Notes under the pieces: generated by a model
Database searches by the model: none
Told to the model about the DNA's origin: nothing
The model's input: the letters and a program-made list of their open reading frames with translations, nothing else
Virus record (IMG/VR): IMGVR_UViG_3300037424_001682
Location: 1-64,000 of that record
DNA length: 64,000 nucleotides
Strand: one strand, 5' to 3'
From: a virus
Lineage: Duplodnaviria > Caudoviricetes
Translations under genes and position numbers: made by a program
Shown here: positions 1 through 64,000 of the stretch, one piece after another
How the letters are laid out: each line of letters starts with the position of its first letter
Position numbering within the stretch: the stretch's first letter is position 1

Positions 1-110
1 ACATTATTACTTTCACTATCACCATTATTTTCTTTGCTTTTTTTAAATCGATCTATTGCAGTTTTCATTGCAATTGCATCTAATTCTTGATCTGTTTTTT
101 GTTTTGCCAT
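1..110 (-). CDS. hypothetical protein, 5' part only (runs off the window start)
   Basis: ATG at 110 (MAKQKTDQELDAIAMKTAIDRF...), open to position 1; GTATTTATT motif upstream at 146-154. Confidence 0.6.
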   Translation of the reverse strand, partial: MAKQKTDQELDAIAMKTAIDRFKKSKENNGDSESNN

Positions 111-258
111 AATTATAAAAAATTATAAATATCTTTTTATTTAAAAATAAATACTTAGAAAAAAAATAAAAAAATCAAGATTATTAATTAAGAATTCGTA
201 TAACAAATATGTTAACGATTTTTTTATAAAAGGAAGCAACAAAATAACAATAAATACA

Positions 259-567
259 ATGGAAACGGACAAACAAAGCAACTGTTGTAACGATAAACTA
301 ATTTTAGTTTATTATGTTGATGTTAGAAATGTAGATAAATTTGATATACCCACATTTATACATGGTGTAATGAATAACATTAAATTAAATTCACCAATAA
401 TTGGTGAAATAATCGCGCTTCCTATTTGGAACGATTCTAGAGTAGAATGTATCAATCCTAAATATATTACAGAACCCGAATTAATAAGAGAACATAGATT
501 AAAAATGGACGAATTAGAAGAATTAATAGAAAAATATATTAACGAGAATAAAGATCATGGAAAATGA
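259..567 (+). CDS. hypothetical protein
   Basis: 102-aa ORF, first of a tightly packed + strand operon. Confidence 0.7.
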   Translation: METDKQSNCCNDKLILVYYVDVRNVDKFDIPTFIHGVMNNIKLNSPIIGEIIALPIWNDSRVECINPKYITEPELIREHRLKMDELEELIEKYINENKDHGK

Positions 568-934
568 ACAAGAATGGAATGAAGCACAAAGAAAGGAACA
601 TCTTGATATGATTAAACATAAATTAAAAAATAGGGTAATCAAAGAGAAATTAGAAAAACATATGAATGAAGTTCAAAAAATATTTGAATGTCCTATTAGT
701 ATTTCTTTAGTTTTTGATGGTAATTTATATTCCGAACATATTGATGAAAGAGATGAATATTTAACACCAAAAAAAATGATGTTGAAAGATTTCATTGATT
801 TCATAACTGAAGAAGACCAATCATTATATCTTAACATTGATCCGATATATTTAAAAGATGGAATTAATGAAATATCTAATGTTTTAATTACCACATTAGG
901 TGATAAAGCAATAATTGTACCTCAAATTAATTAA
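557..934 (+). CDS. hypothetical protein
   Basis: 125-aa ORF overlapping the previous stop. Confidence 0.7.
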   Translation: MENEQEWNEAQRKEHLDMIKHKLKNRVIKEKLEKHMNEVQKIFECPISISLVFDGNLYSEHIDERDEYLTPKKMMLKDFIDFITEEDQSLYLNIDPIYLKDGINEISNVLITTLGDKAIIVPQIN

Positions 935-935
935 T

Positions 936-1739
936 ATGGACACAGAAAAGAAAATAATTATAGGAATTGAATTAGATGAAATTATTAGAGCAAAATTTCA
1001 AGAGTTCGATAAGTATTATGCTAACGAATTTGGAGATGAATTAGCTGATCAAGGTAAATTTACATTAGATTATTGGGAAGATTTTCATTGGGAAGATGTA
1101 AATGAAACTATAAATTATTTAAATGAAGATTTACCTGAAAACATATCTCCACTTGAATATCAAATTAATCCAGAAACAGGCGAAGCACCTGTTGATCATA
1201 TGGCATTTAGGAAAAGAAAAGAGTTTAAAAAAGCAATTGATGTTTATAAACAATTTTTATATCAAGATTATTTATTAGAAATTTTTGGTAATGCACAAAA
1301 AATATATAGAAATGTTGATGTTGATGTTGAAAGTTTTTATACAAAATATAGGGATTTTGCAGATATTAGAATCATATGTAAAGAGAATTGGTTTACAATT
1401 CCACCGACATTGTTTTTTTTATCAAAAGTAAGACCACGTTTTAAACATTATCATTTTATGGAGAACGAAATAGAAATGTGGAATATTGCTGATATTATGA
1501 TTACTACTGATCCTAAAGTGATTGCAGCAAAACCTAAAGATTCGACAAATAAAACAGCAATAATGGTAAAACGACCATATAATTTCAATGTTGAACTAGA
1601 TACTGTTTCTCTTGATAATGAATCAAAAGAAAATATTAGTTTTTCAATAATGAATGTTGTAGATTTAATTAATAATAAAGATTTTGAAAAATTAATTAAC
1701 TATATTGAACCTGAAACAGAGAATAATAAATTAAATTAA
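936..1739 (+). CDS. HAD-fold 5'(3')-deoxyribonucleotidase-like protein with variant motif I
   Basis: N-terminal IIIGIELDEIIR resembles HAD motif I (DxDxV) of NT5C-like phage proteins; C-terminal ADIMITTDP..MVKRPYN fits the family; ATG 936 just after the upstream stop preferred over 915. Confidence 0.55.
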   Translation: MDTEKKIIIGIELDEIIRAKFQEFDKYYANEFGDELADQGKFTLDYWEDFHWEDVNETINYLNEDLPENISPLEYQINPETGEAPVDHMAFRKRKEFKKAIDVYKQFLYQDYLLEIFGNAQKIYRNVDVDVESFYTKYRDFADIRIICKENWFTIPPTLFFLSKVRPRFKHYHFMENEIEMWNIADIMITTDPKVIAAKPKDSTNKTAIMVKRPYNFNVELDTVSLDNESKENISFSIMNVVDLINNKDFEKLINYIEPETENNKLN

Positions 1740-1757
1740 TAAAAGTATAATAATAAA

Positions 1758-2933
1758 ATGGTAGAAAACGAAATAAAAATTACAGATCAAGAATTATCTC
1801 AATTAGATAAACTTAAATTTGCTGTAAATAAAATAAATAAAAAAGAAATTAAATTTTTATTTGCAGTAGTTAATTCACCCCAACCATCTGCATCAGTATA
1901 TGAGGTTTATTTTCATGCAAATGTAGCTAAAAACATGGGATATGATGTAACAATGCTTACTGATTCACAAGATTTTAAAGTTCCAGAATTTGTAGATAAA
2001 AGTCTTACTCAGATTAAACATTTATCAATGGATAAAATTAAACTTACTGTTGGACCACAAGATGTTTTAGTTATTCCTGATGTATTTTCCAATGTCATGG
2101 AACAAACTAAAAATTTAGGGTGTATTCGAATTGGTTTATTACAATCAATAGACTATATGTTAAACAGTTTAGTTCTTAGTGTTGATTGGAGTCAATTTGG
2201 TATTGAAAACATTCTTACTACATCAAAAAGTATGAAAGATGCTCTTAATATATATTATGGTCCGAAAAAATTTAAGGTTGGTGTTTATGATGTTGGTATT
2301 CCTAATTATTTTAATAATGACACTGATATGCCTAAACGTCCAGTTATTTCTGTAATTGGTAGAAATCCTAATGATATTGCTAAAGTAATTAAATTATTTT
2401 ACTCTAAATTTCCTCAATATCAATGGATAACTTTTGACCCTATGATGACAGAATCTAAACCACCTTCTCCATTAAGAAGAATTGATTTTGCAGAAAGATT
2501 GAGAAAAAATTTCGCATCATTATGGATTGATAGAATATCTTCTTTTGGTACATTTCCATTAGAAGCAATGAAATCTGGTAGTATTCCCGTTGGCATTGTT
2601 CCTGATTTTGCACCAGAATATTTACTTAATAATGAAGGACAAATTGTTGATAACACAGGTATGTGGACCAATAATATTTATCAATTACCATTAATGTTAG
2701 GTGATATACTTACTAAATTTTTAGATGACACTATAGATGAAAATATTTATGAGTCTATGCAAAATGTAGCAAGCAAATATACTCAAGAAAATTCAACTAA
2801 ACAGTTGACTGATTATTATTCAGCAATTATTCAAGAAAGAAAATCATTACTTGAAAAAGCAATCGCTGAATATGAAACTACACAAGCAAAAGAAAATAAT
2901 GTTAAAGAAGTAAAAGAAAAAAATAATGGATAA
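1758..2933 (+). CDS. glycosyltransferase, GT-B fold (GT4-like)
   Basis: FGTFPLEAMKSGSIPV matches the GT-B E-x7-E/EAMxxG donor-binding signature. Confidence 0.75.
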   Translation: MVENEIKITDQELSQLDKLKFAVNKINKKEIKFLFAVVNSPQPSASVYEVYFHANVAKNMGYDVTMLTDSQDFKVPEFVDKSLTQIKHLSMDKIKLTVGPQDVLVIPDVFSNVMEQTKNLGCIRIGLLQSIDYMLNSLVLSVDWSQFGIENILTTSKSMKDALNIYYGPKKFKVGVYDVGIPNYFNNDTDMPKRPVISVIGRNPNDIAKVIKLFYSKFPQYQWITFDPMMTESKPPSPLRRIDFAERLRKNFASLWIDRISSFGTFPLEAMKSGSIPVGIVPDFAPEYLLNNEGQIVDNTGMWTNNIYQLPLMLGDILTKFLDDTIDENIYESMQNVASKYTQENSTKQLTDYYSAIIQERKSLLEKAIAEYETTQAKENNVKEVKEKNNG

Positions 2934-3738
2934 TATTACAGTAATTATACCCGTACATGAGATAAACAATGAAGTAAAAAAATATCTTACTGATGCGCTT
3001 ATAAGTCTTGTTAAACAAGAAAAAATTGATTACTTACCAAAAGTATTGATTGTTTTACCTCCATCAATTAAAGATGGTATTCAAGAAATTGTTAATTCAA
3101 TCGATGGGAGTTTAAATTATGAATTTATAATTAATGAACAAAAAACCGATTTTCAATCACAAGTTAATATAGCCTCTGAATTAGTAAATACTGAGTATTT
3201 TACTATTTTAGAATTTGATGATCAAGTGAGTAATTCATATTTTAATGTAGGTGAAAAATATGTTAAAGCATATCCTGATGTTGATTTATTATTGCCGTTT
3301 ATGATCGAAACTACAATAGATAACAAACCAATTAAAATAACTAATGAACAGCCTTGGGCTAAAAATTATGTTGGTGAAAATGGAACGTTAGGGTTTATGA
3401 ATACAACGGTATTAAGTCATGTTACTGACTTTAAATTTACTGGTGCAATATTTAAAAAAGAAGAGTTTGTTTCATATGGAAAATTAAAAACAAATATCAA
3501 ATTAACCTTTACTTTAGAATATTTGTATCGAGTATTAAATAATGGTGGTAAAATATTTTCAATCCCTAAAATAATGTATAAACACATTAGTAATAGAGTA
3601 GGGTCATTGTTTGATGTATATGGTAAAACTATGCCTATGCCTGAAAGAAAATTTTGGTTTGATACTGCTAAAAAAGAAGCAAATTTCATTACTGACAGAG
3701 TTATTGATTTGTCGTTAATGGAAGTTGAACAAAAATAA
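2926..3738 (+). CDS. glycosyltransferase, GT-A fold (GT2-like)
   Basis: ITVIIPVH N-terminus and YFTILEFDD (DxD-like) motif typical of GT2. Confidence 0.75.
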   Translation: MDNITVIIPVHEINNEVKKYLTDALISLVKQEKIDYLPKVLIVLPPSIKDGIQEIVNSIDGSLNYEFIINEQKTDFQSQVNIASELVNTEYFTILEFDDQVSNSYFNVGEKYVKAYPDVDLLLPFMIETTIDNKPIKITNEQPWAKNYVGENGTLGFMNTTVLSHVTDFKFTGAIFKKEEFVSYGKLKTNIKLTFTLEYLYRVLNNGGKIFSIPKIMYKHISNRVGSLFDVYGKTMPMPERKFWFDTAKKEANFITDRVIDLSLMEVEQK

Positions 3739-4528
3739 TCCTTATAATATTTTAGAGTATGGAATGCAAAATAGAAGACGCAGAAATAGCAAAAAACCAT
3801 ATTTTGGTAAAAGGGAAGAAGAAGCATTTTTAAAATATATTTTTAATAGTAATGTTGAAGAAAGACATAAAATATATAATGAAATTTTAAAAAAACCATT
3901 TCAAAAAATGGTGGAGTCTATTTTAAGAAAATATCCCATTCACATAGGCAACTATGATATAAGAGAAGTTGAAGTGAATGGGTTATCCCATCTTATCGAA
4001 CATATGATTAAATTTAATCCTGACAAGATTATAAAAAATGGTCAAAAAGCAAAAGCCTTTAGCTATTGTCAAACAATTGTAAGGAATTATTTTAAAGATC
4101 ATAATAGAAAGAGTTATAATGAAAAACTAACCAATTTATCTTGGGAAGATTACTCTAACGAAATTATGAGTAAAAAAGAATATCTTTATGAATTACATGA
4201 TGATTCTAATGACCTTGAACAATTAATTAATACTGTCACGCAGAGAATGAGAGAAAGGATTGATAGTGACAAGTCATTAAAAAAGAATGAAATAATTGTT
4301 GGTGAAGCAATAATTAACATACTTAAATATTGGCATGTATTATTCTTGGAAGATACACCCGAAGGTAAATATGATAAAAAGATTACTAATAACTTTCAAA
4401 AAAATAAAATACTGTTGTTTTTAAAAGAACAAACTAATTTAAACACTAAAGAAATTAGAATGTCAATGAAACCATTTAAGGAAATGTATTTTTTAGAAAA
4501 GGAGAATTTTTTCAATGAGGACGAATAA
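3725..4528 (+). CDS. putative phage sigma factor (T4 gp55-like late sigma)
   Basis: IKFNPDK...KAFSYCQTIVRNYF resembles the sigma region 2 segment of gp55-like proteins (FxxxK..AFxYFTxIxxNxF); ATG 3764 is an alternative start. Confidence 0.55.
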   Translation: MNKNNPYNILEYGMQNRRRRNSKKPYFGKREEEAFLKYIFNSNVEERHKIYNEILKKPFQKMVESILRKYPIHIGNYDIREVEVNGLSHLIEHMIKFNPDKIIKNGQKAKAFSYCQTIVRNYFKDHNRKSYNEKLTNLSWEDYSNEIMSKKEYLYELHDDSNDLEQLINTVTQRMRERIDSDKSLKKNEIIVGEAIINILKYWHVLFLEDTPEGKYDKKITNNFQKNKILLFLKEQTNLNTKEIRMSMKPFKEMYFLEKENFFNEDE

Positions 4529-4539
4529 TTTAATTTTGA

Positions 4540-4548
4540 GTATTTATA
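4540..4548 (+). promoter_or_regulatory. putative late promoter GTATTTATA
   Basis: 33 nt upstream of 4582. Confidence 0.65.
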
Positions 4549-4581
4549 AAAAATAACACTTAATTAAAAAATTAAATAACT

Positions 4582-4965
4582 GTGGCACGTCCAAAACGTA
4601 AAAAATTACAATTTGGTGATGAAGAATCACTAAATAATCTCCTTCAAGAAGTATATAATGAATCACATAACATTAGAGCAAACGTAGTATCATTATTTAC
4701 TGTGTGGAATAAAAATGTTAAAGATAATGGTGAAATTGCTGCTGTTGGGGATAAACTTGCTAAATTACTTACTATTCTGAGCAAGAATCAAGACCAGAAA
4801 ATAATGATACTTAAACATCTAAAAGATAGTATCTACGTTGATAATAAAAATAAGGGAGATGCTTCTGAAATTAAAGCTGGTCAAATTTCTGCTAATGAAA
4901 AGGATGAACTTGATTCGTTTGTAGATAAAATTAGAAAGCAACAAAAAGAAGGTAGTAAATCATAA
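4582..4965 (+). CDS. hypothetical protein
   Basis: 127-aa ORF with GTG start, preceded by GTATTTATA. Confidence 0.7.
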   Translation: MARPKRKKLQFGDEESLNNLLQEVYNESHNIRANVVSLFTVWNKNVKDNGEIAAVGDKLAKLLTILSKNQDQKIMILKHLKDSIYVDNKNKGDASEIKAGQISANEKDELDSFVDKIRKQQKEGSKS

Positions 4966-6300
4966 ATGGGTTTAATTGATGAAAAAAGAAACATATTCAA
5001 CACCATTGCTGCATATAAATCTATGGAGAGTGGTGTTGAATTGCCTAACCCTACCGACAGTATTTCATCAATTAATAATCGATCTAAAGACCCAAGTAGA
5101 TTCCTTGTTGACCTTTTAGTTACTCTTGTAGGTAGTGCTGGATTAGTGCAAAGTTTAGGGGAATTAATGACTGTATTTATTCGCAACGTAAATAATGATC
5201 TTAAATCTGAATTAAAAAAACAAATAGTTATGTTTAATTCAGATCAAACATTATCGTCAACTAGTTTTTCTGGTGGATATGAATTACCTATATCTTCTAT
5301 TGATGTTTATGAAAAATTAAAAACAGACCCAAGTTCAGATGTTGGTAATTTAATATATTCAAATAATGTTAATAATTTAGATCAAAAATTATATAATTCT
5401 ATTGTTGCTGATGGGGGAACAGTAAATTATAATAGTCAATTAGATCTCGTTTATAACAATGGCTCTGATACAATTACTATAACACCATCAAATACAAGTT
5501 TAAGTATTGGTAATTTCTTAGAAAGCTATATTGATGATTTGACATTAATTAATGAAAATGAATTCACATCTGATATCATAAATTTACTTTATGGTACAAT
5601 TTCAGCTAATCAAGACAAAAATCTTCAAAATGCTGTTACAGAAGAAAAACTTAAAATTGTGATTGAAAAATTAATTAATGAAACAGAAGATTTATCATTT
5701 ACTCCCGATGAATTAAGATTAGTCGAACAAAAAGCAAGAGAAAAATCAGAAGGAGTTGATTTAGTCGATGTCGGATGTAGTAATAGAATATCCAATATAG
5801 ATATAAATCAATTACAAACATTAGTTAATTCAAATACTGGAAATACTAATCCATATGGTGTGGGATTGAATTATTTATCTTTATTAGACAAATCATTTAA
5901 TAGTAATGATGTTCCAGCACAAAAAAATATTACTACAATTACTGATAGTTTTTTGAAACAATTAATTAATGCAATATTACAAAATTTAATTAGAGTTTCA
6001 GCATTAACACCTGAAACCAGAATTTTATTCGCAATGGTTAATGGCTTGAAAAATAATGGCGCAACCAATATTGGTGATCCATTTAATGATATTGATTCGA
6101 ATAGAAATTTTTATGATTGTGTTGTTAAAAATTCTAAAAGCTTAATTAGTGAATATTTATTCAACTTAGTAAAAAAAGAATTAATGAAATTAGTAGTAAT
6201 TATAAGTAAAGTGGTGTTAAAAGAAAAATATGATGCATATATTCGTATAATAAGAAGTTTATTTAGAGTTTTTAACACCGTAAGTGGTTTAGTTTCATAA
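4966..6300 (+). CDS. hypothetical virion (baseplate-region) protein
   Basis: 444-aa ORF, N/S/T-rich, in the late operon upstream of the spike-like gene. Confidence 0.6.
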   Translation: MGLIDEKRNIFNTIAAYKSMESGVELPNPTDSISSINNRSKDPSRFLVDLLVTLVGSAGLVQSLGELMTVFIRNVNNDLKSELKKQIVMFNSDQTLSSTSFSGGYELPISSIDVYEKLKTDPSSDVGNLIYSNNVNNLDQKLYNSIVADGGTVNYNSQLDLVYNNGSDTITITPSNTSLSIGNFLESYIDDLTLINENEFTSDIINLLYGTISANQDKNLQNAVTEEKLKIVIEKLINETEDLSFTPDELRLVEQKAREKSEGVDLVDVGCSNRISNIDINQLQTLVNSNTGNTNPYGVGLNYLSLLDKSFNSNDVPAQKNITTITDSFLKQLINAILQNLIRVSALTPETRILFAMVNGLKNNGATNIGDPFNDIDSNRNFYDCVVKNSKSLISEYLFNLVKKELMKLVVIISKVVLKEKYDAYIRIIRSLFRVFNTVSGLVS

Positions 6301-6307
6301 AAAAAAT

Positions 6308-6715
6308 ATGGCTGTAGATTATTCAAATATTGAATCGGTTATTGAAGGATTCCAAAAGATTTTAAGTTTGCAAACAATTGGCACTCCAACACCAGTGCCT
6401 ACAATTGCAATACTTACTGGTGTACCTCAAAAATCGGGGTTATCACCATCTAAAATTGCAAGCCGAATAATTGCACGTAAAAGCGAAGCTGGAATACCAG
6501 TAGGTGCGTTACCTTCTGGTGGTGTTGCTCCTGATGAATTAATGGAACGTATTAGAATAGAAGAAATTATACGTGCTTTACAAGAAGACGCATTAATTTC
6601 TGTAGCTATCCCGCCAGGTATAACTCTTACAGCAGCAGGGGCTTCCCCTTCTGGACCTGTGACAGTTTTTGGTTCGACAATAACATTAACTAAAGGATTT
6701 GGACAAATACAATAA
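6308..6715 (+). CDS. hypothetical virion protein, G/P/A-rich
   Basis: 135-aa ORF beside the spike-like gene; beta-rich C-terminus ISVAIPPGITLTAAGASPSGPVTV. Confidence 0.6.
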   Translation: MAVDYSNIESVIEGFQKILSLQTIGTPTPVPTIAILTGVPQKSGLSPSKIASRIIARKSEAGIPVGALPSGGVAPDELMERIRIEEIIRALQEDALISVAIPPGITLTAAGASPSGPVTVFGSTITLTKGFGQIQ

Positions 6716-6915
6716 TGGCTACACCAACACAAGCATTACACGAATTAAATGTAATAAAGGAAAGATATGATTTTATTAAATCAGAAATTTTCAAATTACT
6801 TAATGATGATCAATTATTAAAAAATAAAATCAACGAATATTTAAAAGAAGTAGAATATTTAGAAATTAAATATGTTGATTTAATTGGTGATTTAACAAAT
6901 AATGACCTACAATAA
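6715..6915 (+). CDS. hypothetical coiled-coil protein
   Basis: 66-aa ORF coupled to both neighbours. Confidence 0.6.
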   Translation: MATPTQALHELNVIKERYDFIKSEIFKLLNDDQLLKNKINEYLKEVEYLEIKYVDLIGDLTNNDLQ

Positions 6916-7780
6916 GAAATATATACAACGAACTAAAACTCAGGACGATACTTTAAATAAGAATTCTCCTGTAAGAAATATGTATTACGGAAGAGTAGTT
7001 TCTATTGATGATCCTACAGATGGCGGTATTATTAAGGTAAAAATTGAAAAATTAGATGATTTTATTGCCGATGCTGATTTACCAGAAGCATATCCTATTC
7101 TCCCTAAATTTTTCTATGTATTACCAAAAATTGGTGAGGTGGTCCGTGTTTTTATTCCTGATTTACAAACACCACAAGCTGGAAGACAATATATTGGAAG
7201 CGTAATTTCTCAATTACATAAAATAGGTAACAATTCATTTTATACTGCATTAGCAACTACAAACGTATATAAATCAACACCAGATAAAGCACCATCCACA
7301 TTTCCAGATGCAAAGGGAGTTTTTCCCGAAAAAGAAGATATTGCAATTATCGGTAGAGACAATACTGATATGATTTTAAGAGAAAGAGAAGTTGAAATTC
7401 GTGCTGGTAAACATGATGTTGGTGATATATTACAATTAAACAAAACAAATCCATCATCAATAAAATTAACTATTGATGCAGATGGAACTGTTAGTAGTAA
7501 CGTTGTTATGGCTGATAAGATTGCACTAATTTCTCATGATGGTATCCCTAAATTTAAAGCAGCAGAAGTTGATGAAGAAGAACGTATTAGAATATTTGAA
7601 GAAGCACACCCAATGGTTAGGGGAGATGTTCTTTTAGCAATATTGGAAATAATACGAAAAGCAATTTTGCAACATGTGCATCCATATGATAAAATGGAAG
7701 CAGATTTATCTAAAATAATTGTTGATCTACAAAATTTAGATTTAGAAAATATATTACAAAAAAACATTGTGATTAATTAA
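6902..7780 (+). CDS. baseplate central spike protein (gp5/gpV-like OB-fold)
   Basis: YGRVVSIDDP..GIIKVKI...LPKIGEVVRV is the gp5/gpV N-terminal OB-fold pattern; C-terminal HVH motif as in metal-binding spike tips. Confidence 0.7.
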   Translation: MTYNKKYIQRTKTQDDTLNKNSPVRNMYYGRVVSIDDPTDGGIIKVKIEKLDDFIADADLPEAYPILPKFFYVLPKIGEVVRVFIPDLQTPQAGRQYIGSVISQLHKIGNNSFYTALATTNVYKSTPDKAPSTFPDAKGVFPEKEDIAIIGRDNTDMILREREVEIRAGKHDVGDILQLNKTNPSSIKLTIDADGTVSSNVVMADKIALISHDGIPKFKAAEVDEEERIRIFEEAHPMVRGDVLLAILEIIRKAILQHVHPYDKMEADLSKIIVDLQNLDLENILQKNIVIN

Positions 7781-7796
7781 TTTTTTTGCTATTTTT

Positions 7797-8594
7797 GTGG
7801 CTATGATTATAAACATGCCAAACATTCCTTCGGAATTATTCTATAAATTCAACGGAGTAAAATTTAACGACGATATTCACAAATATTATGTTAACGGAAG
7901 AGAATTGGTTTCTGTTACTACTGTTATTGAAAAGTTTGTAGTTGATTTTGATGAAGATTATTGGTCAGTATATAAATCAGAAGAATATTCAATATCACCA
8001 AAAAAAGTACTTTTTGGTTGGAATTTTATAAATAAAAAAGCCACTACAAAGGGGTCTATTGTTCATAACTACGCCGAAAACTTATTTAATAATAAATATT
8101 TTCCATATCCTAAAGATATGGTTATGAAATCTTTTGGGTTTGATCCAATATATAACGATTTTTTAAAAGAAAAAGCCTTAGTTGATAAATTTTATAACGA
8201 TTGCTTTAATAAACTAATACCAATAAAAACAGAATTAGTTATTTATGATGCTGAAGTTGGGATTGGTGGAATGATTGATTTGTTAGTGTACAATGTCACA
8301 ACGGGGGAATTTCAATTATGGGATTATAAAACAAATAAAGAATTGTCTATGTCAAAAGATAAGAAACTGTTAGGTTGTTTATCTGATTTAGATGATTGTC
8401 ATCACGAAAAATATTCTCTTCAATTATCATCATATAAATATATTCTTGAAAAGAATATTAAAATAAAATTAGGTAAGTCATATTTGGTTTGGATAAATGA
8501 AAAAAATGATAATTATAAAATTATTGAAGCAAAGGATAGAACACAACACGCATCAAAAATGATTAACATGCATAATTTGGGTCTTGTTGTGTAA
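7797..8594 (+). CDS. PD-(D/E)XK exonuclease (Cas4/RecB-like family)
   Basis: SVTTVI, GSIVH..AE, GMIDLL, LWDYKT, YSLQLSSY motifs; true start may be ATG 7803 or 7815. Confidence 0.8.
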   Translation: MAMIINMPNIPSELFYKFNGVKFNDDIHKYYVNGRELVSVTTVIEKFVVDFDEDYWSVYKSEEYSISPKKVLFGWNFINKKATTKGSIVHNYAENLFNNKYFPYPKDMVMKSFGFDPIYNDFLKEKALVDKFYNDCFNKLIPIKTELVIYDAEVGIGGMIDLLVYNVTTGEFQLWDYKTNKELSMSKDKKLLGCLSDLDDCHHEKYSLQLSSYKYILEKNIKIKLGKSYLVWINEKNDNYKIIEAKDRTQHASKMINMHNLGLVV

Positions 8595-8620
8595 CCCTAT
8601 TTAATCCATTTTCGTATATA
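8591..8620 (+). promoter_or_regulatory. bipartite GTAACC-N16-CGTATA promoter-like motif
   Basis: upstream of 8644; the same motif recurs at 31364 and 36034. Confidence 0.5.
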
Positions 8621-8643
8621 AATTCAAACAAAAATATAGAAAA

Positions 8644-9081
8644 ATGAAGATTAAAAAACACGAATATTTTACACATGAATATAATAATTGGTTTGGTAGC
8701 CCGTCCAAATGTTTAATTGATGTATTCCAGTTAAATTCACCAACTAAACCAGAAGGATATACACACATATTTGTATATCGTGAACTTCAAGATAATCAAG
8801 GTGCAAGCGTCACTAATATGAGTGAAAAAATCACCACAGACATGCTCGAAAAGTATAATCTTAATACTGTAACAAAATGTGCAGTTATTGAAGCATATCC
8901 TTATCATTTTGATTCTGATGGAGAATATTATGATTTTATCGTATATGAAGATGAAAAACACCCAACGATGGATTATAAAGTATGTTCACCTGATTGGTAT
9001 GATTTGAAAAGACATAATAAAAAAATATTTACTTTTATAAAAAAACATTTAAGTGAATATCCTTTGGATAGGGCAATGTAA
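8644..9081 (+). CDS. hypothetical protein
   Basis: 145-aa ORF with its own upstream promoter-like motif. Confidence 0.65.
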   Translation: MKIKKHEYFTHEYNNWFGSPSKCLIDVFQLNSPTKPEGYTHIFVYRELQDNQGASVTNMSEKITTDMLEKYNLNTVTKCAVIEAYPYHFDSDGEYYDFIVYEDEKHPTMDYKVCSPDWYDLKRHNKKIFTFIKKHLSEYPLDRAM

Positions 9082-9110
9082 AAAAAAGGTCGCTACAGTT
9101 ATTAGCGACC
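9080..9110 (-). terminator. intrinsic terminator of the tail tube operon
   Basis: stem GGTCGCTA/TAGCGACC (9088-9110) with an A-run at 9080-9087 (U-tract on the minus strand). Confidence 0.75.
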
Positions 9111-9142
9111 ATATACTTTGAAATGTGAACAATATAATATTC

Positions 9143-9631
9143 TTAATAATTCAAGATGCAGCGCCATGGCTGGACAGTGATCGTCAGCATTTGCAATTCG
9201 TCATTAGTTTGATCGTTATCACCAAAATCTATTGATGTAATCATACATTGTTCCAAGAACCATTTTTCAACTTCTACACCAGTAGGATCAAGAGATTTAA
9301 GTAGGATATTTTTCTTATATCCTGCTGCATAACCCATTCTACCAGTAAGAGATTCTGCATGTAATCGCACCCATTCCATTAATTGGTTTGATGTTGATGG
9401 ACCAATTGGGTCAATAAATGTTATATCCATTGCTTCCCAATTAAATATACCTGCAACATAATTTTTTTGGTTAATGTATGGTACTTCTACCACATTTATA
9501 TTCATTGCAGGTCTTTTGAAAGTCCTTACCTTCCAAACTTCCACACCAACATCATCTGGAAACTCTGCGAAAAATCTATTTTGTCGTTTTGGTTCATACT
9601 CAAAGGGTACTCCCATTAATACTTCTGCCAT
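9143..9631 (-). CDS. tail tube protein (T4 gp19-like)
   Basis: YEPKRQNRF, RPAMNIN.VEVPYIN, WEAMDITFIDPI, QLMEWV, ITSIDFG motifs; downstream of the sheath gene. Confidence 0.85.
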   Translation of the reverse strand: MAEVLMGVPFEYEPKRQNRFFAEFPDDVGVEVWKVRTFKRPAMNINVVEVPYINQKNYVAGIFNWEAMDITFIDPIGPSTSNQLMEWVRLHAESLTGRMGYAAGYKKNILLKSLDPTGVEVEKWFLEQCMITSIDFGDNDQTNDELQMLTITVQPWRCILNY

Positions 9632-9664
9632 TTTCTATCTGTTTTTATTTATAATAATTATTAA

Positions 9665-10081
9665 TTAAATTTTAGGTTTTTCATTATTAAACCTAGTATA
9701 TTTTATTGTTTTAGTTATTTTCTTTATTCCGGTTCGATAATATAATCTTTGATCATTTGGAGATAGTTTATTTAAATCCCATTCTTCTTCAACTTCTTCT
9801 ACAACATAACTATCTTCATCGCCATAATCTTCATTATTAAAAATTAAATCATCAATCATTTCTTTGGTTAGTTTAATTCCATGATTTGTTTTAATCGCCT
9901 CAAAATCATCGTCAGTTATATTAACTTTGATAATATCATTACTATCAACTTCATCATTATATATTTCCAATGCATCTACAATTTCTTGTAAATCATTTTT
10001 TTTTAATTTATCTAATTCCTCAAATGAAAAATCTTTCGAATTTTCAATTATAAAAGTTATGAGTTCTGTTTTTGTTGCCAT
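9665..10081 (-). CDS. hypothetical acidic protein
   Basis: 138-aa ORF between sheath and tube, with its own GTATTTATA motif. Confidence 0.65.
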   Translation of the reverse strand: MATKTELITFIIENSKDFSFEELDKLKKNDLQEIVDALEIYNDEVDSNDIIKVNITDDDFEAIKTNHGIKLTKEMIDDLIFNNEDYGDEDSYVVEEVEEEWDLNKLSPNDQRLYYRTGIKKITKTIKYTRFNNEKPKI

Positions 10082-10112
10082 AATAAAAATATTAAAACTA
10101 AAGTTTATTTTT

Positions 10113-10121
10113 TATAAATAC
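10113..10121 (-). promoter_or_regulatory. putative late promoter GTATTTATA
   Basis: upstream of 10081 (tail tube operon). Confidence 0.65.
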
Positions 10122-10127
10122 TTTAAA

Positions 10128-10159
10128 ATAAAAAAAAACCACTTAGAAATAAGTGGTTT
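10128..10159 (-). terminator. intrinsic terminator after the sheath gene
   Basis: stem AAACCACTTA-GAAA-TAAGTGGTTT with a flanking A-run. Confidence 0.7.
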
Positions 10160-10185
10160 AATTTACATTTAAATTTAATTCATTA

Positions 10186-12936
10186 TTATATATCTTCGAA
10201 ATTAGCACCAGAAGGTGTAATTGTGAATGTGATTCCAATAAATTCTAAAGCTCCTATAGGTTTTAAAAATATCTCTCCGAATAATTCGTTTCTATCTCTA
10301 GATTCCGGTGAGTTATTACTATCGTCCATTTTAATATCAAATGCTTCCAATCCTCTTTCTCTCTTAATAGCATCTAAAGCAGGGTTTGCTTGTGCTAAGA
10401 ATTGATCAATAGTTGCTTGATCATTTTGTTCAAACAACAATCTAATAGCAATGTTAGCGATGATAACTTTAATTTGAAGTAACAATCTTCTAACATTAAC
10501 TCTATCAAGTTTACTTTCACGAACTTGAAGTGTTTTTTGACCAAATATTGCAACACCAACATTTGAGAATTTAGATAGTGCGTTAATTCTGTCTTCATAA
10601 AGAATACCTCTGGCATCTTCTGAGAATTTAAATTTAACGTCTTTAGCATTTGTTGCACCTCTAGTTATACCAGCAGGAGCAAACCAAGGGAATGTTGTGT
10701 TATCGGTAAACGCTAACGCAGCAACTACTTGTGCGGTTGGTGGTATTACAACATTCACATTATTATCAGTATCTGCTTGTTTTACCCAAGGATAATAGGT
10801 TGCAGCATATGAACTATCAATGTTTGCAGAATTTAACAATCCAGTGATATCTCGTGCAATTGTTATACCTAATTCTTCACCTTGCACTGGAACTGGTTCA
10901 AGATCAGGAGCATCAATTATATAAATTGAATCTGTTCTTTCATCTTCAATCATATCAAGAGTATCTTGAATAAGTACGTTATTAAACGACCAATCGATGC
11001 TTGGAGTTGCAAATACGTTAATTGTTACTTCTTCTGGATTGGCAAATGTTCTAATTGCGGCAGTCCATGCTTGGAAATCGTTAGTTGGTTCTTGACCAGC
11101 AGGAACGCCATCATAAATACCTCCTTTACGATAATTATCGCCGTTAGTTCTTCCATTTCTATTTTCATCCCAACCATCAAAACCACCATAAGGTACTAAA
11201 GTAAACTTACGCGCTTGAGCATTTGAATATGGATTATTAGGGTCATTTACATCAGTATTTGTTTGAAAATTAGCAACACCTACTTCAAATTGACCGATTA
11301 ATGATAAACCATCATAATAGGTTCCTGTAGCACCAGAATCCATATGGAAACCTTTAGATTTTATTCCTTCTTGTCCTACTGAATTAATATCTATACCTTT
11401 AAAATTGAAATAGTTTTGGTTGATACCGGTAGCAATTAAATTATCAGTACTATATGCTGTTTCTGACACACCAAGATAAACTCTATTCAATCTTTCATCT
11501 GCTTCATATTCTGTTTTGTAAAGTATTACAGGAGCCACACCAGCAGTTACAGATGTAGTTGCAGAAGTTGTCCAATCTCTCATGTAATATCCTTCAAAAC
11601 CAGCAGGAAATGCGTCTTGCGGTGCCCCATCATCAATTACAAGGGTAACATACATACTTTTCACATCATAATCACCATTAAGAGTACCTATTCTATTACC
11701 AATGTAGTTAGTTAATCCTTTAGTCATTGTACATCTTTGGAATGATTCAAGAACACTTGGATTGTCATCAGTATCGTTAAAGTCACGAATTATTATATCA
11801 AATTCGTTTAATGCGATGTTAATATTTTGAATAGAGATTTTTATTTCTCTGTTTGCAGCATTACCGTCAGAAATTGATACAAATTGGAATAATCTTTGAA
11901 CCTCAGAACCTCTTAATTCAGAAACAACCCAAGGAGTTCTAGGGGTTTGATATATATCTCTATAATTAGTGAATATATCAGAAGTAGCGTCAATTATTGT
12001 CGTATTAATACCATATCCCCATCCTTCTGAATCAATTTTTTTAATTAAATCTGGATAAACAGATTCAACCCAAAGTTTAGTCTTTTTAGATTTTGCTCTT
12101 GTGCCAAGTACGTTTGAAATAAAATCTCTATCATTAGGATTTAATGAAACAGTATATCCTTCACCAGAACTATCAACACTAGAAGTTGCACTTAATCTAA
12201 AATCTGCAAATAAATCTCCGACACCAACATTAGTTCCGTTAGCTATCATAACAACGTTATCTGCAAAGAAGTCAGTTATAAATGCAGCATCAACAACATC
12301 TTCAACTTCTGCTCTTGATCTAAGGACACAAAGAACCATGTCTTCATATTCTGCATAAGATGCACCACTCATTTCATATGCCCATTGATCGACAGTACCA
12401 GAACCATTAAATAATGTAGTTGCACTAAACTCAATGTAAATACCAACAAATGAAGTTGGGCCAGTTTTAGTAAATCCAGTGAATACCGAGTAAGTTTCAC
12501 CAACACTACTAATTGTTATACCTAAATAAGTGTTATTTGTAAAAGTTATTCCTGTAGTAAATACGTTATTTCCTGTTTGTCCGGTTGTAGATGGATCAAC
12601 ACCAGCACTTAAAGTTAATGCCCATGCAGTACCTGCTTCGTAACCAGAAAGACCTAAAACTCTAGTGAACCATAATTGTGAAGATTCTTCTAAATAAGAA
12701 TTTGCAATATACGGTGCTTGATATCTTAATTCTCCATTTGGAAATTTTTCAATATTTTGTGACCCAAAACGTGTTCGAAATTGACCCTGATCTTCAATAA
12801 AAACGGGTTCAAATGCTGGTCCTTTTTCAGTCTCACCAACACAACCTAATGTGGTAATACCAACATTTCTAACTACAAAGGATAAGTCTCTTTCTTTAAA
12901 TTTTAAGCCTGGGGATGTGAATACAAATTCAGCCAT
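10186..12936 (-). CDS. tail sheath protein (T4 gp18-like)
   Basis: FTSPGLKFKERDLS N-terminus, GPAFEPV, AATYYPWV, PWFAPAGITRG, GQKTLQ...LDRVNVRRLL, LEFIGITFTIT. Confidence 0.95.
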   Translation of the reverse strand: MAEFVFTSPGLKFKERDLSFVVRNVGITTLGCVGETEKGPAFEPVFIEDQGQFRTRFGSQNIEKFPNGELRYQAPYIANSYLEESSQLWFTRVLGLSGYEAGTAWALTLSAGVDPSTTGQTGNNVFTTGITFTNNTYLGITISSVGETYSVFTGFTKTGPTSFVGIYIEFSATTLFNGSGTVDQWAYEMSGASYAEYEDMVLCVLRSRAEVEDVVDAAFITDFFADNVVMIANGTNVGVGDLFADFRLSATSSVDSSGEGYTVSLNPNDRDFISNVLGTRAKSKKTKLWVESVYPDLIKKIDSEGWGYGINTTIIDATSDIFTNYRDIYQTPRTPWVVSELRGSEVQRLFQFVSISDGNAANREIKISIQNINIALNEFDIIIRDFNDTDDNPSVLESFQRCTMTKGLTNYIGNRIGTLNGDYDVKSMYVTLVIDDGAPQDAFPAGFEGYYMRDWTTSATTSVTAGVAPVILYKTEYEADERLNRVYLGVSETAYSTDNLIATGINQNYFNFKGIDINSVGQEGIKSKGFHMDSGATGTYYDGLSLIGQFEVGVANFQTNTDVNDPNNPYSNAQARKFTLVPYGGFDGWDENRNGRTNGDNYRKGGIYDGVPAGQEPTNDFQAWTAAIRTFANPEEVTINVFATPSIDWSFNNVLIQDTLDMIEDERTDSIYIIDAPDLEPVPVQGEELGITIARDITGLLNSANIDSSYAATYYPWVKQADTDNNVNVVIPPTAQVVAALAFTDNTTFPWFAPAGITRGATNAKDVKFKFSEDARGILYEDRINALSKFSNVGVAIFGQKTLQVRESKLDRVNVRRLLLQIKVIIANIAIRLLFEQNDQATIDQFLAQANPALDAIKRERGLEAFDIKMDDSNNSPESRDRNELFGEIFLKPIGALEFIGITFTITPSGANFEDI

Positions 12937-12995
12937 TTTGTCTATATTTTATATTTTTCTTATAATTATTTCTATATTCCAATAATATATTTTTT

Positions 12996-13050
12996 TATAA
13001 ATACTCAATTTTTTTTCAAAATCAATATTTTAAGTAGATAAGTATTTATA
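12996..13050. promoter_or_regulatory. divergent pair of GTATTTATA late promoters
   Basis: minus copy 12996-13004 (sheath) and plus copy 13042-13050 (ORF 13073). Confidence 0.7.
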
Positions 13051-13072
13051 AAAAAAACTTAATTTATTAATT

Positions 13073-15337
13073 ATGAATCATTCTAAGCGAATATATGCTA
13101 ATATTGACAATCCAGCAGAAAAGAACATTAAAATAAAATTGGAACAAAATACCAATTTTCTTGAAATTCTTTCATTAAAAATAAGTCAAAAAGATGCATA
13201 TCAATTTTTTAATGCTGATTATGGTGTTTTAGTTGGTAGAGTTATTGCCAATGGCGGGGTTGGTATTCCTAATGCTAAAATATCTATTTTTATACCTATA
13301 ACCGATGTGGATAAAGAAAATTCAGCAATTTATGCCATTTATCCATATGAAACACCAAGAGATAAAAATTTATACAATAAAAGATATAATCTTCTACCTA
13401 GAGTAGCAAAAGAAAATCCTGAAACCGGTGCTTATCAGCCAAAACAACCGTTTGGTTCATTCCCAACAAAAGAAGAAATTGTAACCAATGACACTTGGTT
13501 AGATGTTTATGAAAAATATTATAAATATTCTACAATAACTAATGATGCTGGCGATTATATGTTATTTGGTGTGCCTACGGGTGTGCAAACTGTTCATATG
13601 AGTGTAGATATTACCGATATTGGCCCATATTCTATGACACCAGCAGATATGATTGTTCAATTAGGATATTCCGATGCTTTTTTTAATTCAGATTTAACTA
13701 TAAAACCAAAACAAGATTTAGAAGATTTACCCCACATAGAAACCCAAGAAATTTCAGTAGATGTAATTCCTTATTGGGGAGATTCTAACAATTTTGAAAT
13801 AGGTATTACAAGACAAGATTTTAGAATTAGAGCAGAATTAGTAAATAATTTCACATTATTTGGCTCATATTTTACTATGGGTCGTTTATCTGTAAATGGT
13901 GACCCTGATAATAGTCGAGAAGATGTTGGTTTTTATAGAATTGGTGATGATTATACCGATTATAATAACAATGTTGATTTTAGAACAAACAGAATTGGAA
14001 ATGTGACAATAAAATTATATTCATATGATCCCACAATTACTCAAGAAGTTATTGATAATGATATTGCAACATCAGGAAATACTATTAATCCACAAAAAGA
14101 CATATTTTTAATTGATCCAAATTCATATTATGAGTTTATTCAAGACGGAATGTTTGTGTTAAGTGTACCTTGTAATAGAAGAAAAGTAATTACTGATCAA
14201 TTAGGTAATCAAATAGTTGTTTCTGATGATAGCTCTATTGGTGTTTTTACTGAATTTTTAGGTATGGCAATAATTGAACATGAAGACATATCTATAGATA
14301 AAACATATAGTGAATCATGGATAAAACCTAACTCACCAAATGTAGGAAGAACAAGATTTAAAATTCCTCAACAAAATCATAGTATTCGTGAAGATGAAGA
14401 TAATTACCCTGATAGAAAAACAGAATCCGAATTATGGAGAAAACAATATTCAAGATTTGAAGGCGGTAAATTTTATAGTGTTTCACAATTATTAATGACA
14501 AGAATGCCAAAAAACGGTGAAATTAATGATCCCGATGATAGTGGTACAATCAATACATTTAAAGAAGAAGGTGGATCATATCAACAATTTTTAGATAGAA
14601 TTATAGGATCATTTAAAGTGGCTGGTGAAGATTTGGTTTTTCAAAGCGATATTGATTTTATCAATATAATTTCAGGAGGAACGTCTGGTGGTACTTCTGG
14701 AAGCACATCACCATCGTTTGAATATGATTTTCCTTGGACATTTTCAGGAAAAACTATAAACGGAGAACTTAATTCTTTGGGTTATACATCAAAATATTTT
14801 GGTGGTCAATGGTTAAACTTATCCATGTATTTTCCTCAAATAAACTGGACTTATGACTATACTTCACCATCAACAGCACGAGATCAAAATACTGGCGATC
14901 CTTGGTTACCAGCATATTATCATGGTAGGAATGGTGAAAATGGCGAATGGTTTACTGTTGGAGGTAGTTTATATCAACCGCTTATTGCTGGCGAATTTAA
15001 TACATCGTTTTTTTCTAAATCACAATCATTATCTACTGATTTTATTGAAGTACCTAAAGTAGATATTATTTCATTAAATAGTTTTGCAAATAAAGGGGTG
15101 TCAAAATATGATTTATTTTTAGAATCTCTAAATTTAGATGGTAATTATAAATATAGAATACCAACAGATGGAAATGTTGCAAATAATACCGTTCCAAACA
15201 GAAATGAATTAAATTCAATTTATTTATCAGCAGCAACAGATATCACTTATGGTATAACTGGTGAAAACCCCAGATTTTTTAAGGGAATGTATAACACAGA
15301 TTGTATTCAATTATTATTAGATTTGAATTTTATATAA
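13073..15337 (+). CDS. large virion protein with an N-terminal carboxypeptidase-regulatory-like/Ig-type beta domain
   Basis: GVLVGRVIANGGVGIPNAKISIF and TNDAGDYMLFGVPTGVQTVH patterns; late motif upstream. Confidence 0.55.
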   Translation: MNHSKRIYANIDNPAEKNIKIKLEQNTNFLEILSLKISQKDAYQFFNADYGVLVGRVIANGGVGIPNAKISIFIPITDVDKENSAIYAIYPYETPRDKNLYNKRYNLLPRVAKENPETGAYQPKQPFGSFPTKEEIVTNDTWLDVYEKYYKYSTITNDAGDYMLFGVPTGVQTVHMSVDITDIGPYSMTPADMIVQLGYSDAFFNSDLTIKPKQDLEDLPHIETQEISVDVIPYWGDSNNFEIGITRQDFRIRAELVNNFTLFGSYFTMGRLSVNGDPDNSREDVGFYRIGDDYTDYNNNVDFRTNRIGNVTIKLYSYDPTITQEVIDNDIATSGNTINPQKDIFLIDPNSYYEFIQDGMFVLSVPCNRRKVITDQLGNQIVVSDDSSIGVFTEFLGMAIIEHEDISIDKTYSESWIKPNSPNVGRTRFKIPQQNHSIREDEDNYPDRKTESELWRKQYSRFEGGKFYSVSQLLMTRMPKNGEINDPDDSGTINTFKEEGGSYQQFLDRIIGSFKVAGEDLVFQSDIDFINIISGGTSGGTSGSTSPSFEYDFPWTFSGKTINGELNSLGYTSKYFGGQWLNLSMYFPQINWTYDYTSPSTARDQNTGDPWLPAYYHGRNGENGEWFTVGGSLYQPLIAGEFNTSFFSKSQSLSTDFIEVPKVDIISLNSFANKGVSKYDLFLESLNLDGNYKYRIPTDGNVANNTVPNRNELNSIYLSAATDITYGITGENPRFFKGMYNTDCIQLLLDLNFI

Positions 15338-15338
15338 A

Positions 15339-16517
15339 ATGTCTGACAATAGAAGTTATCAATTAAATGAATTTAAGAATGTTGATGCGGTTAATACTGA
15401 TTTTAATCAAAAAATTCAATTAGAATCTAAACAAGATTTAATAATTGAATATGATATTAAAAATGTTTTAGATGTTGCTGCAACATTTGAAGCAGAAAGA
15501 CAACAAACCAATATTTATCGTATATATGGCAGCATTGAGTATCTTTCTATGCTTAATGGTGTTGATACTGGTTATACCTCATATCTTGATTTTTTTAATT
15601 CGTCTACGGGTATAACTAAGTCCTTTTTAGATGATTTTAATGTTTATCTTGTAAAACCCTTTGGTTATTATAATAACGTAATTAGTGGACAAACTGGTTT
15701 TACTAAATTAGATAATAATTTATATATTAAAACGTTCGAAATAATTACAAAGTTAGATAGTTTTGAAATATATAATGCAGGTTATGACGTTAGTTTATTC
15801 GATGATCAGAGATATGGATTCAATTTTAATGTTGATATTGATTTAACTGAACAATATGATGGTTTATATTTCCCAATAAGTGATTTATATTTCTATGTTG
15901 AATATCAACCTAAACTAAATGGTGAGGGCGATATGGAAACAATGGAACGTAAAGTTTTTAATATGAGCGGTAACACAATAATTAGTGGTTTTACACCAAC
16001 ATCTTTAAATATAGGAGATATTTTAGATTGGGGAGACGTTATTGAATATAATAAAGATGAATTTACACAAACAGAGGTTAATACTCAAGAATATTATATC
16101 AATACGCCTTGTAAATCTGGCACAACAGATATCAATATAAAATGGAAGTATGACCCTTTTGTTCAAATACAAATAAACGTCTTCAATGATGAATTAGAAA
16201 GAGTAAATATTACCGGAACTTCTGTAGAAGAAATTGCCCAAGTTCCAGTATATGCAACACGTGTTGATAATCAAGGTAACGTAGTTTGGAGAAATTTACA
16301 AGAAAAAAGTTTTTTTGATCCATTAACGGAACAAGGCACCGCATTTCCTTTTATAAATCAAAGACATTATGTGTTTGATAACTATATAATTAAAATTGTA
16401 CCAGATTTAAATGATCCAACAACATCTGAAATTTTTAATAATATAAAATTTACTGCTAATGAAATTCTAAGTACACAACCAATAACTAAAGCAATTAATT
16501 TTGGTGATCCATGTTAA
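15339..16517 (+). CDS. hypothetical virion protein
   Basis: 392-aa ORF coupled within the late operon. Confidence 0.6.
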   Translation: MSDNRSYQLNEFKNVDAVNTDFNQKIQLESKQDLIIEYDIKNVLDVAATFEAERQQTNIYRIYGSIEYLSMLNGVDTGYTSYLDFFNSSTGITKSFLDDFNVYLVKPFGYYNNVISGQTGFTKLDNNLYIKTFEIITKLDSFEIYNAGYDVSLFDDQRYGFNFNVDIDLTEQYDGLYFPISDLYFYVEYQPKLNGEGDMETMERKVFNMSGNTIISGFTPTSLNIGDILDWGDVIEYNKDEFTQTEVNTQEYYINTPCKSGTTDINIKWKYDPFVQIQINVFNDELERVNITGTSVEEIAQVPVYATRVDNQGNVVWRNLQEKSFFDPLTEQGTAFPFINQRHYVFDNYIIKIVPDLNDPTTSEIFNNIKFTANEILSTQPITKAINFGDPC

Positions 16518-17281
16518 CACAAAAATATAAAATACGACCAATACCAACTAAAGATATTATAATTCCAATTGCAATATCTAGCGATAATTCATTAAGTGGG
16601 TTACAAGATGATATTGAAGATTATGTTGAAAGAGAAACGGGGTTATCAATTAATAGTGCGGATGACGGTGAAAGTTTTAGATATTTACCAACGGGAAACA
16701 CCACAATGATTTTTGAATTTTATAGCGGTGGGACATATTATACTGATTTATTTGCTGCTGGTTTTAAAAATTCAGATATAGGATATACAAATCCAATTCT
16801 TACAAGTTTTTATTTATTAACATTATTTGATAGTAGAAATAGAAGCTCACAATTAAAATTAAATAACGGTTTTTTAAACGGATTTAACTTTATTGAATCA
16901 AGTGGTAACACCATTTATGATATCACAAGTAATAAGGAGTTTTCTAATTTATATATTAGAAACGATTATATTAATACATTAACTGGTCTTACTACCTTAT
17001 ATTTCACATTATCGTTTTTTAATGGTAAAACAGGTGAAATTCAATTGTTTTTTAATAATGATTTATCTGGAGACACTACAGATAATCGAAATTATTTTGG
17101 AATTGTTTTAAATCCAATTAATAAAACTTTTTCTTGGAGTGGTTCTACAATTAATGCAAGAGAAATAATCAATACAGGATTTACTCAAACATATAATCAA
17201 ACTGTTGATAAATTTCAAAATCAAAAACCATTATTTCCTAGTGGAAATGCGTTATCAGGCAATACTTATATTACAATTTAA
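16511..17281 (+). CDS. hypothetical virion protein
   Basis: 256-aa ORF, T/G/N/F-rich, overlapping the upstream stop. Confidence 0.6.
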   Translation: MLTQKYKIRPIPTKDIIIPIAISSDNSLSGLQDDIEDYVERETGLSINSADDGESFRYLPTGNTTMIFEFYSGGTYYTDLFAAGFKNSDIGYTNPILTSFYLLTLFDSRNRSSQLKLNNGFLNGFNFIESSGNTIYDITSNKEFSNLYIRNDYINTLTGLTTLYFTLSFFNGKTGEIQLFFNNDLSGDTTDNRNYFGIVLNPINKTFSWSGSTINAREIINTGFTQTYNQTVDKFQNQKPLFPSGNALSGNTYITI

Positions 17282-18051
17282 ACGTATATCCCAAATCGTG
17301 GAGGTCTGCTTGTTCTGGTAACAATAAATTCTTTTTCGTCTTGAAGAAATCCAAGAAGTTTTATTTTGTATGATGTTACAAAATATCGATCACCATCAAT
17401 ATTTTCAATCGTATTTTCTTCATCCATACTATCAAGCAATATTGGCATGGGATTTCCTTTTATGAAAACATATTCTTGAATTGACGCAAAATTACGTAAA
17501 GTTTGTTCATCATATTTGTTAATATCTATTTGATATTTACTAAATAATCGAACATCATATGTTAAATCAACGTTTACTGGTTCTGGCATCTTTAATCTTA
17601 AATTGATGATTTCACCATCTTCTGAAATTGGTACATCAACATATCTAAATACTCTTCCTTGTGCAACACGAGCCTGACCACCAATTCTAGTGCCCTTTTC
17701 TTTTCGAGTTCTACGTATTGTTATTATGGGAAATATAACGTTTTTATCTCCATCAGAGTATTTCCAAGTTTTTTGAAACTCCCCCCAACGTTCATTACTT
17801 AAATAAAATGTTGGTACTTGTTTACCATCAAGAACCAATTTCATATTACCGTTTTTTACATAATCTAAAATTGCTGTATCTAAATTTTTCAATTCTACAG
17901 TTCTCGGTAAATATTTGGTTTTTTTATCAGTATCAATCATAAGTTTTTCTATTCGATCCATACCATAATGTAAAAACTTATCTCCAACCTTTGGTGGATT
18001 GATGTTGGTATTATATTTAAAGTTAGGATGTTTCTTTTTTGGTAATGCCAT
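17278..18051 (-). CDS. tail terminator/sheath stabiliser-like protein (T4 gp15-like)
   Basis: FPIITIRR, PEPVNVDLTYDVRLFSKYQIDINKYDEQ pattern of tail completion proteins. Confidence 0.6.
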   Translation of the reverse strand: MALPKKKHPNFKYNTNINPPKVGDKFLHYGMDRIEKLMIDTDKKTKYLPRTVELKNLDTAILDYVKNGNMKLVLDGKQVPTFYLSNERWGEFQKTWKYSDGDKNVIFPIITIRRTRKEKGTRIGGQARVAQGRVFRYVDVPISEDGEIINLRLKMPEPVNVDLTYDVRLFSKYQIDINKYDEQTLRNFASIQEYVFIKGNPMPILLDSMDEENTIENIDGDRYFVTSYKIKLLGFLQDEKEFIVTRTSRPPRFGIYV

Positions 18052-18064
18052 TTTACGTTTTTTA

Positions 18065-18073
18065 TATAAATAC
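18065..18073 (-). promoter_or_regulatory. putative late promoter GTATTTATA
   Basis: upstream of 18051. Confidence 0.65.
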
Positions 18074-18124
18074 TATTGATTTTAGCTTGTGGGATATAAG
18101 TGATAAATTAAATTAGTAAAAACA

Positions 18125-18156
18125 CTTGACAAATAAAATAAAAAGATTTACTTTTG
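18125..18156 (+). promoter_or_regulatory. Bacteroidota-type sigma70 promoter driving the accessory cassette region
   Basis: CTTG (18125-18128), 20-nt spacer, TACTTTTG (18149-18156) fits -33 TTG / -7 TAnnTTTG. Confidence 0.6.
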
Positions 18157-18275
18157 TAAAGTCAGTAATAAAACAATAAACATAGGGTTGGGTTCATCCG
18201 AATTAACGCTTTTGAATAGTAGACCATACAGTAGGGATTATTATGCAGAAAACTTGATTTGAAACACTAAACAAA

Positions 18276-18581
18276 ATGAAAGATAAGATAAGAGAAAATG
18301 CTAAAAAATACTTCGATGAAGAATTAAGTGGAGAACCATTATACCAAGATTTAGTAATTGATTGGCTTACTGAATTTGCAAAACAGCAAGTAAAATTATT
18401 TGCTATACCTGTTGTTGTGCGTTCGTTGCCGATTGGTGATGAATTACATAAAACAATAGACGGAAGGTATATTCTCAGATGTATATCTTTTCCAATAGCC
18501 GATAAATTTAATACTCACCCTGAAAAAGTGACGGACGTAGTTGAGCAGATAATAGAGAATTTGAACAGGGTAAGGAAATGA
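18276..18581 (+). CDS. hypothetical protein spanning a cassette junction
   Basis: 101-aa ORF containing the GTTGTGCGT core site at 18414-18422; its stop abuts attC-like site A. Confidence 0.6.
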   Translation: MKDKIRENAKKYFDEELSGEPLYQDLVIDWLTEFAKQQVKLFAIPVVVRSLPIGDELHKTIDGRYILRCISFPIADKFNTHPEKVTDVVEQIIENLNRVRK

Positions 18582-18582
18582 C

Positions 18583-18700
18583 GCACAACGTTGAGTATAT
18601 GAGGCGTTGCACCACAAAAATTAATAAAATGAAACGATTATAATTTTAATATAAATTTAAAAAAGACCACAGAGGCAATGCCTTATATACATTGTTATGT
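18583..18700 (+). repeat. attC-like hairpin site A
   Basis: GCACAAC ... GTTATGT ends; arms GTATATGAGGCGTTGC (18595-18610) and GCAATGCCTTATATAC (18675-18690) are complementary apart from two G-T pairs. Confidence 0.7.
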
Positions 18701-18713
18701 GGCGTTAATTATT

Positions 18714-19118
18714 ATGAAAAGATTAGAAAAAATTAAAACAAATGAAACCATTTCTGAAATGTTTTTCAGATTAAAAGAAGAATGCGAACAACCAATTACA
18801 AAATTAAATTATATTGAATTTTTATATAAAATTTTACCTAAAGGTTCTAATATACCAGAAACAAACTTATATGGCATATTACCTGATGGTAGTAAAATAC
18901 TTCAATATCCTTCATTAAATTCTCAATCTATTCTATTTGGTGAACCTGAAACTTATATTCAAAAATTAGAAGAAATAACCAATAAAGATAATTTTTTATG
19001 TTGGTGTAATTATAATGATTATACCATATGGTGGAATGATAATAATCTTCAACTTGATATGTCTCCATTTCTATCGTGGGTCGATGTTGATATGAACTTA
19101 GAGCCAATTAGAAGGTAG
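18714..19118 (+). CDS. hypothetical cassette-borne protein
   Basis: ATG 18714 just after site A; the track start at 18678 lies inside the hairpin arm. Confidence 0.65.
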   Translation: MKRLEKIKTNETISEMFFRLKEECEQPITKLNYIEFLYKILPKGSNIPETNLYGILPDGSKILQYPSLNSQSILFGEPETYIQKLEEITNKDNFLCWCNYNDYTIWWNDNNLQLDMSPFLSWVDVDMNLEPIRR

Positions 19119-19131
19119 TCGGTAGTATTGT

Positions 19132-19262
19132 GCCTAACGATTTGTATAAATTTCAGGTTGGGATTAAAGTGTGAAGCCCTATCAACCTGCCAAAATGATG
19201 CAAGTAACACGACTATTTCAAGTTGCTAACAAGCCCCAACTTGAATTTATACAGGGTTATAG
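19132..19262 (+). repeat. attC-like hairpin site B
   Basis: GCCTAAC (perfect RYYYAAC) ... GTTATAG; arms 19143-19162 and 19235-19253 pair with one bulged T and one G-T pair. Confidence 0.75.
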
Positions 19263-19281
19263 GGCGTTTATTTTTATCGAA

Positions 19282-19455
19282 ATGAAAAAATATAAAATTA
19301 CTTTTCAAAATGGAGAATCAGTTACAGTAAATGGTAAGTTGATTACGCAATGTGAAGCGACAGGGCAAATTTTTATCTATTTTGAAAATGACCCAACGTG
19401 GAAAAATATTTCTGCGATTGTTCCTGCATCAGCCTGTGTTGTTGTTATTGGCTAA
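19282..19455 (+). CDS. small hypothetical cassette-borne protein (57 aa)
   Basis: MKKYKITFQNGESVTVNG...; the track start at 19171 reads through site B. Confidence 0.6.
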   Translation: MKKYKITFQNGESVTVNGKLITQCEATGQIFIYFENDPTWKNISAIVPASACVVVIG

Positions 19456-19457
19456 AT

Positions 19458-19467
19458 GCCCTATAAC
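19458..19467 (+). repeat. truncated attC-like site C (left core only)
   Basis: GCCCTATAAC, 2 nt after the stop, is the exact reverse complement of GTTATAGGGC at 19256-19265; no right arm found. Confidence 0.6.
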
Positions 19468-19684
19468 TATTATATATAAAAACACATATATAACTAACTG
19501 ATTATGAATGCAAAATCAAAAGCAACTCTCACAAAGATGAAAATTTATATGAGAGTTAAGAATTATTCTCGCTTAGGATCTCGATGAAAAAAGAAAAGAA
19601 AGATTTCATAGGATTTTCTATGAAGTCGGAACTATTTTACGTATATAATATTATAATATAAATTTATGAAAAAATAGATAGACA

Positions 19685-20011
19685 ATGCTAATCAAAAAAG
19701 AAACAAAAGGAGAAGTTGGTGATCAATTTATTGAAGCAATATTTGAATCATCAAACATATTAATGACTACTTATTTTCCAGAAAAAAATAAACTATATAT
19801 TCACTTTAATAGAGGTGGTACATATTCATATACTAATGTAACAGAAAATATTTATAATGCGTTTGAAATGGCAGATTCTCAGGGTAAGTATTTTTTAACC
19901 GAAATCAAAAAAAATCCTAATAAATATCCATACGCAAAAGAATTCTCTCTTACTAACAGTGAAATCAATAATGCAAAACAAGTAATTAAGGAATATAATG
20001 AACGCAATTGA
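19685..20011 (+). CDS. KTSC domain protein
   Basis: ESSNI...Y......LYIHFNRGGTYSYTNV...IYNAF..ADSQGKYF is the KTSC signature. Confidence 0.85.
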   Translation: MLIKKETKGEVGDQFIEAIFESSNILMTTYFPEKNKLYIHFNRGGTYSYTNVTENIYNAFEMADSQGKYFLTEIKKNPNKYPYAKEFSLTNSEINNAKQVIKEYNERN

Positions 20012-20423
20012 TTATCAAGCATATATTAATGCCATTAATTTAGCAAAACAAGCATTAAAATTCTATGCATCTTCTGATAGTTATGAAGAAAATATCACAT
20101 ATGGTTATAATCTAACTTCTAGAATTGAATTAGATAAAGGTCATCAAGCAAAATATGTACTTGATCTTATAGAAAAGTTAATTAAGGAAGATTATGCTAA
20201 TATTGAGAAAGAATTAAAACAAACATTAAAAGACGAAACATTTTATGCTCAGCAAGAATTTGAAATTAATAAAGCATTAAAATCAATGGTTAGCATTGTT
20301 GATGATGTTAAAGAACAATATGATGAATTGTTAAATTCTGGATTGTTCTTTGAAAAATTTCCTAACTTATCAGGTGATTGGGAAATAGATAAATATGAAT
20401 TTACAAACAAAATGTACAAATAA
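19998..20423 (+). CDS. hypothetical protein
   Basis: 141-aa ORF overlapping the KTSC stop. Confidence 0.6.
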   Translation: MNAIDYQAYINAINLAKQALKFYASSDSYEENITYGYNLTSRIELDKGHQAKYVLDLIEKLIKEDYANIEKELKQTLKDETFYAQQEFEINKALKSMVSIVDDVKEQYDELLNSGLFFEKFPNLSGDWEIDKYEFTNKMYK

Positions 20424-20515
20424 AATAGAAATTAAAAAATGAATTGGAAAAATCATGATAATTATCAAATATTCAACCATTAGAATCAAAAACAAATTTA
20501 CAAAAAATAATAGAT

Positions 20516-20872
20516 ATGAAGGATAATAAAATAAATAGTTTAAACGAATATCAAGATTTAGCATCTAAAACAGCAATATATCCACATGCTGGTGAAGGTA
20601 CAATATTAGGTTTAGCATATACTGCATTAGGGTTGGGTGAGGCAGGTGAAGTGCAAAATAAAGTAAAAAAAATAATTAGAGATGATAATAATATTATTTC
20701 TGATCAGAAAAAAATGGAAATTGCTAAAGAATTAGGGGGAAATTTATGGTACATTTCTCAATGTGCTAAAGAATTAGGATTTACATTAAGCGAAATTGCT
20801 ACAATTAACATTAACGAATTATATTCTCGTATGGAACGTGGTGTTATCACAGGAAGTGGAGATAATAGATAA
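20516..20872 (+). CDS. MazG-like nucleotide pyrophosphohydrolase
   Basis: NEYQ.LA.KTA, LGLGEAGEVQNKVKK, KELGGNLWYI...A..LG..LSEIA..NI.EL.SR..RG. Confidence 0.85.
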   Translation: MKDNKINSLNEYQDLASKTAIYPHAGEGTILGLAYTALGLGEAGEVQNKVKKIIRDDNNIISDQKKMEIAKELGGNLWYISQCAKELGFTLSEIATININELYSRMERGVITGSGDNR

Positions 20873-20991
20873 TAAATAACAATACATATTATGGAAAACA
20901 TTAAAGAAAAAATACAAAAAGCAATTGAAGAAAACTTACCCAAACAAATGATATTAGAAAATAATAAATAATAATAAATTTATTAATTATT

Positions 20992-22587
20992 TTATGCAAA
21001 AACTTTGTCTTGCTTAATATCATAACACTCAACTATATGGCTTTTTATCTTGGATTTTGATAATTTCTTTGGTCTATATAATCCCTTTTCTTTAATCATC
21101 AACGATTTCCTTAGAACATCTAAGACCATCCTATCCTCAATCATTTTAGCTGAATGAGTATCCGCATTGGACTTGTGTCCACATGAGATACATTCAAATT
21201 CTTCTTGTACTTTCCTGTTATCCCTTGTTACACTACCACAACATTCACATGTTTGAGATGTATAATAAGGTTGAACGAAAGTAACTTGTATGTTATTCTT
21301 ATCCCCAATACTCTTTACAATATTCTTTATTGAAGATAGATTTAGTAATTTAACCAATCTTGAATATTTAAATCCCTCATATTCATCACTCTTTGTGAAT
21401 GATTTACCGAACACCCCCAAATCTTCAAGTATTAAATGATTAAATCCCTTATCTTTTGTTTGTTTAACTAAGACACTTGATTTCCTTTTAAGCATATCAG
21501 TTATCTTAATCTTAAACTTTGTAAGTTTAATCGTATCTTTTATAGATAATTTACTGTTTTTCTCTTTTCTTGTTTTTTTATCATCAAGCTCTTTTAAAAA
21601 TTTTACATAATCATTAAATAAATCTCTATCATAATCAATAATATTACCATATTTATCAACAAATAAATTATGTTTAACATTAATATCTATACCATAATAA
21701 TCTGTTTTATATTTAACTTCATTAATAAATTTTGGTTTTGATAATATAACTCTTATCTTATTTCCTTCAAAACATATTTTATATGAAATTACCCTTTGTC
21801 CTTTCTTATTAGGTTTTTTATAATAATATTTTAAATTACCATGATAATTCCTTGAATATTTTATTGGTATATGAATTTTACCGTCATCTGTTTTTTGTCC
21901 TGATAAAGAAATAAAACAATTATATAGAGATTCTTGGTTTTTATTCTTATTTATTATGTTAATTTTTTGTTCAGTACAAGAAGTAAACGATAATGAAGTA
22001 AAGGTTATTGAATGTTTTGTTAAACTATTTATTATATTATTTTGTTTATTTTTAACTAAATTAAGTAATCTATTTTCATATTTATCAATATAATACAAAA
22101 CATCATTTCTTAATTCTGTATTATTATTTTCTTTAAGATAATCAATTAATTTATCATGATAATATTTAACAAGATAACTAACTACCTTAGTTAATTTAGT
22201 TTCTTTAAACACTATCTCTTTATCTTTTAAATCACCTTTTTTATTATTTTTTGTATTAACTTTATAATAAGCATATTTTATTTCTTTTTGTATTTTTGAT
22301 TTACTTTTTTTATTAAAAGAACTTATTTTATTTTCATAAGCAACGTATGTATCTGATATTGCATTAGAAATATCTTGATTATTACAAGAATTTAATTTAC
22401 ATCTAAAATGATTTATCCAATCAAATTTAGATAAGTTAAAGAAATGTATAGGATTATTACAAACTTCAGTAGAAATGTTATTTTTAAAATCTCTTAATTG
22501 CAATGCTTTATTATACAAAATATCATATTTACCTATATTTAGGTTATCAGAATAGAAAGAATATGATTTTTGTGTAAGTTGTGGCAT
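20992..22587 (-). CDS. tnpB: TnpB RNA-guided endonuclease (IS607-associated)
   Basis: RuvC-I YGIDIN, RuvC-II LILEDL, YTSQTCECCG...FECISCGH zinc ribbon, RuvC-III NADTHSA. Confidence 0.9.
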   Translation of the reverse strand: MPQLTQKSYSFYSDNLNIGKYDILYNKALQLRDFKNNISTEVCNNPIHFFNLSKFDWINHFRCKLNSCNNQDISNAISDTYVAYENKISSFNKKSKSKIQKEIKYAYYKVNTKNNKKGDLKDKEIVFKETKLTKVVSYLVKYYHDKLIDYLKENNNTELRNDVLYYIDKYENRLLNLVKNKQNNIINSLTKHSITFTSLSFTSCTEQKINIINKNKNQESLYNCFISLSGQKTDDGKIHIPIKYSRNYHGNLKYYYKKPNKKGQRVISYKICFEGNKIRVILSKPKFINEVKYKTDYYGIDINVKHNLFVDKYGNIIDYDRDLFNDYVKFLKELDDKKTRKEKNSKLSIKDTIKLTKFKIKITDMLKRKSSVLVKQTKDKGFNHLILEDLGVFGKSFTKSDEYEGFKYSRLVKLLNLSSIKNIVKSIGDKNNIQVTFVQPYYTSQTCECCGSVTRDNRKVQEEFECISCGHKSNADTHSAKMIEDRMVLDVLRKSLMIKEKGLYRPKKLSKSKIKSHIVECYDIKQDKVFA

Positions 22588-22594
22588 TTTATAG

Positions 22595-23182
22595 TTAATT
22601 TGTCAAATTTTTTATTAGTTTTTCTGTATTTCTTTTACTTCTTCTATTTCCATATATTCTTGAACAAAATGAGGTAATAATTGAAACAAAATCTTCGATA
22701 AGGTCTTCTTTTTCAGATGTTATGTTATTAACCACTTCAATTTCTTTTCCCAAAACTTCGGTAAACAATTGAAAATAATTAAATCCGAATCTAGTTAATC
22801 TATCTTTATGTTCAACAACTATCTTACTATATTTATTATCTTTTAATATTTTAGATAATTTCGGTCTTTGGTCGTTAACACCGGATGCAATTTCAATTAC
22901 TACTTCACCAACCTTATAGCCTTTTGCATTACAATAATTTATTAATCTTTCTTTTTGTGTTTCAAGATTAGATTTATTTTCAGAAGAAGACACTCTACAA
23001 TAAATAATAACATATTCTTCTTTATGTTCTTTAATACCCAATAATCTATTATATGTTTCAAGAGAAACAAAATTTCTATTTGTCTTAGATTTAATAAATT
23101 CGATATCACCTTTCAAACGCCAGTTATAAATTGTAGCTTTTGTCACGCTCAAGTCTTTAGCTAATTTAGATAGTTTAATCAT
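22595..23182 (-). CDS. tnpA: IS607 serine transposase TnpA
   Basis: N-terminal HTH, YCRVSS, IASGVNDQRPKL, VVEHKDRLTRFGF, EDLIEDFVSIITSFCSRIYG. Confidence 0.93.
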   Translation of the reverse strand: MIKLSKLAKDLSVTKATIYNWRLKGDIEFIKSKTNRNFVSLETYNRLLGIKEHKEEYVIIYCRVSSSENKSNLETQKERLINYCNAKGYKVGEVVIEIASGVNDQRPKLSKILKDNKYSKIVVEHKDRLTRFGFNYFQLFTEVLGKEIEVVNNITSEKEDLIEDFVSIITSFCSRIYGNRRSKRNTEKLIKNLTN

Positions 23183-23197
23183 AAAAAGTTATTTAAG

Positions 23198-23206
23198 TAT
23201 AAATAC
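23198..23206 (-). promoter_or_regulatory. GTATTTATA motif upstream of IS607 tnpA
   Basis: 15 nt upstream of the tnpA start. Confidence 0.55.
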
Positions 23207-23235
23207 TAAATTTTTTAAAAAAAACGTCAAATTTT

Positions 23236-23267
23236 ATTGTTTTTTTATTAATTTTTATTTATCTTTG
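23236..23267 (+). promoter_or_regulatory. Bacteroidota-type sigma70 promoter
   Basis: ATTG (23236-23239), 20-nt spacer, TATCTTTG (23260-23267), upstream of ORF 23312. Confidence 0.55.
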
Positions 23268-23311
23268 TATTTAGATTCAATGGTTAAGCAGACGGTAAAA
23301 AAACAACCTTA

Positions 23312-23569
23312 ATGACAATAATTCTATGGATATTAATTACATTATCTATAATTTCAAATCTTTTTTTAGCTATTGCGTATTTCATCTTAATTAAAAAAGT
23401 GACACCATTATCAAAAAAAGAAAAGGAATTTATTGAATTTGCTGTAAATATGTATATTAAATATGCAGAAGAATTAGAAATTACCTCACCTGAACAGCAC
23501 GAATATATTGTAAAAGAATTAGAGAAAATTAAAAAAAGATATTTAAATGAACAGACAGAAAATAATTAA
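23312..23569 (+). CDS. small membrane protein
   Basis: N-terminal hydrophobic stretch IILWILITLSIISNLFLAIAYFILI. Confidence 0.65.
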   Translation: MTIILWILITLSIISNLFLAIAYFILIKKVTPLSKKEKEFIEFAVNMYIKYAEELEITSPEQHEYIVKELEKIKKRYLNEQTENN

Positions 23570-23606
23570 TTACTTTCCTGATAAAGAATTTATTTTTATC
23601 AATGGT

Positions 23607-25125
23607 ATCATATCTAATCATATTTAATGTAGACAAATATACAAAACTTTTGACTTTTATTAAAAATAATTTAGTTTTTTTTATGAAAATGTTGAAATTT
23701 AATTTTTTTATTAGTATTTATTATTGGTGGGTATATATACCCAAATTATCAAATGTTATTAACTGAATCACATATAATTAAACGTTCTCATTCTTTTTAT
23801 AAAGAAATTGATTTATTGTGTTTTAAATCAAAAAATCTTTATAATTATGCTAATTATATTGTGAGACAAAAGTTTATTGAAACATCTAAACTAAAAGAAC
23901 GGGGTTTAAAACAAAACGCTGAATGGATCAGATATCACCAGCTACATAGTATGCTTCTTGATCAAGTTGATTATACTGCGCTCCCTGCTAAAGTCTCTCA
24001 ACAGGTTTTGTTAAACCTGGACAGAAACTGGAAATCATTTTTTGCTTCAATAAAAGATTGGGTCAAGAATCCTTCAAAATATAACGGTAGACCAAAGTTA
24101 CCAAAATATAAACACAAAACGAAGGGTAGGTTTGTTTTGAATTATACTTCTCAAGCTGTTTCCAAAACAGAATTAAGAAAAGGGTTTGTGAAGTTGTCCC
24201 TGACAAACATAAAAATAAAGTACATTAACAACCAATATCCCATACGACAGGTAAGGATAGTACCATTAAAAAATAAGAATTATAAAGTAGAGATAATTTA
24301 TGATAGAAACATAGTTAAATACAGTAGTCAGAAACATGCTTTAATGTCAATAGACTTAGGAGTTAATAATTTTGCAACCATAACGACAAATCAAAAAGGG
24401 GTGTCCCCTATGGTGATTAAAGGTGGAATACTAAAATCAATTAACCAATATTATAATAAGCAGTTGTCAAAATACAAATCTGAGTTACCATATTATAATT
24501 TTACCAATAAAGATGATAACACAGAAAAGAAACAAGTTTCTTATTCTAACAAGATTTACGGATTAACAAGAAAGAGAAACAATAAGATTAATTATTGGAT
24601 GCATTTGTATTCAAAAAGGATCGTTGAATATTGTTTGAAAAACAATATAGGAGAAATTGTTGTCGGAGTTAACAAGGGCTGGAAGCAAGAAACTGAAATG
24701 GGTAAGAAGAACAATCAGAATTTTGTAACTCTTCCTTATTCTAAATTCAGACAGATGTTAGAATACAAAACAGAGTTGGCGGGCATTAAATACAAAGAAC
24801 AGGAAGAGAGTTATACATCAAAAGCATCCTTTTTAAATTTAGATCCTATACCAGTGTACAGAAAGAATAATAAAGAGAATTATAAATTTTCTGGATACAG
24901 GGTTAGTGGTAAGAGGGGATTGTATAAAATAAAAAACAACACATTACCACAAGGTAAAGAACTACGTATTAACTCAGATGTAAATGGGTCGTATAACATC
25001 TTAAGAAAAGCATTCCCCAATGAGTTTTCGGAGGGGATAGAGGGCATTGTAGTATGTCCAGTGATATTTGATTTAGATCAGATGCACAAAGCAGAGACTG
25101 TTAACAAAAGTTAAGGGTTTTTGTT
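23607..25125 (+). mobile_element. non-autonomous IS200/IS605-superfamily element (solo tnpB); ends approximate
   Basis: tnpB without an adjacent Y1 tnpA; palindrome TGGGTATATATACCCA at 23728-23743; hairpin GGGCAT-TGTAGT-ATGTCC at 25042-25059 near the right end. Confidence 0.6.
23753..25114 (+). CDS. tnpB: TnpB-family RNA-guided endonuclease
   Basis: SKNLYNYANY, PKLPKYK, RuvC-I SIDLGVNN, EESYTSKASFL, RuvC-III INSDVNGSYNILRK. Confidence 0.9.
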   Translation: MLLTESHIIKRSHSFYKEIDLLCFKSKNLYNYANYIVRQKFIETSKLKERGLKQNAEWIRYHQLHSMLLDQVDYTALPAKVSQQVLLNLDRNWKSFFASIKDWVKNPSKYNGRPKLPKYKHKTKGRFVLNYTSQAVSKTELRKGFVKLSLTNIKIKYINNQYPIRQVRIVPLKNKNYKVEIIYDRNIVKYSSQKHALMSIDLGVNNFATITTNQKGVSPMVIKGGILKSINQYYNKQLSKYKSELPYYNFTNKDDNTEKKQVSYSNKIYGLTRKRNNKINYWMHLYSKRIVEYCLKNNIGEIVVGVNKGWKQETEMGKKNNQNFVTLPYSKFRQMLEYKTELAGIKYKEQEESYTSKASFLNLDPIPVYRKNNKENYKFSGYRVSGKRGLYKIKNNTLPQGKELRINSDVNGSYNILRKAFPNEFSEGIEGIVVCPVIFDLDQMHKAETVNKS

Positions 25126-25295
25126 ACTATTACAACAAAATATATACTTGTTTATTCATCATTAAAATGTATTAATATTTTAAAGAAAGATATGCTTGAT
25201 ATTGAAGCAGTCGAATATTTTGAATCTAAAGTTGCAGGATTATATATGGGTGAAAAAACACCCATATTCATTCATGATCATCTTAATGATTTGTT

Positions 25296-25847
25296 TTATT
25301 GATCGCCCACTAAAAAAGGGACGGTATCTCCCTTGATGGGAATAGCTGTTATCTCTTTCCAGTATGGTCTGAAGCCAGCAATGGTTTTTTTTGTTGTATC
25401 TACTACATTTTGAGCATTTTCGACTTCATAATATCGTGGTCTATCTCCTGATAAATTATATTCAACAATATCTCCTCTATCTATTTCTAATTTTTTTTCT
25501 TCTAATTCTTTTAAATACACACCAATACGTATTGGTCCAGTATCGTCACGAACCATACCACCTTCGGTGAAAAATTTTTGAGTTTGATCATCAATATTCA
25601 CCATTGCATTTATTCTTATTGGAGGAAAGAATTTTTTGTCAGAAGGTTTTACTTGTCCGTAAGGATCATCATCATCAATTTTTGATTCAATAATATTAAT
25701 TTTATGGAAATTTACTTGATATATGACATCTGTATCTAAAAAATGTCTACCAAGTTCAACATCTAGATCAAAAGAACCATCCGTCATAAAAATTCCATAA
25801 CGATTTTCTTCTAAATCAGTAAATTGTAATTTACGCTTTCTTCCCAT
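25296..25847 (-). CDS. head closure/neck protein (gp14-like)
   Basis: downstream of the gp13-like gene; PIRINAMV...IGVYLKELEEKKLEIDRGDIV...RYYEV pattern of head-closure beta-barrels. Confidence 0.6.
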   Translation of the reverse strand: MGRKRKLQFTDLEENRYGIFMTDGSFDLDVELGRHFLDTDVIYQVNFHKINIIESKIDDDDPYGQVKPSDKKFFPPIRINAMVNIDDQTQKFFTEGGMVRDDTGPIRIGVYLKELEEKKLEIDRGDIVEYNLSGDRPRYYEVENAQNVVDTTKKTIAGFRPYWKEITAIPIKGDTVPFLVGDQ

Positions 25848-25982
25848 AATTTATTTCTGAAATATATTTATCATTTTCTTTATCATAATGAGTTTTAACA
25901 GATATAACTGATCTATCATCCCATATTTTTGAATTGATTAACTCTTTAATGTCTTTAAATTCTATTGTTTTTTCACTCATAA

Positions 25983-27101
25983 TTAAAATGCCATTATAGG
26001 ATATTGTGGTGGTTGAAATCCTCTTTCGCGGTTAACGTTTTCAGCAATTTTTGCTCTATCTTCAGTTAATTGTACTAAAGATAATTTATTTAATGTATCG
26101 AAAATTTTATCTCTGGTTTCGGTTTTTAACGTTTCCCCTTCATCTAATAAATGACGATAATCCATAGTAAGTTCTTTATCGGTTGCACCAATAGAGCCAG
26201 AAAAAAATCCTCGAATACCACCAATTACTATTTTAGTTTGAGCTATAAGTAAATCTCTTACTTGTTGTCTTGCTACAGAATTTAATCTATCCCAATCTAA
26301 CATATCAATAGACACATCTGATGGTAATCTTACTGTATCTTGGTTTTCAGCTAAACATTTATTCCTATCGGAAGTATCTGTATCATAATACCAATACCAT
26401 ACTTTTCTACCGGCATAATGTTTACCCCAACGATCAGGAATTTCGTTTCTATTCCCAGGAATTGGATATAAATGAAGCAATTTTCTACCATCTTCAAGGC
26501 CAGTGATTCTATATGTTAATTCAGATTGCAATACTCTTTGTTTCATACGTCTATCTTGTGCTGCAAGTAATACTGAAAATGTTGGTTGAACATACATTGC
26601 TGGACGACCTAAATATGACCATCCGAAATTACCTGATTGCCAATTAGATAATGCAAAGGGATCATTTAAACCACCACCTATTGATGGAGGCGTTTCCCAA
26701 AGAACTTCATTTACTTCTCTACCAGCAGGTATAAGATAATGTTGAGTATTTCCAGAAGTAACAATATAATCTCTTTTTAATTCCCACCCTTGTGCTGCTG
26801 GTGCATTGACACCTAAACCAACTTGTTTTGAATATGCAAAAGTAAATGAACGCATAAAATCATTTGATTTTGTGGTAAATGCATTAAAAAAAGTATTATC
26901 ATCTATTTCTATTCCTTGTAAACCCACCCATTGTTGTTGAATAAGCCATTCATTAACGTATGATGAATAATCTTCAATAACTATTTCTAAATATGAATCC
27001 ATCATTTCGTCATTAACCTGTATTGGTCGAACAGGATATCCTAAAGCATGTTTTACTTTAAGAAATAATTTATTTCGTTCAACGGTTGATATTAATGTCA
27101 T
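25983..27101 (-). CDS. neck/head-tail adaptor protein (gp13-like)
   Basis: VKHALGYPVRPIQVNDEMM N-terminus resembles gp13 (RLGxPxxxVE); C-terminal KIVIGGIRG..G...LTMD...LLDEG. Confidence 0.7.
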   Translation of the reverse strand: MTLISTVERNKLFLKVKHALGYPVRPIQVNDEMMDSYLEIVIEDYSSYVNEWLIQQQWVGLQGIEIDDNTFFNAFTTKSNDFMRSFTFAYSKQVGLGVNAPAAQGWELKRDYIVTSGNTQHYLIPAGREVNEVLWETPPSIGGGLNDPFALSNWQSGNFGWSYLGRPAMYVQPTFSVLLAAQDRRMKQRVLQSELTYRITGLEDGRKLLHLYPIPGNRNEIPDRWGKHYAGRKVWYWYYDTDTSDRNKCLAENQDTVRLPSDVSIDMLDWDRLNSVARQQVRDLLIAQTKIVIGGIRGFFSGSIGATDKELTMDYRHLLDEGETLKTETRDKIFDTLNKLSLVQLTEDRAKIAENVNRERGFQPPQYPIMAF

Positions 27102-27125
27102 TTTTTTTTATATTTGTTCTTTTAA

Positions 27126-27134
27126 TATAAATAC
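27126..27134 (-). promoter_or_regulatory. putative late promoter GTATTTATA
   Basis: upstream of the neck gene 27101. Confidence 0.65.
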
Positions 27135-27142
27135 GTTTAATA

Positions 27143-27460
27143 ATGCATAAATTTGAATACGAAATAAGATTAAATGATTTAGGTGCACCATATATTTATG
27201 TTGTTGAGGGGGTTAAAGAATCAGAACATAAGTTTATGTTTTTAGAAATGTCCAGAAATTTAATATATGGAATAATTAAATCTATGGAAAAAAAGAAGAA
27301 CGAAGGTAAATCAACGTTGAGTGATAATGATATGGAAAAAATAGTTCAAACATTTAACATATTAAGCCAACTTTCAGATGAAGCAAGTCTTTTATATATA
27401 GCACAAAAAGAAATTAATGATGAATTAGATGACATACTCGGAAATGAAAGAATTAACTAA
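27143..27460 (+). CDS. hypothetical protein
   Basis: 105-aa ORF divergent from the neck genes. Confidence 0.6.
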   Translation: MHKFEYEIRLNDLGAPYIYVVEGVKESEHKFMFLEMSRNLIYGIIKSMEKKKNEGKSTLSDNDMEKIVQTFNILSQLSDEASLLYIAQKEINDELDDILGNERIN

Positions 27461-27471
27461 AAAAATTAATT

Positions 27472-30400
27472 ATGTTTACTAATACGGCAGAACAGAATAA
27501 AATAGAAGAATATTTTCAATTTGATAGTAGAAATTTATTAATTGAAGCACTCGCAGGGTGTGGTAAAACGCATACTATTGTAAATGCTGTTAGATTATTA
27601 CCTCCTAATTCAAAAATAACTTTTTTAGCATTTAATAAACACATTCAAACTGAATTAAAATTAAAATTACCAAACAACGTATATTGCTATACATCACATG
27701 GTCTTGGTAGAGGTGGTATAACTAGAAAATATAAGGATGCTGAATTAGATGAATTTAAAATAGATAAAATAATCACTACAAAGGCAAAAAAATGGGATTT
27801 AAGTGATTTTGCGTATGAAGAAGAATTGGAATTATATTTAAAATCAATAAAACAATTAACTTCATTATGTAAATTAACACTTACAACACAAAAAAAGAAG
27901 ATTCCAGACCTTGCAGATAAATATAATGTACCGATTTTTACTGATAAAGATGTGAATCGTGTATTATCAATATTAGAAACGTCTATTAATGATAAAAAAA
28001 CATATGATTTTGATGATATGGTGTTTTTACCTGCTGTTGATCCTAAAATATGGTTATTTCCACAAGATTATGTACTTGTTGATGAATGTTTTCCACATAA
28101 CCAATATATTTCAACAGAAATCGGAAAGAAAAAAATAGGTCATTTAGCTAAAATGTTTGAAACTGGTAAAACAATGCCAAAAGTGGAAACATTTAATGAA
28201 CAAACCAAATCATTCGAAAAGAAAAATATTGTAAAAGTTTGGTGTAACGGCGAAAGAGATATTTATGAAGTTGTTGTTGGTGGGAAAAGAAAAATTAAAT
28301 CAACAAAAAACCACAAATATTTGACTCTTAATGGCTGGAAAAGATTAGATGAATTAAAATTTGGTGATGCAATATTATCTAATTATTCTGACCAACCATA
28401 TCGTGGAGTACTTAATGAACCACAAGAAGATATATTTATTGGTAGTATGTTAGGTGATGGTTCATTACATAATTTATCTAAAAACATTTCAAGAATAAGG
28501 ATTATTCATGGAAAGGAACAAAAAGACTATATTGAATGGAAAGCATCTTTTTTTAATTCTAATGTTGAATTAGTTGAAGAAAATGGTTTTGCAAATAAAA
28601 TTGCATATAGATTCACATCTAAAGGATTTTATTTTGATGATAAATATAAAGATGTTAAGAATATTATTGATAATATCACATTAAAATCTTTAGCTATTGC
28701 TTGGATGGATGATGGGAATATATCATCAAATTATTATTCATCAAGATTATATTCGTGTGCCGAAAGTAAAGAACATTCAGAGTATTTGTCTGAAAAAATG
28801 GAAAAAATGTGGAAAATCAAATCACAAGTAAAGTCGGAATTATCGTCTTCAACAAAAAAAGAATATTTTTGGTTGTTGTTTAATAAGGAAAATACCGAAA
28901 GATTGAGTAATTTAATTTCCCAATTTATTCACCCAAGTATGGAATATAAAATTTGTCCTAAAGATAGAAAAAATATTAATCAAAACGCTTGGAATTTTGA
29001 TAATAATCAATATGGGTGTATGATTGTTACGAAAGAAGCGAAATATATAAAAACAGATAATGTTTATGATATGGAAGTTGAAGATAATCATAACTTCATA
29101 ATAACACCCCAAACCTATACCAAAACAGTAAAAGCGAAAGATTATGGATTTATTGCACACAATTGTCAGGATATGAATAGGGCACAACAAGAATTGATTA
29201 AAAAAATACTAAAAAAAGATAATAAAACTGGTGAAATTATTGGTAGATTAATTTCTGTTGGTGATAAACATCAATGTCAACCAAAAGGGACAAAAATTTT
29301 AATGTCTGACGGTACAGAAAAAAATATTGAAGATATTAAAATTGGTGATTTAGTAGTTTCATATAATAGAAAAGAAAAGGGTCAATTCGTCGGAAAATAT
29401 ATTAGAAAGGTTAGTGATCGGTTAAGAAATAAAGCACCAAAGGTTGAAAAAATTTCAAAAAGAAAAATAAATGAAAATCTTATAAAAGTTTCATCTAACA
29501 ATAAATTTTCTTTATATACTTCTAATCATAAAGTTATGGTTAGATTTAAAAAAGAATCATTAAATAAATACGTTTTATATTTAATGAGAAAAGATATTCA
29601 TTACAGAATTGGTATTGTTAAATTATGGAACGGTAAAAATGATTTTGGAGCATTTAGAGCAAGACAAGAAAATGCTGATGATTTTTGGATATTAAAAACA
29701 TATGATAATAAATTTGATGCATATACTGATGAACAATATTATTCGTTAGAATATAAAATACCTCAATTAATTTTTAATTATAGAGATCAGAAAGGTAATA
29801 TTAATCAAACCTATATTAATAAGTTTTATAATAAAATTAATAAGGAAGAATTATTAAACAATTCAAATAAGCTATTAAATTTATTTGGCAGAGATATTAG
29901 ATATCCTTTTTGGTCAAAAGAAAATAATAATTATTTTAGTAGAAATCATATGTTTGAATTACATGCTTGTAACATAATTGAAAATGATATGCAAATGATT
30001 CATTTTGATGACTCAAACATAACACTTAGAACACACGGTAAAACTAAAAGAACAAATAAAATAATTAGACCAACTTATCATAATATTGACGGATTATCGA
30101 AAGAATTTTATTCTGATTATGTTTATTCCTTAAAAATTAGTAAATATGAATTATATGTTGCAGATGGAATATTAACACATAATAGTATCTACGGATTTTC
30201 AGGATCAGATTCTAATTCATTTGAATGGTTTAGAAAATACCCTAACACAATAACATTGCCATTAACAACAACATTTAGATGTTCTAAAGAAGTTGTTAAA
30301 CATGCAAATAAAATAGTTCCAGATTTAAAAGCGATGGAAAATGCTCCACGTGGTTCAGTTAAAAATGGTGATGTTTTAAAGGAAGCCCGTAGCGGTGATT

Positions 30401-30966
30401 TTGTTTTATGTAGGAAATCGTTACCATTGGTTAAATTATTTTTTCAATTTTTAGGCCAACATAAAAAAGCAATAATTAAAGGTAGTGATATTGGTAATTC
30501 TTTAATTGAAATTGTTAAAAGAAAAAGAAATATTGATGTACTTAAAGCAAATTTAAAGGCAGAGCTAAAAGATTATGCCCAAAGAGTAAAATCAACGGGA
30601 GTATTAAATGTTAAAGAACATTCTGGATATTCAGCATTGGAAGATAAAATTATGACACTGTTATTTATTGCTGAAACATGTTCAGATATGATTGAATTAA
30701 AGGATAAAATAAATAGTATTTTTACTGATAAAATTGAAGGCATTGTATTAAGTACAGTACATAAAATTAAAGGATTAGAAGCCGATAGAGTATTTATTAT
30801 TAAACCAGATATTCTACCAATGCAAACAGCAAAAGCGTGGGAATATCAACAAGAAAAAAACTTGGAATATGTTGCAATAACACGTGCACGTCACGAACTA
30901 ATATATGATCATTTATGGGATGACGAAAAAATATCCTTGGCAGAGTTAAAAAACACATTGTTATGA
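27472..30966 (+). CDS. SF1 (UvrD/Rep-like) helicase precursor with two inteins
   Basis: Walker A ALAGCGKT; after splicing Walker B VLVDE|CQD and motif III GDKHQ|SIYGFSG; TFRCS, STVHKIKGLE, YVAITRAR. Confidence 0.92.
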   Translation: MFTNTAEQNKIEEYFQFDSRNLLIEALAGCGKTHTIVNAVRLLPPNSKITFLAFNKHIQTELKLKLPNNVYCYTSHGLGRGGITRKYKDAELDEFKIDKIITTKAKKWDLSDFAYEEELELYLKSIKQLTSLCKLTLTTQKKKIPDLADKYNVPIFTDKDVNRVLSILETSINDKKTYDFDDMVFLPAVDPKIWLFPQDYVLVDECFPHNQYISTEIGKKKIGHLAKMFETGKTMPKVETFNEQTKSFEKKNIVKVWCNGERDIYEVVVGGKRKIKSTKNHKYLTLNGWKRLDELKFGDAILSNYSDQPYRGVLNEPQEDIFIGSMLGDGSLHNLSKNISRIRIIHGKEQKDYIEWKASFFNSNVELVEENGFANKIAYRFTSKGFYFDDKYKDVKNIIDNITLKSLAIAWMDDGNISSNYYSSRLYSCAESKEHSEYLSEKMEKMWKIKSQVKSELSSSTKKEYFWLLFNKENTERLSNLISQFIHPSMEYKICPKDRKNINQNAWNFDNNQYGCMIVTKEAKYIKTDNVYDMEVEDNHNFIITPQTYTKTVKAKDYGFIAHNCQDMNRAQQELIKKILKKDNKTGEIIGRLISVGDKHQCQPKGTKILMSDGTEKNIEDIKIGDLVVSYNRKEKGQFVGKYIRKVSDRLRNKAPKVEKISKRKINENLIKVSSNNKFSLYTSNHKVMVRFKKESLNKYVLYLMRKDIHYRIGIVKLWNGKNDFGAFRARQENADDFWILKTYDNKFDAYTDEQYYSLEYKIPQLIFNYRDQKGNINQTYINKFYNKINKEELLNNSNKLLNLFGRDIRYPFWSKENNNYFSRNHMFELHACNIIENDMQMIHFDDSNITLRTHGKTKRTNKIIRPTYHNIDGLSKEFYSDYVYSLKISKYELYVADGILTHNSIYGFSGSDSNSFEWFRKYPNTITLPLTTTFRCSKEVVKHANKIVPDLKAMENAPRGSVKNGDVLKEARSGDFVLCRKSLPLVKLFFQFLGQHKKAIIKGSDIGNSLIEIVKRKRNIDVLKANLKAELKDYAQRVKSTGVLNVKEHSGYSALEDKIMTLLFIAETCSDMIELKDKINSIFTDKIEGIVLSTVHKIKGLEADRVFIIKPDILPMQTAKAWEYQQEKNLEYVAITRARHELIYDHLWDDEKISLAELKNTLL
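28087..29163 (+). mobile_element. intein 1 of the helicase (359 aa, LAGLIDADG)
   Basis: starts CFPHN, block B STKNHKY, IGSMLGDGS and WMDDGN motifs, ends FIAHN|C. Confidence 0.92.
29275..30183 (+). mobile_element. intein 2 of the helicase (303 aa, non-LAGLIDADG insert)
   Basis: starts CQPKGTKI, block B TSNHKV, ends VADGILTHN|S. Confidence 0.9.
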
Positions 30967-31367
30967 TAAAAGAAATTAAAAACACAAAAAAACAAATTAA
31001 ATATTTGGTTAGTACAAATCTAAGAGATATTATCGTTTTAGTAAGAGAAAAGGTTGGGATAGAATATGTTGATAAAATGAAAATGAAATTTAGAATTGTT
31101 GATGAATATGAACAAATTAATGATGATGATGGGAATATTGGTTATATAAAAACCATTATTGAAAATAATGAAGAAATTCGATTATATACTCTTGATGATT
31201 ATAATTTAGAAAATATGTTAGATTTAGTTAATTCTAAATATAAAGAAGAAAGATTAATTGAAGAGTTTATCAATTCATCTTTGAAAGATGCAAAAACAAT
31301 TGAATTTATTGATGATGAGGAAGATAAAATTGATAAAGAAAATGATGACATTATTGATATGAAGTAA
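30963..31367 (+). CDS. hypothetical protein
   Basis: 134-aa ORF overlapping the helicase stop. Confidence 0.6.
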   Translation: MIKEIKNTKKQIKYLVSTNLRDIIVLVREKVGIEYVDKMKMKFRIVDEYEQINDDDGNIGYIKTIIENNEEIRLYTLDDYNLENMLDLVNSKYKEERLIEEFINSSLKDAKTIEFIDDEEDKIDKENDDIIDMK

Positions 31368-31394
31368 CCTATTAATATAATTTTCGTATTTATA
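31364..31394 (+). promoter_or_regulatory. GTAACC-N15-CGTATT motif overlapping a GTATTTATA motif
   Basis: upstream of 31400. Confidence 0.5.
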
Positions 31395-31399
31395 AATAT

Positions 31400-32023
31400 A
31401 TGAAAAAATTAATAACTATAGTTTTACTTTTTATCGGAATTATTGTGTATTCTCAAAATGAACCATATAGATATCGTATTTATTTGGGTGTTGAGCAGTA
31501 TAATAAACTTCAAACTGAATATGTCGAAGGTACAGTTATTTTATTGAATGGTGATAAAATAAATGGATTTATAAATAGAGATTTAAGCGAATCTAAATTA
31601 AATGTTATTGTTGGAAATGACACCGTTAAATATATTGGGAATGAAATTATAGAATTCGAATATAAATCCCAATCTAAAATTATTTCGAGAAATATCGATA
31701 GTAAATATTTGTTTTTACAAATAATTCCTATAGAAAAGGGTAAAATTAATGCATATACATATGATCAAATTTTAATTGAAAAGGGGAGGTCATCAGGAGC
31801 GAATTTTTTTTCAAATTCAACAGAATATAATAGAGTTGTTGAAGTCTATTTTGAAAAAAACGGAATATATACAAAATTAACAAGTAATGATGATGTGTAT
31901 TTTTTAATATTTGATGATAATCGAACAATGGAATATATAAAAGAACTTGGTGAAATCGAATTAAATAATTTAGATAAAATATTACATATTATAGAATTCT
32001 ATAATATGAGCGTTAATAATTAA
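31400..32023 (+). CDS. hypothetical exported protein
   Basis: MKKLITIVLLFIGIIVYS is a signal-peptide-like N-terminus. Confidence 0.6.
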   Translation: MKKLITIVLLFIGIIVYSQNEPYRYRIYLGVEQYNKLQTEYVEGTVILLNGDKINGFINRDLSESKLNVIVGNDTVKYIGNEIIEFEYKSQSKIISRNIDSKYLFLQIIPIEKGKINAYTYDQILIEKGRSSGANFFSNSTEYNRVVEVYFEKNGIYTKLTSNDDVYFLIFDDNRTMEYIKELGEIELNNLDKILHIIEFYNMSVNN

Positions 32024-32286
32024 TTAAATCCACCAGAGGTGTTTCCTCCCTGATTGTTAGCAGATCGAGTATTTAATGCTTGAACTTGAAGTGTTAAATT
32101 AGACAATCCTGATGAAAAACTACCTAATTTTTCATCAATGTTTTTAAATTTTTCTTCCAAATATTTTTGTTGTGCTTCGATTTGTTCTTTAGTATAATCT
32201 TTTATGGAATCATTATTTGGTTTTTGGACCATAAAATAAAATGCTATGAATATTGATATTATGCTACCAATAGTAGAAAATAACAT
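32020..32286 (-). CDS. small membrane-anchored coiled-coil protein
   Basis: hydrophobic N-terminus then heptad-like region; may start slightly upstream. Confidence 0.5.
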   Translation of the reverse strand: MLFSTIGSIISIFIAFYFMVQKPNNDSIKDYTKEQIEAQQKYLEEKFKNIDEKLGSFSSGLSNLTLQVQALNTRSANNQGGNTSGGFN

Positions 32287-32327
32287 TCCTATTGAAAATT
32301 CTATTTTAGTATCTTTATTGATTGAAA

Positions 32328-32759
32328 TTATTTAACTGGTTCATATTTAGCTTCATTCCATCTTAGGGATATATTAGGATTTTCACTATCCATTTCTAAC
32401 CAATATATCACTGTTGGGGTTTGTTTCACGAGTACAGTAAATCCGTTGGGGTATGTTTTTGCACTGGTTTCCATTCCATTTAAAATTATTCTAGTCCCTT
32501 CTAACCAAGAATCCGTAACACTACCATTATGAACGGAATGACTTATAAGGACAATTTCATATAAATATTTGTATGAAATTAATGATTTTCTATTTGAATC
32601 ATCAACTAATGTTTTTGTTATGTATGCTTCTATTGATACTTTAGTGTTGATTCCTTTAATAAAATTAGCTGTTCCAAAATGTCTATATATTTCTGAATCT
32701 TCCCCTAAAAGAACAAATGACATTAACAAAAATAATATTGTAATAAAAAATCGTTTCAT
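32328..32759 (-). CDS. hypothetical exported protein
   Basis: MKRFFITILFLLMSFVLLG signal-peptide-like start; GTATTTATA upstream. Confidence 0.6.
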   Translation of the reverse strand: MKRFFITILFLLMSFVLLGEDSEIYRHFGTANFIKGINTKVSIEAYITKTLVDDSNRKSLISYKYLYEIVLISHSVHNGSVTDSWLEGTRIILNGMETSAKTYPNGFTVLVKQTPTVIYWLEMDSENPNISLRWNEAKYEPVK

Positions 32760-32776
32760 TTTATTATTTTATTTTT

Positions 32777-32785
32777 TATAAATAC
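32777..32785 (-). promoter_or_regulatory. putative late promoter GTATTTATA
   Basis: upstream of 32759. Confidence 0.6.
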
Positions 32786-32812
32786 TTTTTTGAAGACAAA
32801 AAAAATGGAAAT

Positions 32813-34288
32813 TTAATTATCCGTAAATTTAAAAAATATATTATCTTTATTTTTACTTTTACCTGCACATCTTCTAGATATTGTAGACTGAGAAATATTT
32901 TTATAATATTTTGATGTTTCTGTTGTTGATTCAAATTCCATTATTGTTTTTAGAGAAACTGGATCATATGCAATAACCCCTTTACATATTTTGTCTTTTT
33001 GTTTTTTACTTAAACCGAGTTCTTTTTTTCTTTTACTTATTTTTTCTTTTGTTTCGTTTGATATTGATTTACCAAGCCAAAATTTAGGCGAACTATCACT
33101 TAAATGTTTTTTTTCTTCTTTTGTTTTTGTTTTACCATATTTTTTTGCTTCTAAAGTGCCTGCTTTACTAACTCTATTATTAATCCAAATTGTTGTTTGT
33201 TTGATTCCTTTATGTGATGTGGACATTTTTAATAAAGTTTCCTCATTAGGTATTGAATTTTTACCGCCACTTTCTAAATTATATCCAACTTTTCTATTGG
33301 TAGAATCATAATAATTAATCCAGTAAATTTCTTTTTTATTTAATTCTTCAATATTAGATGCGGTGTCAATTATTTCGAAATTAAAATTATCAAACCCATG
33401 TTTTTTAAATGAATTATTTAAATATTCATTACCGAATCCTCTTTTATAATCATTAATTCTATCATTAAATGATCTTGTTGTTTGTCCAACATATATTTTA
33501 TTATTAATCTTATTTTTTATCGAATATATTAATCCAAAACAAGAAAGATCTCTTTTTGGATATGGTAATAACAAATGTTTTATATTTTTTTTATATTTAT
33601 TGTTATTTTTTTTTTTGTCAAAAAAATAGAAATATCTTCTTTTTCTATATTGTGAAATGAATGTTGCGTTTGGATATTTATTTAAAATAATTTCTTTTTT
33701 CATAGAACCAAATTCTTTTCTTATTGATCTAGAATATCTTAATTTACCATCAATAAGCACTGAAAATCTTTTAGTTTCTTTATTATTATTATAATTACCC
33801 GACATTAATCCAACATAATACCAATTTAATGACTGGTAAATGGTGCCAATTTCACCAGCAGAAGGATCAACTGTTGCTGTAATTATTCTGTATTTTGTAT
33901 TTGTTTTTAACCATAAATATATTTTAGATATAAAGTATGATGCCGTGTTTTTTGGTGTCCACCATAAACAAACCCCTCTTGATAATAATAATATTTTATC
34001 ATCAAAACCATATTTATCCCAAACACCAGTATTTTGGGCATAATCATCTGAAAATATTAAAACACCCCCTAAATATTCTTTCCCATCAATGTTAAAGTAA
34101 ATACCAAAATGATATCTAGTTATTAATGGAATAGTTTTTAACCATTCATATTCTAGAATAATTTTTTTTGCAAGATTTTTTTTAATTGGTTTAATAACAG
34201 TATTTTTTAAATCACATTTATTGTGATCAAAACTTAATTTTTCAGTTTTTTCTTTTTCTTTTCTTATTTTATATTGGTGAGCAATCAT
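32813..34288 (-). CDS. Mom-like (GNAT-fold) DNA-modification domain fused to a GIY-YIG endonuclease with NUMOD-type tail
   Basis: LSRGVCLWWTPKNTASYFIS, TVDPSAGEIGTIYQSLNWYYVG and LPYPK match Mom-family motifs; then GLIYSIKN...IYVGQT...R and ELNKKEIYWI (GIY-YIG), plus NUMOD3-like repeats. Confidence 0.75.
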   Translation of the reverse strand: MIAHQYKIRKEKEKTEKLSFDHNKCDLKNTVIKPIKKNLAKKIILEYEWLKTIPLITRYHFGIYFNIDGKEYLGGVLIFSDDYAQNTGVWDKYGFDDKILLLSRGVCLWWTPKNTASYFISKIYLWLKTNTKYRIITATVDPSAGEIGTIYQSLNWYYVGLMSGNYNNNKETKRFSVLIDGKLRYSRSIRKEFGSMKKEIILNKYPNATFISQYRKRRYFYFFDKKKNNNKYKKNIKHLLLPYPKRDLSCFGLIYSIKNKINNKIYVGQTTRSFNDRINDYKRGFGNEYLNNSFKKHGFDNFNFEIIDTASNIEELNKKEIYWINYYDSTNRKVGYNLESGGKNSIPNEETLLKMSTSHKGIKQTTIWINNRVSKAGTLEAKKYGKTKTKEEKKHLSDSSPKFWLGKSISNETKEKISKRKKELGLSKKQKDKICKGVIAYDPVSLKTIMEFESTTETSKYYKNISQSTISRRCAGKSKNKDNIFFKFTDN

Positions 34289-34332
34289 AGAGCCTGATTT
34301 TTATTTATACTTCTTTTTTTATTATTCAATAA

Positions 34333-34362
34333 CAAATATAAAAAAAAGCTGCAAATTTGCAA
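34333..34362 (-). promoter_or_regulatory. Bacteroidota-type sigma70 promoter for the Mom-GIY-YIG gene
   Basis: minus strand TTG (34362-34360), 19-nt spacer, TATATTTG (34340-34333). Confidence 0.55.
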
Positions 34363-34367
34363 CCATT

Positions 34368-35975
34368 TTAATTATTTATTTCGTATCTATATTTTCCACA
34401 ATCCCATATTCTGTCAAAACCAACTTCTTTCATCATTTCCCACTCAGTTTTTTTATCATCATAAATTTTAGGAAACCTTTTTTTTATATTTTTTTTACCA
34501 AAACTAAATTTATGAAATCTTTTATATCTATCAAATTTGGAGTTATAATAATAATAATCAGGATCTAATATATTAACTAATTTAAAACCCAATTTAGTAT
34601 ATAAATTATTGTTTTTTTCTGGTGTCCATCTTATATCAGCAAATGATATAATTTTTTTTGGATTATATTTTTTTATAAAAAATTTTAATATTCTTGAGCC
34701 AATTCCATTTATTTTATATTTGTTTTTAACAGCAAATCTTGTTAATTCATATATAGTATGATCATGATCCTTAGTTTTATTCATATGTCTTTTATTATTA
34801 AAACACATCATGGCGACTATTTCACCATTTAATTCTGCAACTAACGATATGTTTGATTTATCATTACCTTGTAAATGATTCTCGTTTAAAAAATTAGATT
34901 TATATGTTGGATTATTAAGTTCATAAATTATACATTTTCTTGCGTGTAAAATTTCTTTATTGTTAATACCCAATATATGTGAAATTTTATCAATAATTAT
35001 TGTTGGTTTATAATGTATTTCATCCTCAAATATATGATATAAATTTATGTTTTTATCTTTAGCGAGCAATGTTTTATTTAAATGATATTTCTTATTTTTC
35101 CCACCAAAAATTTCTGTGTGATATAAATTACCATTAATTTCAAAACCGATATTATTGTAAAGTAAATCTATCTCTAAACCATTTAATATTTTTCTATTAC
35201 TTTGTTCAAAAGTAATGTTAATGTTTTCTTTTATAAAAAACTCTAAAGATGAAAAATTTTTTAATGTGGTAGTATAATTATTTTTAAGTTTTTCCTTTGT
35301 TTCTGACGAAATTAATAAATTTTCGTGTTTTATTTTATATTCTAATTGAGTAATTCCGTGTTTTTTTAATAAATGTGTGTTTGTAATCATTTTATAATGT
35401 TTTTTACAAATACAACACTCCACCATATCATCATAAATTTCTTTCTTTATATATTTTTTTTCATCGGGATATTCTTTTAAATATACATCTAAGTCAATGT
35501 TATGGATAGATTTTAAATGCTTCTCATATGAACCTGCTTTATTCTCGATATCGTGTGTTGTCCAATCACAATATTTACATTTTTTTCTTTCTTTATTTTT
35601 TATTTTCAAAAAATAAAAATATTCGTCATACCAAAATTTTCCGTTTTTATATTCAATGGATTTTCGAATATAATTTGATGGTATTATTATATCATTATAT
35701 GTTTTTTTTAGATGTTCTGTCAGACAACCAGATTTGTTTTTATAATCGTAAAAAAATTTGTTTGTCTTTTTACATTTACAAACAATATGATATCCATTTT
35801 TATTAGGATAATTAATCTCTATTTTTTTTTCAAAATCAAAACTCATCATTTGTTTTTGAATAAAACCAAACGAATATGAATGTTGTTTTGCTAATTTTCT
35901 AAGTGATGTTCCTGTTTTATATTTTAAATATATATCATTTAAAATATTTATTGGTATTTCTATTTTTTTTATCAT
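34368..35975 (-). CDS. zinc-finger + Vsr/DUF559-like endonuclease + GNAT/Mom-like fusion protein
   Basis: CKYCD..H..H and CCICK..HL..H zinc fingers; EIDL...IGFEINGNLYH...HIFEDE nuclease motif; ELTRFAV...GIGSRIL...IISFADIRW...LYTKLGF GNAT motif. Confidence 0.7.
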   Translation of the reverse strand: MIKKIEIPINILNDIYLKYKTGTSLRKLAKQHSYSFGFIQKQMMSFDFEKKIEINYPNKNGYHIVCKCKKTNKFFYDYKNKSGCLTEHLKKTYNDIIIPSNYIRKSIEYKNGKFWYDEYFYFLKIKNKERKKCKYCDWTTHDIENKAGSYEKHLKSIHNIDLDVYLKEYPDEKKYIKKEIYDDMVECCICKKHYKMITNTHLLKKHGITQLEYKIKHENLLISSETKEKLKNNYTTTLKNFSSLEFFIKENINITFEQSNRKILNGLEIDLLYNNIGFEINGNLYHTEIFGGKNKKYHLNKTLLAKDKNINLYHIFEDEIHYKPTIIIDKISHILGINNKEILHARKCIIYELNNPTYKSNFLNENHLQGNDKSNISLVAELNGEIVAMMCFNNKRHMNKTKDHDHTIYELTRFAVKNKYKINGIGSRILKFFIKKYNPKKIISFADIRWTPEKNNNLYTKLGFKLVNILDPDYYYYNSKFDRYKRFHKFSFGKKNIKKRFPKIYDDKKTEWEMMKEVGFDRIWDCGKYRYEINN

Positions 35976-36005
35976 ATTTTATAACCATTTTTTGGGTTAT
36001 AATCA

Positions 36006-36034
36006 TATATACGATAAAAAACAAAAAAGGTTAC
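36006..36034 (-). promoter_or_regulatory. GTAACC-N15-CGTATA motif
   Basis: upstream of 35975; the GTAACC half lies within the capsid terminator stem. Confidence 0.45.
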
Positions 36035-36051
36035 ATAAATGTAACCTTTTT
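36024..36051 (-). terminator. intrinsic terminator after the major capsid gene
   Basis: AAAAAGGTTACA-TAAA-TGTAACCTTTTT perfect hairpin. Confidence 0.8.
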
Positions 36052-36072
36052 AATTATTTATTTTACTTACTG

Positions 36073-37743
36073 TTATTGTAAGTCACCGATACCGAACACT
36101 TGTAATCCATCTACATAGATTCTACCGTAATAACGGTTAAGAATCATTTTTTTAGCGTAACGTGTCATAATACCACGAATTGGCTTAAAGTCAAATGGGT
36201 TATACATTACAGGAGTAAGCTGCATTGGCACGTACGGCGCGTATATGTAGCCGGATTCGAGAATACTGGTACCTTTGTGACCAATTAACATAGTGTTAGC
36301 TGGTGAATAAGGATCACGATATACTTCATATCGACCATTCAATGAACCGATTTTTTCGATACCCATATTGTATCGATCTTGTTCAGGAGCAGCATTACTT
36401 ACGTGGAAGTATTCAAGATCATCAAGTACAGCACTAATTTCAGGAGAAACTACGATCCAAGAAGCCCCACCTCTAAGAACTGCTTTATGAATTTGAGCAG
36501 AAATTTGGTTGATCTTCATGATCAAAGTTTGGTTCCAGTCTTTTTGAGTACCGTAGTAAGGTGAAGTATATTTTCTCCATCCGTTCCAATCCCATCTAAG
36601 AGTCCATGCAGCACCTCTTCTAAGGTCACGCAATACTTCTCTATCGATTTCAGCAGCCATTTGCTCAGAAAGCAATGCAGTTAATTCTGCTTCTGCGTCA
36701 ATGTTATGGAAAGCACTAACGTCTTGTGCAAGTTCAGGAGTCCATTGTGATCTCATTTTTCGAGTTTCAACATCCACAGTTACTTCATCAAGACCGAAAG
36801 TTACTTCTGCCATTTCACTATCTTCTTCCAGATCAGAGTAAACTCTATATGCGAAGTTGAAAGTAACAGCACTAGTTGCAGCACTAAATGGTTGATAACC
36901 ATCTTGGCCAGGGTAGGTAAGGTCAACAAGTAATGTTAAATCACCGGTTGAAGTTACGATTGGTTGACCATATTTTTGAACCTTAACATTGTAAGGAACA
37001 ATATCACCAGCAGTAATGCTTTCATCAGCAAAAGGAGCAGGAGCGATAAGATCAGTGTCTGCATAAATTTTCAATGATGCAAGGAATGATTCAGAGTCCA
37101 TAGGAACACCAGCAGGACCAACAAGTTTACCTTGATTTGTAGTTGAGAAACCACCAACAACGACAGTTACAACGCTATTACCTTGAGTGTAAGCAGGTGT
37201 TTGTGTAGTTGTACCAGTTACAACTTCAAATCGACCTTTACTTCTGTCAAATAATGAAGTACCTTCTTCGTTATATGCTGTTGCATAGAAAGCATCATAA
37301 AGTGATCTTTCTTCGAATTGAGTTCTTCCAGAAGCTGCTGTAGTTGCTGCGTTTTGGTATGCACCATCAGGAGATGTATGTGCAAACGATCCTGCAGACT
37401 CAACTCTAACACTAGTTTTAGGATTAATGTAATATAATTTACCTATTGGTAAGTTCAATGCTTGTACAGAAACGATATCGTTAGCAAGCAATTTTGCGAA
37501 TACTCTTCGTATTACAGGGAATGCAACGGTTTCAAATTGACCAGATGATGCAGAATCAGTTGATTCGTTAATCATATGTGAAAGTTGGTTCTCAAAAAGT
37601 TGAGCACAGTTTTCTTTCATATGACCATCAAGTCCTTCTAAAAGACCGATACTATCCCATCTATTGGTAATAATTTCTCTTTGTTCTCTAAGTTGTTTTA
37701 TACCTATATTACCAACTGATGCAGATTCAGTTAAAAAACCCAT
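36073..37743 (-). CDS. major capsid protein (T4 gp23-like)
   Basis: RWDSIGLLEGL, AFPVIRRVF...LANDIVSVQ, TRKMRSQW.PELAQD..AFH.IDAEAELTALLSEQ.AAEIDREV, GYIYAPYVP, GIMTRYA. Confidence 0.96.
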   Translation of the reverse strand: MGFLTESASVGNIGIKQLREQREIITNRWDSIGLLEGLDGHMKENCAQLFENQLSHMINESTDSASSGQFETVAFPVIRRVFAKLLANDIVSVQALNLPIGKLYYINPKTSVRVESAGSFAHTSPDGAYQNAATTAASGRTQFEERSLYDAFYATAYNEEGTSLFDRSKGRFEVVTGTTTQTPAYTQGNSVVTVVVGGFSTTNQGKLVGPAGVPMDSESFLASLKIYADTDLIAPAPFADESITAGDIVPYNVKVQKYGQPIVTSTGDLTLLVDLTYPGQDGYQPFSAATSAVTFNFAYRVYSDLEEDSEMAEVTFGLDEVTVDVETRKMRSQWTPELAQDVSAFHNIDAEAELTALLSEQMAAEIDREVLRDLRRGAAWTLRWDWNGWRKYTSPYYGTQKDWNQTLIMKINQISAQIHKAVLRGGASWIVVSPEISAVLDDLEYFHVSNAAPEQDRYNMGIEKIGSLNGRYEVYRDPYSPANTMLIGHKGTSILESGYIYAPYVPMQLTPVMYNPFDFKPIRGIMTRYAKKMILNRYYGRIYVDGLQVFGIGDLQ

Positions 37744-37780
37744 TTTCTTAATAGTTTAATTTATTTTTAATTATTATTTC

Positions 37781-39376
37781 TTATTTAGTGAACTTATAAT
37801 TAATAAGTCCCTTTAATTTATTGAGGTGTTGATCATTTTTGTATGCAGATTCAGTAACTAATTTACTTTTATCCTTTACTGTTGATGATTCCCCAATTAT
37901 TTCTTTATTTAATTTTTCTTCAACCTGTTCTTTGATTACTTCTTTGTTGTTATTTTTCATCTCAGAAACTACTTGTTTGAAGACTTTTTTAGATTCATCA
38001 ATATTATTGATGGTTTTGAATTTGTTGATAATCTGTTTTACATTTTCTTTGTTTTCAACAGATTCAACCAAAATGTTATTAACATGAGCGAGATTAGTAT
38101 TAAAGACTGCCATTTCTTGAAGGTGTGTTCTATATTTAGTCAAACCTTCTTTATATTGCTCGTTTACTTTTTCAAGTTTTCCAAGTTGATTTCTTTGTTC
38201 GTTGATCTTTTTAGATAATTTCTTCTTGTCTTCAAGAAGAGTTTTGATCTTCTTATTTAAAGATTCAGCCATTTCACCCCATTCGGCACGAGTTCTTTCA
38301 TGACCAGCACGGTTTCTGTATTGTTGACCATCATTAGGAAGACTACCTGCGCGAACTTTACCAGCAGAATAAGATTGGCCATGAATTTCGTCAATAGCCT
38401 CTTTATCTTCTTCTTTATCTTCGATATCAACATCTTCTTCATTAATTGTTGCTTGAGATGGTCCACCAGCACCGTTAGCGTTTCCTTTATTTTGATCAGG
38501 TCCAGATAATCCACCAACTTCTTTCATTTCATCAACATTAGGAGTTTTCCCTTGTTTTTCACCAAACGGTTCACTATCGCCTACGTTTTCTTTAATGTTT
38601 TTCTTGTCAGTTTCATCAAATGGATCGGTTTCGCCATGCTTTTTTTCAGGATTGTCAAAAGGTTCACCCTCATTTTCGTTTAACGATTTATCTTTGAAAG
38701 GATCACCCATTTTACGAGCTTTGAATTCTTCATATAATGAGTTATAAACATCTTCTGATAAGTTATGATTTTCACCAAACATATTAGTTATATGTCCATT
38801 AAATTCATTCTCGTACATTGTTTCTTTTTCTTTATTTTCCATGTCTGTTACGATTTCGCCCATTTTTTCATAAAGCATTTTAAATTTTTGGTACGGGTCT
38901 GTTACTTCGGCAGTTTCTTTAACTGCGCTTTCACCTGCCATATCTGGAATTACATCGGTGGTGTCATCAACATTTATTGAAGCACTACCAGTATCTAATC
39001 CTGCAAGTTCTTTTTCTAATTCACTGAAATCAAATTCATCATTTTCTACAGCAAATTGATCTTCGGGATTTGCGTTATTATACACATCTTCTACAGTATC
39101 CATACTCTCGGTTGTTAAATCAACTTCTTCATTGATTTGTTTTTCAGATTTTTTATTATCAACTAATTCTTTTTTATTTTTGCCTTCAACAATAGGCTCT
39201 TTATCTGATTTATTAGTAATTTTTTTTATTTCTTCATTTAATATTTCATCAAATTTATCAGGCATCGCCTTGATAATTTTTTCACGAGCAGATTTATCTG
39301 CTTCTTGAAGAAGAACTTTAAAATCAATTAATGCTTCTTCTAAAATAGTTTTTTTAATTTCTTTTTTATTTTCCAT
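37781..39376 (-). CDS. prohead scaffold/core protein
   Basis: acidic coiled-coil protein between protease and capsid genes; EMAVFNTNLAHVN, IDESKKVF motifs. Confidence 0.75.
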   Translation of the reverse strand: MENKKEIKKTILEEALIDFKVLLQEADKSAREKIIKAMPDKFDEILNEEIKKITNKSDKEPIVEGKNKKELVDNKKSEKQINEEVDLTTESMDTVEDVYNNANPEDQFAVENDEFDFSELEKELAGLDTGSASINVDDTTDVIPDMAGESAVKETAEVTDPYQKFKMLYEKMGEIVTDMENKEKETMYENEFNGHITNMFGENHNLSEDVYNSLYEEFKARKMGDPFKDKSLNENEGEPFDNPEKKHGETDPFDETDKKNIKENVGDSEPFGEKQGKTPNVDEMKEVGGLSGPDQNKGNANGAGGPSQATINEEDVDIEDKEEDKEAIDEIHGQSYSAGKVRAGSLPNDGQQYRNRAGHERTRAEWGEMAESLNKKIKTLLEDKKKLSKKINEQRNQLGKLEKVNEQYKEGLTKYRTHLQEMAVFNTNLAHVNNILVESVENKENVKQIINKFKTINNIDESKKVFKQVVSEMKNNNKEVIKEQVEEKLNKEIIGESSTVKDKSKLVTESAYKNDQHLNKLKGLINYKFTK

Positions 39377-39415
39377 GATAAAATATCATTACATAAATTT
39401 AATTTTCAATTCTTT

Positions 39416-39424
39416 TATAAATAC
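39416..39424 (-). promoter_or_regulatory. putative late promoter GTATTTATA
   Basis: upstream of the scaffold-capsid operon. Confidence 0.7.
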
Positions 39425-39509
39425 ACAAAAAAAAATAAAAAGTACATTTTTTTATAAAACGACTCTACAATTTTTATTTTTTGGTGCATTTTTTGCTTTT
39501 TTATTTTTT

Positions 39510-41384
39510 TTATCCTAATAAAATATCAATGCCTTTTTGCAATTTGCCTATTTTATTCTCAACCTCTAATATATTTTTCTTAATTGTTGATTCGGTACTA
39601 ATTTGAAGTTCATTTCTTTCGGGAAATAAATAAGCCCCTGGCGTTGAAGGACTTGACACTAAATCAAAAGAAATTAATTCAAAATCATTTTGTACAATGT
39701 TTTTACCATTTACTTCTTCTATTGATCCAACACCACGAGAAGAAATACCTAATCGAATACCTCTTTTTAAATATTCCGCAATCTTATCACCAATCATGAA
39801 GGGTTCGCCTCTTTCCATATATGCTGGTGATGTTATTAATTCTAATTGTCCATATAAAATATTTTCATTGGCACCATTACCCCACCACATTTTTCGAATT
39901 ATATGTGAAAGATTATGTAAAGAAACGACCGAAGAATTACCCGTCCAATGCGCTTTACCATTTACTCTTGTCATAAAATTACCGTTTGGAACTCTAACAC
40001 AAGCAATTTTATCGTTAATATGGATTTTATTTATTTTTATTGATCGTTTATCTAACCAAATATATGAAGTGTTTGATATATGTAAATTATATTGTATTTT
40101 AGAATTTTTAGATAATATTTTTTTTTCGTTTTCAAATATTTCAACAGTGCCATCTTCTAACACCCTTTCTTTTTTATCTATAATTACCCTATCTATTGGT
40201 TGATATGTAGTTATATTACCAGAACCACCAATTTTTATTAAAACTTCATGTAAATCATCAATAAGTTGTTTAGATGTTGAAAAAACAGAGTTTCTTTTAG
40301 TTTTATTTATTGTATTTAAACTTCTACCATCACCCAATCTAAACCAATCGAAAAATGTTTTTAATAAATCGGACGATGCTTGTTTTATTTCATACGGTAT
40401 GTATTTATTGTGTGAATTACCCAAAGGAAATAAATATTTATATAATCTTGCGTCATGAATATGGTATTGTTCTTTACCATCATTAAAATTTTGAACTCTG
40501 TATTCAAAAGGTAATCTATCTAATAATTCTTTTATTTTTTTCTTAGTATTTTCTTTCTTTTGAGTTATACAAATATCATAATATGTTCTTTTATTTGATT
40601 TTACTCCTAAACAATGACCATCAGCAAGATAAATACCTAAAAAAGCAAACCAATCCTCCGCATTGATTGAAATGTTTTGAGTATATTTATATTTTAAGTC
40701 TTTTCTTATACTATATCCCAAATATTCATCTTCTACACCATTTAAAACAAATTCACTTAAAGTTTCACCAATCCACTCGGATTTTTTTAATATTTTATTT
40801 TTTCCTGATGATAATATTCCACCAACATCCTCATAAATTTCTTGTGCAGTCATATAAAACCGAACGCCCTTATTATCTTCTAATAAAAATCTATGGTTGG
40901 GTGTTACTGTTATATCTATAGTTCTTGATTTAAATTCAAACATTTCACCATTATAGTCTTCATAAATTTTCTTATCAATTTTTTGAATTTCAATTTTATT
41001 TGTTTTAGTATTTAATGTTTGAATCTCTTCATTTTCAGAAATATTTTCCCATTCTTTCCACCCATTTTTTGTAAGTATTTGAGAGTCTTTTTCAACCCAC
41101 ATACAGTCGGGGTGATCAGCTTCGGAGACGGCAGAATTCATATCAATTAATTTTTGATATGCTTCAACTTGTGGTACTAATATTTCTTTTGGATAAATTC
41201 TACCGTTTTTATTTTCAGTACCCCACTTTTGTAAAACACAATTAATTAAAATTGGTTGATTAGGGTCTAATGTTAATTTACCTTCGGTTAATAAACTTTT
41301 ATTTAATTGATCATCTATATATCCACTATCTTGTTCTATTAAAATCCCAAAACCAGTTTCGCCTCTTTGTAATATCTTACTCAT
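39510..41384 (-). CDS. prohead protease (T4 gp21-like) precursor with one intein
   Basis: NKNGRIYP, SEADHPD|SSVVSL, LGISSRGVGS, FELISFDLVSSPSTPGA. Confidence 0.92.
   Translation of the reverse strand: MSKILQRGETGFGILIEQDSGYIDDQLNKSLLTEGKLTLDPNQPILINCVLQKWGTENKNGRIYPKEILVPQVEAYQKLIDMNSAVSEADHPDCMWVEKDSQILTKNGWKEWENISENEEIQTLNTKTNKIEIQKIDKKIYEDYNGEMFEFKSRTIDITVTPNHRFLLEDNKGVRFYMTAQEIYEDVGGILSSGKNKILKKSEWIGETLSEFVLNGVEDEYLGYSIRKDLKYKYTQNISINAEDWFAFLGIYLADGHCLGVKSNKRTYYDICITQKKENTKKKIKELLDRLPFEYRVQNFNDGKEQYHIHDARLYKYLFPLGNSHNKYIPYEIKQASSDLLKTFFDWFRLGDGRSLNTINKTKRNSVFSTSKQLIDDLHEVLIKIGGSGNITTYQPIDRVIIDKKERVLEDGTVEIFENEKKILSKNSKIQYNLHISNTSYIWLDKRSIKINKIHINDKIACVRVPNGNFMTRVNGKAHWTGNSSVVSLHNLSHIIRKMWWGNGANENILYGQLELITSPAYMERGEPFMIGDKIAEYLKRGIRLGISSRGVGSIEEVNGKNIVQNDFELISFDLVSSPSTPGAYLFPERNELQISTESTIKKNILEVENKIGKLQKGIDILLG
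39936..41105 (-). mobile_element. intein in the prohead protease (390 aa, LAGLIDADG)
   Basis: starts CMWVEKDS, block B VTPNHRF, GIYLADG and FRLGDG motifs, ends HWTGN|S. Confidence 0.9.
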
Positions 41385-41388
41385 GTTT

Positions 41389-41826
41389 TTATAATATTTT
41401 ATTATAAATAGTTTCTTTTTTTGTTATTTTCTCATCAAAAGCATCTGCATACATCTTATTTTTGTAAATTATTATTATTTCAGAAGGTTTAATTGCTTCA
41501 ATAATATGATATGTATTACTAGGGATTAATTGAGAATCTTGAGATTTTAATTTGATTTTTTCATCATATTGAGGAATGATTAAATTTATCTCTCCACTTA
41601 AACATGTAATTCTTTTTAATTTATCGTCAATAATTGTGTTTGTTGTAGTATTTGCTCCATATTTAATAATACTACAAGACGTTTCGTTATTCGATGTATC
41701 AAATAATATTTTTTCGTCTGAAATATTTTTAATTTTTTTTTCGTTTAATACAGATTCAATAATAGAACATCTATTATCAATCCTTTTGGTGATATATTTA
41801 AATGCATCTATCTTCATATTATCCAT
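41389..41826 (-). CDS. hypothetical protein, cupin-like C-terminal half
   Basis: ITCLSGEINL...IPSNTYHIIEA resembles cupin motifs. Confidence 0.45.
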   Translation of the reverse strand: MDNMKIDAFKYITKRIDNRCSIIESVLNEKKIKNISDEKILFDTSNNETSCSIIKYGANTTTNTIIDDKLKRITCLSGEINLIIPQYDEKIKLKSQDSQLIPSNTYHIIEAIKPSEIIIIYKNKMYADAFDEKITKKETIYNKIL

Positions 41827-42367
41827 TTCTGTTAAAACTATTTTCTAACAATTTAATACTATTAATTAAATTAGTTTCTAAAGTACTTAATTTATCCAAA
41901 ATTTGAGTATGTCTATTACTGGTCATAATATCCCCGTTCTCAATTAATTTATTTAAGCCTTTAATAACATCCATTGCATATTTTTCAGATTCGGCCCATT
42001 GTTTGTTCCATTCATCAACTTTATTCATTAATAATGTATTTATTGTGTCGTTTCTTTTTGTTGACTCTAATCTAACATCATCAACACGTTTAATAAATGT
42101 ATTATTAATTTCGTCAATTTTATTTAAATGGCTTCTCGTTAAATCTTCAATTTTTTTTGCATAATCATCTTTGCTGTCTTCTAATTGTTTAGTTTTTTTA
42201 GAAAGCTCTTTCCATAAAAGACCAACAACCCCTAATAATAATGCACCAGCAACACTAACAATCCAAACCAAAACCTTTGTAACCTCACCACTTTCTGCTG
42301 CCTTATCTAATCCCTCAATAGGGATGTTTGTTTGTAATAAACTAAATAATAAATTATAGATTCCCAT
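41819..42367 (-). CDS. membrane protein with coiled coil (holin-like candidate)
   Basis: single TM VLVWIVSVAGALLLGVVGLLW followed by a long helical region. Confidence 0.45.
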   Translation of the reverse strand: MGIYNLLFSLLQTNIPIEGLDKAAESGEVTKVLVWIVSVAGALLLGVVGLLWKELSKKTKQLEDSKDDYAKKIEDLTRSHLNKIDEINNTFIKRVDDVRLESTKRNDTINTLLMNKVDEWNKQWAESEKYAMDVIKGLNKLIENGDIMTSNRHTQILDKLSTLETNLINSIKLLENSFNRNG

Positions 42368-42382
42368 TTCATCAATTTTATA

Positions 42383-42435
42383 TATAAATAGTTTTTTTGA
42401 GTCGAAAAAAGGTTTTTTCTAATTAAGTATTTATA
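42383..42435. promoter_or_regulatory. divergent late promoter pair
   Basis: minus CTATTTATA 42383-42391 and plus GTATTTATA 42427-42435. Confidence 0.65.
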
Positions 42436-42452
42436 AGAAAATATAAAAAAAT

Positions 42453-45400
42453 ATGGGGGTACAACTTATCGACCCGATAGAGGCAATTAAACAGTTTCCA
42501 TTTGCAAACGGTGTTCCTGAATATGAACGAATGTTTATATTTGCAGAATTAACAGCACAACGTAGAGGTAGATCAATTATACTTTCAAGTGGAAATGGTA
42601 CATTTAGTTTAGAAAGAACAATTAATAGTGATTTAACTGTTAATATGTTAGGTCCAGATAAACCAACTAATACTTTTACTACAAATTGGAGTGAAGCAAC
42701 ATCTGCAACCGAAGATAATTTTGAAGGATTTGGTATTACTAGAATTTCAGTTAAGATTAATTCTAGTTTTGTACCTGTAGTTACTATTGATTTTTTAGAT
42801 ATTAGAGGTTTGGCATTTTTTAATTCTGGTTCTAATTCACCATATGCTGTTTTACATGATTTTCCACCACCAATGTTTGATTTAACATTAAAAGGATATT
42901 ATGGGAAATCATTAACCTATCAACTCCATTTAATTAGGCAAAACACAACATTTGAAGGCACTAGTGGTAATTATAAAACTACCGCAGAATTTGTTGCACG
43001 AACCTTTGCACCATTAACAGATATTTTATTTCAATATCCTAGAATGTTCCCTTTAATGGAAACAGATACTATTAATATTCCTGCACCACAAGCAAATTCT
43101 GCACCCGTAGGTAATTTAATCACATCTAATAGAGCAATTCAACCCAAAGGTATCTTTAATTTGTTAGATAATATAAAAAACACATATCAACAAATTGATA
43201 GATTATTGCAAGATTCAGATGAAAAAGAAAAAATAGAAACAAAACAAAAACAAAGAAATGATATTCGTATCAATTTAAATGAAATAAATAGATTTGCTAC
43301 TCAATTAGATAATAAATCTTACAACAGTAATAATACTTCATTATTAATTCAAAAATTCGGTCCCGACCATAATTTCGTTGAAGATACTGTAGGACAATCG
43401 TTAACTTTATTATCGAACATTCAGGATTATCAAAAATCATTAAAATCAACCGAAACTACTGGTGTTGATTATAATAATAGATTATTTTTAGGTATTAAAT
43501 TAAATGATGAAGAAGTTACACCAACTAATTTAGTTCCTAACATATCTTCTAATTTATATAACAATATTCAAACAAGAAACGCATTAAATACATTAGATAA
43601 TTATAGAAAAAAATTAATTGGTCAATATCCGAAAGAAGCAAATAACGAATTATTTGGTATCACATCAACCGGTTCTGAATCAGATATTAATAAAGTTATA
43701 CCACAAGCACAAATCAAATTTATCTATGTTTCATTAACAAATTCTAGTACACAAAATACTAATTATAAAAAAACTAATTATGTGACATTAGACATTACTT
43801 TGTTTTATCAAAAATTATTTAAATATTTTACTGTTCAATTAGAAAAAGAAATCGATGAATTACAACGTGATTTAGGTGACCGTGTAAATGATATTACTGA
43901 AAGTAATTTGGAAATGAAACCAACAATTAAAAACATTTTTAAAATAATTTGTGATGACGTTGATATTTTTTTTAATAAATTAAGAAATGCTGCTGTTAAG
44001 GGCCAAGAACATCATAACGACCCTACAAATAAAGTAATAATTACAGGTAATGATGACTTACCAGAAGAAAAAAATAAAGTAACAGAAGTTGATGCTTTTC
44101 CGTTATATATTGAACAATCCGTAATTAATGATATTAACGGTAATTGTAAAACAATAACTAGAAAACAACGTGCGTATCCCGCAAAAGATGGTGGTATTAG
44201 TAATCAAACAACTACTCCGTTTCCAGAAGTAGAATTAGTTGAAAGATTTATTAATACATACATACAAATAAGAAATTTAGAATTAATCGATAAATTAAGA
44301 AACAAACAAAGTGCTAGTGGCGATTTAGTGTTCATACCATCATCGCCATACGATTCACTTTTAGGTAATCCAGATGCCTACCAATCTCCATATGTAGCGT
44401 CAAGCGTTGCTGGTGGAATAGGTACTGGTGAACTAACTCAAGAACAAATATTTAATGTTTTACTTAATAGATTCTATGTGTTTTCACAATATACTTATGC
44501 AGAATCTTTTTATAAAGAAGACAATAAAAATATTAAAGAATCCCTTGCTAAATTTGGTGGTGAAAGTGAAGCATCTAACATTGCATTATCAATAGTTAAT
44601 ACAGAAGTTATTGATAATATGATTACATTATTAAATAATTATAGCACTTCTGATGCATTATTTGGATATTTATCCGGGAATACAAATATCGATAATTATT
44701 CTAAACAACAAACATCAATATTATACGGTAAAAGTTCAAGTAATTTTGATCCTATATATAAAAGTAAAAGTAACGCAGCCCCTTATTTTGGGTTGAATAT
44801 TCTTGATTCAAATACTATTGGATTAGAAAGAAGTGGAGGTGAAGATAATATTATTGAAAAATATATCACAAATATTCAAAACGCGCCTACGGGATGGTTT
44901 GATAAAACAATAAATTATATTAAAAATTTCTTCAATATTAACGAAAATTTAGTCTTTTCTATTGAAAATATTCAATTAATTAAAGACGCACCTAATAGTG
45001 AAAATGGTCAAACAAAATATGGGTTAGAATATAAACAATTCGACCCCACTCATAAAACAATAAATTATTTAGATAAATTAAGTACTGTTTTTGGTGGTAG
45101 ATTTTCAGATGATTTTCATAACGATGCGGTGTTGTTGAAATTTTTGAAAGATCATCCTAATTCAGAATCTAGTTATTTTTTATTGTGTTCTTTATTTACC
45201 TTTTCAAAGACAATATTTACTACTGATATAAATCAAGCAATAGACGTTCCAGCATTATTTAACGTTCCTGCTTCTTTCCTTGTATATAGTGGTGCTTTAT
45301 TGGATTATGAAACTAATTTTCAACCAGATTTACAACCATTATTTGATGCATTTAAAGAAGAATATGTTCGTCCAGTATTTTCTGCTCAAGGAACTCAAAA

Positions 45401-47015
45401 TATTAATCTAACAAACTTATCTGTAGATGATATCCAAATAATTAAAGATTTACCTCAACGACAATATTTATCTTCTAGAGATCAAGCAGAATTAAGAGAT
45501 TATTATCTTAACTTCTTTGCCAATGAAGGTGAAAGCATATATTTGGATATTGTATCGATATTAGAAGAAGGTGTGGCAAATAATTGGTTAAAAGATGATT
45601 ATTTAAATGCGTTACAAAACGCAACAATAGAATCAAATTCACCAATAAAAAAATTGTATGAAGGAAAAGGGTTTGTTAATTATTCAGAATTAACTTTAAA
45701 TCAACAAGAATCTACTGTAGATAATTTAGGTGTTAATCCAAACATTTTTGTACCATTATCACAAACAAATATTAATCCTGAACTTAAAACGGTTAATGAT
45801 GTATATTTTAATGCTTTTATAAGAAAATTAGTTAGAGAATTAAGGGCCAGAAAAACATTTGTTAATAATCAAAATTTAGAAATATCATCATCACTAGAAG
45901 ATACTGATATTAAGAATCAATGTTACTATTCATTTAAATCAATATCAGACAAATGGTTATCAGGATTTGGTAATGCATCCAATGGATTTCCTTTTAATCC
46001 AGTAGGAAAAAGTTTAATTGATCAATTCATTTTTGTTGACCGAGCATTTAATGATATTGGTGATAAAGTTGTAATTAATTTAAGACCATTGCTTGAATAT
46101 GAAAACGATTATGATAGTAGCGTTTTTAGTGTAATGTCAAGAATATTAGCATTAAATGGGTTTGAATTTTTCCCATTACAAAATTTTATGAGTTTTAATT
46201 CACAAGATTGGGAAGATTCATTTAGAATTTGGGAAACCTTAGATCAAGAAACCGCACCTGCGTTTGTATGTATGTATGTTGGTGGCGTTTCTTCTAAATT
46301 AAAAGCATTTACTGGCGATGATGTTTTTGATGATGACGGTATTGGAGATATTAGTAATCAACAAGAAATTCCTGATTTTTGGAGTAACGAATTGAATGAT
46401 TGTAATAGAAATGATACTCCATCTACAGATAATAATGTTCAATCAAAGCAAGATCAAACAAAAAATACACCCGAAACCGCACAAGATTTACAATTTAATC
46501 AGGTTAAAGCCTTTAGAGTTAGATTTGGTGAACAAGATCAAGCAGTATTTAAAAACATTCATTTAGATACTAGAGAATTTAAAGATACAAATGAAAGTTT
46601 GGCAATTCTTTCCGAAATTGCACAAGACGAATCATATGCAACACCAGTACCAAAAGGACAAAATTTATTTAACACCTTTGAACAAAGATCGTATTCATGT
46701 ACAGTAGATATGTTAGGTGATATGATGATACAACCAACACAATATTTTCAATTAGAAAATATACCACTATTTTCTGGTGCGTATTTAATTTTAAACGTTG
46801 AACATGAATTTACCGCAAATCATGCATCAACATCATTTACTGGAATTCGAATTTTAAAATATCCTGTACCATATGTTACTGATTTTGCATCTACTGCTGG
46901 TTTAAAATCAAATGATGATACCCAAGAAGGCGGTGCACCATCAACAAAAGAAGAAATTAGTCAAAATGCTGTAGCATATGTTGGCATGAATCAATTAAGT
47001 ATAAACGCAAGATAA
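42453..47015 (+). CDS. large virion protein, putative baseplate hub/tail initiation protein
   Basis: 1520 aa; C-terminal CTVDMLGDMMIQPTQYFQL.NIPLFSGAYLILNVEHEF resembles hub/GpD-type domains; late motif upstream. Confidence 0.55.
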   Translation: MGVQLIDPIEAIKQFPFANGVPEYERMFIFAELTAQRRGRSIILSSGNGTFSLERTINSDLTVNMLGPDKPTNTFTTNWSEATSATEDNFEGFGITRISVKINSSFVPVVTIDFLDIRGLAFFNSGSNSPYAVLHDFPPPMFDLTLKGYYGKSLTYQLHLIRQNTTFEGTSGNYKTTAEFVARTFAPLTDILFQYPRMFPLMETDTINIPAPQANSAPVGNLITSNRAIQPKGIFNLLDNIKNTYQQIDRLLQDSDEKEKIETKQKQRNDIRINLNEINRFATQLDNKSYNSNNTSLLIQKFGPDHNFVEDTVGQSLTLLSNIQDYQKSLKSTETTGVDYNNRLFLGIKLNDEEVTPTNLVPNISSNLYNNIQTRNALNTLDNYRKKLIGQYPKEANNELFGITSTGSESDINKVIPQAQIKFIYVSLTNSSTQNTNYKKTNYVTLDITLFYQKLFKYFTVQLEKEIDELQRDLGDRVNDITESNLEMKPTIKNIFKIICDDVDIFFNKLRNAAVKGQEHHNDPTNKVIITGNDDLPEEKNKVTEVDAFPLYIEQSVINDINGNCKTITRKQRAYPAKDGGISNQTTTPFPEVELVERFINTYIQIRNLELIDKLRNKQSASGDLVFIPSSPYDSLLGNPDAYQSPYVASSVAGGIGTGELTQEQIFNVLLNRFYVFSQYTYAESFYKEDNKNIKESLAKFGGESEASNIALSIVNTEVIDNMITLLNNYSTSDALFGYLSGNTNIDNYSKQQTSILYGKSSSNFDPIYKSKSNAAPYFGLNILDSNTIGLERSGGEDNIIEKYITNIQNAPTGWFDKTINYIKNFFNINENLVFSIENIQLIKDAPNSENGQTKYGLEYKQFDPTHKTINYLDKLSTVFGGRFSDDFHNDAVLLKFLKDHPNSESSYFLLCSLFTFSKTIFTTDINQAIDVPALFNVPASFLVYSGALLDYETNFQPDLQPLFDAFKEEYVRPVFSAQGTQNINLTNLSVDDIQIIKDLPQRQYLSSRDQAELRDYYLNFFANEGESIYLDIVSILEEGVANNWLKDDYLNALQNATIESNSPIKKLYEGKGFVNYSELTLNQQESTVDNLGVNPNIFVPLSQTNINPELKTVNDVYFNAFIRKLVRELRARKTFVNNQNLEISSSLEDTDIKNQCYYSFKSISDKWLSGFGNASNGFPFNPVGKSLIDQFIFVDRAFNDIGDKVVINLRPLLEYENDYDSSVFSVMSRILALNGFEFFPLQNFMSFNSQDWEDSFRIWETLDQETAPAFVCMYVGGVSSKLKAFTGDDVFDDDGIGDISNQQEIPDFWSNELNDCNRNDTPSTDNNVQSKQDQTKNTPETAQDLQFNQVKAFRVRFGEQDQAVFKNIHLDTREFKDTNESLAILSEIAQDESYATPVPKGQNLFNTFEQRSYSCTVDMLGDMMIQPTQYFQLENIPLFSGAYLILNVEHEFTANHASTSFTGIRILKYPVPYVTDFASTAGLKSNDDTQEGGAPSTKEEISQNAVAYVGMNQLSINAR

Positions 47016-47016
47016 T

Positions 47017-48021
47017 ATGGCTGTTAAATCAAATAAACATGAAACTATAACTGTTGGTGGTAGAAATTTTATAGCAAAAGCATTATCCGTTGCAGCATAT
47101 AATGGCTTCGAAGGTGCTATGGGTTGGGACCAAAAAGATGGCGGTATTAAAAAAAATGAAATTGTTAGTGCAAACATTAAAGATCATTTAGGAAACACTA
47201 TAACAACTAATGATCAATATTTTAATGCAATAGTTTATTGGTATGAATTGTATGGTCAAAAATACAACATAAACCCAAATATTTTAGCGGCCCAAGGATA
47301 TGTTGAAAGTACATTTAGATCATATGCATATGCACAAACATCTACAGCAATGGGTATTGGTCAATTTACTATAGATACGATTCATGATGTGATATTTGGT
47401 AATTTAATGGCTGAATTTACTAATAGCGAAATTAATACTCTTACTAATGGAATTGTGTCATATAACACTAATGTTCCCGTAACAAATTTGAAGAATTATT
47501 ATATTGTAAAAGATGCACCACCAACACAATCAAATTCAACAAAAACACAAGCAGAACTTAGCCTTAATAATAAATTGATATTATATCACAATGTTGTAAA
47601 TAATCCACAAATTATGATTAAAGCACAAGCTGTTTTATTAGCAGCAATATCTAAAAACCATAATAATTTAGCTGCATCAACATTAATGATGTATCATAAC
47701 GGACCGTTTTTAAAATATCCTAGCGGTGATTCAAATCTTAAATCAACTAATTTTGGTGAATTGTTTGATAAAGTTTTGAAATTAAGAAATAAATATGGTA
47801 AAGACGTATATAATGCCGATGTTATTAATCGAGGATTAGATTATGTTAGAAGAATATTAGACATGTTAGCAAAAGATGGTGGAACCCGCCTTGGAGGATC
47901 AATAGAAAATTTTGGATTTGTTATTGATAGAACCGAAATCAAAGGAAGTGCTCTTGTGGATGCAAGTCTAAGTCACAATCTTAGAACTCAACCAAGTGAA
48001 ATAGCAGGTACTCAAGATTAA
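47017..48021 (+). CDS. lytic transglycosylase (SLT domain)
   Basis: YNINPNILAAQGYVES.F...A...AMGIGQF catalytic Glu motif. Confidence 0.8.
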   Translation: MAVKSNKHETITVGGRNFIAKALSVAAYNGFEGAMGWDQKDGGIKKNEIVSANIKDHLGNTITTNDQYFNAIVYWYELYGQKYNINPNILAAQGYVESTFRSYAYAQTSTAMGIGQFTIDTIHDVIFGNLMAEFTNSEINTLTNGIVSYNTNVPVTNLKNYYIVKDAPPTQSNSTKTQAELSLNNKLILYHNVVNNPQIMIKAQAVLLAAISKNHNNLAASTLMMYHNGPFLKYPSGDSNLKSTNFGELFDKVLKLRNKYGKDVYNADVINRGLDYVRRILDMLAKDGGTRLGGSIENFGFVIDRTEIKGSALVDASLSHNLRTQPSEIAGTQD

Positions 48022-48743
48022 GATAACAAATGTTGTTTGTAATTTACTAACTTAATAATACTTGTATTTATTGATTCGCTATCTGATAGTAATTTATTGA
48101 TTGAATCAATTGCTTCATTTATCTTATCCTCAATACCATTGTTGTTACCTTCATTAGTTAATTCAATAGTTTCTTTTTTTAGTGTTTCAAAAATACTTTG
48201 TTTACTTTCTAATGTTGAAGTGGTTAAAATACTAAATAATCTTCTTTGTTCTTCATCTAACACCTTGTATTTATCATTAAATTTGTTAACAGCAAATTCC
48301 AAAATAACTTCTCTATCTATATTATCGGGTAATTTAATAACATCTTCATTTAATACTTCTGGTTTATTGTTTTGAATGTGTTCTAACACTACAACGTAGG
48401 CATCATGTTGTTTATCTACATCTTCGCTATGTAATAGAGTATGGATTGATTCATATAGTGCTTGTTTTTTTTCATCAATAGAAATTTGTTCGTTAAATTC
48501 TTGAATTTTTTCCAATTCACTTTCAGATAAAATTCCTCTTTTTGATACATTTCTATCAATGTGCTTCATTGCAAGCATTGGGTTTGGAATGTATGCTTTT
48601 TCTAATGATTTATATATTTTAAATTCATTTTGTAGTTTAGTTGAATTTTTTATTGCTTCAATAAATTTAGAAATTGATTTAGCAGAGGATGAATTAAAAT
48701 ATTTATTGCTTTGAATTGCCTTTATTTTACCAAAATTTTCCAT
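48018..48743 (-). CDS. hypothetical helical protein (head module)
   Basis: 241-aa ORF downstream of the portal gene. Confidence 0.65.
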   Translation of the reverse strand: MENFGKIKAIQSNKYFNSSSAKSISKFIEAIKNSTKLQNEFKIYKSLEKAYIPNPMLAMKHIDRNVSKRGILSESELEKIQEFNEQISIDEKKQALYESIHTLLHSEDVDKQHDAYVVVLEHIQNNKPEVLNEDVIKLPDNIDREVILEFAVNKFNDKYKVLDEEQRRLFSILTTSTLESKQSIFETLKKETIELTNEGNNNGIEDKINEAIDSINKLLSDSESINTSIIKLVNYKQHLLS

Positions 48744-48832
48744 ATTTTCCGTTACTTAATATATAATGAGCCACCCATCTACACTTTCTGATAAATGAGC
48801 TTCGATTTTTATAGTGATTTGCTCTTTACCTT

Positions 48833-48841
48833 TATAAATAC
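48833..48841 (-). promoter_or_regulatory. putative late promoter GTATTTATA
   Basis: upstream of 48743. Confidence 0.55.
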
Positions 48842-48911
48842 TATATAATATGATAAAAAGTTAGGTAATTATTGTTGAAATGGAATTATTGAAAATATAT
48901 GTGGATAGTCT

Positions 48912-51900
48912 TTAAACGCTATCCACATCAATATCGTTAATATTAAATTCTTCTGTTATATTCTCTTCATTTTTTTCACTATAGGTTCTAAGATGTTCTA
49001 TAGATTTTGAATTAAGAGTGTCTTTTCCTTCTCCCAATAAATTATCAATTTCACCAACTAAATTTGATGCTTTTTTTATGTATTCTTGATTTCTTTCATT
49101 TAATTCTTCATTTATTACTATGTTTTTGGTTGTTTCTTTTATTTCAGTGGCAGATTTACCATTTTTCACCAATCGATCTAATAAATCAACATATTGTCTT
49201 TCGCTTAGATATTTTTTACCATTAGAATCTCTAATTACACTATCAACTAAACGTTTTTGCCCCTCTTTATCATAAATATATTTACTTTCAACCGGTGGTA
49301 ATTGTGCTGGACTTCCAAAATCTCCACCACCCATTCCTGATAAATCTTCTGGCCCACCTTCCGTACCTAACCCACCACCATCTTGTCCACCGCCTGCTTG
49401 TGGCAATTCTTCTGGTGGGACATCACCGATACCGTATTTTTTATCAATATCAGAGAACAAACCTGTTTTTCTAATAATAAGTGGTGAATCTTGTAATTCT
49501 TGTGCAACAGCACGTTCCATTCTTTGATTAAGATAATCATCAACAATATCTTTATCACTCCAACCAAAAAAGAATTTCTTAGCATTAGTATGAGACATCG
49601 CTGCAATGCCAGATTCTGAACGAGTAAGTTCAGTATATACCTGTGCTTTTTGTTGCCACAATTCTGTTTTAAGTAAATCTTGTTGTGTACTAGGATTAGT
49701 TAATGAAAGTTGGAAATCATAAATTTCTTCTTTTTTAAATCCTAACAACATTAAATGAATTATGGCAATTTTATTTAATTCTTGAATTGTTGCTTGTTGA
49801 ATTCTATTTATTTTTTTAGCAAAACGAACATCCATTTGAGCCATATTTTTACCATCACCAGCAGCTTGTTGATAACCTAAAAATGGTTTTGGTACACCAA
49901 GACCAGTAAATAAATTATCTCTTAAATACTCGATATCGTGGATTTGATCTAAATTGGAATTTAAAGTAAAGATTCCTGAACTTAATGCAAATGTGTGATA
50001 ATCAGTGAGTTGTTCTTTTCCATCAATTGTAATTGTACCCGTATCTTGTTTATCTTCTAACCATTCAATTGCTACAATTTTATGGTTATAACAAGGAATT
50101 TTGGATTTAAAATCTCTCCAATTTAAATAACCAAAATATTTTAACATTTTATCAATGTTATTTCTGGTTATGGCAGACATTTTATTTAATTGTTTATTAT
50201 TTTGATTTAAAACATTAAATTCTTCAATCCATTCAGAATTTTTTATATTAATTTTATTTTCAAGAATTAAATCAATTCTATTATATTCATTAACATAATC
50301 TATTAATAAATCAAGTAATTTATGAGAATATTTAATTGATTGTTTTTCTTTTATAATTTCACGTAAATTACTATTCTCCCATCGTAATTTGATGTGTTTA
50401 GCTTGTTTAATTCTATTTTCTTTTAATGATTTAGTTTTACTTATTGATTTTCCTCTTTCTTTAATAATTGAATCTCTGTTTGGGTTATTACTGAATGTTT
50501 CAACTGCTTTATCTCTTGACATTAAAGAATTATTAATAGCAATATTTTTCTTAATAATAAGTTCTTCTTCACTTATATTATTCCAATATTTATTAATTCC
50601 TTTTTTTCCAACATATTTATGTGTGAATTCTTCGTGTAGATTTTTTTCTTTCATATAATTAGCAACCATGCGATGTGTAAAAACCCAATCCTGTTTTGAA
50701 TGATCATAAATCATTTCATATGGTTTTGCATATTTCTTATTGGATATTTTTTCTTCTTTTTTATTAAATGCCCACATAGATTCACCAATATTTAAATCTT
50801 TTGCTTCTTTTTTACCATTATATTTTGTTGGAAATTTATGATCAGGAGTACAAGTAATTGTTTCACCATTATCTAATGTTAATTTTAAAACTTGTGCATT
50901 TTTTCTTGTAACACCTGCCCAAGTAATTTTTCCTGGAACAATTAAACCACTTTTAGGATCAATTGAATATGACCATAATGATTTACCATCATTATATTCA
51001 TTAATAATATCTTTTAATTCAAGACTTCTACCGTCAAGTAATTCAATTTTAGTATCTAATGCAAAACATGCTCCTTGTAAAGTTTCAATACCCGTTTGAA
51101 CGTTTGCATTTCTTACTGGTAAGAAAAAGTCTTCATCATTACCTAAAATATTAAATGTGTAATCTATTTGTCCAGAATCGGGATATATTTGTTGTTGTTT
51201 TTTAAATCTTGTTGCAATTTTATGAATATATGATTCAACATCATCTTCATCAATATTACCAACATCAATTTTAAATACACGTTTTTCGCCAGCACGTAAT
51301 ATACGATAAGTTAACATTGCATCTTCAGCCATTACACAGTTATGTACAACAACACCTTCTGCAATAAAATTATGTTCATCATTATCAATTTCGATATCCC
51401 ACACTTCACCCATACCTATTGATTCTATAGAAGTAATTTTTTGAAAATCAACATTTGGAGTTTCATTTTCATATTTAATATATAAAGTATATGTTTCTTT
51501 TCTATCAATTACTTTATTAAAAGAATCTGACCATTCGCATCCTTTTCTTTTATGTGTAATTACATTACCCACTTTCAAATTACATGATTGGGATAAAACT
51601 CTTAATCTTTCAATTAATCCTTTATTTGATGACGAATAATTACCATTAGAATCACAACCATCAGCATCAAAAATACCTCTAATAAACACTAATTTCCATT
51701 TTTTTGGCAATGAAAAAACCCAATCAGGAATTATTTTATTACTAAACCCTGTTTTAAAATCAAAAGATTTGATTATTTTTAAAAATTCAATTGAATGTGT
51801 TACATTATTCTCATCTATTGATGGCAATACTAATTTATCAATTTTTTTATCAATTTCATTAATGTTTTTATATGAATATTCATTATTTTCATTAATTATT

Positions 51901-54653
51901 AAGATTGGGTGATCATTTGTAACAATGATATTTCTATGTCTTGTTTTTATTTCAAACCTTTCTTTTATGCCATTGTTTGATATATTCGAAACTTTAGAAG
52001 TAAAATACTTCCCATCCTTCAAGGAATAAGAAAAAACATTGTCATTAATATTTAAATCTTTGATTTTTGTATATCCGTCCGGTGTCCAAATTTTTGAATT
52101 TGAATCTAAACATTGGCGAAATACCCTTCTGATTTTATTTAATATAGAGTTATGAACAATAATATTATTAGCAAAAAAATTATGATTTTCATTATCAACA
52201 TGTATATCAAAAACAAACCCCTTTCCATCGGGTTTAATTGATATTATTTTTTCAACAATAAAATCGTCTGATTTTCTATTATTTATGTCAGCAATAATTG
52301 TTTGAATATTTTCACTTTCATAGAAATATATTACATATGAATCTGCAATGGTAATTACTTTATTTCCATTAATAATAACGTCTTTTTTTCTTGGTTTTCT
52401 TTTATTAATATTACCTGTTTTATATCCAAGTGATTGGGCAAGTAGTTTAATGTCATTTACTAATTCATAATTTGCCAATTCAATTTGGAATCTCTTACAA
52501 TTCCATTTATCAATATTTACACTCCCATCTGCATCCATTAACCCATCTAAAAATGCTTTTCTAATTTCTTTAGATGTAGAATAAACCCACTTAGGAATTC
52601 TTTTGGTTCGTGAATTACCATCAAAGCCCATGTTTGATAATACTGTTGCCAATGATTTTGAATTAACAATAGCAGATGCAATACCATTGGCATATTGATT
52701 ATTTTTTCTTAAATAAATGTTTTTATTTGAATATTTTTCTAATAGAGATATGTATTTTTTATTAACGGTTTCCTCAATCCCATACGCAAAATAAACCATA
52801 TACGGTCTCTTAAAATTGATTCCACCATCACCAAGCAAAAAGCCGAACATTTTAGCAAAATCTTTATCAACATAATCAGGAATGTGTTTTAAATCATTAG
52901 TAAAGTCATCGTATATTCTACCACAATATTCTTTAATTTCTACAGTTTTATTAATTTTAATGTTTTCATTATAATCATCAGATTTATTAATCACTAAACC
53001 ATCTCCAATCATTAATTCAGAAACAAATTTATATTTAAAACTATTAATTGAATAATCATAAACTAATACTTTATGATTCTCGGTCGCTTTAATATAATTG
53101 TGTGGTGTCGATATTTTTAATATGTCTTTTTCACCGTTACATACAACATCTAACACATTACTTGTGATTAATTTTTGTGTGTTAATATCAAAACCATATA
53201 CAACATCACCCTTAACAATGTCCTTAATTTCCTTAATTCCAGTACTTGTTTTTATGTAACTGTCTGATAATAAGCAACTTCCGTAGGGCAGGTACTTGTC
53301 GTCACCTAATATTCTAAAATGTGCTATTTCAAAAATATTAAACTCATCATTAGTTTCTCGTTGTTTAAATTTAACGATTGGTTTACCAAATTCGACACGT
53401 TCAATACGTTCCATTTCATAGTTAACCAATTGTTTTACAAAGCTGATACCTCTATTTTTTTGACCTACTAAATAAACAAAATTATCACCATATTTACAGT
53501 TTGAGACAAAAATACCATTTCTGGTGTAATTTCCGTTAGAATCTTTTGAACAAATTGGAAAATTGTGTCTATCGTGCTCTCCATTTTTACCAACAACTTC
53601 CATACAATAAACATCAGATTTTTCATTTAAAAACTCAACAGAAAGAACTTTATGATTAATAACGTTTTGGCTTTGTCTTTTAGTTGATTCTTCAAAATAT
53701 TTTGGATAATTATTTCTTTTATTAAAATCAATATGATGTGTATCGAAAATACCACCAAATGATTTTTCTTCTAATAAATTTCTATGTAATTCATGTGCAA
53801 CAACGTTATGTGTATATTTATATTGATTTGAAGACGGATTATATACTTTTTCATAACCATTAATATTATCTTTAGGTGTTACACTTTCTCTAGTATAGAA
53901 AGGCATTAAACTATCGTTTTTCTTTAAATTTTGTGCTTGAACATATGTACCATTTCGTAACATAAATTCGTGGTCTGGGGTTGTTTCAACGTAACTACCA
54001 TCATCAAGAGTTACTTTTACAATAGTACTATTTTTTCTTGTTAAATCACACCAAATAATTTTACCTACAACAATATTATTTGTCTTATCTTGTACAGAAT
54101 AAGTCCAAATTTCATCATTTGGATTATTTTTTAACCTTTCAGAAATTTCCTTTATTGTTATTTCTGTACCATCTAATAAAGGTATTATTGAATCTTCTTT
54201 TATTGGTAATTGTCTAATCCAAAATGGTAAGTTTGTATTTACATTGATAATATCATAGAATAATTCATCTAATCTGTTTTTTATCCGATCATTATTTGAA
54301 TAAATATTAAGCATTTTACCATTTTCGCCAATAGTTGTAGATTCTTCCATGAATAAATCTAAAGCACTGGCAATTAATGGGTAATATTCCATGCCTTCAT
54401 AATCTAAATATGCTGGAAGTCTTGCAGCTTCATATTGCATTGCTTTTTGGAAACCATGATCAGTAACTTTAAAAAATTTATCTTCTAACGATTTTTTTTG
54501 TTGTAATTCTAACGCTTTTCTTTTTAAATCATCAGGGTTATCGCCTCTAATTATGATTTTTTTCTTATCTCTATTTTTAGGGTCTTCAAATCCAAATCCA
54601 TCAAAATTTAAGGTGCTACCTAGTTTTTGAAATATTGTCTTATTCTCTGCCAT
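48912..54653 (-). CDS. portal protein (T4 gp20-like) precursor with four inteins
   Basis: exteins reassemble to WIRQL|CKYGDNF, LPYGS|SILNKIRRVFRQ|CVMAEDAMLTYRILRA, ETLQGA|SNLDQIHDIEYL, LGVPK; about 673 aa after splicing. Confidence 0.93.
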   Translation of the reverse strand: MAENKTIFQKLGSTLNFDGFGFEDPKNRDKKKIIIRGDNPDDLKRKALELQQKKSLEDKFFKVTDHGFQKAMQYEAARLPAYLDYEGMEYYPLIASALDLFMEESTTIGENGKMLNIYSNNDRIKNRLDELFYDIINVNTNLPFWIRQLPIKEDSIIPLLDGTEITIKEISERLKNNPNDEIWTYSVQDKTNNIVVGKIIWCDLTRKNSTIVKVTLDDGSYVETTPDHEFMLRNGTYVQAQNLKKNDSLMPFYTRESVTPKDNINGYEKVYNPSSNQYKYTHNVVAHELHRNLLEEKSFGGIFDTHHIDFNKRNNYPKYFEESTKRQSQNVINHKVLSVEFLNEKSDVYCMEVVGKNGEHDRHNFPICSKDSNGNYTRNGIFVSNCKYGDNFVYLVGQKNRGISFVKQLVNYEMERIERVEFGKPIVKFKQRETNDEFNIFEIAHFRILGDDKYLPYGSCLLSDSYIKTSTGIKEIKDIVKGDVVYGFDINTQKLITSNVLDVVCNGEKDILKISTPHNYIKATENHKVLVYDYSINSFKYKFVSELMIGDGLVINKSDDYNENIKINKTVEIKEYCGRIYDDFTNDLKHIPDYVDKDFAKMFGFLLGDGGINFKRPYMVYFAYGIEETVNKKYISLLEKYSNKNIYLRKNNQYANGIASAIVNSKSLATVLSNMGFDGNSRTKRIPKWVYSTSKEIRKAFLDGLMDADGSVNIDKWNCKRFQIELANYELVNDIKLLAQSLGYKTGNINKRKPRKKDVIINGNKVITIADSYVIYFYESENIQTIIADINNRKSDDFIVEKIISIKPDGKGFVFDIHVDNENHNFFANNIIVHNSILNKIRRVFRQCLDSNSKIWTPDGYTKIKDLNINDNVFSYSLKDGKYFTSKVSNISNNGIKERFEIKTRHRNIIVTNDHPILIINENNEYSYKNINEIDKKIDKLVLPSIDENNVTHSIEFLKIIKSFDFKTGFSNKIIPDWVFSLPKKWKLVFIRGIFDADGCDSNGNYSSSNKGLIERLRVLSQSCNLKVGNVITHKRKGCEWSDSFNKVIDRKETYTLYIKYENETPNVDFQKITSIESIGMGEVWDIEIDNDEHNFIAEGVVVHNCVMAEDAMLTYRILRAGEKRVFKIDVGNIDEDDVESYIHKIATRFKKQQQIYPDSGQIDYTFNILGNDEDFFLPVRNANVQTGIETLQGACFALDTKIELLDGRSLELKDIINEYNDGKSLWSYSIDPKSGLIVPGKITWAGVTRKNAQVLKLTLDNGETITCTPDHKFPTKYNGKKEAKDLNIGESMWAFNKKEEKISNKKYAKPYEMIYDHSKQDWVFTHRMVANYMKEKNLHEEFTHKYVGKKGINKYWNNISEEELIIKKNIAINNSLMSRDKAVETFSNNPNRDSIIKERGKSISKTKSLKENRIKQAKHIKLRWENSNLREIIKEKQSIKYSHKLLDLLIDYVNEYNRIDLILENKINIKNSEWIEEFNVLNQNNKQLNKMSAITRNNIDKMLKYFGYLNWRDFKSKIPCYNHKIVAIEWLEDKQDTGTITIDGKEQLTDYHTFALSSGIFTLNSNLDQIHDIEYLRDNLFTGLGVPKPFLGYQQAAGDGKNMAQMDVRFAKKINRIQQATIQELNKIAIIHLMLLGFKKEEIYDFQLSLTNPSTQQDLLKTELWQQKAQVYTELTRSESGIAAMSHTNAKKFFFGWSDKDIVDDYLNQRMERAVAQELQDSPLIIRKTGLFSDIDKKYGIGDVPPEELPQAGGGQDGGGLGTEGGPEDLSGMGGGDFGSPAQLPPVESKYIYDKEGQKRLVDSVIRDSNGKKYLSERQYVDLLDRLVKNGKSATEIKETTKNIVINEELNERNQEYIKKASNLVGEIDNLLGEGKDTLNSKSIEHLRTYSEKNEENITEEFNINDIDVDSV
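49959..51068 (-). mobile_element. portal intein d (370 aa, degenerate endonuclease region)
   Basis: starts CFALDT, block B CTPDHKF, FTHRMVA remnant, ends GIFTLN|S. Confidence 0.88.
51339..52112 (-). mobile_element. portal intein c (258 aa, partial LAGLIDADG)
   Basis: starts CLDSNS, only one LAGLIDADG motif (RGIFDADG), ends VVVHN|C. Confidence 0.9.
52149..53276 (-). mobile_element. portal intein b (376 aa, LAGLIDADG)
   Basis: starts CLLSDS, GFLLGDG and DGLMDADG motifs, ends IIVHN|S. Confidence 0.92.
53499..54206 (-). mobile_element. portal intein a (236 aa, Pro at position 1, class 3-like)
   Basis: starts PIKEDSII, block B TTPDHEF, block F VYCMEV (Cys at F4), HNH remnant HHIDFNKRNN, ends IFVSN|C. 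Confidence 0.82.
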
Positions 54654-54676
54654 TATTATAATTTTTTATAGTTTTT

Positions 54677-54685
54677 TATAAATAC
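54677..54685 (-). promoter_or_regulatory. putative late promoter GTATTTATA
   Basis: upstream of the portal gene. Confidence 0.7.
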
Positions 54686-54723
54686 TACTTTTTTTACTAA
54701 AAGCCTTTATTTTAAATACTTTT

Positions 54724-57700
54724 TTATCTTCGATTGTTATTTAATCCATTAAATAACCATGAGTTTGCGCCATACGGATTTCTTCTATTTACCCTAAAAT
54801 CTGGTCTTTTTGAATCTAATGTTGAATTATGTTTTTCTTTTTCTGGTCTTTCAACAATTTGATCATTATTTAATTTCATAAAAGCATCAAGTATTTTTTT
54901 TGTTTTTTCATTGTCAAACCCATAAATTTCCATATCAAAATTAAGAACGTACATACCCACACCCATACCTAATAATGAATCGTCGTGAAACGATCTTTTA
55001 TGGTCAGCCATACGTGATCCTTCAACAGTTACAAAAGTTTTCATTTCATCAACCATGCGAGATGAATGAATAATAACATCTTTCATTCTAATTGCTCTTT
55101 CCATTTCGATAAGTACGCTTGGTCGATTATTTCCAATGAAAAATCCTGGCACTAAATCTATTTTTTGTACAATTCCGTTAGCTAATGTTTTATGTATTGT
55201 TTTTAAATATGGTAATAATCTATTTTCCATATTTTTATTTGATACATCTGAATAATGAACATTTTCATAACCCATTTCCATTAATTTTTCAGATGTATTT
55301 GCACCCCAACCACCAGTAACATCAATAATAGTGTATGCATTGTTATATTTAATTCCATATTGATAAGAAATATCAGCAAGCACTTGTGGGCTAACTTTCC
55401 CATAATATTCTGCAACTTGTTCTGCTATTTTACGTGTAGCCTTTTTCATTTTAATTACACCATTTCTATTAACTGGTTTGGTAATTGTTTCTTCTAAAAT
55501 TTTAAAAACATTTACACTAGAATTATCTTCCCCATGTCCAGCAGAAGCATCAACTATTTGAATATATTCAGCATCTTCAATTTCATCTTCCCATATCCAC
55601 ATATTTTTATCCACATATTCCTTACGAATAGGATTACACATTTCTTCTTGTTCAATACGTTGAATATGTTCTTGTGAAATGAAGTTATCACCAGAACCTA
55701 GAAAAGAACAAAGTAATTCTTGAGCCAATTGTCTATCATTACCATTATAGTCTAAAACCATTGATTCAAACCAAGAAGATGATGCTTCATATCCATTTTT
55801 TATCATTTCTAATCTTTTTTCCTCTGACCAATGTTCATCCTTTACTCTATCTTCGGTATCTTTGCCTTTATTTTTAATCCAGACTAGATCAAAGACGCCT
55901 TTTTTTGTGTGGGTGTATCTAGGGTCATTATACCACCAAAGTTCAACAGAATTGAAATTTGACTCCCCTCTTCGAGCATCTTCAAAAGTTTTATAGAATA
56001 CGCTGTCAAGCCCATTCGGCGTATTGTGGGTAACAAACTGATTATACGTAAGTTGCATATGAAATTCATCCTTTTCTTTAGGATTTTCATTACTCATTGA
56101 AAAATCGTAAGTCCGATTTTTGGATTTTTCAATTGAAGTAATTTTAGTCCAAACCATATTCTCGTTTATAATATGATCATATTTTTCAAGAATTTGATTT
56201 GAAATATTTTCTTTTTCTGATTTAATTAAATTTAATATTGTTTTTCTCGATGTGGGTCTTATTCCTTTCTTTTTTTGAACAATATCTTTAACATTAATAT
56301 TGTTTTCATTTAAATAACTATGTATTCCATAATACATTATATCTTGACATATATCATCAATAATTTCACTTCCATTAGGAATATTATCTGAAACCCCAAC
56401 ATGACCTAATTTAGAAATATCATAATCATTAATAATAAATTTTTTTCTTTTCAATCTAAAACCAATTTCATCAAAATATTTTTTTGCATAAGAACCATTT
56501 GCAGTTAATCTATATTGAGTTGATTCAACTTTAACTTTTTCGGTTTTTGGAGTAATAACTTGTTGAAATTCAGTTAAAATACCGAAATTGTTTAGTATGA
56601 TTCTTAATTGTTTTATTAATTCTAAAGATGAAAGACCAATACCAATTCTAATTTTGTTTTTTTTGGAATTATACGTTGCCCAACCATCTCCATCCATAAT
56701 ACCTTGCATCATTGCAACAATATTTTCTTTTGACATTTCTAAAAGACGAGATGGAATTATTTTTTGCGGTGCTTTTTTTGAGAAGTCAAATCCTAAGTAT
56801 TCAAAAAATTCTGAAACATTTAGTGAACCAATTTCATAATGTAATTTATCTTTTGTATAAAAAGGAATATTTAAATTAATCAATGTATTTGAAATATCAT
56901 CACCACAAGTGATTGTAATACCCTGATATTTTTTTCTTCTTTTTATACCACAACCCTCACTAATATATAATCCAATTAAATATGATAATTCTGACGTAAT
57001 TACTGTTGGTTTAAAAACATTTTTAATATGATGCGATTCTGTTGGCTTAAAATCTGAACAATCATCATTAGAACCCCAAACATTAACACCCTTTTGTATT
57101 GATACATAGTCACCAATTTCTAATTCAGATGCTTTAATCCAACCATATTTATCATTTTTATATGCCCAAAATTTATGATTTTCACTTGATTCTAATTCAC
57201 TATAAGTTGTTTTAATTTTAAAAGTATCAACATAACCATTATTAAAAATAATATTAGATTTTCTGGTGTTATGAACTCCTACAAAATTAGTGTTTTTGAT
57301 AATGTGTGGTCCTAATTTTTCTGTATTAATAAAATCTTTTATTTGTTTTATTCCCTTTTCTGTGAAAACAAATGAATCTTTTGTAACACAAGAAACAAAT
57401 ATGGTGTTACCACCCGTTGAATTAACAGCAGGTCGGGTTGCGGTCCAGAATTGTTCTGCTCTTTCTGTCCATGCTGTTTCATCCCAAAATATTAATGTAG
57501 GTGTCGGACCACGAAGACCTTTAGATGAAAATGCTTTTAATTCAGAACCATTATCATAAATCTTATGCGTTGCAGCATCTCTACCTGTTGGTTTTCTTTG
57601 TAACCAATCAGGACAAGATTCAATAAATCCAACAATATCAGCCATCAATTCATCACGAGCAGTATCTAATTTGTTTGCAACAATTGCGGCAGTTCTATTT

Positions 57701-58137
57701 TTATTAAAACTAACATACCAAGCAATATATCCACAAGTTGTTGTTGACACACCGGCCTGACGATATTTGTTAGCAATGTTTTGTTTAAATTGTTGATATG
57801 CTCTTACTAATTTTTTTTGGAATGGGAATAATTTAAATGGTACAATTTCACCTTGTTCCCCCTTTGTTTGATCAAATACTGTTAAATATGTTTCAATATA
57901 ATATATTGGGTCTAATGCACATCTAAGATATTCTTGTTTTTGTTCTTGTTTAGTTAATTCTGTGGCTAATTTAAGTTCTTTGTCATCGGTATAAATAATA
58001 GGTACAAATTTACCTTCCATTTCATCCCGCATTTTTTTCTCTCTTAATCGGAGTTCTTGTTTTTTTTCTAAATAAACATCGTTTAACGGAATAACATTAA
58101 ATAATTCGCTTACATCTTTATCTCTAATAGCAGCCAT
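54724..58137 (-). CDS. terL: terminase large subunit precursor with one intein
   Basis: FKLFPFQ, KYRQAGVST, LIFWDETAW, FVS|TPNG, QELLCSFLGSG, VDASAGHGED.S, HDDSLL; start 58137 supported by the GTATTTATA motif at 58152-58160. Confidence 0.93.
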   Translation of the reverse strand: MAAIRDKDVSELFNVIPLNDVYLEKKQELRLREKKMRDEMEGKFVPIIYTDDKELKLATELTKQEQKQEYLRCALDPIYYIETYLTVFDQTKGEQGEIVPFKLFPFQKKLVRAYQQFKQNIANKYRQAGVSTTTCGYIAWYVSFNKNRTAAIVANKLDTARDELMADIVGFIESCPDWLQRKPTGRDAATHKIYDNGSELKAFSSKGLRGPTPTLIFWDETAWTERAEQFWTATRPAVNSTGGNTIFVSCVTKDSFVFTEKGIKQIKDFINTEKLGPHIIKNTNFVGVHNTRKSNIIFNNGYVDTFKIKTTYSELESSENHKFWAYKNDKYGWIKASELEIGDYVSIQKGVNVWGSNDDCSDFKPTESHHIKNVFKPTVITSELSYLIGLYISEGCGIKRRKKYQGITITCGDDISNTLINLNIPFYTKDKLHYEIGSLNVSEFFEYLGFDFSKKAPQKIIPSRLLEMSKENIVAMMQGIMDGDGWATYNSKKNKIRIGIGLSSLELIKQLRIILNNFGILTEFQQVITPKTEKVKVESTQYRLTANGSYAKKYFDEIGFRLKRKKFIINDYDISKLGHVGVSDNIPNGSEIIDDICQDIMYYGIHSYLNENNINVKDIVQKKKGIRPTSRKTILNLIKSEKENISNQILEKYDHIINENMVWTKITSIEKSKNRTYDFSMSNENPKEKDEFHMQLTYNQFVTHNTPNGLDSVFYKTFEDARRGESNFNSVELWWYNDPRYTHTKKGVFDLVWIKNKGKDTEDRVKDEHWSEEKRLEMIKNGYEASSSWFESMVLDYNGNDRQLAQELLCSFLGSGDNFISQEHIQRIEQEEMCNPIRKEYVDKNMWIWEDEIEDAEYIQIVDASAGHGEDNSSVNVFKILEETITKPVNRNGVIKMKKATRKIAEQVAEYYGKVSPQVLADISYQYGIKYNNAYTIIDVTGGWGANTSEKLMEMGYENVHYSDVSNKNMENRLLPYLKTIHKTLANGIVQKIDLVPGFFIGNNRPSVLIEMERAIRMKDVIIHSSRMVDEMKTFVTVEGSRMADHKRSFHDDSLLGMGVGMYVLNFDMEIYGFDNEKTKKILDAFMKLNNDQIVERPEKEKHNSTLDSKRPDFRVNRRNPYGANSWLFNGLNNNRR
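56023..57390 (-). mobile_element. intein in the terminase (456 aa, LAGLIDADG)
   Basis: starts CVTKDS, block B SSENHKF, GLYISEG and QGIMDGDG motifs, ends FVTHN|T. Confidence 0.92.
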
Positions 58138-58151
58138 AAATAGTTTTTTTT

Positions 58152-58160
58152 TATAAATAC
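58152..58160 (-). promoter_or_regulatory. putative late promoter GTATTTATA
   Basis: upstream of terminase ATG 58137, just past a terminator. Confidence 0.7.
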
Positions 58161-58164
58161 TTAT

Positions 58165-58197
58165 AAAAAAAAACCACAAGCAAAGACTTGTGGTTTT
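58165..58197 (-). terminator. intrinsic terminator between ORF 58222 and the terminase promoter
   Basis: AAAACCACAAG-CAAAGA-CTTGTGGTTTT hairpin with an A-run. Confidence 0.7.
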
Positions 58198-58221
58198 GTA
58201 AATCAAACAATTGTTCTTTAA

Positions 58222-58689
58222 TTAAAATTTTATTTTCGTATTATGTACAAAATCGTTATTTTTCAAAATTATATCCCTTTCATAAAATATGTCAATTACT
58301 TGTGATATTGGCATTCCAAAATGGAATACCAATAAAGGTAAATCATCATAAATCATATCAAATTCACTTTCTACGTTCAAATCCGACGAATCGTCATTTT
58401 CATATGCTAATGCATGTATTGTATGGTATCCATGTATATATGGTCTATCATTTGCTTCATGTAAACATATTAGATCAAATAGATTAGTTTTTAAATTAAG
58501 GACTTTATCTATATGATTTTTATCTGGTGGTTGGGCATTACTAGAGGCAGGGGAATCATCCCAACCCCAACCTTCTCCATCAACATTTTCCGTATTCTTC
58601 GCAAAAATAAACTGATACATGCCCTCTCCCATTGCATCATAGCCAATTTTATGTACATATATCAGTTTTTCTTCATTAGGGTTTCCCAT
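58222..58689 (-). CDS. hypothetical protein
   Basis: 155-aa ORF coupled to the upstream gene. Confidence 0.7.
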   Translation of the reverse strand: MGNPNEEKLIYVHKIGYDAMGEGMYQFIFAKNTENVDGEGWGWDDSPASSNAQPPDKNHIDKVLNLKTNLFDLICLHEANDRPYIHGYHTIHALAYENDDSSDLNVESEFDMIYDDLPLLVFHFGMPISQVIDIFYERDIILKNNDFVHNTKIKF

Positions 58690-61457
58690 TATTTTCCTAT
58701 TTTCTTGCCAACAACATCTTGATATAATTTAAGTTGTTCGCTAATTATTTTATCTAACAATTTTGAAGTTTTAGATTTTTCGTTTTCATTAAGACTTGGT
58801 TTTCTTTTACCTAACGCCTCTTCAATTTTATTTCGAATGATTTTTCTTAATTTTTCTTCTTCATTCATTGTTACAATTACTTTACCTGTTTGTAAATCAA
58901 CATCTACTGATTTTTGTTTTGCAGTTTCAGGTTTTACAACACCAGCACCCATTACTTCACCGCCCAAACCAAACGATGGTTCTGGTTTCTTTGGTTTATT
59001 AGTTAAGTCAAGAATTTCAATTTCATCATCATTAGTTTCTGGTTCATCAAATTCAACACTGGCATCATCGGATGGGTCTTCATCGTCTTCTCCCATTAAT
59101 GGGTCGACAGTTGGTTCATATGAACCGAATTTAACACCACCTTCACCAATGTTCTTTATAAATGGTTCTGCTTGTGCAACATAATCACCATGACCATAAT
59201 CTGCAACATCACTTTTCACTTGCGGATCTGCTAAATAAATTGCAACACCTTCAAAGTCACCATCATTCATACCTTCTTTGTGAGCATCAGCATATCCAGA
59301 AATCAAGTCAGCCATTTCCATTCCAGAACATTCACTAACATTCATTCCTCTACCTTGAACATATGATTCAAACGTACCACATTCAGCACATTCTTCATTA
59401 TCTTCAATACCTAATTTGCCAGCAACATCGCCATCAATTATTTCATCACCATCTACAGTCATTGGAGTGTCTTCTTCCACACCGCCTTCTGCACCACCTA
59501 GATCAGAAATTTGCTGATCAATAGCAGCATCGGTATTTTCTTCACCACCACTATCAGGAGCCATTTCTTCACCACCTTGATCATTCATACCTTCACCAGC
59601 AGTTACTTTTTCAATTTTATCGCTCCATTCTTGACCTTTTTGAGCACCAGCTTTAGCTAAGTTTTTCTCAAAATTACCAATCAATGCAGTAAAAATTTCA
59701 TCTGTTTTGTTTACATCCAAATTAGCATCTTGTACAGCATGTCCAAGTTTACCTGCTAATTTTTCAATTTCTTTAATCATAGGGTCTTCTGATTCACCGC
59801 CAGCATCGGGTGTAGCATTAACATCAACTTCGCTATCCGTTTCATTTTCCCCACCATCTTCTGGTTCTGTTTCGCTATCCATATTGATCTCCGCATCGGA
59901 AGTGGGATCATCATCAACACCCAAATCAAGGCTATCAACATCAATATCAGAAGGAACTTCTTCTGCATCTGCTTGTGCATCTACAGCATCAAGTTCGTTT
60001 TCTTTTTCTGCTGCTGCTGCAAGAGTATCTTCAACACCTTCTCTAATATTAGTTTTATTTGCTAAAGAATTATCTGGTTCTAATTCAGAATCAGCAACAA
60101 TTAATGATTCACCACTTTTTTTTGGTGCAGGATTAGATTCATTTGCAAGAGACTTTTCTGGCTCCAATTCAGAATCAGAAACGATTAATGATTCACCAGA
60201 TTTTTTTGGCGCAGGATTGGTTTTATTCGCTAATGAGCTAGCAGGGTCTGCTTGAGAATCTTCTGTTGATAACGCCTCACCTTCTGCAACAATTGAACCG
60301 TTTTGTTTAATTGGTTTTAATTGAGCACCCTTTGCCTCTTTTTGACCTTTATTTGGTTGATTATAGTTATTATACGGTGCTTCTGGTTTAGTGGTTACTT
60401 TTTTACTTTGTGAAACAGAATCTTCGATATCTTGTTCAGAATCTTCTGTAGAAATGTCTTCTCCTTCGTTTACACTTCCACCAGCATTGTTTTTATCTGC
60501 TTCTTTTTTAGCATTAACATCATTGATAGGTGCTTGAGCACCTTCTTTTTTGTCTTTTTTATTTGGAAGAATTTCATTGTCAGAAACTTCTGAATCAGCA
60601 GTAGAAAGAACTTCATTTTCATTAACAGCAATTGATTTACCAGAAACGGGTTTTGCTGGTATTTTATCTTTACCAGTTGCTTTATCTGCCATTTTCTTAG
60701 CATTACTATCATTAATAGGTGCTTGAGGATTTTCCTTCCCTTTTTTGTTGGCAATTTCGTCTTTTTCAGAGATTTCAGAATCCTCAGTAGAAAGAACCTT
60801 TCCTGTTTTAGTGTTAACAGCATTTGCTTTTTGTGCAACAGAATCACTATTAACAATTTCAGAATCAGCAGTAGATAAATCGTTTTCTTCTGTAATTAAA
60901 CCCATTGCTTTTCTGATTTCAGTTAAAGCAGTTTCGTTCATCAAACCACCAGTTTTCTTTGAAATTTCGTCTTTTTCTTTTATTAATGAAGATTTAAATT
61001 TTTCTTCTCTACCATCATTAATGTTTTTTTTTCCTTCTGAAATTCTGTTTCGCAAAAATGAATACTTATCGTCTTTATAATCCAACGGGTTTTTTTCTTG
61101 CTTAATTTCTTCATTAACTAAATATGCTTTACCTGTTAATGAAAATGCTTCATTTAAAGATTTAAGTTTATAATTTCTTTGTTTTTGTGCTTCACTAAGA
61201 GTTTTGAATTGATTCTCGGCTTTGTTTCTGAAACCACCAATATAGCCGAAGTCAGCAACAGTTAGATTTTCCCCCTTTACTTTAGAAACTTTAACATGAT
61301 AATCGTGATTTTCTTTTACTATGCCAAGCGCAATGCCATCATTGGCTCTTTCTATATCAATTAGCGTAGAATTGTTTAGACTGATATTTTCGTTTACTTT
61401 TTTATCAGTACCTGCTAACTGATTTAATCTCTTATAAAATTGTTGCGAATTTGCCAT
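58689..61457 (-). CDS. large acidic, low-complexity repeat protein (putative head/internal protein)
   Basis: 922 aa; repeated STxDS motifs, D/E-rich, many [LIV]-x-E sites. Confidence 0.7.
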   Translation of the reverse strand: MANSQQFYKRLNQLAGTDKKVNENISLNNSTLIDIERANDGIALGIVKENHDYHVKVSKVKGENLTVADFGYIGGFRNKAENQFKTLSEAQKQRNYKLKSLNEAFSLTGKAYLVNEEIKQEKNPLDYKDDKYSFLRNRISEGKKNINDGREEKFKSSLIKEKDEISKKTGGLMNETALTEIRKAMGLITEENDLSTADSEIVNSDSVAQKANAVNTKTGKVLSTEDSEISEKDEIANKKGKENPQAPINDSNAKKMADKATGKDKIPAKPVSGKSIAVNENEVLSTADSEVSDNEILPNKKDKKEGAQAPINDVNAKKEADKNNAGGSVNEGEDISTEDSEQDIEDSVSQSKKVTTKPEAPYNNYNQPNKGQKEAKGAQLKPIKQNGSIVAEGEALSTEDSQADPASSLANKTNPAPKKSGESLIVSDSELEPEKSLANESNPAPKKSGESLIVADSELEPDNSLANKTNIREGVEDTLAAAAEKENELDAVDAQADAEEVPSDIDVDSLDLGVDDDPTSDAEINMDSETEPEDGGENETDSEVDVNATPDAGGESEDPMIKEIEKLAGKLGHAVQDANLDVNKTDEIFTALIGNFEKNLAKAGAQKGQEWSDKIEKVTAGEGMNDQGGEEMAPDSGGEENTDAAIDQQISDLGGAEGGVEEDTPMTVDGDEIIDGDVAGKLGIEDNEECAECGTFESYVQGRGMNVSECSGMEMADLISGYADAHKEGMNDGDFEGVAIYLADPQVKSDVADYGHGDYVAQAEPFIKNIGEGGVKFGSYEPTVDPLMGEDDEDPSDDASVEFDEPETNDDEIEILDLTNKPKKPEPSFGLGGEVMGAGVVKPETAKQKSVDVDLQTGKVIVTMNEEEKLRKIIRNKIEEALGKRKPSLNENEKSKTSKLLDKIISEQLKLYQDVVGKKIGK
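60050..60260 (-). repeat. 84-bp (28-aa) coding tandem repeat, about 2.5 copies
   Basis: DS(Q/E)..P..SLAN..NPAPKKSGESLIV unit; Asp codons at 60090, 60174 and 60258 are 84 nt apart. Confidence 0.85.
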
Positions 61458-61509
61458 TTTTATTTTTTTATTTTAAAACAAATTAATTCTTATGTAAATT
61501 ACATTTTTT

Positions 61510-61518
61510 TATAAATAC
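61510..61518 (-). promoter_or_regulatory. putative late promoter GTATTTATA
   Basis: upstream of 61457, just past a terminator. Confidence 0.7.
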
Positions 61519-61560
61519 TAAATTACTTTGAAAAAATAATTATTTGGTGTAGAATATAAA

Positions 61561-61586
61561 AAAAAAGGGAAAAATTTCCCTTTTTT
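61561..61586 (-). terminator. intrinsic terminator
   Basis: AAAAAAGGGAAA-AA-TTTCCCTTTTTT hairpin. Confidence 0.7.
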
Positions 61587-61607
61587 GGTTCATTTTTTCA
61601 GTATTAA

Positions 61608-61868
61608 TTACAAATTATCTCGTGCTGAAATAAGTATTTTTTTATCAACACCTTTTTTTATTAATGATTCAGCAACTATTTTTGTTATTTTACCTTTTTT
61701 ATAATATGGTTTAATTAATGAAATCATTGCAGAATTATGTTTGCTTTCATTAAGATTTTTTTTCGCTTTTTCTAATTTCTCAAAAATTTCATTAATAAGT
61801 TTTCGCTCTTCTTTTTTTCTTTCAAAAAGTGCAATCATTTGTTCTTGAGTAATAAAATATTTTTTCAT
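61608..61868 (-). CDS. hypothetical protein
   Basis: 86-aa ORF coupled to the nucleotidyltransferase gene. Confidence 0.6.
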   Translation of the reverse strand: MKKYFITQEQMIALFERKKEERKLINEIFEKLEKAKKNLNESKHNSAMISLIKPYYKKGKITKIVAESLIKKGVDKKILISARDNL

Positions 61869-62980
61869 TATTTGTCAATATTTCCATCCATTGTTCCACT
61901 TGTATATATGGAATTATTTTCTAATGATAATTCTTTGGTTAATCCTTCTTTTTTCATTTCGGCCAATTTTTCTAAATAACCACTATGGCGTAAACCTTTG
62001 AATACTAGATTTTCAGTTGAAAATTCACCACCATCTTCTAATCCTGCTTTTCTATATTCCTTTAATTTATCCATAAATTTATCAATAGTATTATTTTTTT
62101 CGTCGCCGTCTTCATATTCTTCAATATCATTAATCATTTTAGCAATATGGTTTGCTTTTTGTTTAATATTGTTAATATCAATAGCAACCATTTCTTTTAT
62201 TGGTTTTGTTAGCCATTTGTCTAATCTTATTGAATAAACACCTGTCGATGTATGTGGTTCGTTTATGTTTTGAATATACATTTCAACATCGTGGCCTTTA
62301 ACTTTAATTGGCATTCTTTCACCCCATAATGATTTTTTTGTTCGAAAATAATCATCTAAAAATTCCTCATCTTGTCCTAATTGAGAAAAATCGAGTAATA
62401 AATGAATGTCTAAATCTGAATTTTCGGTCCAGTTATAATTTGCAAGCGAACCAGTTAAAATAACATCTTTAAATTTAACATTTTCCATTTCAAGGAATTT
62501 GATAAATGCTAACGCATTTTTTATTAATGCTATCCTAACATCTGGATTCATTTTATCACCATTCCAAATTTTAGGACATAGTTCATCTTTTTTCTTTAAA
62601 TTTTCAACATCAAAATCACCAGTTTCCATTATTTCATTAATGACTTCGGTAATGGTTTTTTTCTTTAAATTTTTTCCTTCAATACGTTTAATTTCTTCAA
62701 TACGCATTCCTTTTTTTTGAAAATATGGGCCAATATCTATTTTAACATCATCTGTTTGCATTCCTAAAATATTAGAAAGTTTACTAGCCCCAAGATCAAA
62801 ATGAGAAACGGTATTATTACCTTTCATACCAAAATATTCGACTAAAACATTAACTATTTCTGTTGCTTTTGATTTAATATTGGGACCATATAATTCCACT
62901 AAGTAATCGAAAAATTCATTTACTTCTTCTTCTTTCATTACTCTTTCTTGTGGTTTATCAATAGCTACGTTGAAATTCAT
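61868..62980 (-). CDS. Pol-beta superfamily nucleotidyltransferase domain protein
   Basis: ILTGSLANYNW...SDLDIH (GS + DxD) with a third acidic residue in DVEMY. Confidence 0.8.
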   Translation of the reverse strand: MNFNVAIDKPQERVMKEEEVNEFFDYLVELYGPNIKSKATEIVNVLVEYFGMKGNNTVSHFDLGASKLSNILGMQTDDVKIDIGPYFQKKGMRIEEIKRIEGKNLKKKTITEVINEIMETGDFDVENLKKKDELCPKIWNGDKMNPDVRIALIKNALAFIKFLEMENVKFKDVILTGSLANYNWTENSDLDIHLLLDFSQLGQDEEFLDDYFRTKKSLWGERMPIKVKGHDVEMYIQNINEPHTSTGVYSIRLDKWLTKPIKEMVAIDINNIKQKANHIAKMINDIEEYEDGDEKNNTIDKFMDKLKEYRKAGLEDGGEFSTENLVFKGLRHSGYLEKLAEMKKEGLTKELSLENNSIYTSGTMDGNIDK

Positions 62981-63501
62981 TACTTTGTTTTTTTGAATGT
63001 TTTTGCTAAATTTAATTGACGTTTAAATTCTCTATCATCCGCACTCATTTTTTCTCCTTCTTTATATTTTGCATCTATTTTTTTTATTTCTGAATTAATT
63101 CTTTCCATTGGAATATCATCTTCTTCTGGAATACCTAATTTTTTACTCAAAGCACCTTTATGCTTAACAGCACTTTGCATCCATTTATCTTCATTTTCGC
63201 TCATTGGTTGGTAAGATTCCCCTATAAATCTTTTTGCATTATCTAAGCCAAGGGATAATCTTTTCTTAATATTAGCGATGTCGGTAGAAAATTCAGGCGA
63301 TTGTTGTAACATATTATCTAAATAACGCATGGTTTCTTCAATATTGCTAACCAGATTTCTAATAATGCCTTCGCCAACACCTGATTTTTCAGCATACATA
63401 TTACTACTAACCCCTTGATCACTATAAATATCTTCTTTTAATGGCATACCTCCGATTTTCTTCATTCTTTCGAATAGTAGAGTTTTGTTTGATTTTTCCA
63501 T
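62980..63501 (-). CDS. hypothetical protein (head module)
   Basis: 173-aa ORF; GTATTTATA upstream; C-terminal AVKHKGALSKKLG motif. Confidence 0.65.
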   Translation of the reverse strand: MEKSNKTLLFERMKKIGGMPLKEDIYSDQGVSSNMYAEKSGVGEGIIRNLVSNIEETMRYLDNMLQQSPEFSTDIANIKKRLSLGLDNAKRFIGESYQPMSENEDKWMQSAVKHKGALSKKLGIPEEDDIPMERINSEIKKIDAKYKEGEKMSADDREFKRQLNLAKTFKKTK

Positions 63502-63518
63502 AGCACATTATACTTTTT

Positions 63519-63559
63519 TATAAATACATGATAAATTGCGAAACAGATATGTATTTATA
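63519..63559. promoter_or_regulatory. divergent pair of GTATTTATA late promoters
   Basis: minus copy 63519-63527 and plus copy 63551-63559. Confidence 0.7.
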
Positions 63560-63575
63560 AAAAAGAAACGACATA

Positions 63576-64000
63576 ATGGATTTAAATTGTTTAAATGGGA
63601 TAATAACTGATAATCTAGCAATACACATTGATTTAACTAACGAAAAATCGTGGGATTATAACACAGGATTTACTTCTGTTAGTTTAACTAAATGGAAAAA
63701 TGCCGTATCTGACAATCTTAATTTATATGATTTTGGATTAACAGGATATGATAACGGAAGAGTAGATAGAATGTACAGTGGATTAACGTTTACACCTCAA
63801 GATACCAACGTTACTCTTTATCGCGTAGGTTATAATCAATGTATTTCACCATATAGTGGTGATACTATGTATGATTTGTATCCATTATCTGCCATCACTA
63901 CAGAAGATGTTGGTAATTATTTTGCATTAAGTGGAGGATATTTACAAGGATTTTTTAAATTAGAAAAATACAATTTCGAACAATTTCCATCAAGATATAA
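63576..64000 (+). CDS. virion protein, 5' part only (runs off the window end)
   Basis: ATG 63576 (MDLNCLNGIITDNLAIHIDL...) open to 64000; GTATTTATA at 63551-63559. Confidence 0.7.
   Translation, partial: MDLNCLNGIITDNLAIHIDLTNEKSWDYNTGFTSVSLTKWKNAVSDNLNLYDFGLTGYDNGRVDRMYSGLTFTPQDTNVTLYRVGYNQCISPYSGDTMYDLYPLSAITTEDVGNYFALSGGYLQGFFKLEKYNFEQFPSRY

Follow-up and report, generated by a model that had tools for sequence, protein, structure and literature searches.

In the usual view integrons are platforms of bacteria and are defined by IntI, a protein whose extra domain contacts the extrahelical bases. The resolution of chromosome dimers at double-stranded dif sites is the work of Xer proteins, which are not known to be tied to cassette arrays. 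Shuffling of accessory genes in phages is thought to proceed mainly by homologous or illegitimate recombination. For virulent phages, attC-type sites without an integrase (CALINs) have been reported, with 2–3 sites per genome and one Polaribacter phage among the carriers, and an assay showed recombination of some of them by IntI1 (PMC9892861, Qi et al. 2023). They were found with the classical attC models of IntegronFinder/HattCI, and the same paper holds no description of a Xer-like recombinase, an attI-like site or a reversed gene orientation. T4-type phages carry PeSLs, in which an early promoter is combined with a terminator stem-loop and which act via homologous recombination (PMC2839356, PMC4122927).

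A region in the 64,000-nt stretch of jumbo-phage DNA analysed here (the window) is very probably a short, degraded integron-like gene-cassette array that was gained by the phage as one block (Table 1). An integron-like array with attC-like sites had been proposed for it in an earlier note, and this proposal found support in arrays of other genomes, complementarity of cassette ends, the occurrence of one identical cassette in two contexts, a tyrosine recombinase linked to the arrays and an attI-like site; judged from sequence, the relatives support such a reading far better than the window alone. As in classical integrons, single-gene cassettes are arranged in arrays split by imperfect AAC...GTT hairpin sites, and as in sedentary chromosomal integrons (Vibrio cholerae repeats, with homogeneous attC sites of ~120–126 nt) near-identical sites stand beside unrelated ORFs. 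With the phage CALINs (PMC9892861) the system shares attC-type sites in lytic phages, a Bacteroidota phage included, and the lack of an integrase.

Table 1. Features of the cassette array and of the block that contains it (positions in the window)
Feature	Positions	Strand	Basis or remark
Inserted block with the entire array	18086–19650, limits approximate	+	spacing versus relatives, loss of similarity near 18085
Possible promoter of the block, TTGACA ... TACTTTTG	18127–18157 (TACTTTTG at ~18150)	+	sequence reading; presumptive
ORF1, 101 aa	18276–18581	+	ORF list; relic core in frame inside
Relic cassette start: core GTTG, N6 TGCGTT, CG replacing the usual GT; hairpin lost	18414–18425	+	inside ORF1
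End of first (partial) cassette, AT-GACGCA-CAAC	18578–18589	+	fits family motif AT-N6′-(T/C)AAC
Site A hairpin (type A): CAAC 18586–18589, loop, helix 18595–18610/18675–18690, conserved interior, GTTA 18694–18697	18586–18697	+	model, fold
N6 TGTGGC, GT, conserved leader to ORF2 start codon	18698–18713	+	after site A
ORF2, 134 aa, cassette gene	18714–19118	+	five metagenome homologue clusters
End of middle cassette, AT-TGTGCC-TAAC	19127–19138	+	mismatch to N6 TGTGGC after site A
Site B hairpin (type B): TAAC 19135–19138, loop, helix ~19141–19162/19232–19255, GTTA 19256–19259	19135–19259	+	model, fold
N6 TAGGGC, GT, leader to ORF3 start codon	19260–19281	+	after site B
ORF3, 57 aa, cassette gene	19282–19455	+	ORF list, sequence
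Site C: last cassette end (AT-GCCCTA-TAAC; ATGCCCTA-TAAC at 19456–19467) joined to attI-like sequence (TATTATATATAA...)	19456–19503	+	N6 complement, recurrence
Xer-like recombinase gene stump, 27-codon ORF; homology covers the first 22 codons, to ~19569	19504–19587	+	spacing, similarity

The AAC and GTT cores and the long complementary arms with G-T pairs, ascribed to sites A and B from the outset, are all present in the sequence. Covariance model R1 (24 members) scored site A at 120 bits (E 7e-25) and site B at 91 bits (E 3e-18) and gave no further member in the whole window; a weak match at 7267–7354 on the minus strand was rejected as its cores are missing. Folding as RNA gave −32.5 kcal/mol for A (z −4.6) and −37.2 for B (z −2.3), and with DNA parameters the plus strand folded better than the minus strand at both sites (−9.7 versus −7.4 for A, −15.1 versus −13.3 for B). 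Near-identical copies of site A were registered in more than 15 IMG/VR contigs and in LR756500.1; the copies in LR756500.1 and L026 have no 5′ arm and do not fold, but they are truncated and hence do not testify against the helix.

The elements of this family, 85–150 nt long, consist of (T/C)AAC, an asymmetric loop, a covarying helix of 17–20 bp, a variable interior and GTT(A/G), both cores being found in 62/62 members. Among 24 aligned members, 87% of the helix cells were paired versus 71% after shuffling, compensatory changes were detected in 14 of the 18 helix pairs, and the covariation score was reached by 0/500 shuffles. Type A elements are ~90–100% identical over many contigs, where they lie beside unrelated genes. 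With DNA parameters the same strand folds better in 55/62 members, and G-T pairs with G in the 5′ arm are far more numerous (75) than those of the opposite arrangement (8). In classical integrons one strand is likewise favoured for folding; here, however, the bias comes from G-T pairs and the asymmetric loop, while no conserved bulged or extrahelical bases were found in the helix, which is continuous in most members, insert columns being filled in few. The interior also departs from the classical site, since it is a large unpaired region of 55–75 nt. The established attC description of RYYYAAC...GTTRRRY cores with extrahelical bases does not apply here: RYYYAAC occurs in only 4/62 members and GTTRRRY in 2/62, so that the R-box consensus is absent, and the cores are accompanied instead by a free 6-nt box.

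A cassette of this kind would extend from the C of one (T/C)AA|C core through the TAA of the next and would comprise the hairpin site, the 6-nt cassette-specific box (N6), a short leader, one small ORF and the complement of the box (N6′). Thus the unit, described earlier as an ORF with the hairpin that follows it, is rather a hairpin with the ORF downstream, TAA|C bounding it on both sides. An element does follow each ORF, as was stated, but the gaps between stop codon and core are 4, 16 and 8 nt and not 0–14 nt.

By the same cross-over argument as in classical integrons, the start of a cassette complements the inverse core of its own site. In the window the two reported exact pairs, GTTGTGCGT (18414) with ACGCACAAC (18581) and GTTATAGGGC (19256) with GCCCTATAAC (19458), were found again, as was the failure of the middle cassette to match, so that two of three pairs agree. 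The relic start at 18414 is complementary to GACGCA-CAAC (18580–18589) over 9 contiguous bases, its core GTTG pairing with CAAC, and the same covariation occurs in L056 and repeatedly in Maribacter; GCCCTA at site C exactly complements TAGGGC after site B. Since TGTGCC before B does not match TGTGGC after A, the middle cassette is taken as chimeric; the partner of TGTGCC would be GGCACA, and starts with GTTA-GGCAC occur in L036 and L181. Matches of this kind are not rare in a single window, where 19 of 1245 GTT-started 9-mers have an inverted copy 60–700 nt downstream, and the significance comes, therefore, from the element family. There, in 25/42 neighbours (P ~4e-25), the 6 nt past GTTA read as the reverse complement of those that precede the next TAAC, while the mean run within the same element was 0.73 and a run of 4 was reached by 3.8% of all-pairs controls. 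In Maribacter, where the parse was imperfect, runs of 4 or longer were seen in 17/35 pairs. Covariation extends to the fourth core base (GTTG/CAAC, GTTC/GAAC), and the AT of the motif AT-N6′-(T/C)AAC is present in 46/62 members. On sequence evidence, this end pairing is the classical signature of integron cassettes. Comparative evidence of exchange bounded by the cores came from one identical cassette in two contexts: L040 and L047 have in common a 352-nt stretch of 100% identity, from TAAC to AT-GCCACA-TAAC, with unrelated flanks.

Neither a family nor a function was obtained from Pfam and PHROGs for ORF1, ORF2 or ORF3. ORF1 probably represents a fusion that spans the relic cassette start. 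Homologues of window ORFs 1–6 were absent from the first locus set, and relatives of ORF2 were not found in viral contigs; one metagenome locus with such relatives was found. A homologue of ORF2 (54%) in L131 has family elements after it and none before. The leaders are conserved together with the boxes: GTTA-TGTGGC-GTTAATTATTATG recurs across many contigs with ATG 17 nt past GTTA, and GTTA-TAGGGC-GTTTATTnTTAT likewise recurs among type B members, here with ATG 23 nt past GTTA.

Application of the covariance model to phage and Bacteroidota DNA, which had been suggested as a check, revealed same-strand arrays both in contigs of phages and in chromosomes of Bacteroidota. A single strand carries all the copies in L036 (~22 copies), L037, L031, L030, L034, LR756500.1 and G005, a complete 103-kb genome whose array sits between the DNA polymerase and helicase genes. 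The elements occur in complete genomes of lytic-type and jumbo phages and in Bacteroidota chromosomes, and the system is common to Bacteroidota and their phages, widespread and scarcely described.

The recombinase became apparent in these relatives. The search for an IntI-like enzyme beyond the window yielded a Xer-like tyrosine recombinase beside the arrays: two arrays of the Maribacter chromosome each end at such a gene, and in 80 viral loci encoding its relatives 98/98 model matches lie on the recombinase strand, nearly all upstream. This orientation is what we take to be the canonical bottom-strand geometry of integrons, so that the position of the folding strand relative to a tyrosine recombinase is again classical. 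Closest to the protein are Xer-type tyrosine recombinases (archaeal XerA, XerC/D) and VchIntIA: it scores best against XerA/integron-integrase models (NF040815, 170–241 bits; archaeal XerA, PDB 4a8e, E 2e-44; VchIntIA, PDB 2a3v, E 9e-39). Its match to TIGR02249 in five proteins is below the cut-off and falls into two stretches omitting most of the model around the IntI-specific insertion, the gap covering approximately positions 177–235 in 4/5 proteins (in L172 the first stretch extends to 205). By these profile comparisons the enzyme, 267–269 aa in phages and 267–375 aa across the system, is Xer-like and, unlike IntI, has no such insertion and thus no domain contacting extrahelical bases. A serine recombinase was also considered as the enzyme and rejected: the 195-aa PF00239 protein at 22595–23182 belongs to an IS607-like unit, and PF00239 is absent from five element-bearing genomes (G005, G002, G001, G004 and LR756500.1).

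At the recombinase-proximal end of the arrays a sequence TAAC-TAyTATATrTAA recurs (L210, L181, L172, L169, L194, L195, L177, L179, L157), with the recombinase ATG 36 nt (or 51–52 nt) past its TAAC. Site C, taken initially for half of an attC site, has this conserved sequence and fixed spacing to an ATG and is rather an attI-like junction, comparable to the non-hairpin att site beside the recombinase gene of classical integrons. The ATG of the stump stands exactly 36 nt past TAAC, as in L172, L210 and L181, and the stump shares 13 of 22 residues with the N-terminus of the L172 recombinase, a protein of 269 aa (pairwise E 7e-7). The statement that the window has no integrase holds, therefore, for an intact gene, but not for this 22-codon 5′ remnant. 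No PF00589 gene was found in the phage's own 78-kb record, which CheckV puts at 27% of the genome, in G005 or in G001–G004, and neither flank of the G005 array has a recombinase gene; because PF00589 is missing from those genomes, many phage arrays are orphan.

The insert that holds the array in the jumbo phage is ~1.5 kb in size. The distance from a 257-aa gene to a KTSC gene is 1634 nt here and mostly 74–140 nt in 29 loci of related jumbo phages (L225, 413 nt; L233, 600 nt), and resemblance of the window to the common intergenic motif of these relatives (ATATAAATACT..TTGATTTTA) ends near 18085. The 29 loci gave no covariance-model match, and the block is missing from all of them. Together with the attI-like character of site C and the recombinase stump, this points to an array that was acquired and is now non-autonomous. 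The outer edges of the block are AT-rich intergenic DNA and not cores, which counts against the preferred explanation, as do the orphan phage arrays, the lack of classical attC features and of the IntI-specific insertion, and the one unmatched pair of cassette ends in the window. The array in this phage is decayed: the middle cassette is chimeric, the first one has lost its hairpin and the recombinase gene is truncated. An IS607-like gene pair is located 1.5 kb from the array.

The orientation of the genes has to be considered separately, since it bears on the possibility that the elements act primarily as RNA, being intercistronic processing or stabilising hairpins (RNase III-like) or translational leaders, with N6/N6′ closing each cistron in an RNA stem. 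In phages the folding strand is indeed the mRNA strand (ORFs in 37/41 and 44/48 intervals), G-U pairs occupy conserved positions, conservation of the 3′ tail reaches as far as the start codon (ATG at +17 or +23), and site A has the low z value given above. In the Maribacter chromosome, however, the same strand folds in 40/40 cases while the ORFs occupy the opposite strand in 30/34, so that the fold is tied to the recombinase and not to the mRNA. Co-orientation of all 98 elements with the recombinase, the identical cassette bounded within cores and the hairpin-free attI-like site terminating arrays also speak against an RNA origin of the pattern. Rfam at gathering scores gave nothing in the 64 kb, and permissive searches gave only, for site A, a match to WsnRNA46 that was full-length yet weak (21.6 bits versus a threshold of 65, E 0.16–0.33) and was dismissed as that of a generic long hairpin. 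A primarily RNA-level function is therefore unlikely, and a promoter/leader or RNase III-type element, at first suggested by the conserved tail before ATG and the G-U bias, was downgraded in view of the cassette-end rule, of the gene orientation in Maribacter and of the link to the recombinase. An additional RNA role may nevertheless exist in phages, where the conserved leader adjoining the start codon and the mRNA-strand fold would fit it.

Promoter/terminator cassettes similar to PeSLs, shuffling genes only through homologous recombination between repeats, would also resemble the picture described: short repeated elements stand on either side of small accessory ORFs where large phage genomes are variable, type A copies are almost identical beside unrelated genes, modular gene shuffling is common to both, and for PeSLs both shuffling and mini-circles have been documented (PMC2839356, PMC4122927). 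In contrast to PeSLs, there is no promoter or terminator signal at the elements. The sigma-70 scan registered 10 promoter-like sites versus 11.7 expected, not above chance, and hairpins have no T-run terminator, the single terminator-like site being inside ORF3. The same scan did not report TTGACA ... TACTTTTG, which we take to resemble Bacteroidota −33/−7 motifs (TAnnTTTG), and so provides no backing for the single host-type, Pc-like promoter once placed upstream of the array. Moreover, homologous recombination leaves unexplained the cassette-specific N6/N6′ complementarity with its core covariation and the strand-fixed tie to a dedicated tyrosine recombinase. Such an origin is highly improbable. 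Hardly credible at all is the spread of non-autonomous transposable elements (MITE- or REPIN-like) by a transposase, possibly that of the IS607/TnpB genes 1.5 kb away: terminal inverted repeats, many copies common to Bacteroidota genomes and viruses and an existing survey of MITEs in these groups (PMC11602168), which may include some of the elements, are outweighed by the absence of direct target duplications, by same-strand arrays with one copy per gene boundary instead of dispersal, by flanks that pair inversely across the gene and not directly around the element, by the five element-bearing genomes devoid of PF00239 and by only two copies in the 78-kb record.

Returning to cassette recombination, one can assume for intact relatives that their small Xer-like tyrosine recombinase, encoded just past the conserved attI-like half-site at the array end, most likely cuts the folded single strand within the AA|C core, and that it would then excise cassettes as circles and insert them at the attI-like site. 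In the circle both boxes may pair and complete an outer stem of 10–12 bp; the site of the last cassette is predicted to fold with −23.9 kcal/mol in circle form versus −16.8 in the array. With only 22 recombinase codons left, the array of this phage would be movable only by a recombinase supplied in trans, presumably from a co-infecting phage or a host array. Since the strand that folds also carries the phage ORFs, each gene has in its hairpin a structured 5′ leader as well. Phage cassette ORFs point towards the recombinase, which is the reverse of classical bacterial cassettes, whose orientation Maribacter fits.

A Xer-like enzyme without the insertion, cores other than RYYYAAC/GTTRRRY and the lack of conserved extrahelical bases mean that this is not a classical integron. 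Evenly balanced, in our judgement, is the broader proposition that a distinct variant of the integron is common to Bacteroidota and their phages, one in which a minimal Xer-like recombinase without the IntI domain recombines folded single-stranded hairpins, the strand is chosen by G-T pairs and the asymmetric loop and not by extrahelical bases, and phage cassettes are reversed so that the hairpin doubles as a 5′ leader. If this is true, lytic and jumbo phages would get a dedicated site-specific route to swap accessory genes with one another and with host chromosomes.

The element family shows all comparative hallmarks of cassette recombination, with a recombinase simpler than IntI and a reversed gene orientation in phages, and the window, with its acquired block, its chimeric cassette and the truncation of its recombinase gene, illustrates how such arrays fossilise. 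Because recombinase, attI-like site and hairpins are all short and clearly defined, the mechanism is directly testable. If functional, the system would extend single-strand hairpin recombination beyond IntI and would explain part of the small-ORF plasticity in large Bacteroidota phages, and the family hints at a direct channel of gene exchange between phages and their Bacteroidota hosts.

The genes and sites of the cassette region follow one another in the window in the order 257-aa gene, ORF1, site A, ORF2, site B, ORF3, half-site C and KTSC gene. The sequence features from which the earlier note had deduced an integron-like cassette array were all found in place. Sites A and B, attC-like hairpins of types A and B, are imperfect long-range inverted repeats. 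With DNA parameters the plus strand of both folds better than the minus strand; with RNA parameters this holds for site A, and site B slightly favours the minus strand. R1, a covariance model built on 24 aligned members of the hairpin family, scored 120 bits for site A and 91 bits for site B and found no further copies anywhere in the 78-kb record, window included. CheckV rates this record as 27% complete, and since its relatives reach 349 kb, the term "jumbo phage" is reasonable for its source.

Features of the cassette region, its surroundings and the loci compared with it
Feature	Sequence	Position	Strand	Remark
257-aa gene	window	17278-18051	-	divergent; left flank of array
ORF1	window	18276-18581	+	between 257-aa gene and KTSC-domain gene, before site A
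Site A	window	18586-18697		type A
ORF2	window	18714-19118	+	between sites A and B
Site B	window	19135-19259		type B
ORF3	window	19282-19455	+	between site B and half-site C
Site C	window	19456-19503
KTSC-domain gene	window	19685-20011	+	right flank of array
MazG-like pyrophosphohydrolase	window	20516-20872
IS607-like pair	window	20992-23182	-	195-aa serine recombinase (PF00239) and 531-aa TnpB/Cas12f-like protein
Second TnpB	window	23753-25114	+	453 aa, OrfB_IS605
Type A copy (L001)	LR756500.1	49304-49436
Insert with small ORFs	L225	5588-6000		413 nt
Insert with small ORFs	L233	5401-6000		600 nt
Maribacter recombinase/extension regions	L127	8400-8536, 9040-10107
Maribacter recombinase/extension region	L130	623-1750

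The family was collected from a blastn match of the interior and 3′ end of site A in the 462-kb phage LR756500.1 and then by two pattern scans of IMG/VR, which gave dozens of copies upstream of unrelated genes. Comparison over 200 nt of context revealed a common plan: (T/C)AAC, a loop of 4–6 nt, a helix of 17–20 bp with a GTATA-like start, a type-specific interior of 55–75 nt, the return arm, 1–3 nt and GTT(A/G). In the alignment of 24 members 87% of helix cells are paired versus 71% in shuffles, compensatory changes occur in 14 of 18 helix pairs, and the covariation of the helix stays far above all shuffled and slid controls. G-T pairs are distributed one-sidedly (75 versus 8), and the family strand is the better folder in 19 of the 24 members or, with DNA parameters, in 55 of 62. 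The type A copies of LR756500.1 and L026 lack the 5′ arm. Across many otherwise unrelated contigs the type A hairpin and its 22-nt leader are approximately 90–100% identical and adjoin unrelated ORFs; near-identical copies are present in L031, L037, L040, L047, L050, L051, L055, L057, L062 and L001. Such homogeneous copies beside unrelated ORFs resemble the repeats of a sedentary integron.

Same-strand arrays were registered by R1 in contig L036 (about 22 copies in 13 kb), in LR756500.1 (nine copies), in L037, L031, L030 and L034 (5–6 copies each) and in G005, a complete terminally redundant genome of 103 kb (five copies). Complementarity of cassette ends is the classical argument that first led to the recognition of integron cassettes and of their cross-over point. 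Here the cassette-specific box of 6 nt that follows GTTA (N6) is reverse-complementary to the 6 nt preceding the TAAC of the next element (N6′) in 25 of 42 neighbouring pairs, the match being exactly 6 nt long in 16. Within a single element the two flanks show no pairing (mean run 0.73), and a run of 4 nt is reached by just 3.8% of all-pairs controls (binomial P = 4e-25). The boxes are framed by GT on one side (45/62) and AT on the other (46/62), so that an additional G-T and T-A pair extend the stem to 12 bp; covariation across the gene is also seen at the fourth base of the core, where GTTG goes with CAAC and GTTC with GAAC. In the window the ends pair from B to C (10/10) and from a relic at 18414 to A (9/9, with the GTTG/CAAC core variant), and the rule fails from A to B. 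Complementarity was also observed inside the hairpins: positions 19176-19196 of site B are complementary to 19245-19265 at its GTTA-N6 end (GCCCTATCAAC versus GTTATAGGGC), and the type A interior holds CACAGAAC and GACCACA, the CCACA of which is complementary to TGTGG of the GTTA-N6 end. These boxes could offer alternative pairings or extra protein-binding repeats.

Homology between contigs begins at the T of TAAC (the interval −2 to 0 contains 54 of about 160 alignment ends) and mostly stops 19–22 nt past GTTA, at the start codon. Contigs L040 and L047 have in common 352 nt of 100% identity, running from TAAC exactly to AT-GCCACA-TAAC exactly between flanks that are unrelated on either side. 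This stretch is one whole cassette comprising a type A hairpin, leader and 67-aa ORF. Based on these data the mobile unit is a hairpin with its downstream ORF, bounded on both sides by TAA↓C (G↓TTA on the other strand), which reverses the unit proposed earlier, an ORF with the hairpin after it. Dense arrays were also noticed in contigs L079, L082 and L089 of a Methanolobus MAG (12 model matches in 5.6 kb of L082) and in other small MAG contigs binned as Saccharibacteria, Clostridiaceae and others; most likely these are mis-binned phage or Bacteroidota DNA.

Among 185,579 species genomes, 47 loci were picked up by a pattern scan. They belong mainly to Bacteroidota, including a complete Maribacter litopenaei chromosome, Prolixibacter and Carboxylicivirga; a few, from small contigs of unrelated MAGs, probably reflect mis-binning. 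In Maribacter there are two arrays of 20–30 kb with every element on one strand, both terminating at a tyrosine recombinase gene. The two recombinases (46% mutual identity) have NF040815 (XerA/integron integrase; 209 and 241 bits) as their best-scoring model, and their nearest PDB entries are XerA (4a8e) and then VchIntIA (2a3v). TIGR02249 (integron integrase) stays below its cut-off, in two stretches skipping the IntI-specific insertion. The enzyme is a tyrosine recombinase of Xer-like type, not of the IntI type to which the earlier note had referred. The Maribacter enzymes carry an N-terminal extension of about 90–110 aa that phage versions lack, and their gene is co-oriented with the folding strand in one array and inverted in the other. 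In these arrays the model strand folds better in 40 of 40 elements, the end-pairing rule holds, and cassette ORFs lie opposite to the folding strand (30/34); integrons are canonically laid out in this way, the folding strand being the bottom strand. A primary function of the hairpin as an RNA element, namely a 5′ leader, is therefore improbable, since in Maribacter folding goes with the recombinase rather than with the mRNA.

Genes for relatives of this recombinase, the phage versions of which are 267–269 aa long, occur in at least 180 IMG/VR contigs. Among the carriers are a 114-kb record with a completeness rating of 100% and jumbo phages of 195–256 kb that encode a protein distantly homologous to the product of the 257-aa gene in the window. 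In the 80 viral recombinase loci compared, all 98 model matches are on the recombinase strand, nearly all upstream of the gene. ORFs of phage arrays lie on the folding strand in 37 of 41 intervals and, in a separate count beside the recombinase, in 44 of 48. In recombinase-bearing arrays the last cassette closes with N6′-TAAC, followed by the conserved non-hairpin sequence TAyTATATrTAA..., and the recombinase ATG stands 36 or 51–52 nt after TAAC. Site C reads ATGCCCTA-TAAC-TATTATATATAA..., with an ATG exactly 36 nt on, at 19504. The 27-codon ORF opening there shares 59% identity over its first 22 residues with the recombinase N-terminus of locus L172 (pairwise E 7e-7), and DNA similarity to the recombinase gene stops near 19569. 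From this spacing and N-terminal match it follows that site C, previously taken for half of an attC site, is an attI-like junction before a truncated recombinase gene. The statement that the window has no integrase remains correct for an intact gene, and the 22-residue stump is its trace.

The history of the region can be judged from 30 related loci retrieved via the 257-aa gene. KTSC gene, ORF5 and MazG gene keep the order of the window in 29 of these loci, mostly with 74–140 nt between the 257-aa and KTSC genes, and R1 has no match in any of the 30. A block of about 1.56 kb has therefore entered the divergent promoter region. The intergenic motif of the relatives persists in the window as far as about 18085. 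On the downstream side the limit, near 19650, is less firm, being based on an 18-nt repeat at 19634 and KTSC-proximal promoter-like sequence. This imperfect direct repeat (ATTTTACGTWTWTAATAT, 15/18, at 18050-18067 and 19634-19651) brackets the block and may have arisen by duplication of part of the original intergenic sequence or have provided microhomology for the insertion. The outer edges of the block are not at a core. Inserts with small ORFs, free of family elements, occupy the same intergenic site in L225 and L233, and it appears to be a general accessory-gene hot spot; the MazG-like and KTSC genes are conserved beside it in most relatives. The serine recombinase and both TnpB proteins match nothing in any related locus and thus look like further insertions. 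Upstream of ORF1, positions 18190-18262 (TTAACG ... CATACAG-TAGGG-ATTATTATG) resemble a 5′ core and the type B 3′ end/leader with neither helix nor GTTA; R1 gives no match there, and a collapsed element is possible. Of the cassettes in the block, the last is the sole intact one; the first no longer has a hairpin and has been fused into ORF1, and the middle one is chimeric. With its truncated recombinase gene as well, the array is a decayed one. The earlier interpretation, an integron-like array, is supported, and is corrected as to cassette polarity, the nature of site C, the type of recombinase and the decay of the array.

CALINs of 2–3 classical attC sites, substrates of IntI1, were reported in virulent phages (PMC9892861), integrons are listed for Bacteroidota (PMC8618304), and PeSLs are a different kind of phage shuffling element (PMC2839356, PMC4122927). 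Full-text literature searches found no description of the hairpin-site family, its Xer-like recombinase or the reversed phage cassettes. Such elements may be contained, without the cassette-array reading, in a published survey of MITEs common to Bacteroidota and viruses (PMC11602168).

Comparison of the loci establishes, at the level of sequence, structured strand-biased sites, arrays, end pairing, whole-cassette exchange at cores and a fixed link with an Xer-like recombinase and attI-like site. By analogy with integrons, the recombinase would act on the folded single strand and cut in AA↓C, and cassettes would be excised as circles and inserted at the attI-like site. As a circle, the last cassette gains a 10-bp outer stem at its site (−23.9 versus −16.8 kcal/mol in the array). 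Very probably these are integron-like cassette arrays worked by an Xer-like recombinase on the folded strand, and in phages the hairpin may, alongside its role in recombination, serve as an RNA 5′ leader.

Follow-up and report, generated by a model that had tools for sequence, protein, structure and literature searches.

The stretch of DNA analysed here (the window; 64,000 nucleotides, positions 1 to 64,000 of IMG/VR virus record IMGVR_UViG_3300037424_001682) carries on its minus strand, at 32813..34288, a gene whose 491-aa product joins a Mom-family DNA modification domain to a GIY-YIG nuclease domain and a NUMOD-type DNA-binding region. We interpret it as a Mom-carrying, free-standing homing endonuclease gene of the Seg/I-TevI type, a member of an old family of fusions that is found in uncultured T4-like jumbo phages and occupies a hot spot behind the gene for the gp23-like capsid protein. 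We give this overall reading a probability of about 0.6. The identity and the mobility of the gene are well supported, and a coupling of modification to cutting is a plausible hypothesis. The source record is a viral contig of 78 kb with an estimated completeness of 27%. T4-type head genes, coding for a gp23-like capsid protein and an S77 prohead protease, are found near the fused gene together with a UvrD helicase gene, and the carrier is a large uncultured T4-like phage. The window also has inteins and TnpB, which count among the signs of mobility.

The gene consists of a single open reading frame without interruption, and comparison with PHROGs assigned the two halves of the protein to 'Mom-like DNA modification protein' and 'homing endonuclease'. 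From the N-terminus, the protein comprises a basic segment (aa 1-30, 34199..34288) with the invariant residues Q5 and R9, a Mom-family GNAT domain (aa 31-245, 33554..34198), and a short variable linker of six residues (aa 246-251, 33536..33553), which sits at the natural C-terminus of Mom. The linker leads in the same frame into the GIY-YIG catalytic domain (aa 252-345, 33254..33535), a region with a NUMOD3-like repeat and linker (aa 346-440, 32969..33253), and a C-terminal helix-turn-helix (HTH), NUMOD1-like DNA-binding end (aa 441-491, 32816..32968) that is the most variable part of the family; all of these segments lie on the minus strand. The earlier note on this DNA, made from the sequence alone, had stated that the Mom-type domain runs without a stop codon into the GIY-YIG domain, and this was borne out. 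A contig from a second sample and study (X2) spans positions 32700-33841, including the joint, with 0 differences and 0 gaps. Moreover, the same Mom, GIY-YIG and DNA-binding architecture recurs in at least 119 clusters of proteins (clustered at 90% identity), which come from many metagenomes; the fused-form clusters are 47 to 72% identical and are found on contigs as long as 340 kb, while the fused form was absent from cultured-phage records (0/50,697). A sequencing or assembly error is ruled out by these clusters and by the X2 contig, which is identical across the joint. The related explanation that the fusion is an artefact, or that the mom stop codon was lost very recently, is next to impossible, as nothing was found in its favour, at least 119 clusters at 47 to 72% identity retain the fused frame, and an independent contig crosses the joint with no difference. 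Among the aligned contigs, a 59-nt joint at 33518/33578 was also seen, which relies on 24-letter sides of short contigs, is flagged as unreliable, and is read as the variant linker of a relative.

The N-terminal half was identified by Pfam as Mom (PF25680) over aa 31-245, covering positions 3-202 of the 202 in the profile with 82.1 bits (cut-off 27.1); its score in the genome profile search was 84 bits. The domain is therefore complete, as had been proposed, and it ends with LPYPK (aa 241-245, nt 33554), which is the end point of Mu Mom (...QPYPK, stop). Mu Mom was not retrieved by a single-sequence search of the PDB with the window protein, and a profile search of the PDB gave it an E-value of 0.48. 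Since sequence and profile searches missed or barely scored Mu Mom, a structure comparison was needed. The AF2 model of the 491-aa protein has a pLDDT of 82.6 and its top structural match is Mu Mom 8bv8 (Foldseek E 2e-10; VIA Z 17.3, with 184 residues aligned at an rmsd of 4.1), while other GNATs reached a Z of at most 12.6. The model predicts two helices (aa 186-193 and 198-204) at the position of the HTH-like insertion of Mu Mom, and so presents a GNAT fold with the helical insertion specific to Mom. Mu Mom is a Gly-tRNA(Gly)-dependent DNA adenine modifier in which R111, S124, D149 and Y159 are essential or important, the R151A variant is inactive, and the basic N-terminus supports activity (PMC13219725). 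The first four residues correspond to R104, S117, D141 and Y151 of the window protein, which are conserved in 16 of 16 aligned sequences and invariant in a family alignment of 44 sequences, and the basic segment at aa 1-30 is comparable to the basic N-terminus of Mu Mom. From these residues, the Mom domain looks catalytically competent. In the alignment, R151 of Mu is replaced by S143 here and by S, A or M across the family, and H58/Y59 are replaced by E48/W49 in the window protein. Neither R151 nor H58/Y59 is kept in the annotated Mom-like proteins of Vibrio, Enterococcus and Bastillevirinae phages. The lack of conservation at these positions points to a subfamily whose donor, chemistry or product may differ from those of Mu.

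The C-terminal half was matched by Pfam GIY-YIG (PF01541) at aa 252-329 and by the NCBIfam family of group I intron endonucleases (TIGR01453) at aa 254-486, over positions 4-213 of the 215 in the profile with 87.7 bits (cut-off 56). This nearly full-length match indicates that the C-terminal half is a whole I-TevI/Seg-type enzyme and not a catalytic domain alone, and together with the Mom match it confirms the identity of both halves. Indeed, T4 SegD aligned with the C-terminal module at aa 253-478 (hhalign probability 97.8%, E 7e-13), and the catalytic domain of I-TevI was matched both by profile (E 4e-8) and by structure comparison of the AF2 model (Z 13.2). Residues Y255, Y266, R272, R277, E320 and N337 never vary in the alignment of 44 sequences and are retained in at least 98% of a set of 93, and the GIY-YIG domain is about as conserved as the Mom domain (entropy 1.16 vs 1.0). 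The NUMOD-like repeats announced in the earlier note were recovered in part: three E-E/T-x-x-K-x-S repeats are visible in the window protein and NUMOD3 and NUMOD1 scored in close homologues, but no Pfam NUMOD was detected in the window protein itself at E<=0.1. Judged by their conserved residues, both halves look active.

To place the fusion among its relatives, a tree of 236 Mom domains was computed, in which 120 fused forms make up one clade apart from 111 stand-alone Moms (45 to 55% identity). Rooting was at the midpoint, and some supports are moderate (0.74-0.98). The fusion has a single origin, and is old and widespread. Because it forms one old clade in which both halves are conserved, it does not represent a recent capture of the mom stop codon by a homing endonuclease, an option that had been raised for this gene; the other element of that proposal, a homing endonuclease joined to mom, is the one that agrees best with the distribution. 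There was no sign either that the fusion arose from neighbours of stand-alone Moms, as in loci L013 and L014 the genes downstream of these bear no relationship to the nuclease half. Several derivatives are nested within the fused clade. They include a monophyletic class of 575-aa proteins with the same Mom and GIY-YIG domains and another DNA-binding end, two Mom-only forms (P0127 and P0129, the latter located behind gp23 in L013), and P0079 (421 aa, 16 contigs), which has lost exactly the GIY-YIG catalytic domain and retains Mom, two NUMOD3 and NUMOD1 in frame. Conversely, 16 nuclease modules (240 to 261 aa, 46 to 66% identical) lack Mom or any other GNAT. They begin with real start codons, lie directly behind gp23 and branch from five or more points within the fused clade. 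This at-least-fivefold nesting indicates that Mom is not required for the nuclease to be tolerated and, with P0127, P0129 and P0079, that each half can persist alone.

The gene for the gp23-like major capsid protein lies at 36073..37743 on the minus strand, and the hot spot starts past its terminator. In the relatives compared first, the gene order was protease, a protein of about 540 aa, gp23, Mom-GIY-YIG and UvrD, which suggested vertical inheritance. This view was overturned by a capsid-anchored survey, in which the interval between gp23 and UvrD was compared among loci whose capsid protein is 69 to 89% identical to that of the window, since the content of the interval proved variable. It holds Mom-GIY-YIG in L049, a Hef-like gene followed by Mom-GIY-YIG in the window, L029 and L026/L055 (with a truncated nuclease in L026/L055), a Hef-like gene alone in L017, L021, L023, L064 and others, a plain GIY-YIG gene in L027, and none of these genes in, for example, L016, L025, L028, L035, L036 and L063. 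A Hef-GNAT-GIY-YIG gene is a further occupant of the site behind the capsid gene. In three related genomes rated complete (362 to 371 kb), no Pfam Mom match was found anywhere. In L056, whose capsid protein is 51% identical, the Mom-GIY-YIG gene is inverted. In addition, Mom-domain similarity does not track capsid similarity: the respective values are 82% vs 80% for the window and L049, 62% vs 83% for L003 and L005, and 53 to 58% vs 50 to 52% for distant pairs. T4 has its free-standing GIY-YIG gene segD in the corresponding position, between genes 23 and 24. The variable content of the site, the absence of Mom from the complete relatives, the inversion, the mismatch between Mom and capsid, and the position of segD are hallmarks of a homing endonuclease gene that stands free in a hot spot. 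Close relatives differ in whether they carry the gene at this fixed site, as expected of a homing endonuclease, although such patchiness in a variable region would suit an ordinary accessory gene as well. When the 3' ends of the capsid genes were compared across loci, silent sites were too diverged for an association with the fused gene to be assessed by eye.

Between the capsid gene and the Mom-GIY-YIG gene, the window has a Hef-type homing endonuclease gene (34368..35975, minus strand). Its 535-aa product contains zinc repeats, a Vsr/REase-like core and a C-terminal GNAT, and matches phrog_3339 ('homing endonuclease') over positions 50-534 of 536 (E 9e-66). This gene is an insertion when the locus is compared with L003, L005, L006 and L049, and copies of a 48-nt direct repeat (34334-34381 and 36016-36063; 77% identical) lie on either side of it. 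The repeat duplicates the terminator 3' of the capsid gene, and a terminator-like hairpin after the Hef-like gene (34347..34364, minus strand) is a diverged copy of that capsid-gene terminator. The Mom-GIY-YIG gene is not itself of the Hef type, as it encodes no zinc repeats, Vsr/REase-like nuclease or C-terminal GNAT. GNAT domains are found with this nuclease more than once. A Hef-type GNAT takes the N-terminal place of Mom on the same nuclease module in L018 and L024; this module is 57% identical to that of the window and nested within the Mom-fused clade. In L073, the pair is split into two genes, with a 373-aa protein, whose C-terminal end is a Hef-type GNAT (154 bits), followed by the nuclease module, and a single base separates the stop codon of the GNAT gene from the start codon of the module. 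The profile similarity between the Hef-type GNAT and Mom is weak (hhalign E 0.03), their R/S/D/Y motifs are in register, and some members of the Hef-type GNATs score 22 to 30 bits on Pfam Mom. That Mom has been exchanged at its position for another type of GNAT, and that a two-gene version exists, suggests that the pairing of GNAT and nuclease is itself under selection.

The transcription signals of the region were also analysed. The T4 late-promoter consensus TATAAATA is found at 34302..34309 on the minus strand, starting 21 nt upstream of the ATG. This motif precedes 8 of the 52 genes in the window, against 1.2 expected, and was not evident in the corresponding upstream region of L003, L005 and L006. 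Given the enrichment of the motif upstream of window genes, late expression is the better guess for the Mom-GIY-YIG gene. A promoter of its own of the host type, as claimed in the earlier note, was not upheld, since the region has about as many sigma-70-like matches as chance would give (39 observed vs 37.5 expected). A Bacteroidota-type -7 box (TAnnTTTG) 52 nt upstream was considered and found unconvincing, as the box precedes 6 genes across the window and 3.3 are expected.

In the mechanism that we propose, the C-terminal module would bind and cut the DNA of relatives lacking the gene, near the capsid-helicase junction, and the gene would spread by recombinational repair after this cleavage. 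By analogy with Mu Mom, the Mom domain may transfer an aminoacyl or acyl group to DNA adenines, and the resulting mark could shield the carrier genome against its own nuclease, host restriction or the two together, which would favour retention of the element. As an obligatory mechanism, modifying self and cutting non-self is weakened, as at least five lineages keep the nuclease module without Mom; as a general link it is favoured because the same nuclease module is also joined to a Hef-type GNAT. A more specific version can be put forward only tentatively, and has perhaps a modest chance of being right. According to it, the fusion provides built-in epigenetic immunity: Mom, through the shared NUMOD/HTH region, would place a tRNA-derived acyl mark on adenines within or close to the recognition site of the nuclease, so that the carrier would be immune with no change in sequence whereas unmarked relatives would be cut and converted, and the Hef-type GNATs would play this role in a second nuclease family.

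The protein could instead be a domesticated weapon resembling a single-chain restriction-modification system, in which Mom would mark the phage's own DNA genome-wide and GIY-YIG would degrade the unmarked DNA of the host or of superinfecting phages. The same prediction has been published for Mom-REase fusions of jumbo phages (PMC7824862), and it agrees with the conservation of both catalytic centres and with the recurrence of the GNAT-nuclease pairing in two GNAT types and two nuclease types. We consider it unlikely, however, since the nuclease, by its sequence, appears to be a complete site-specific enzyme of the SegD/I-TevI type, long DNA-binding region included, its module is always located behind the capsid gene whatever the N-terminal domain, complete close relatives are devoid of the gene, and the nuclease survives without Mom in several lineages. 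Rather improbable, and more doubtful than the weapon, is a plain anti-restriction gene, that is, a Mom enzyme tethered by the DNA-binding region of an endonuclease whose nuclease activity is dispensable or vestigial. The loss of the GIY-YIG catalytic domain in P0079, where Mom and the NUMOD repeats were kept, is what this explanation would predict, and stand-alone Moms of the same subfamily are common. Still, that deletion is seen in one cluster only, the GIY-YIG catalytic residues are invariant in a domain conserved about like Mom, and Mom-less nuclease modules persist too.

Homing endonuclease genes co-convert flanking DNA, and Mom could accordingly be mere cargo, an adjacent mom gene having fused with a homing endonuclease gene and been co-inherited with it, with no biochemical interplay. 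The short and variable linker is consistent with such an origin, as is the stand-alone Mom behind gp23 in L013, and one homing endonuclease gene was recently reported to be linked to anti-defence loci (PMC13096335). An independent swap for a second GNAT type at the same position, the two-gene version of GNAT and nuclease, and the fact that a GNAT is a standard part of Hef-type enzymes all argue for more than passive carriage, and make it improbable that Mom is cargo. Were it so, a selfish nuclease would be carrying an anti-restriction gene between phages. The reading that we prefer remains that of a free-standing homing endonuclease gene that carries Mom.

A free-standing homing endonuclease has to spare the genome that encodes it, and the known solution to this problem is a sequence difference at the target site. 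If the fused DNA-modifying domain does protect the carrier, it would represent epigenetic self-protection, unlike the solution based on sequence difference. Epigenetic immunity, if true, would also account for the GNAT domain of the large Hef-like family, which has long lacked an explanation. Nature provides controls for these ideas, namely Mom only, nuclease only, Mom with the DNA-binding region but no nuclease, the swap to a Hef-type GNAT, and the two-gene version. The chemistry of Mom, in which glycine from charged tRNA is transferred to a DNA adenine, was established only in 2026 (PMC13219725), and therefore assays now exist.

When compared with known systems, the N-terminal half shares with Mu Mom its Pfam family, the closest structural match, the conserved equivalents of R111, S124, D149 and Y159, a helical insertion (predicted here), a basic N-terminus and a domain end at PYPK. 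It differs from Mu Mom in its sequence (about 20% identity), in the R151 to S143 and H58/Y59 to E48/W49 replacements, and in being fused to a nuclease. Mu is also temperate, whereas the carrier here is a lytic T4-like jumbo phage. Single-chain restriction-modification enzymes of type IIG/IIL, such as MmeI, likewise combine cutting and modifying in one polypeptide, and are composed of a SAM methyltransferase and a PD-(D/E)xK nuclease. Their one-polypeptide architecture, possibly with one DNA-recognition part, is analogous to that of the window protein, with no homology between them. The C-terminal half resembles T4 SegD and I-TevI, as the catalytic domain and the NUMOD/HTH DNA-binding region are matched full-length through TIGR01453; with SegD it shares a site directly after gene 23, and with some T4 seg genes a late-type promoter motif upstream. 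Unlike the window protein, SegD and I-TevI are without an N-terminal enzyme domain. The segD gene is antisense to gene 23 and the activity of SegD was never shown (PMC2988022). Hef of phage U5 (Sandegren, Nord and Sjoberg, 2005, as cited in PMC2988022) and the Hef-like proteins also join a homing-type nuclease to a GNAT, the R/S/D/Y motifs of which align with those of Mom; Hef differs by its zinc repeats, its Vsr/REase-like nuclease and the C-terminal position of its GNAT.

In a literature search of incomplete coverage, we found no paper on a Mom-GIY-YIG fusion, a result that does not by itself prove novelty. Fusions are not mentioned in the 2026 paper on Mom (PMC13219725), nor is GIY-YIG in the study of Iyer, Anantharaman, Krishnan, Burroughs and Aravind (2021), which described Mom-REase fusions of jumbo phages and predicted for them a logic of modifying self and cutting other (PMC7824862). 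These Mom-REase fusions also combine a Mom domain and an endonuclease in one jumbo-phage polypeptide, and differ in having a nuclease of the REase fold instead of GIY-YIG. The modify-and-cut idea has therefore already been proposed for the Mom-REase fusions (PMC7824862).

Between the gp23-like capsid gene and the Mom-GIY-YIG gene, the window carries as an insertion a gene for a Hef-type homing endonuclease (34368-35975, minus strand), with zinc repeats, an REase-like core and a C-terminal GNAT domain. Copies of a 48-nt direct repeat lie at its two ends (34334-34381 and 36016-36063); the repeat duplicates the terminator located 3' of the capsid gene.

The nuclease module of the Mom-GIY-YIG gene was also found with another partner. 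At two loci from other genomes, L018 (7737-9260, 507 aa) and L024 (8082-9581, 499 aa), the Mom domain is swapped for a Hef-type GNAT, placed N-terminal to the same GIY-YIG/NUMOD module as in the window, and both genes lie at the site that the Mom fusion occupies in the window, downstream of the capsid gene. A two-gene version was observed at locus L073 (4878-6732), where a 373-aa protein comprising an HTH, a Hef N-terminal remnant without nuclease and a Hef-type GNAT ends 1 base from the start of a stand-alone GIY-YIG/NUMOD gene (243 aa). At loci L026 (9736-10764) and L055, a 649-aa Hef-like gene is followed by a 342-aa derivative in which the Mom domain is intact, the GIY-YIG domain only partial and the DNA-binding region missing; this derivative appears to be a copy of the Mom-GIY-YIG fusion in decay. 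Moreover, at loci L031 to L033 (7840-9963), a Hef-like variant of 707 aa, with about 30% identity, has its usual GNAT end replaced by a long, different C-terminal part.

The UvrD-type helicase of the window (27472-30966, plus strand) has 1,164 aa versus 491 to 496 aa in relatives, with intein splicing domains and a LAGLIDADG endonuclease at aa ~228-544, followed by another Hint region at aa ~600-690. The L073 homologue is likewise long (1,134 aa) and contains intein domains. The gp21-like prohead protease (Peptidase_S77; 39510-41384, minus strand) has 624 aa versus 231 to 238 aa in relatives, and its Intein_splicing and LAGLIDADG_3 matches, both weak, suggest that it also harbors an intein. 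An IS605 OrfB/TnpB-like gene (OrfB_IS605 and Cas12f1-like TNB) lies at 23753-25114 (plus strand), and similar TnpB genes adjoin gp23 or Mom in two relatives with stand-alone Moms (L013 and L014).

Mom-like genes may themselves occupy homing-endonuclease hot spots. In the Bastillevirinae phage f2b1 (MN940411.1; locus L012), a 287-aa Mom-like gene (1357-2220) is flanked by the genes for the two ribonucleotide reductase subunits, alpha and beta, a junction that is a classic site for homing endonucleases.
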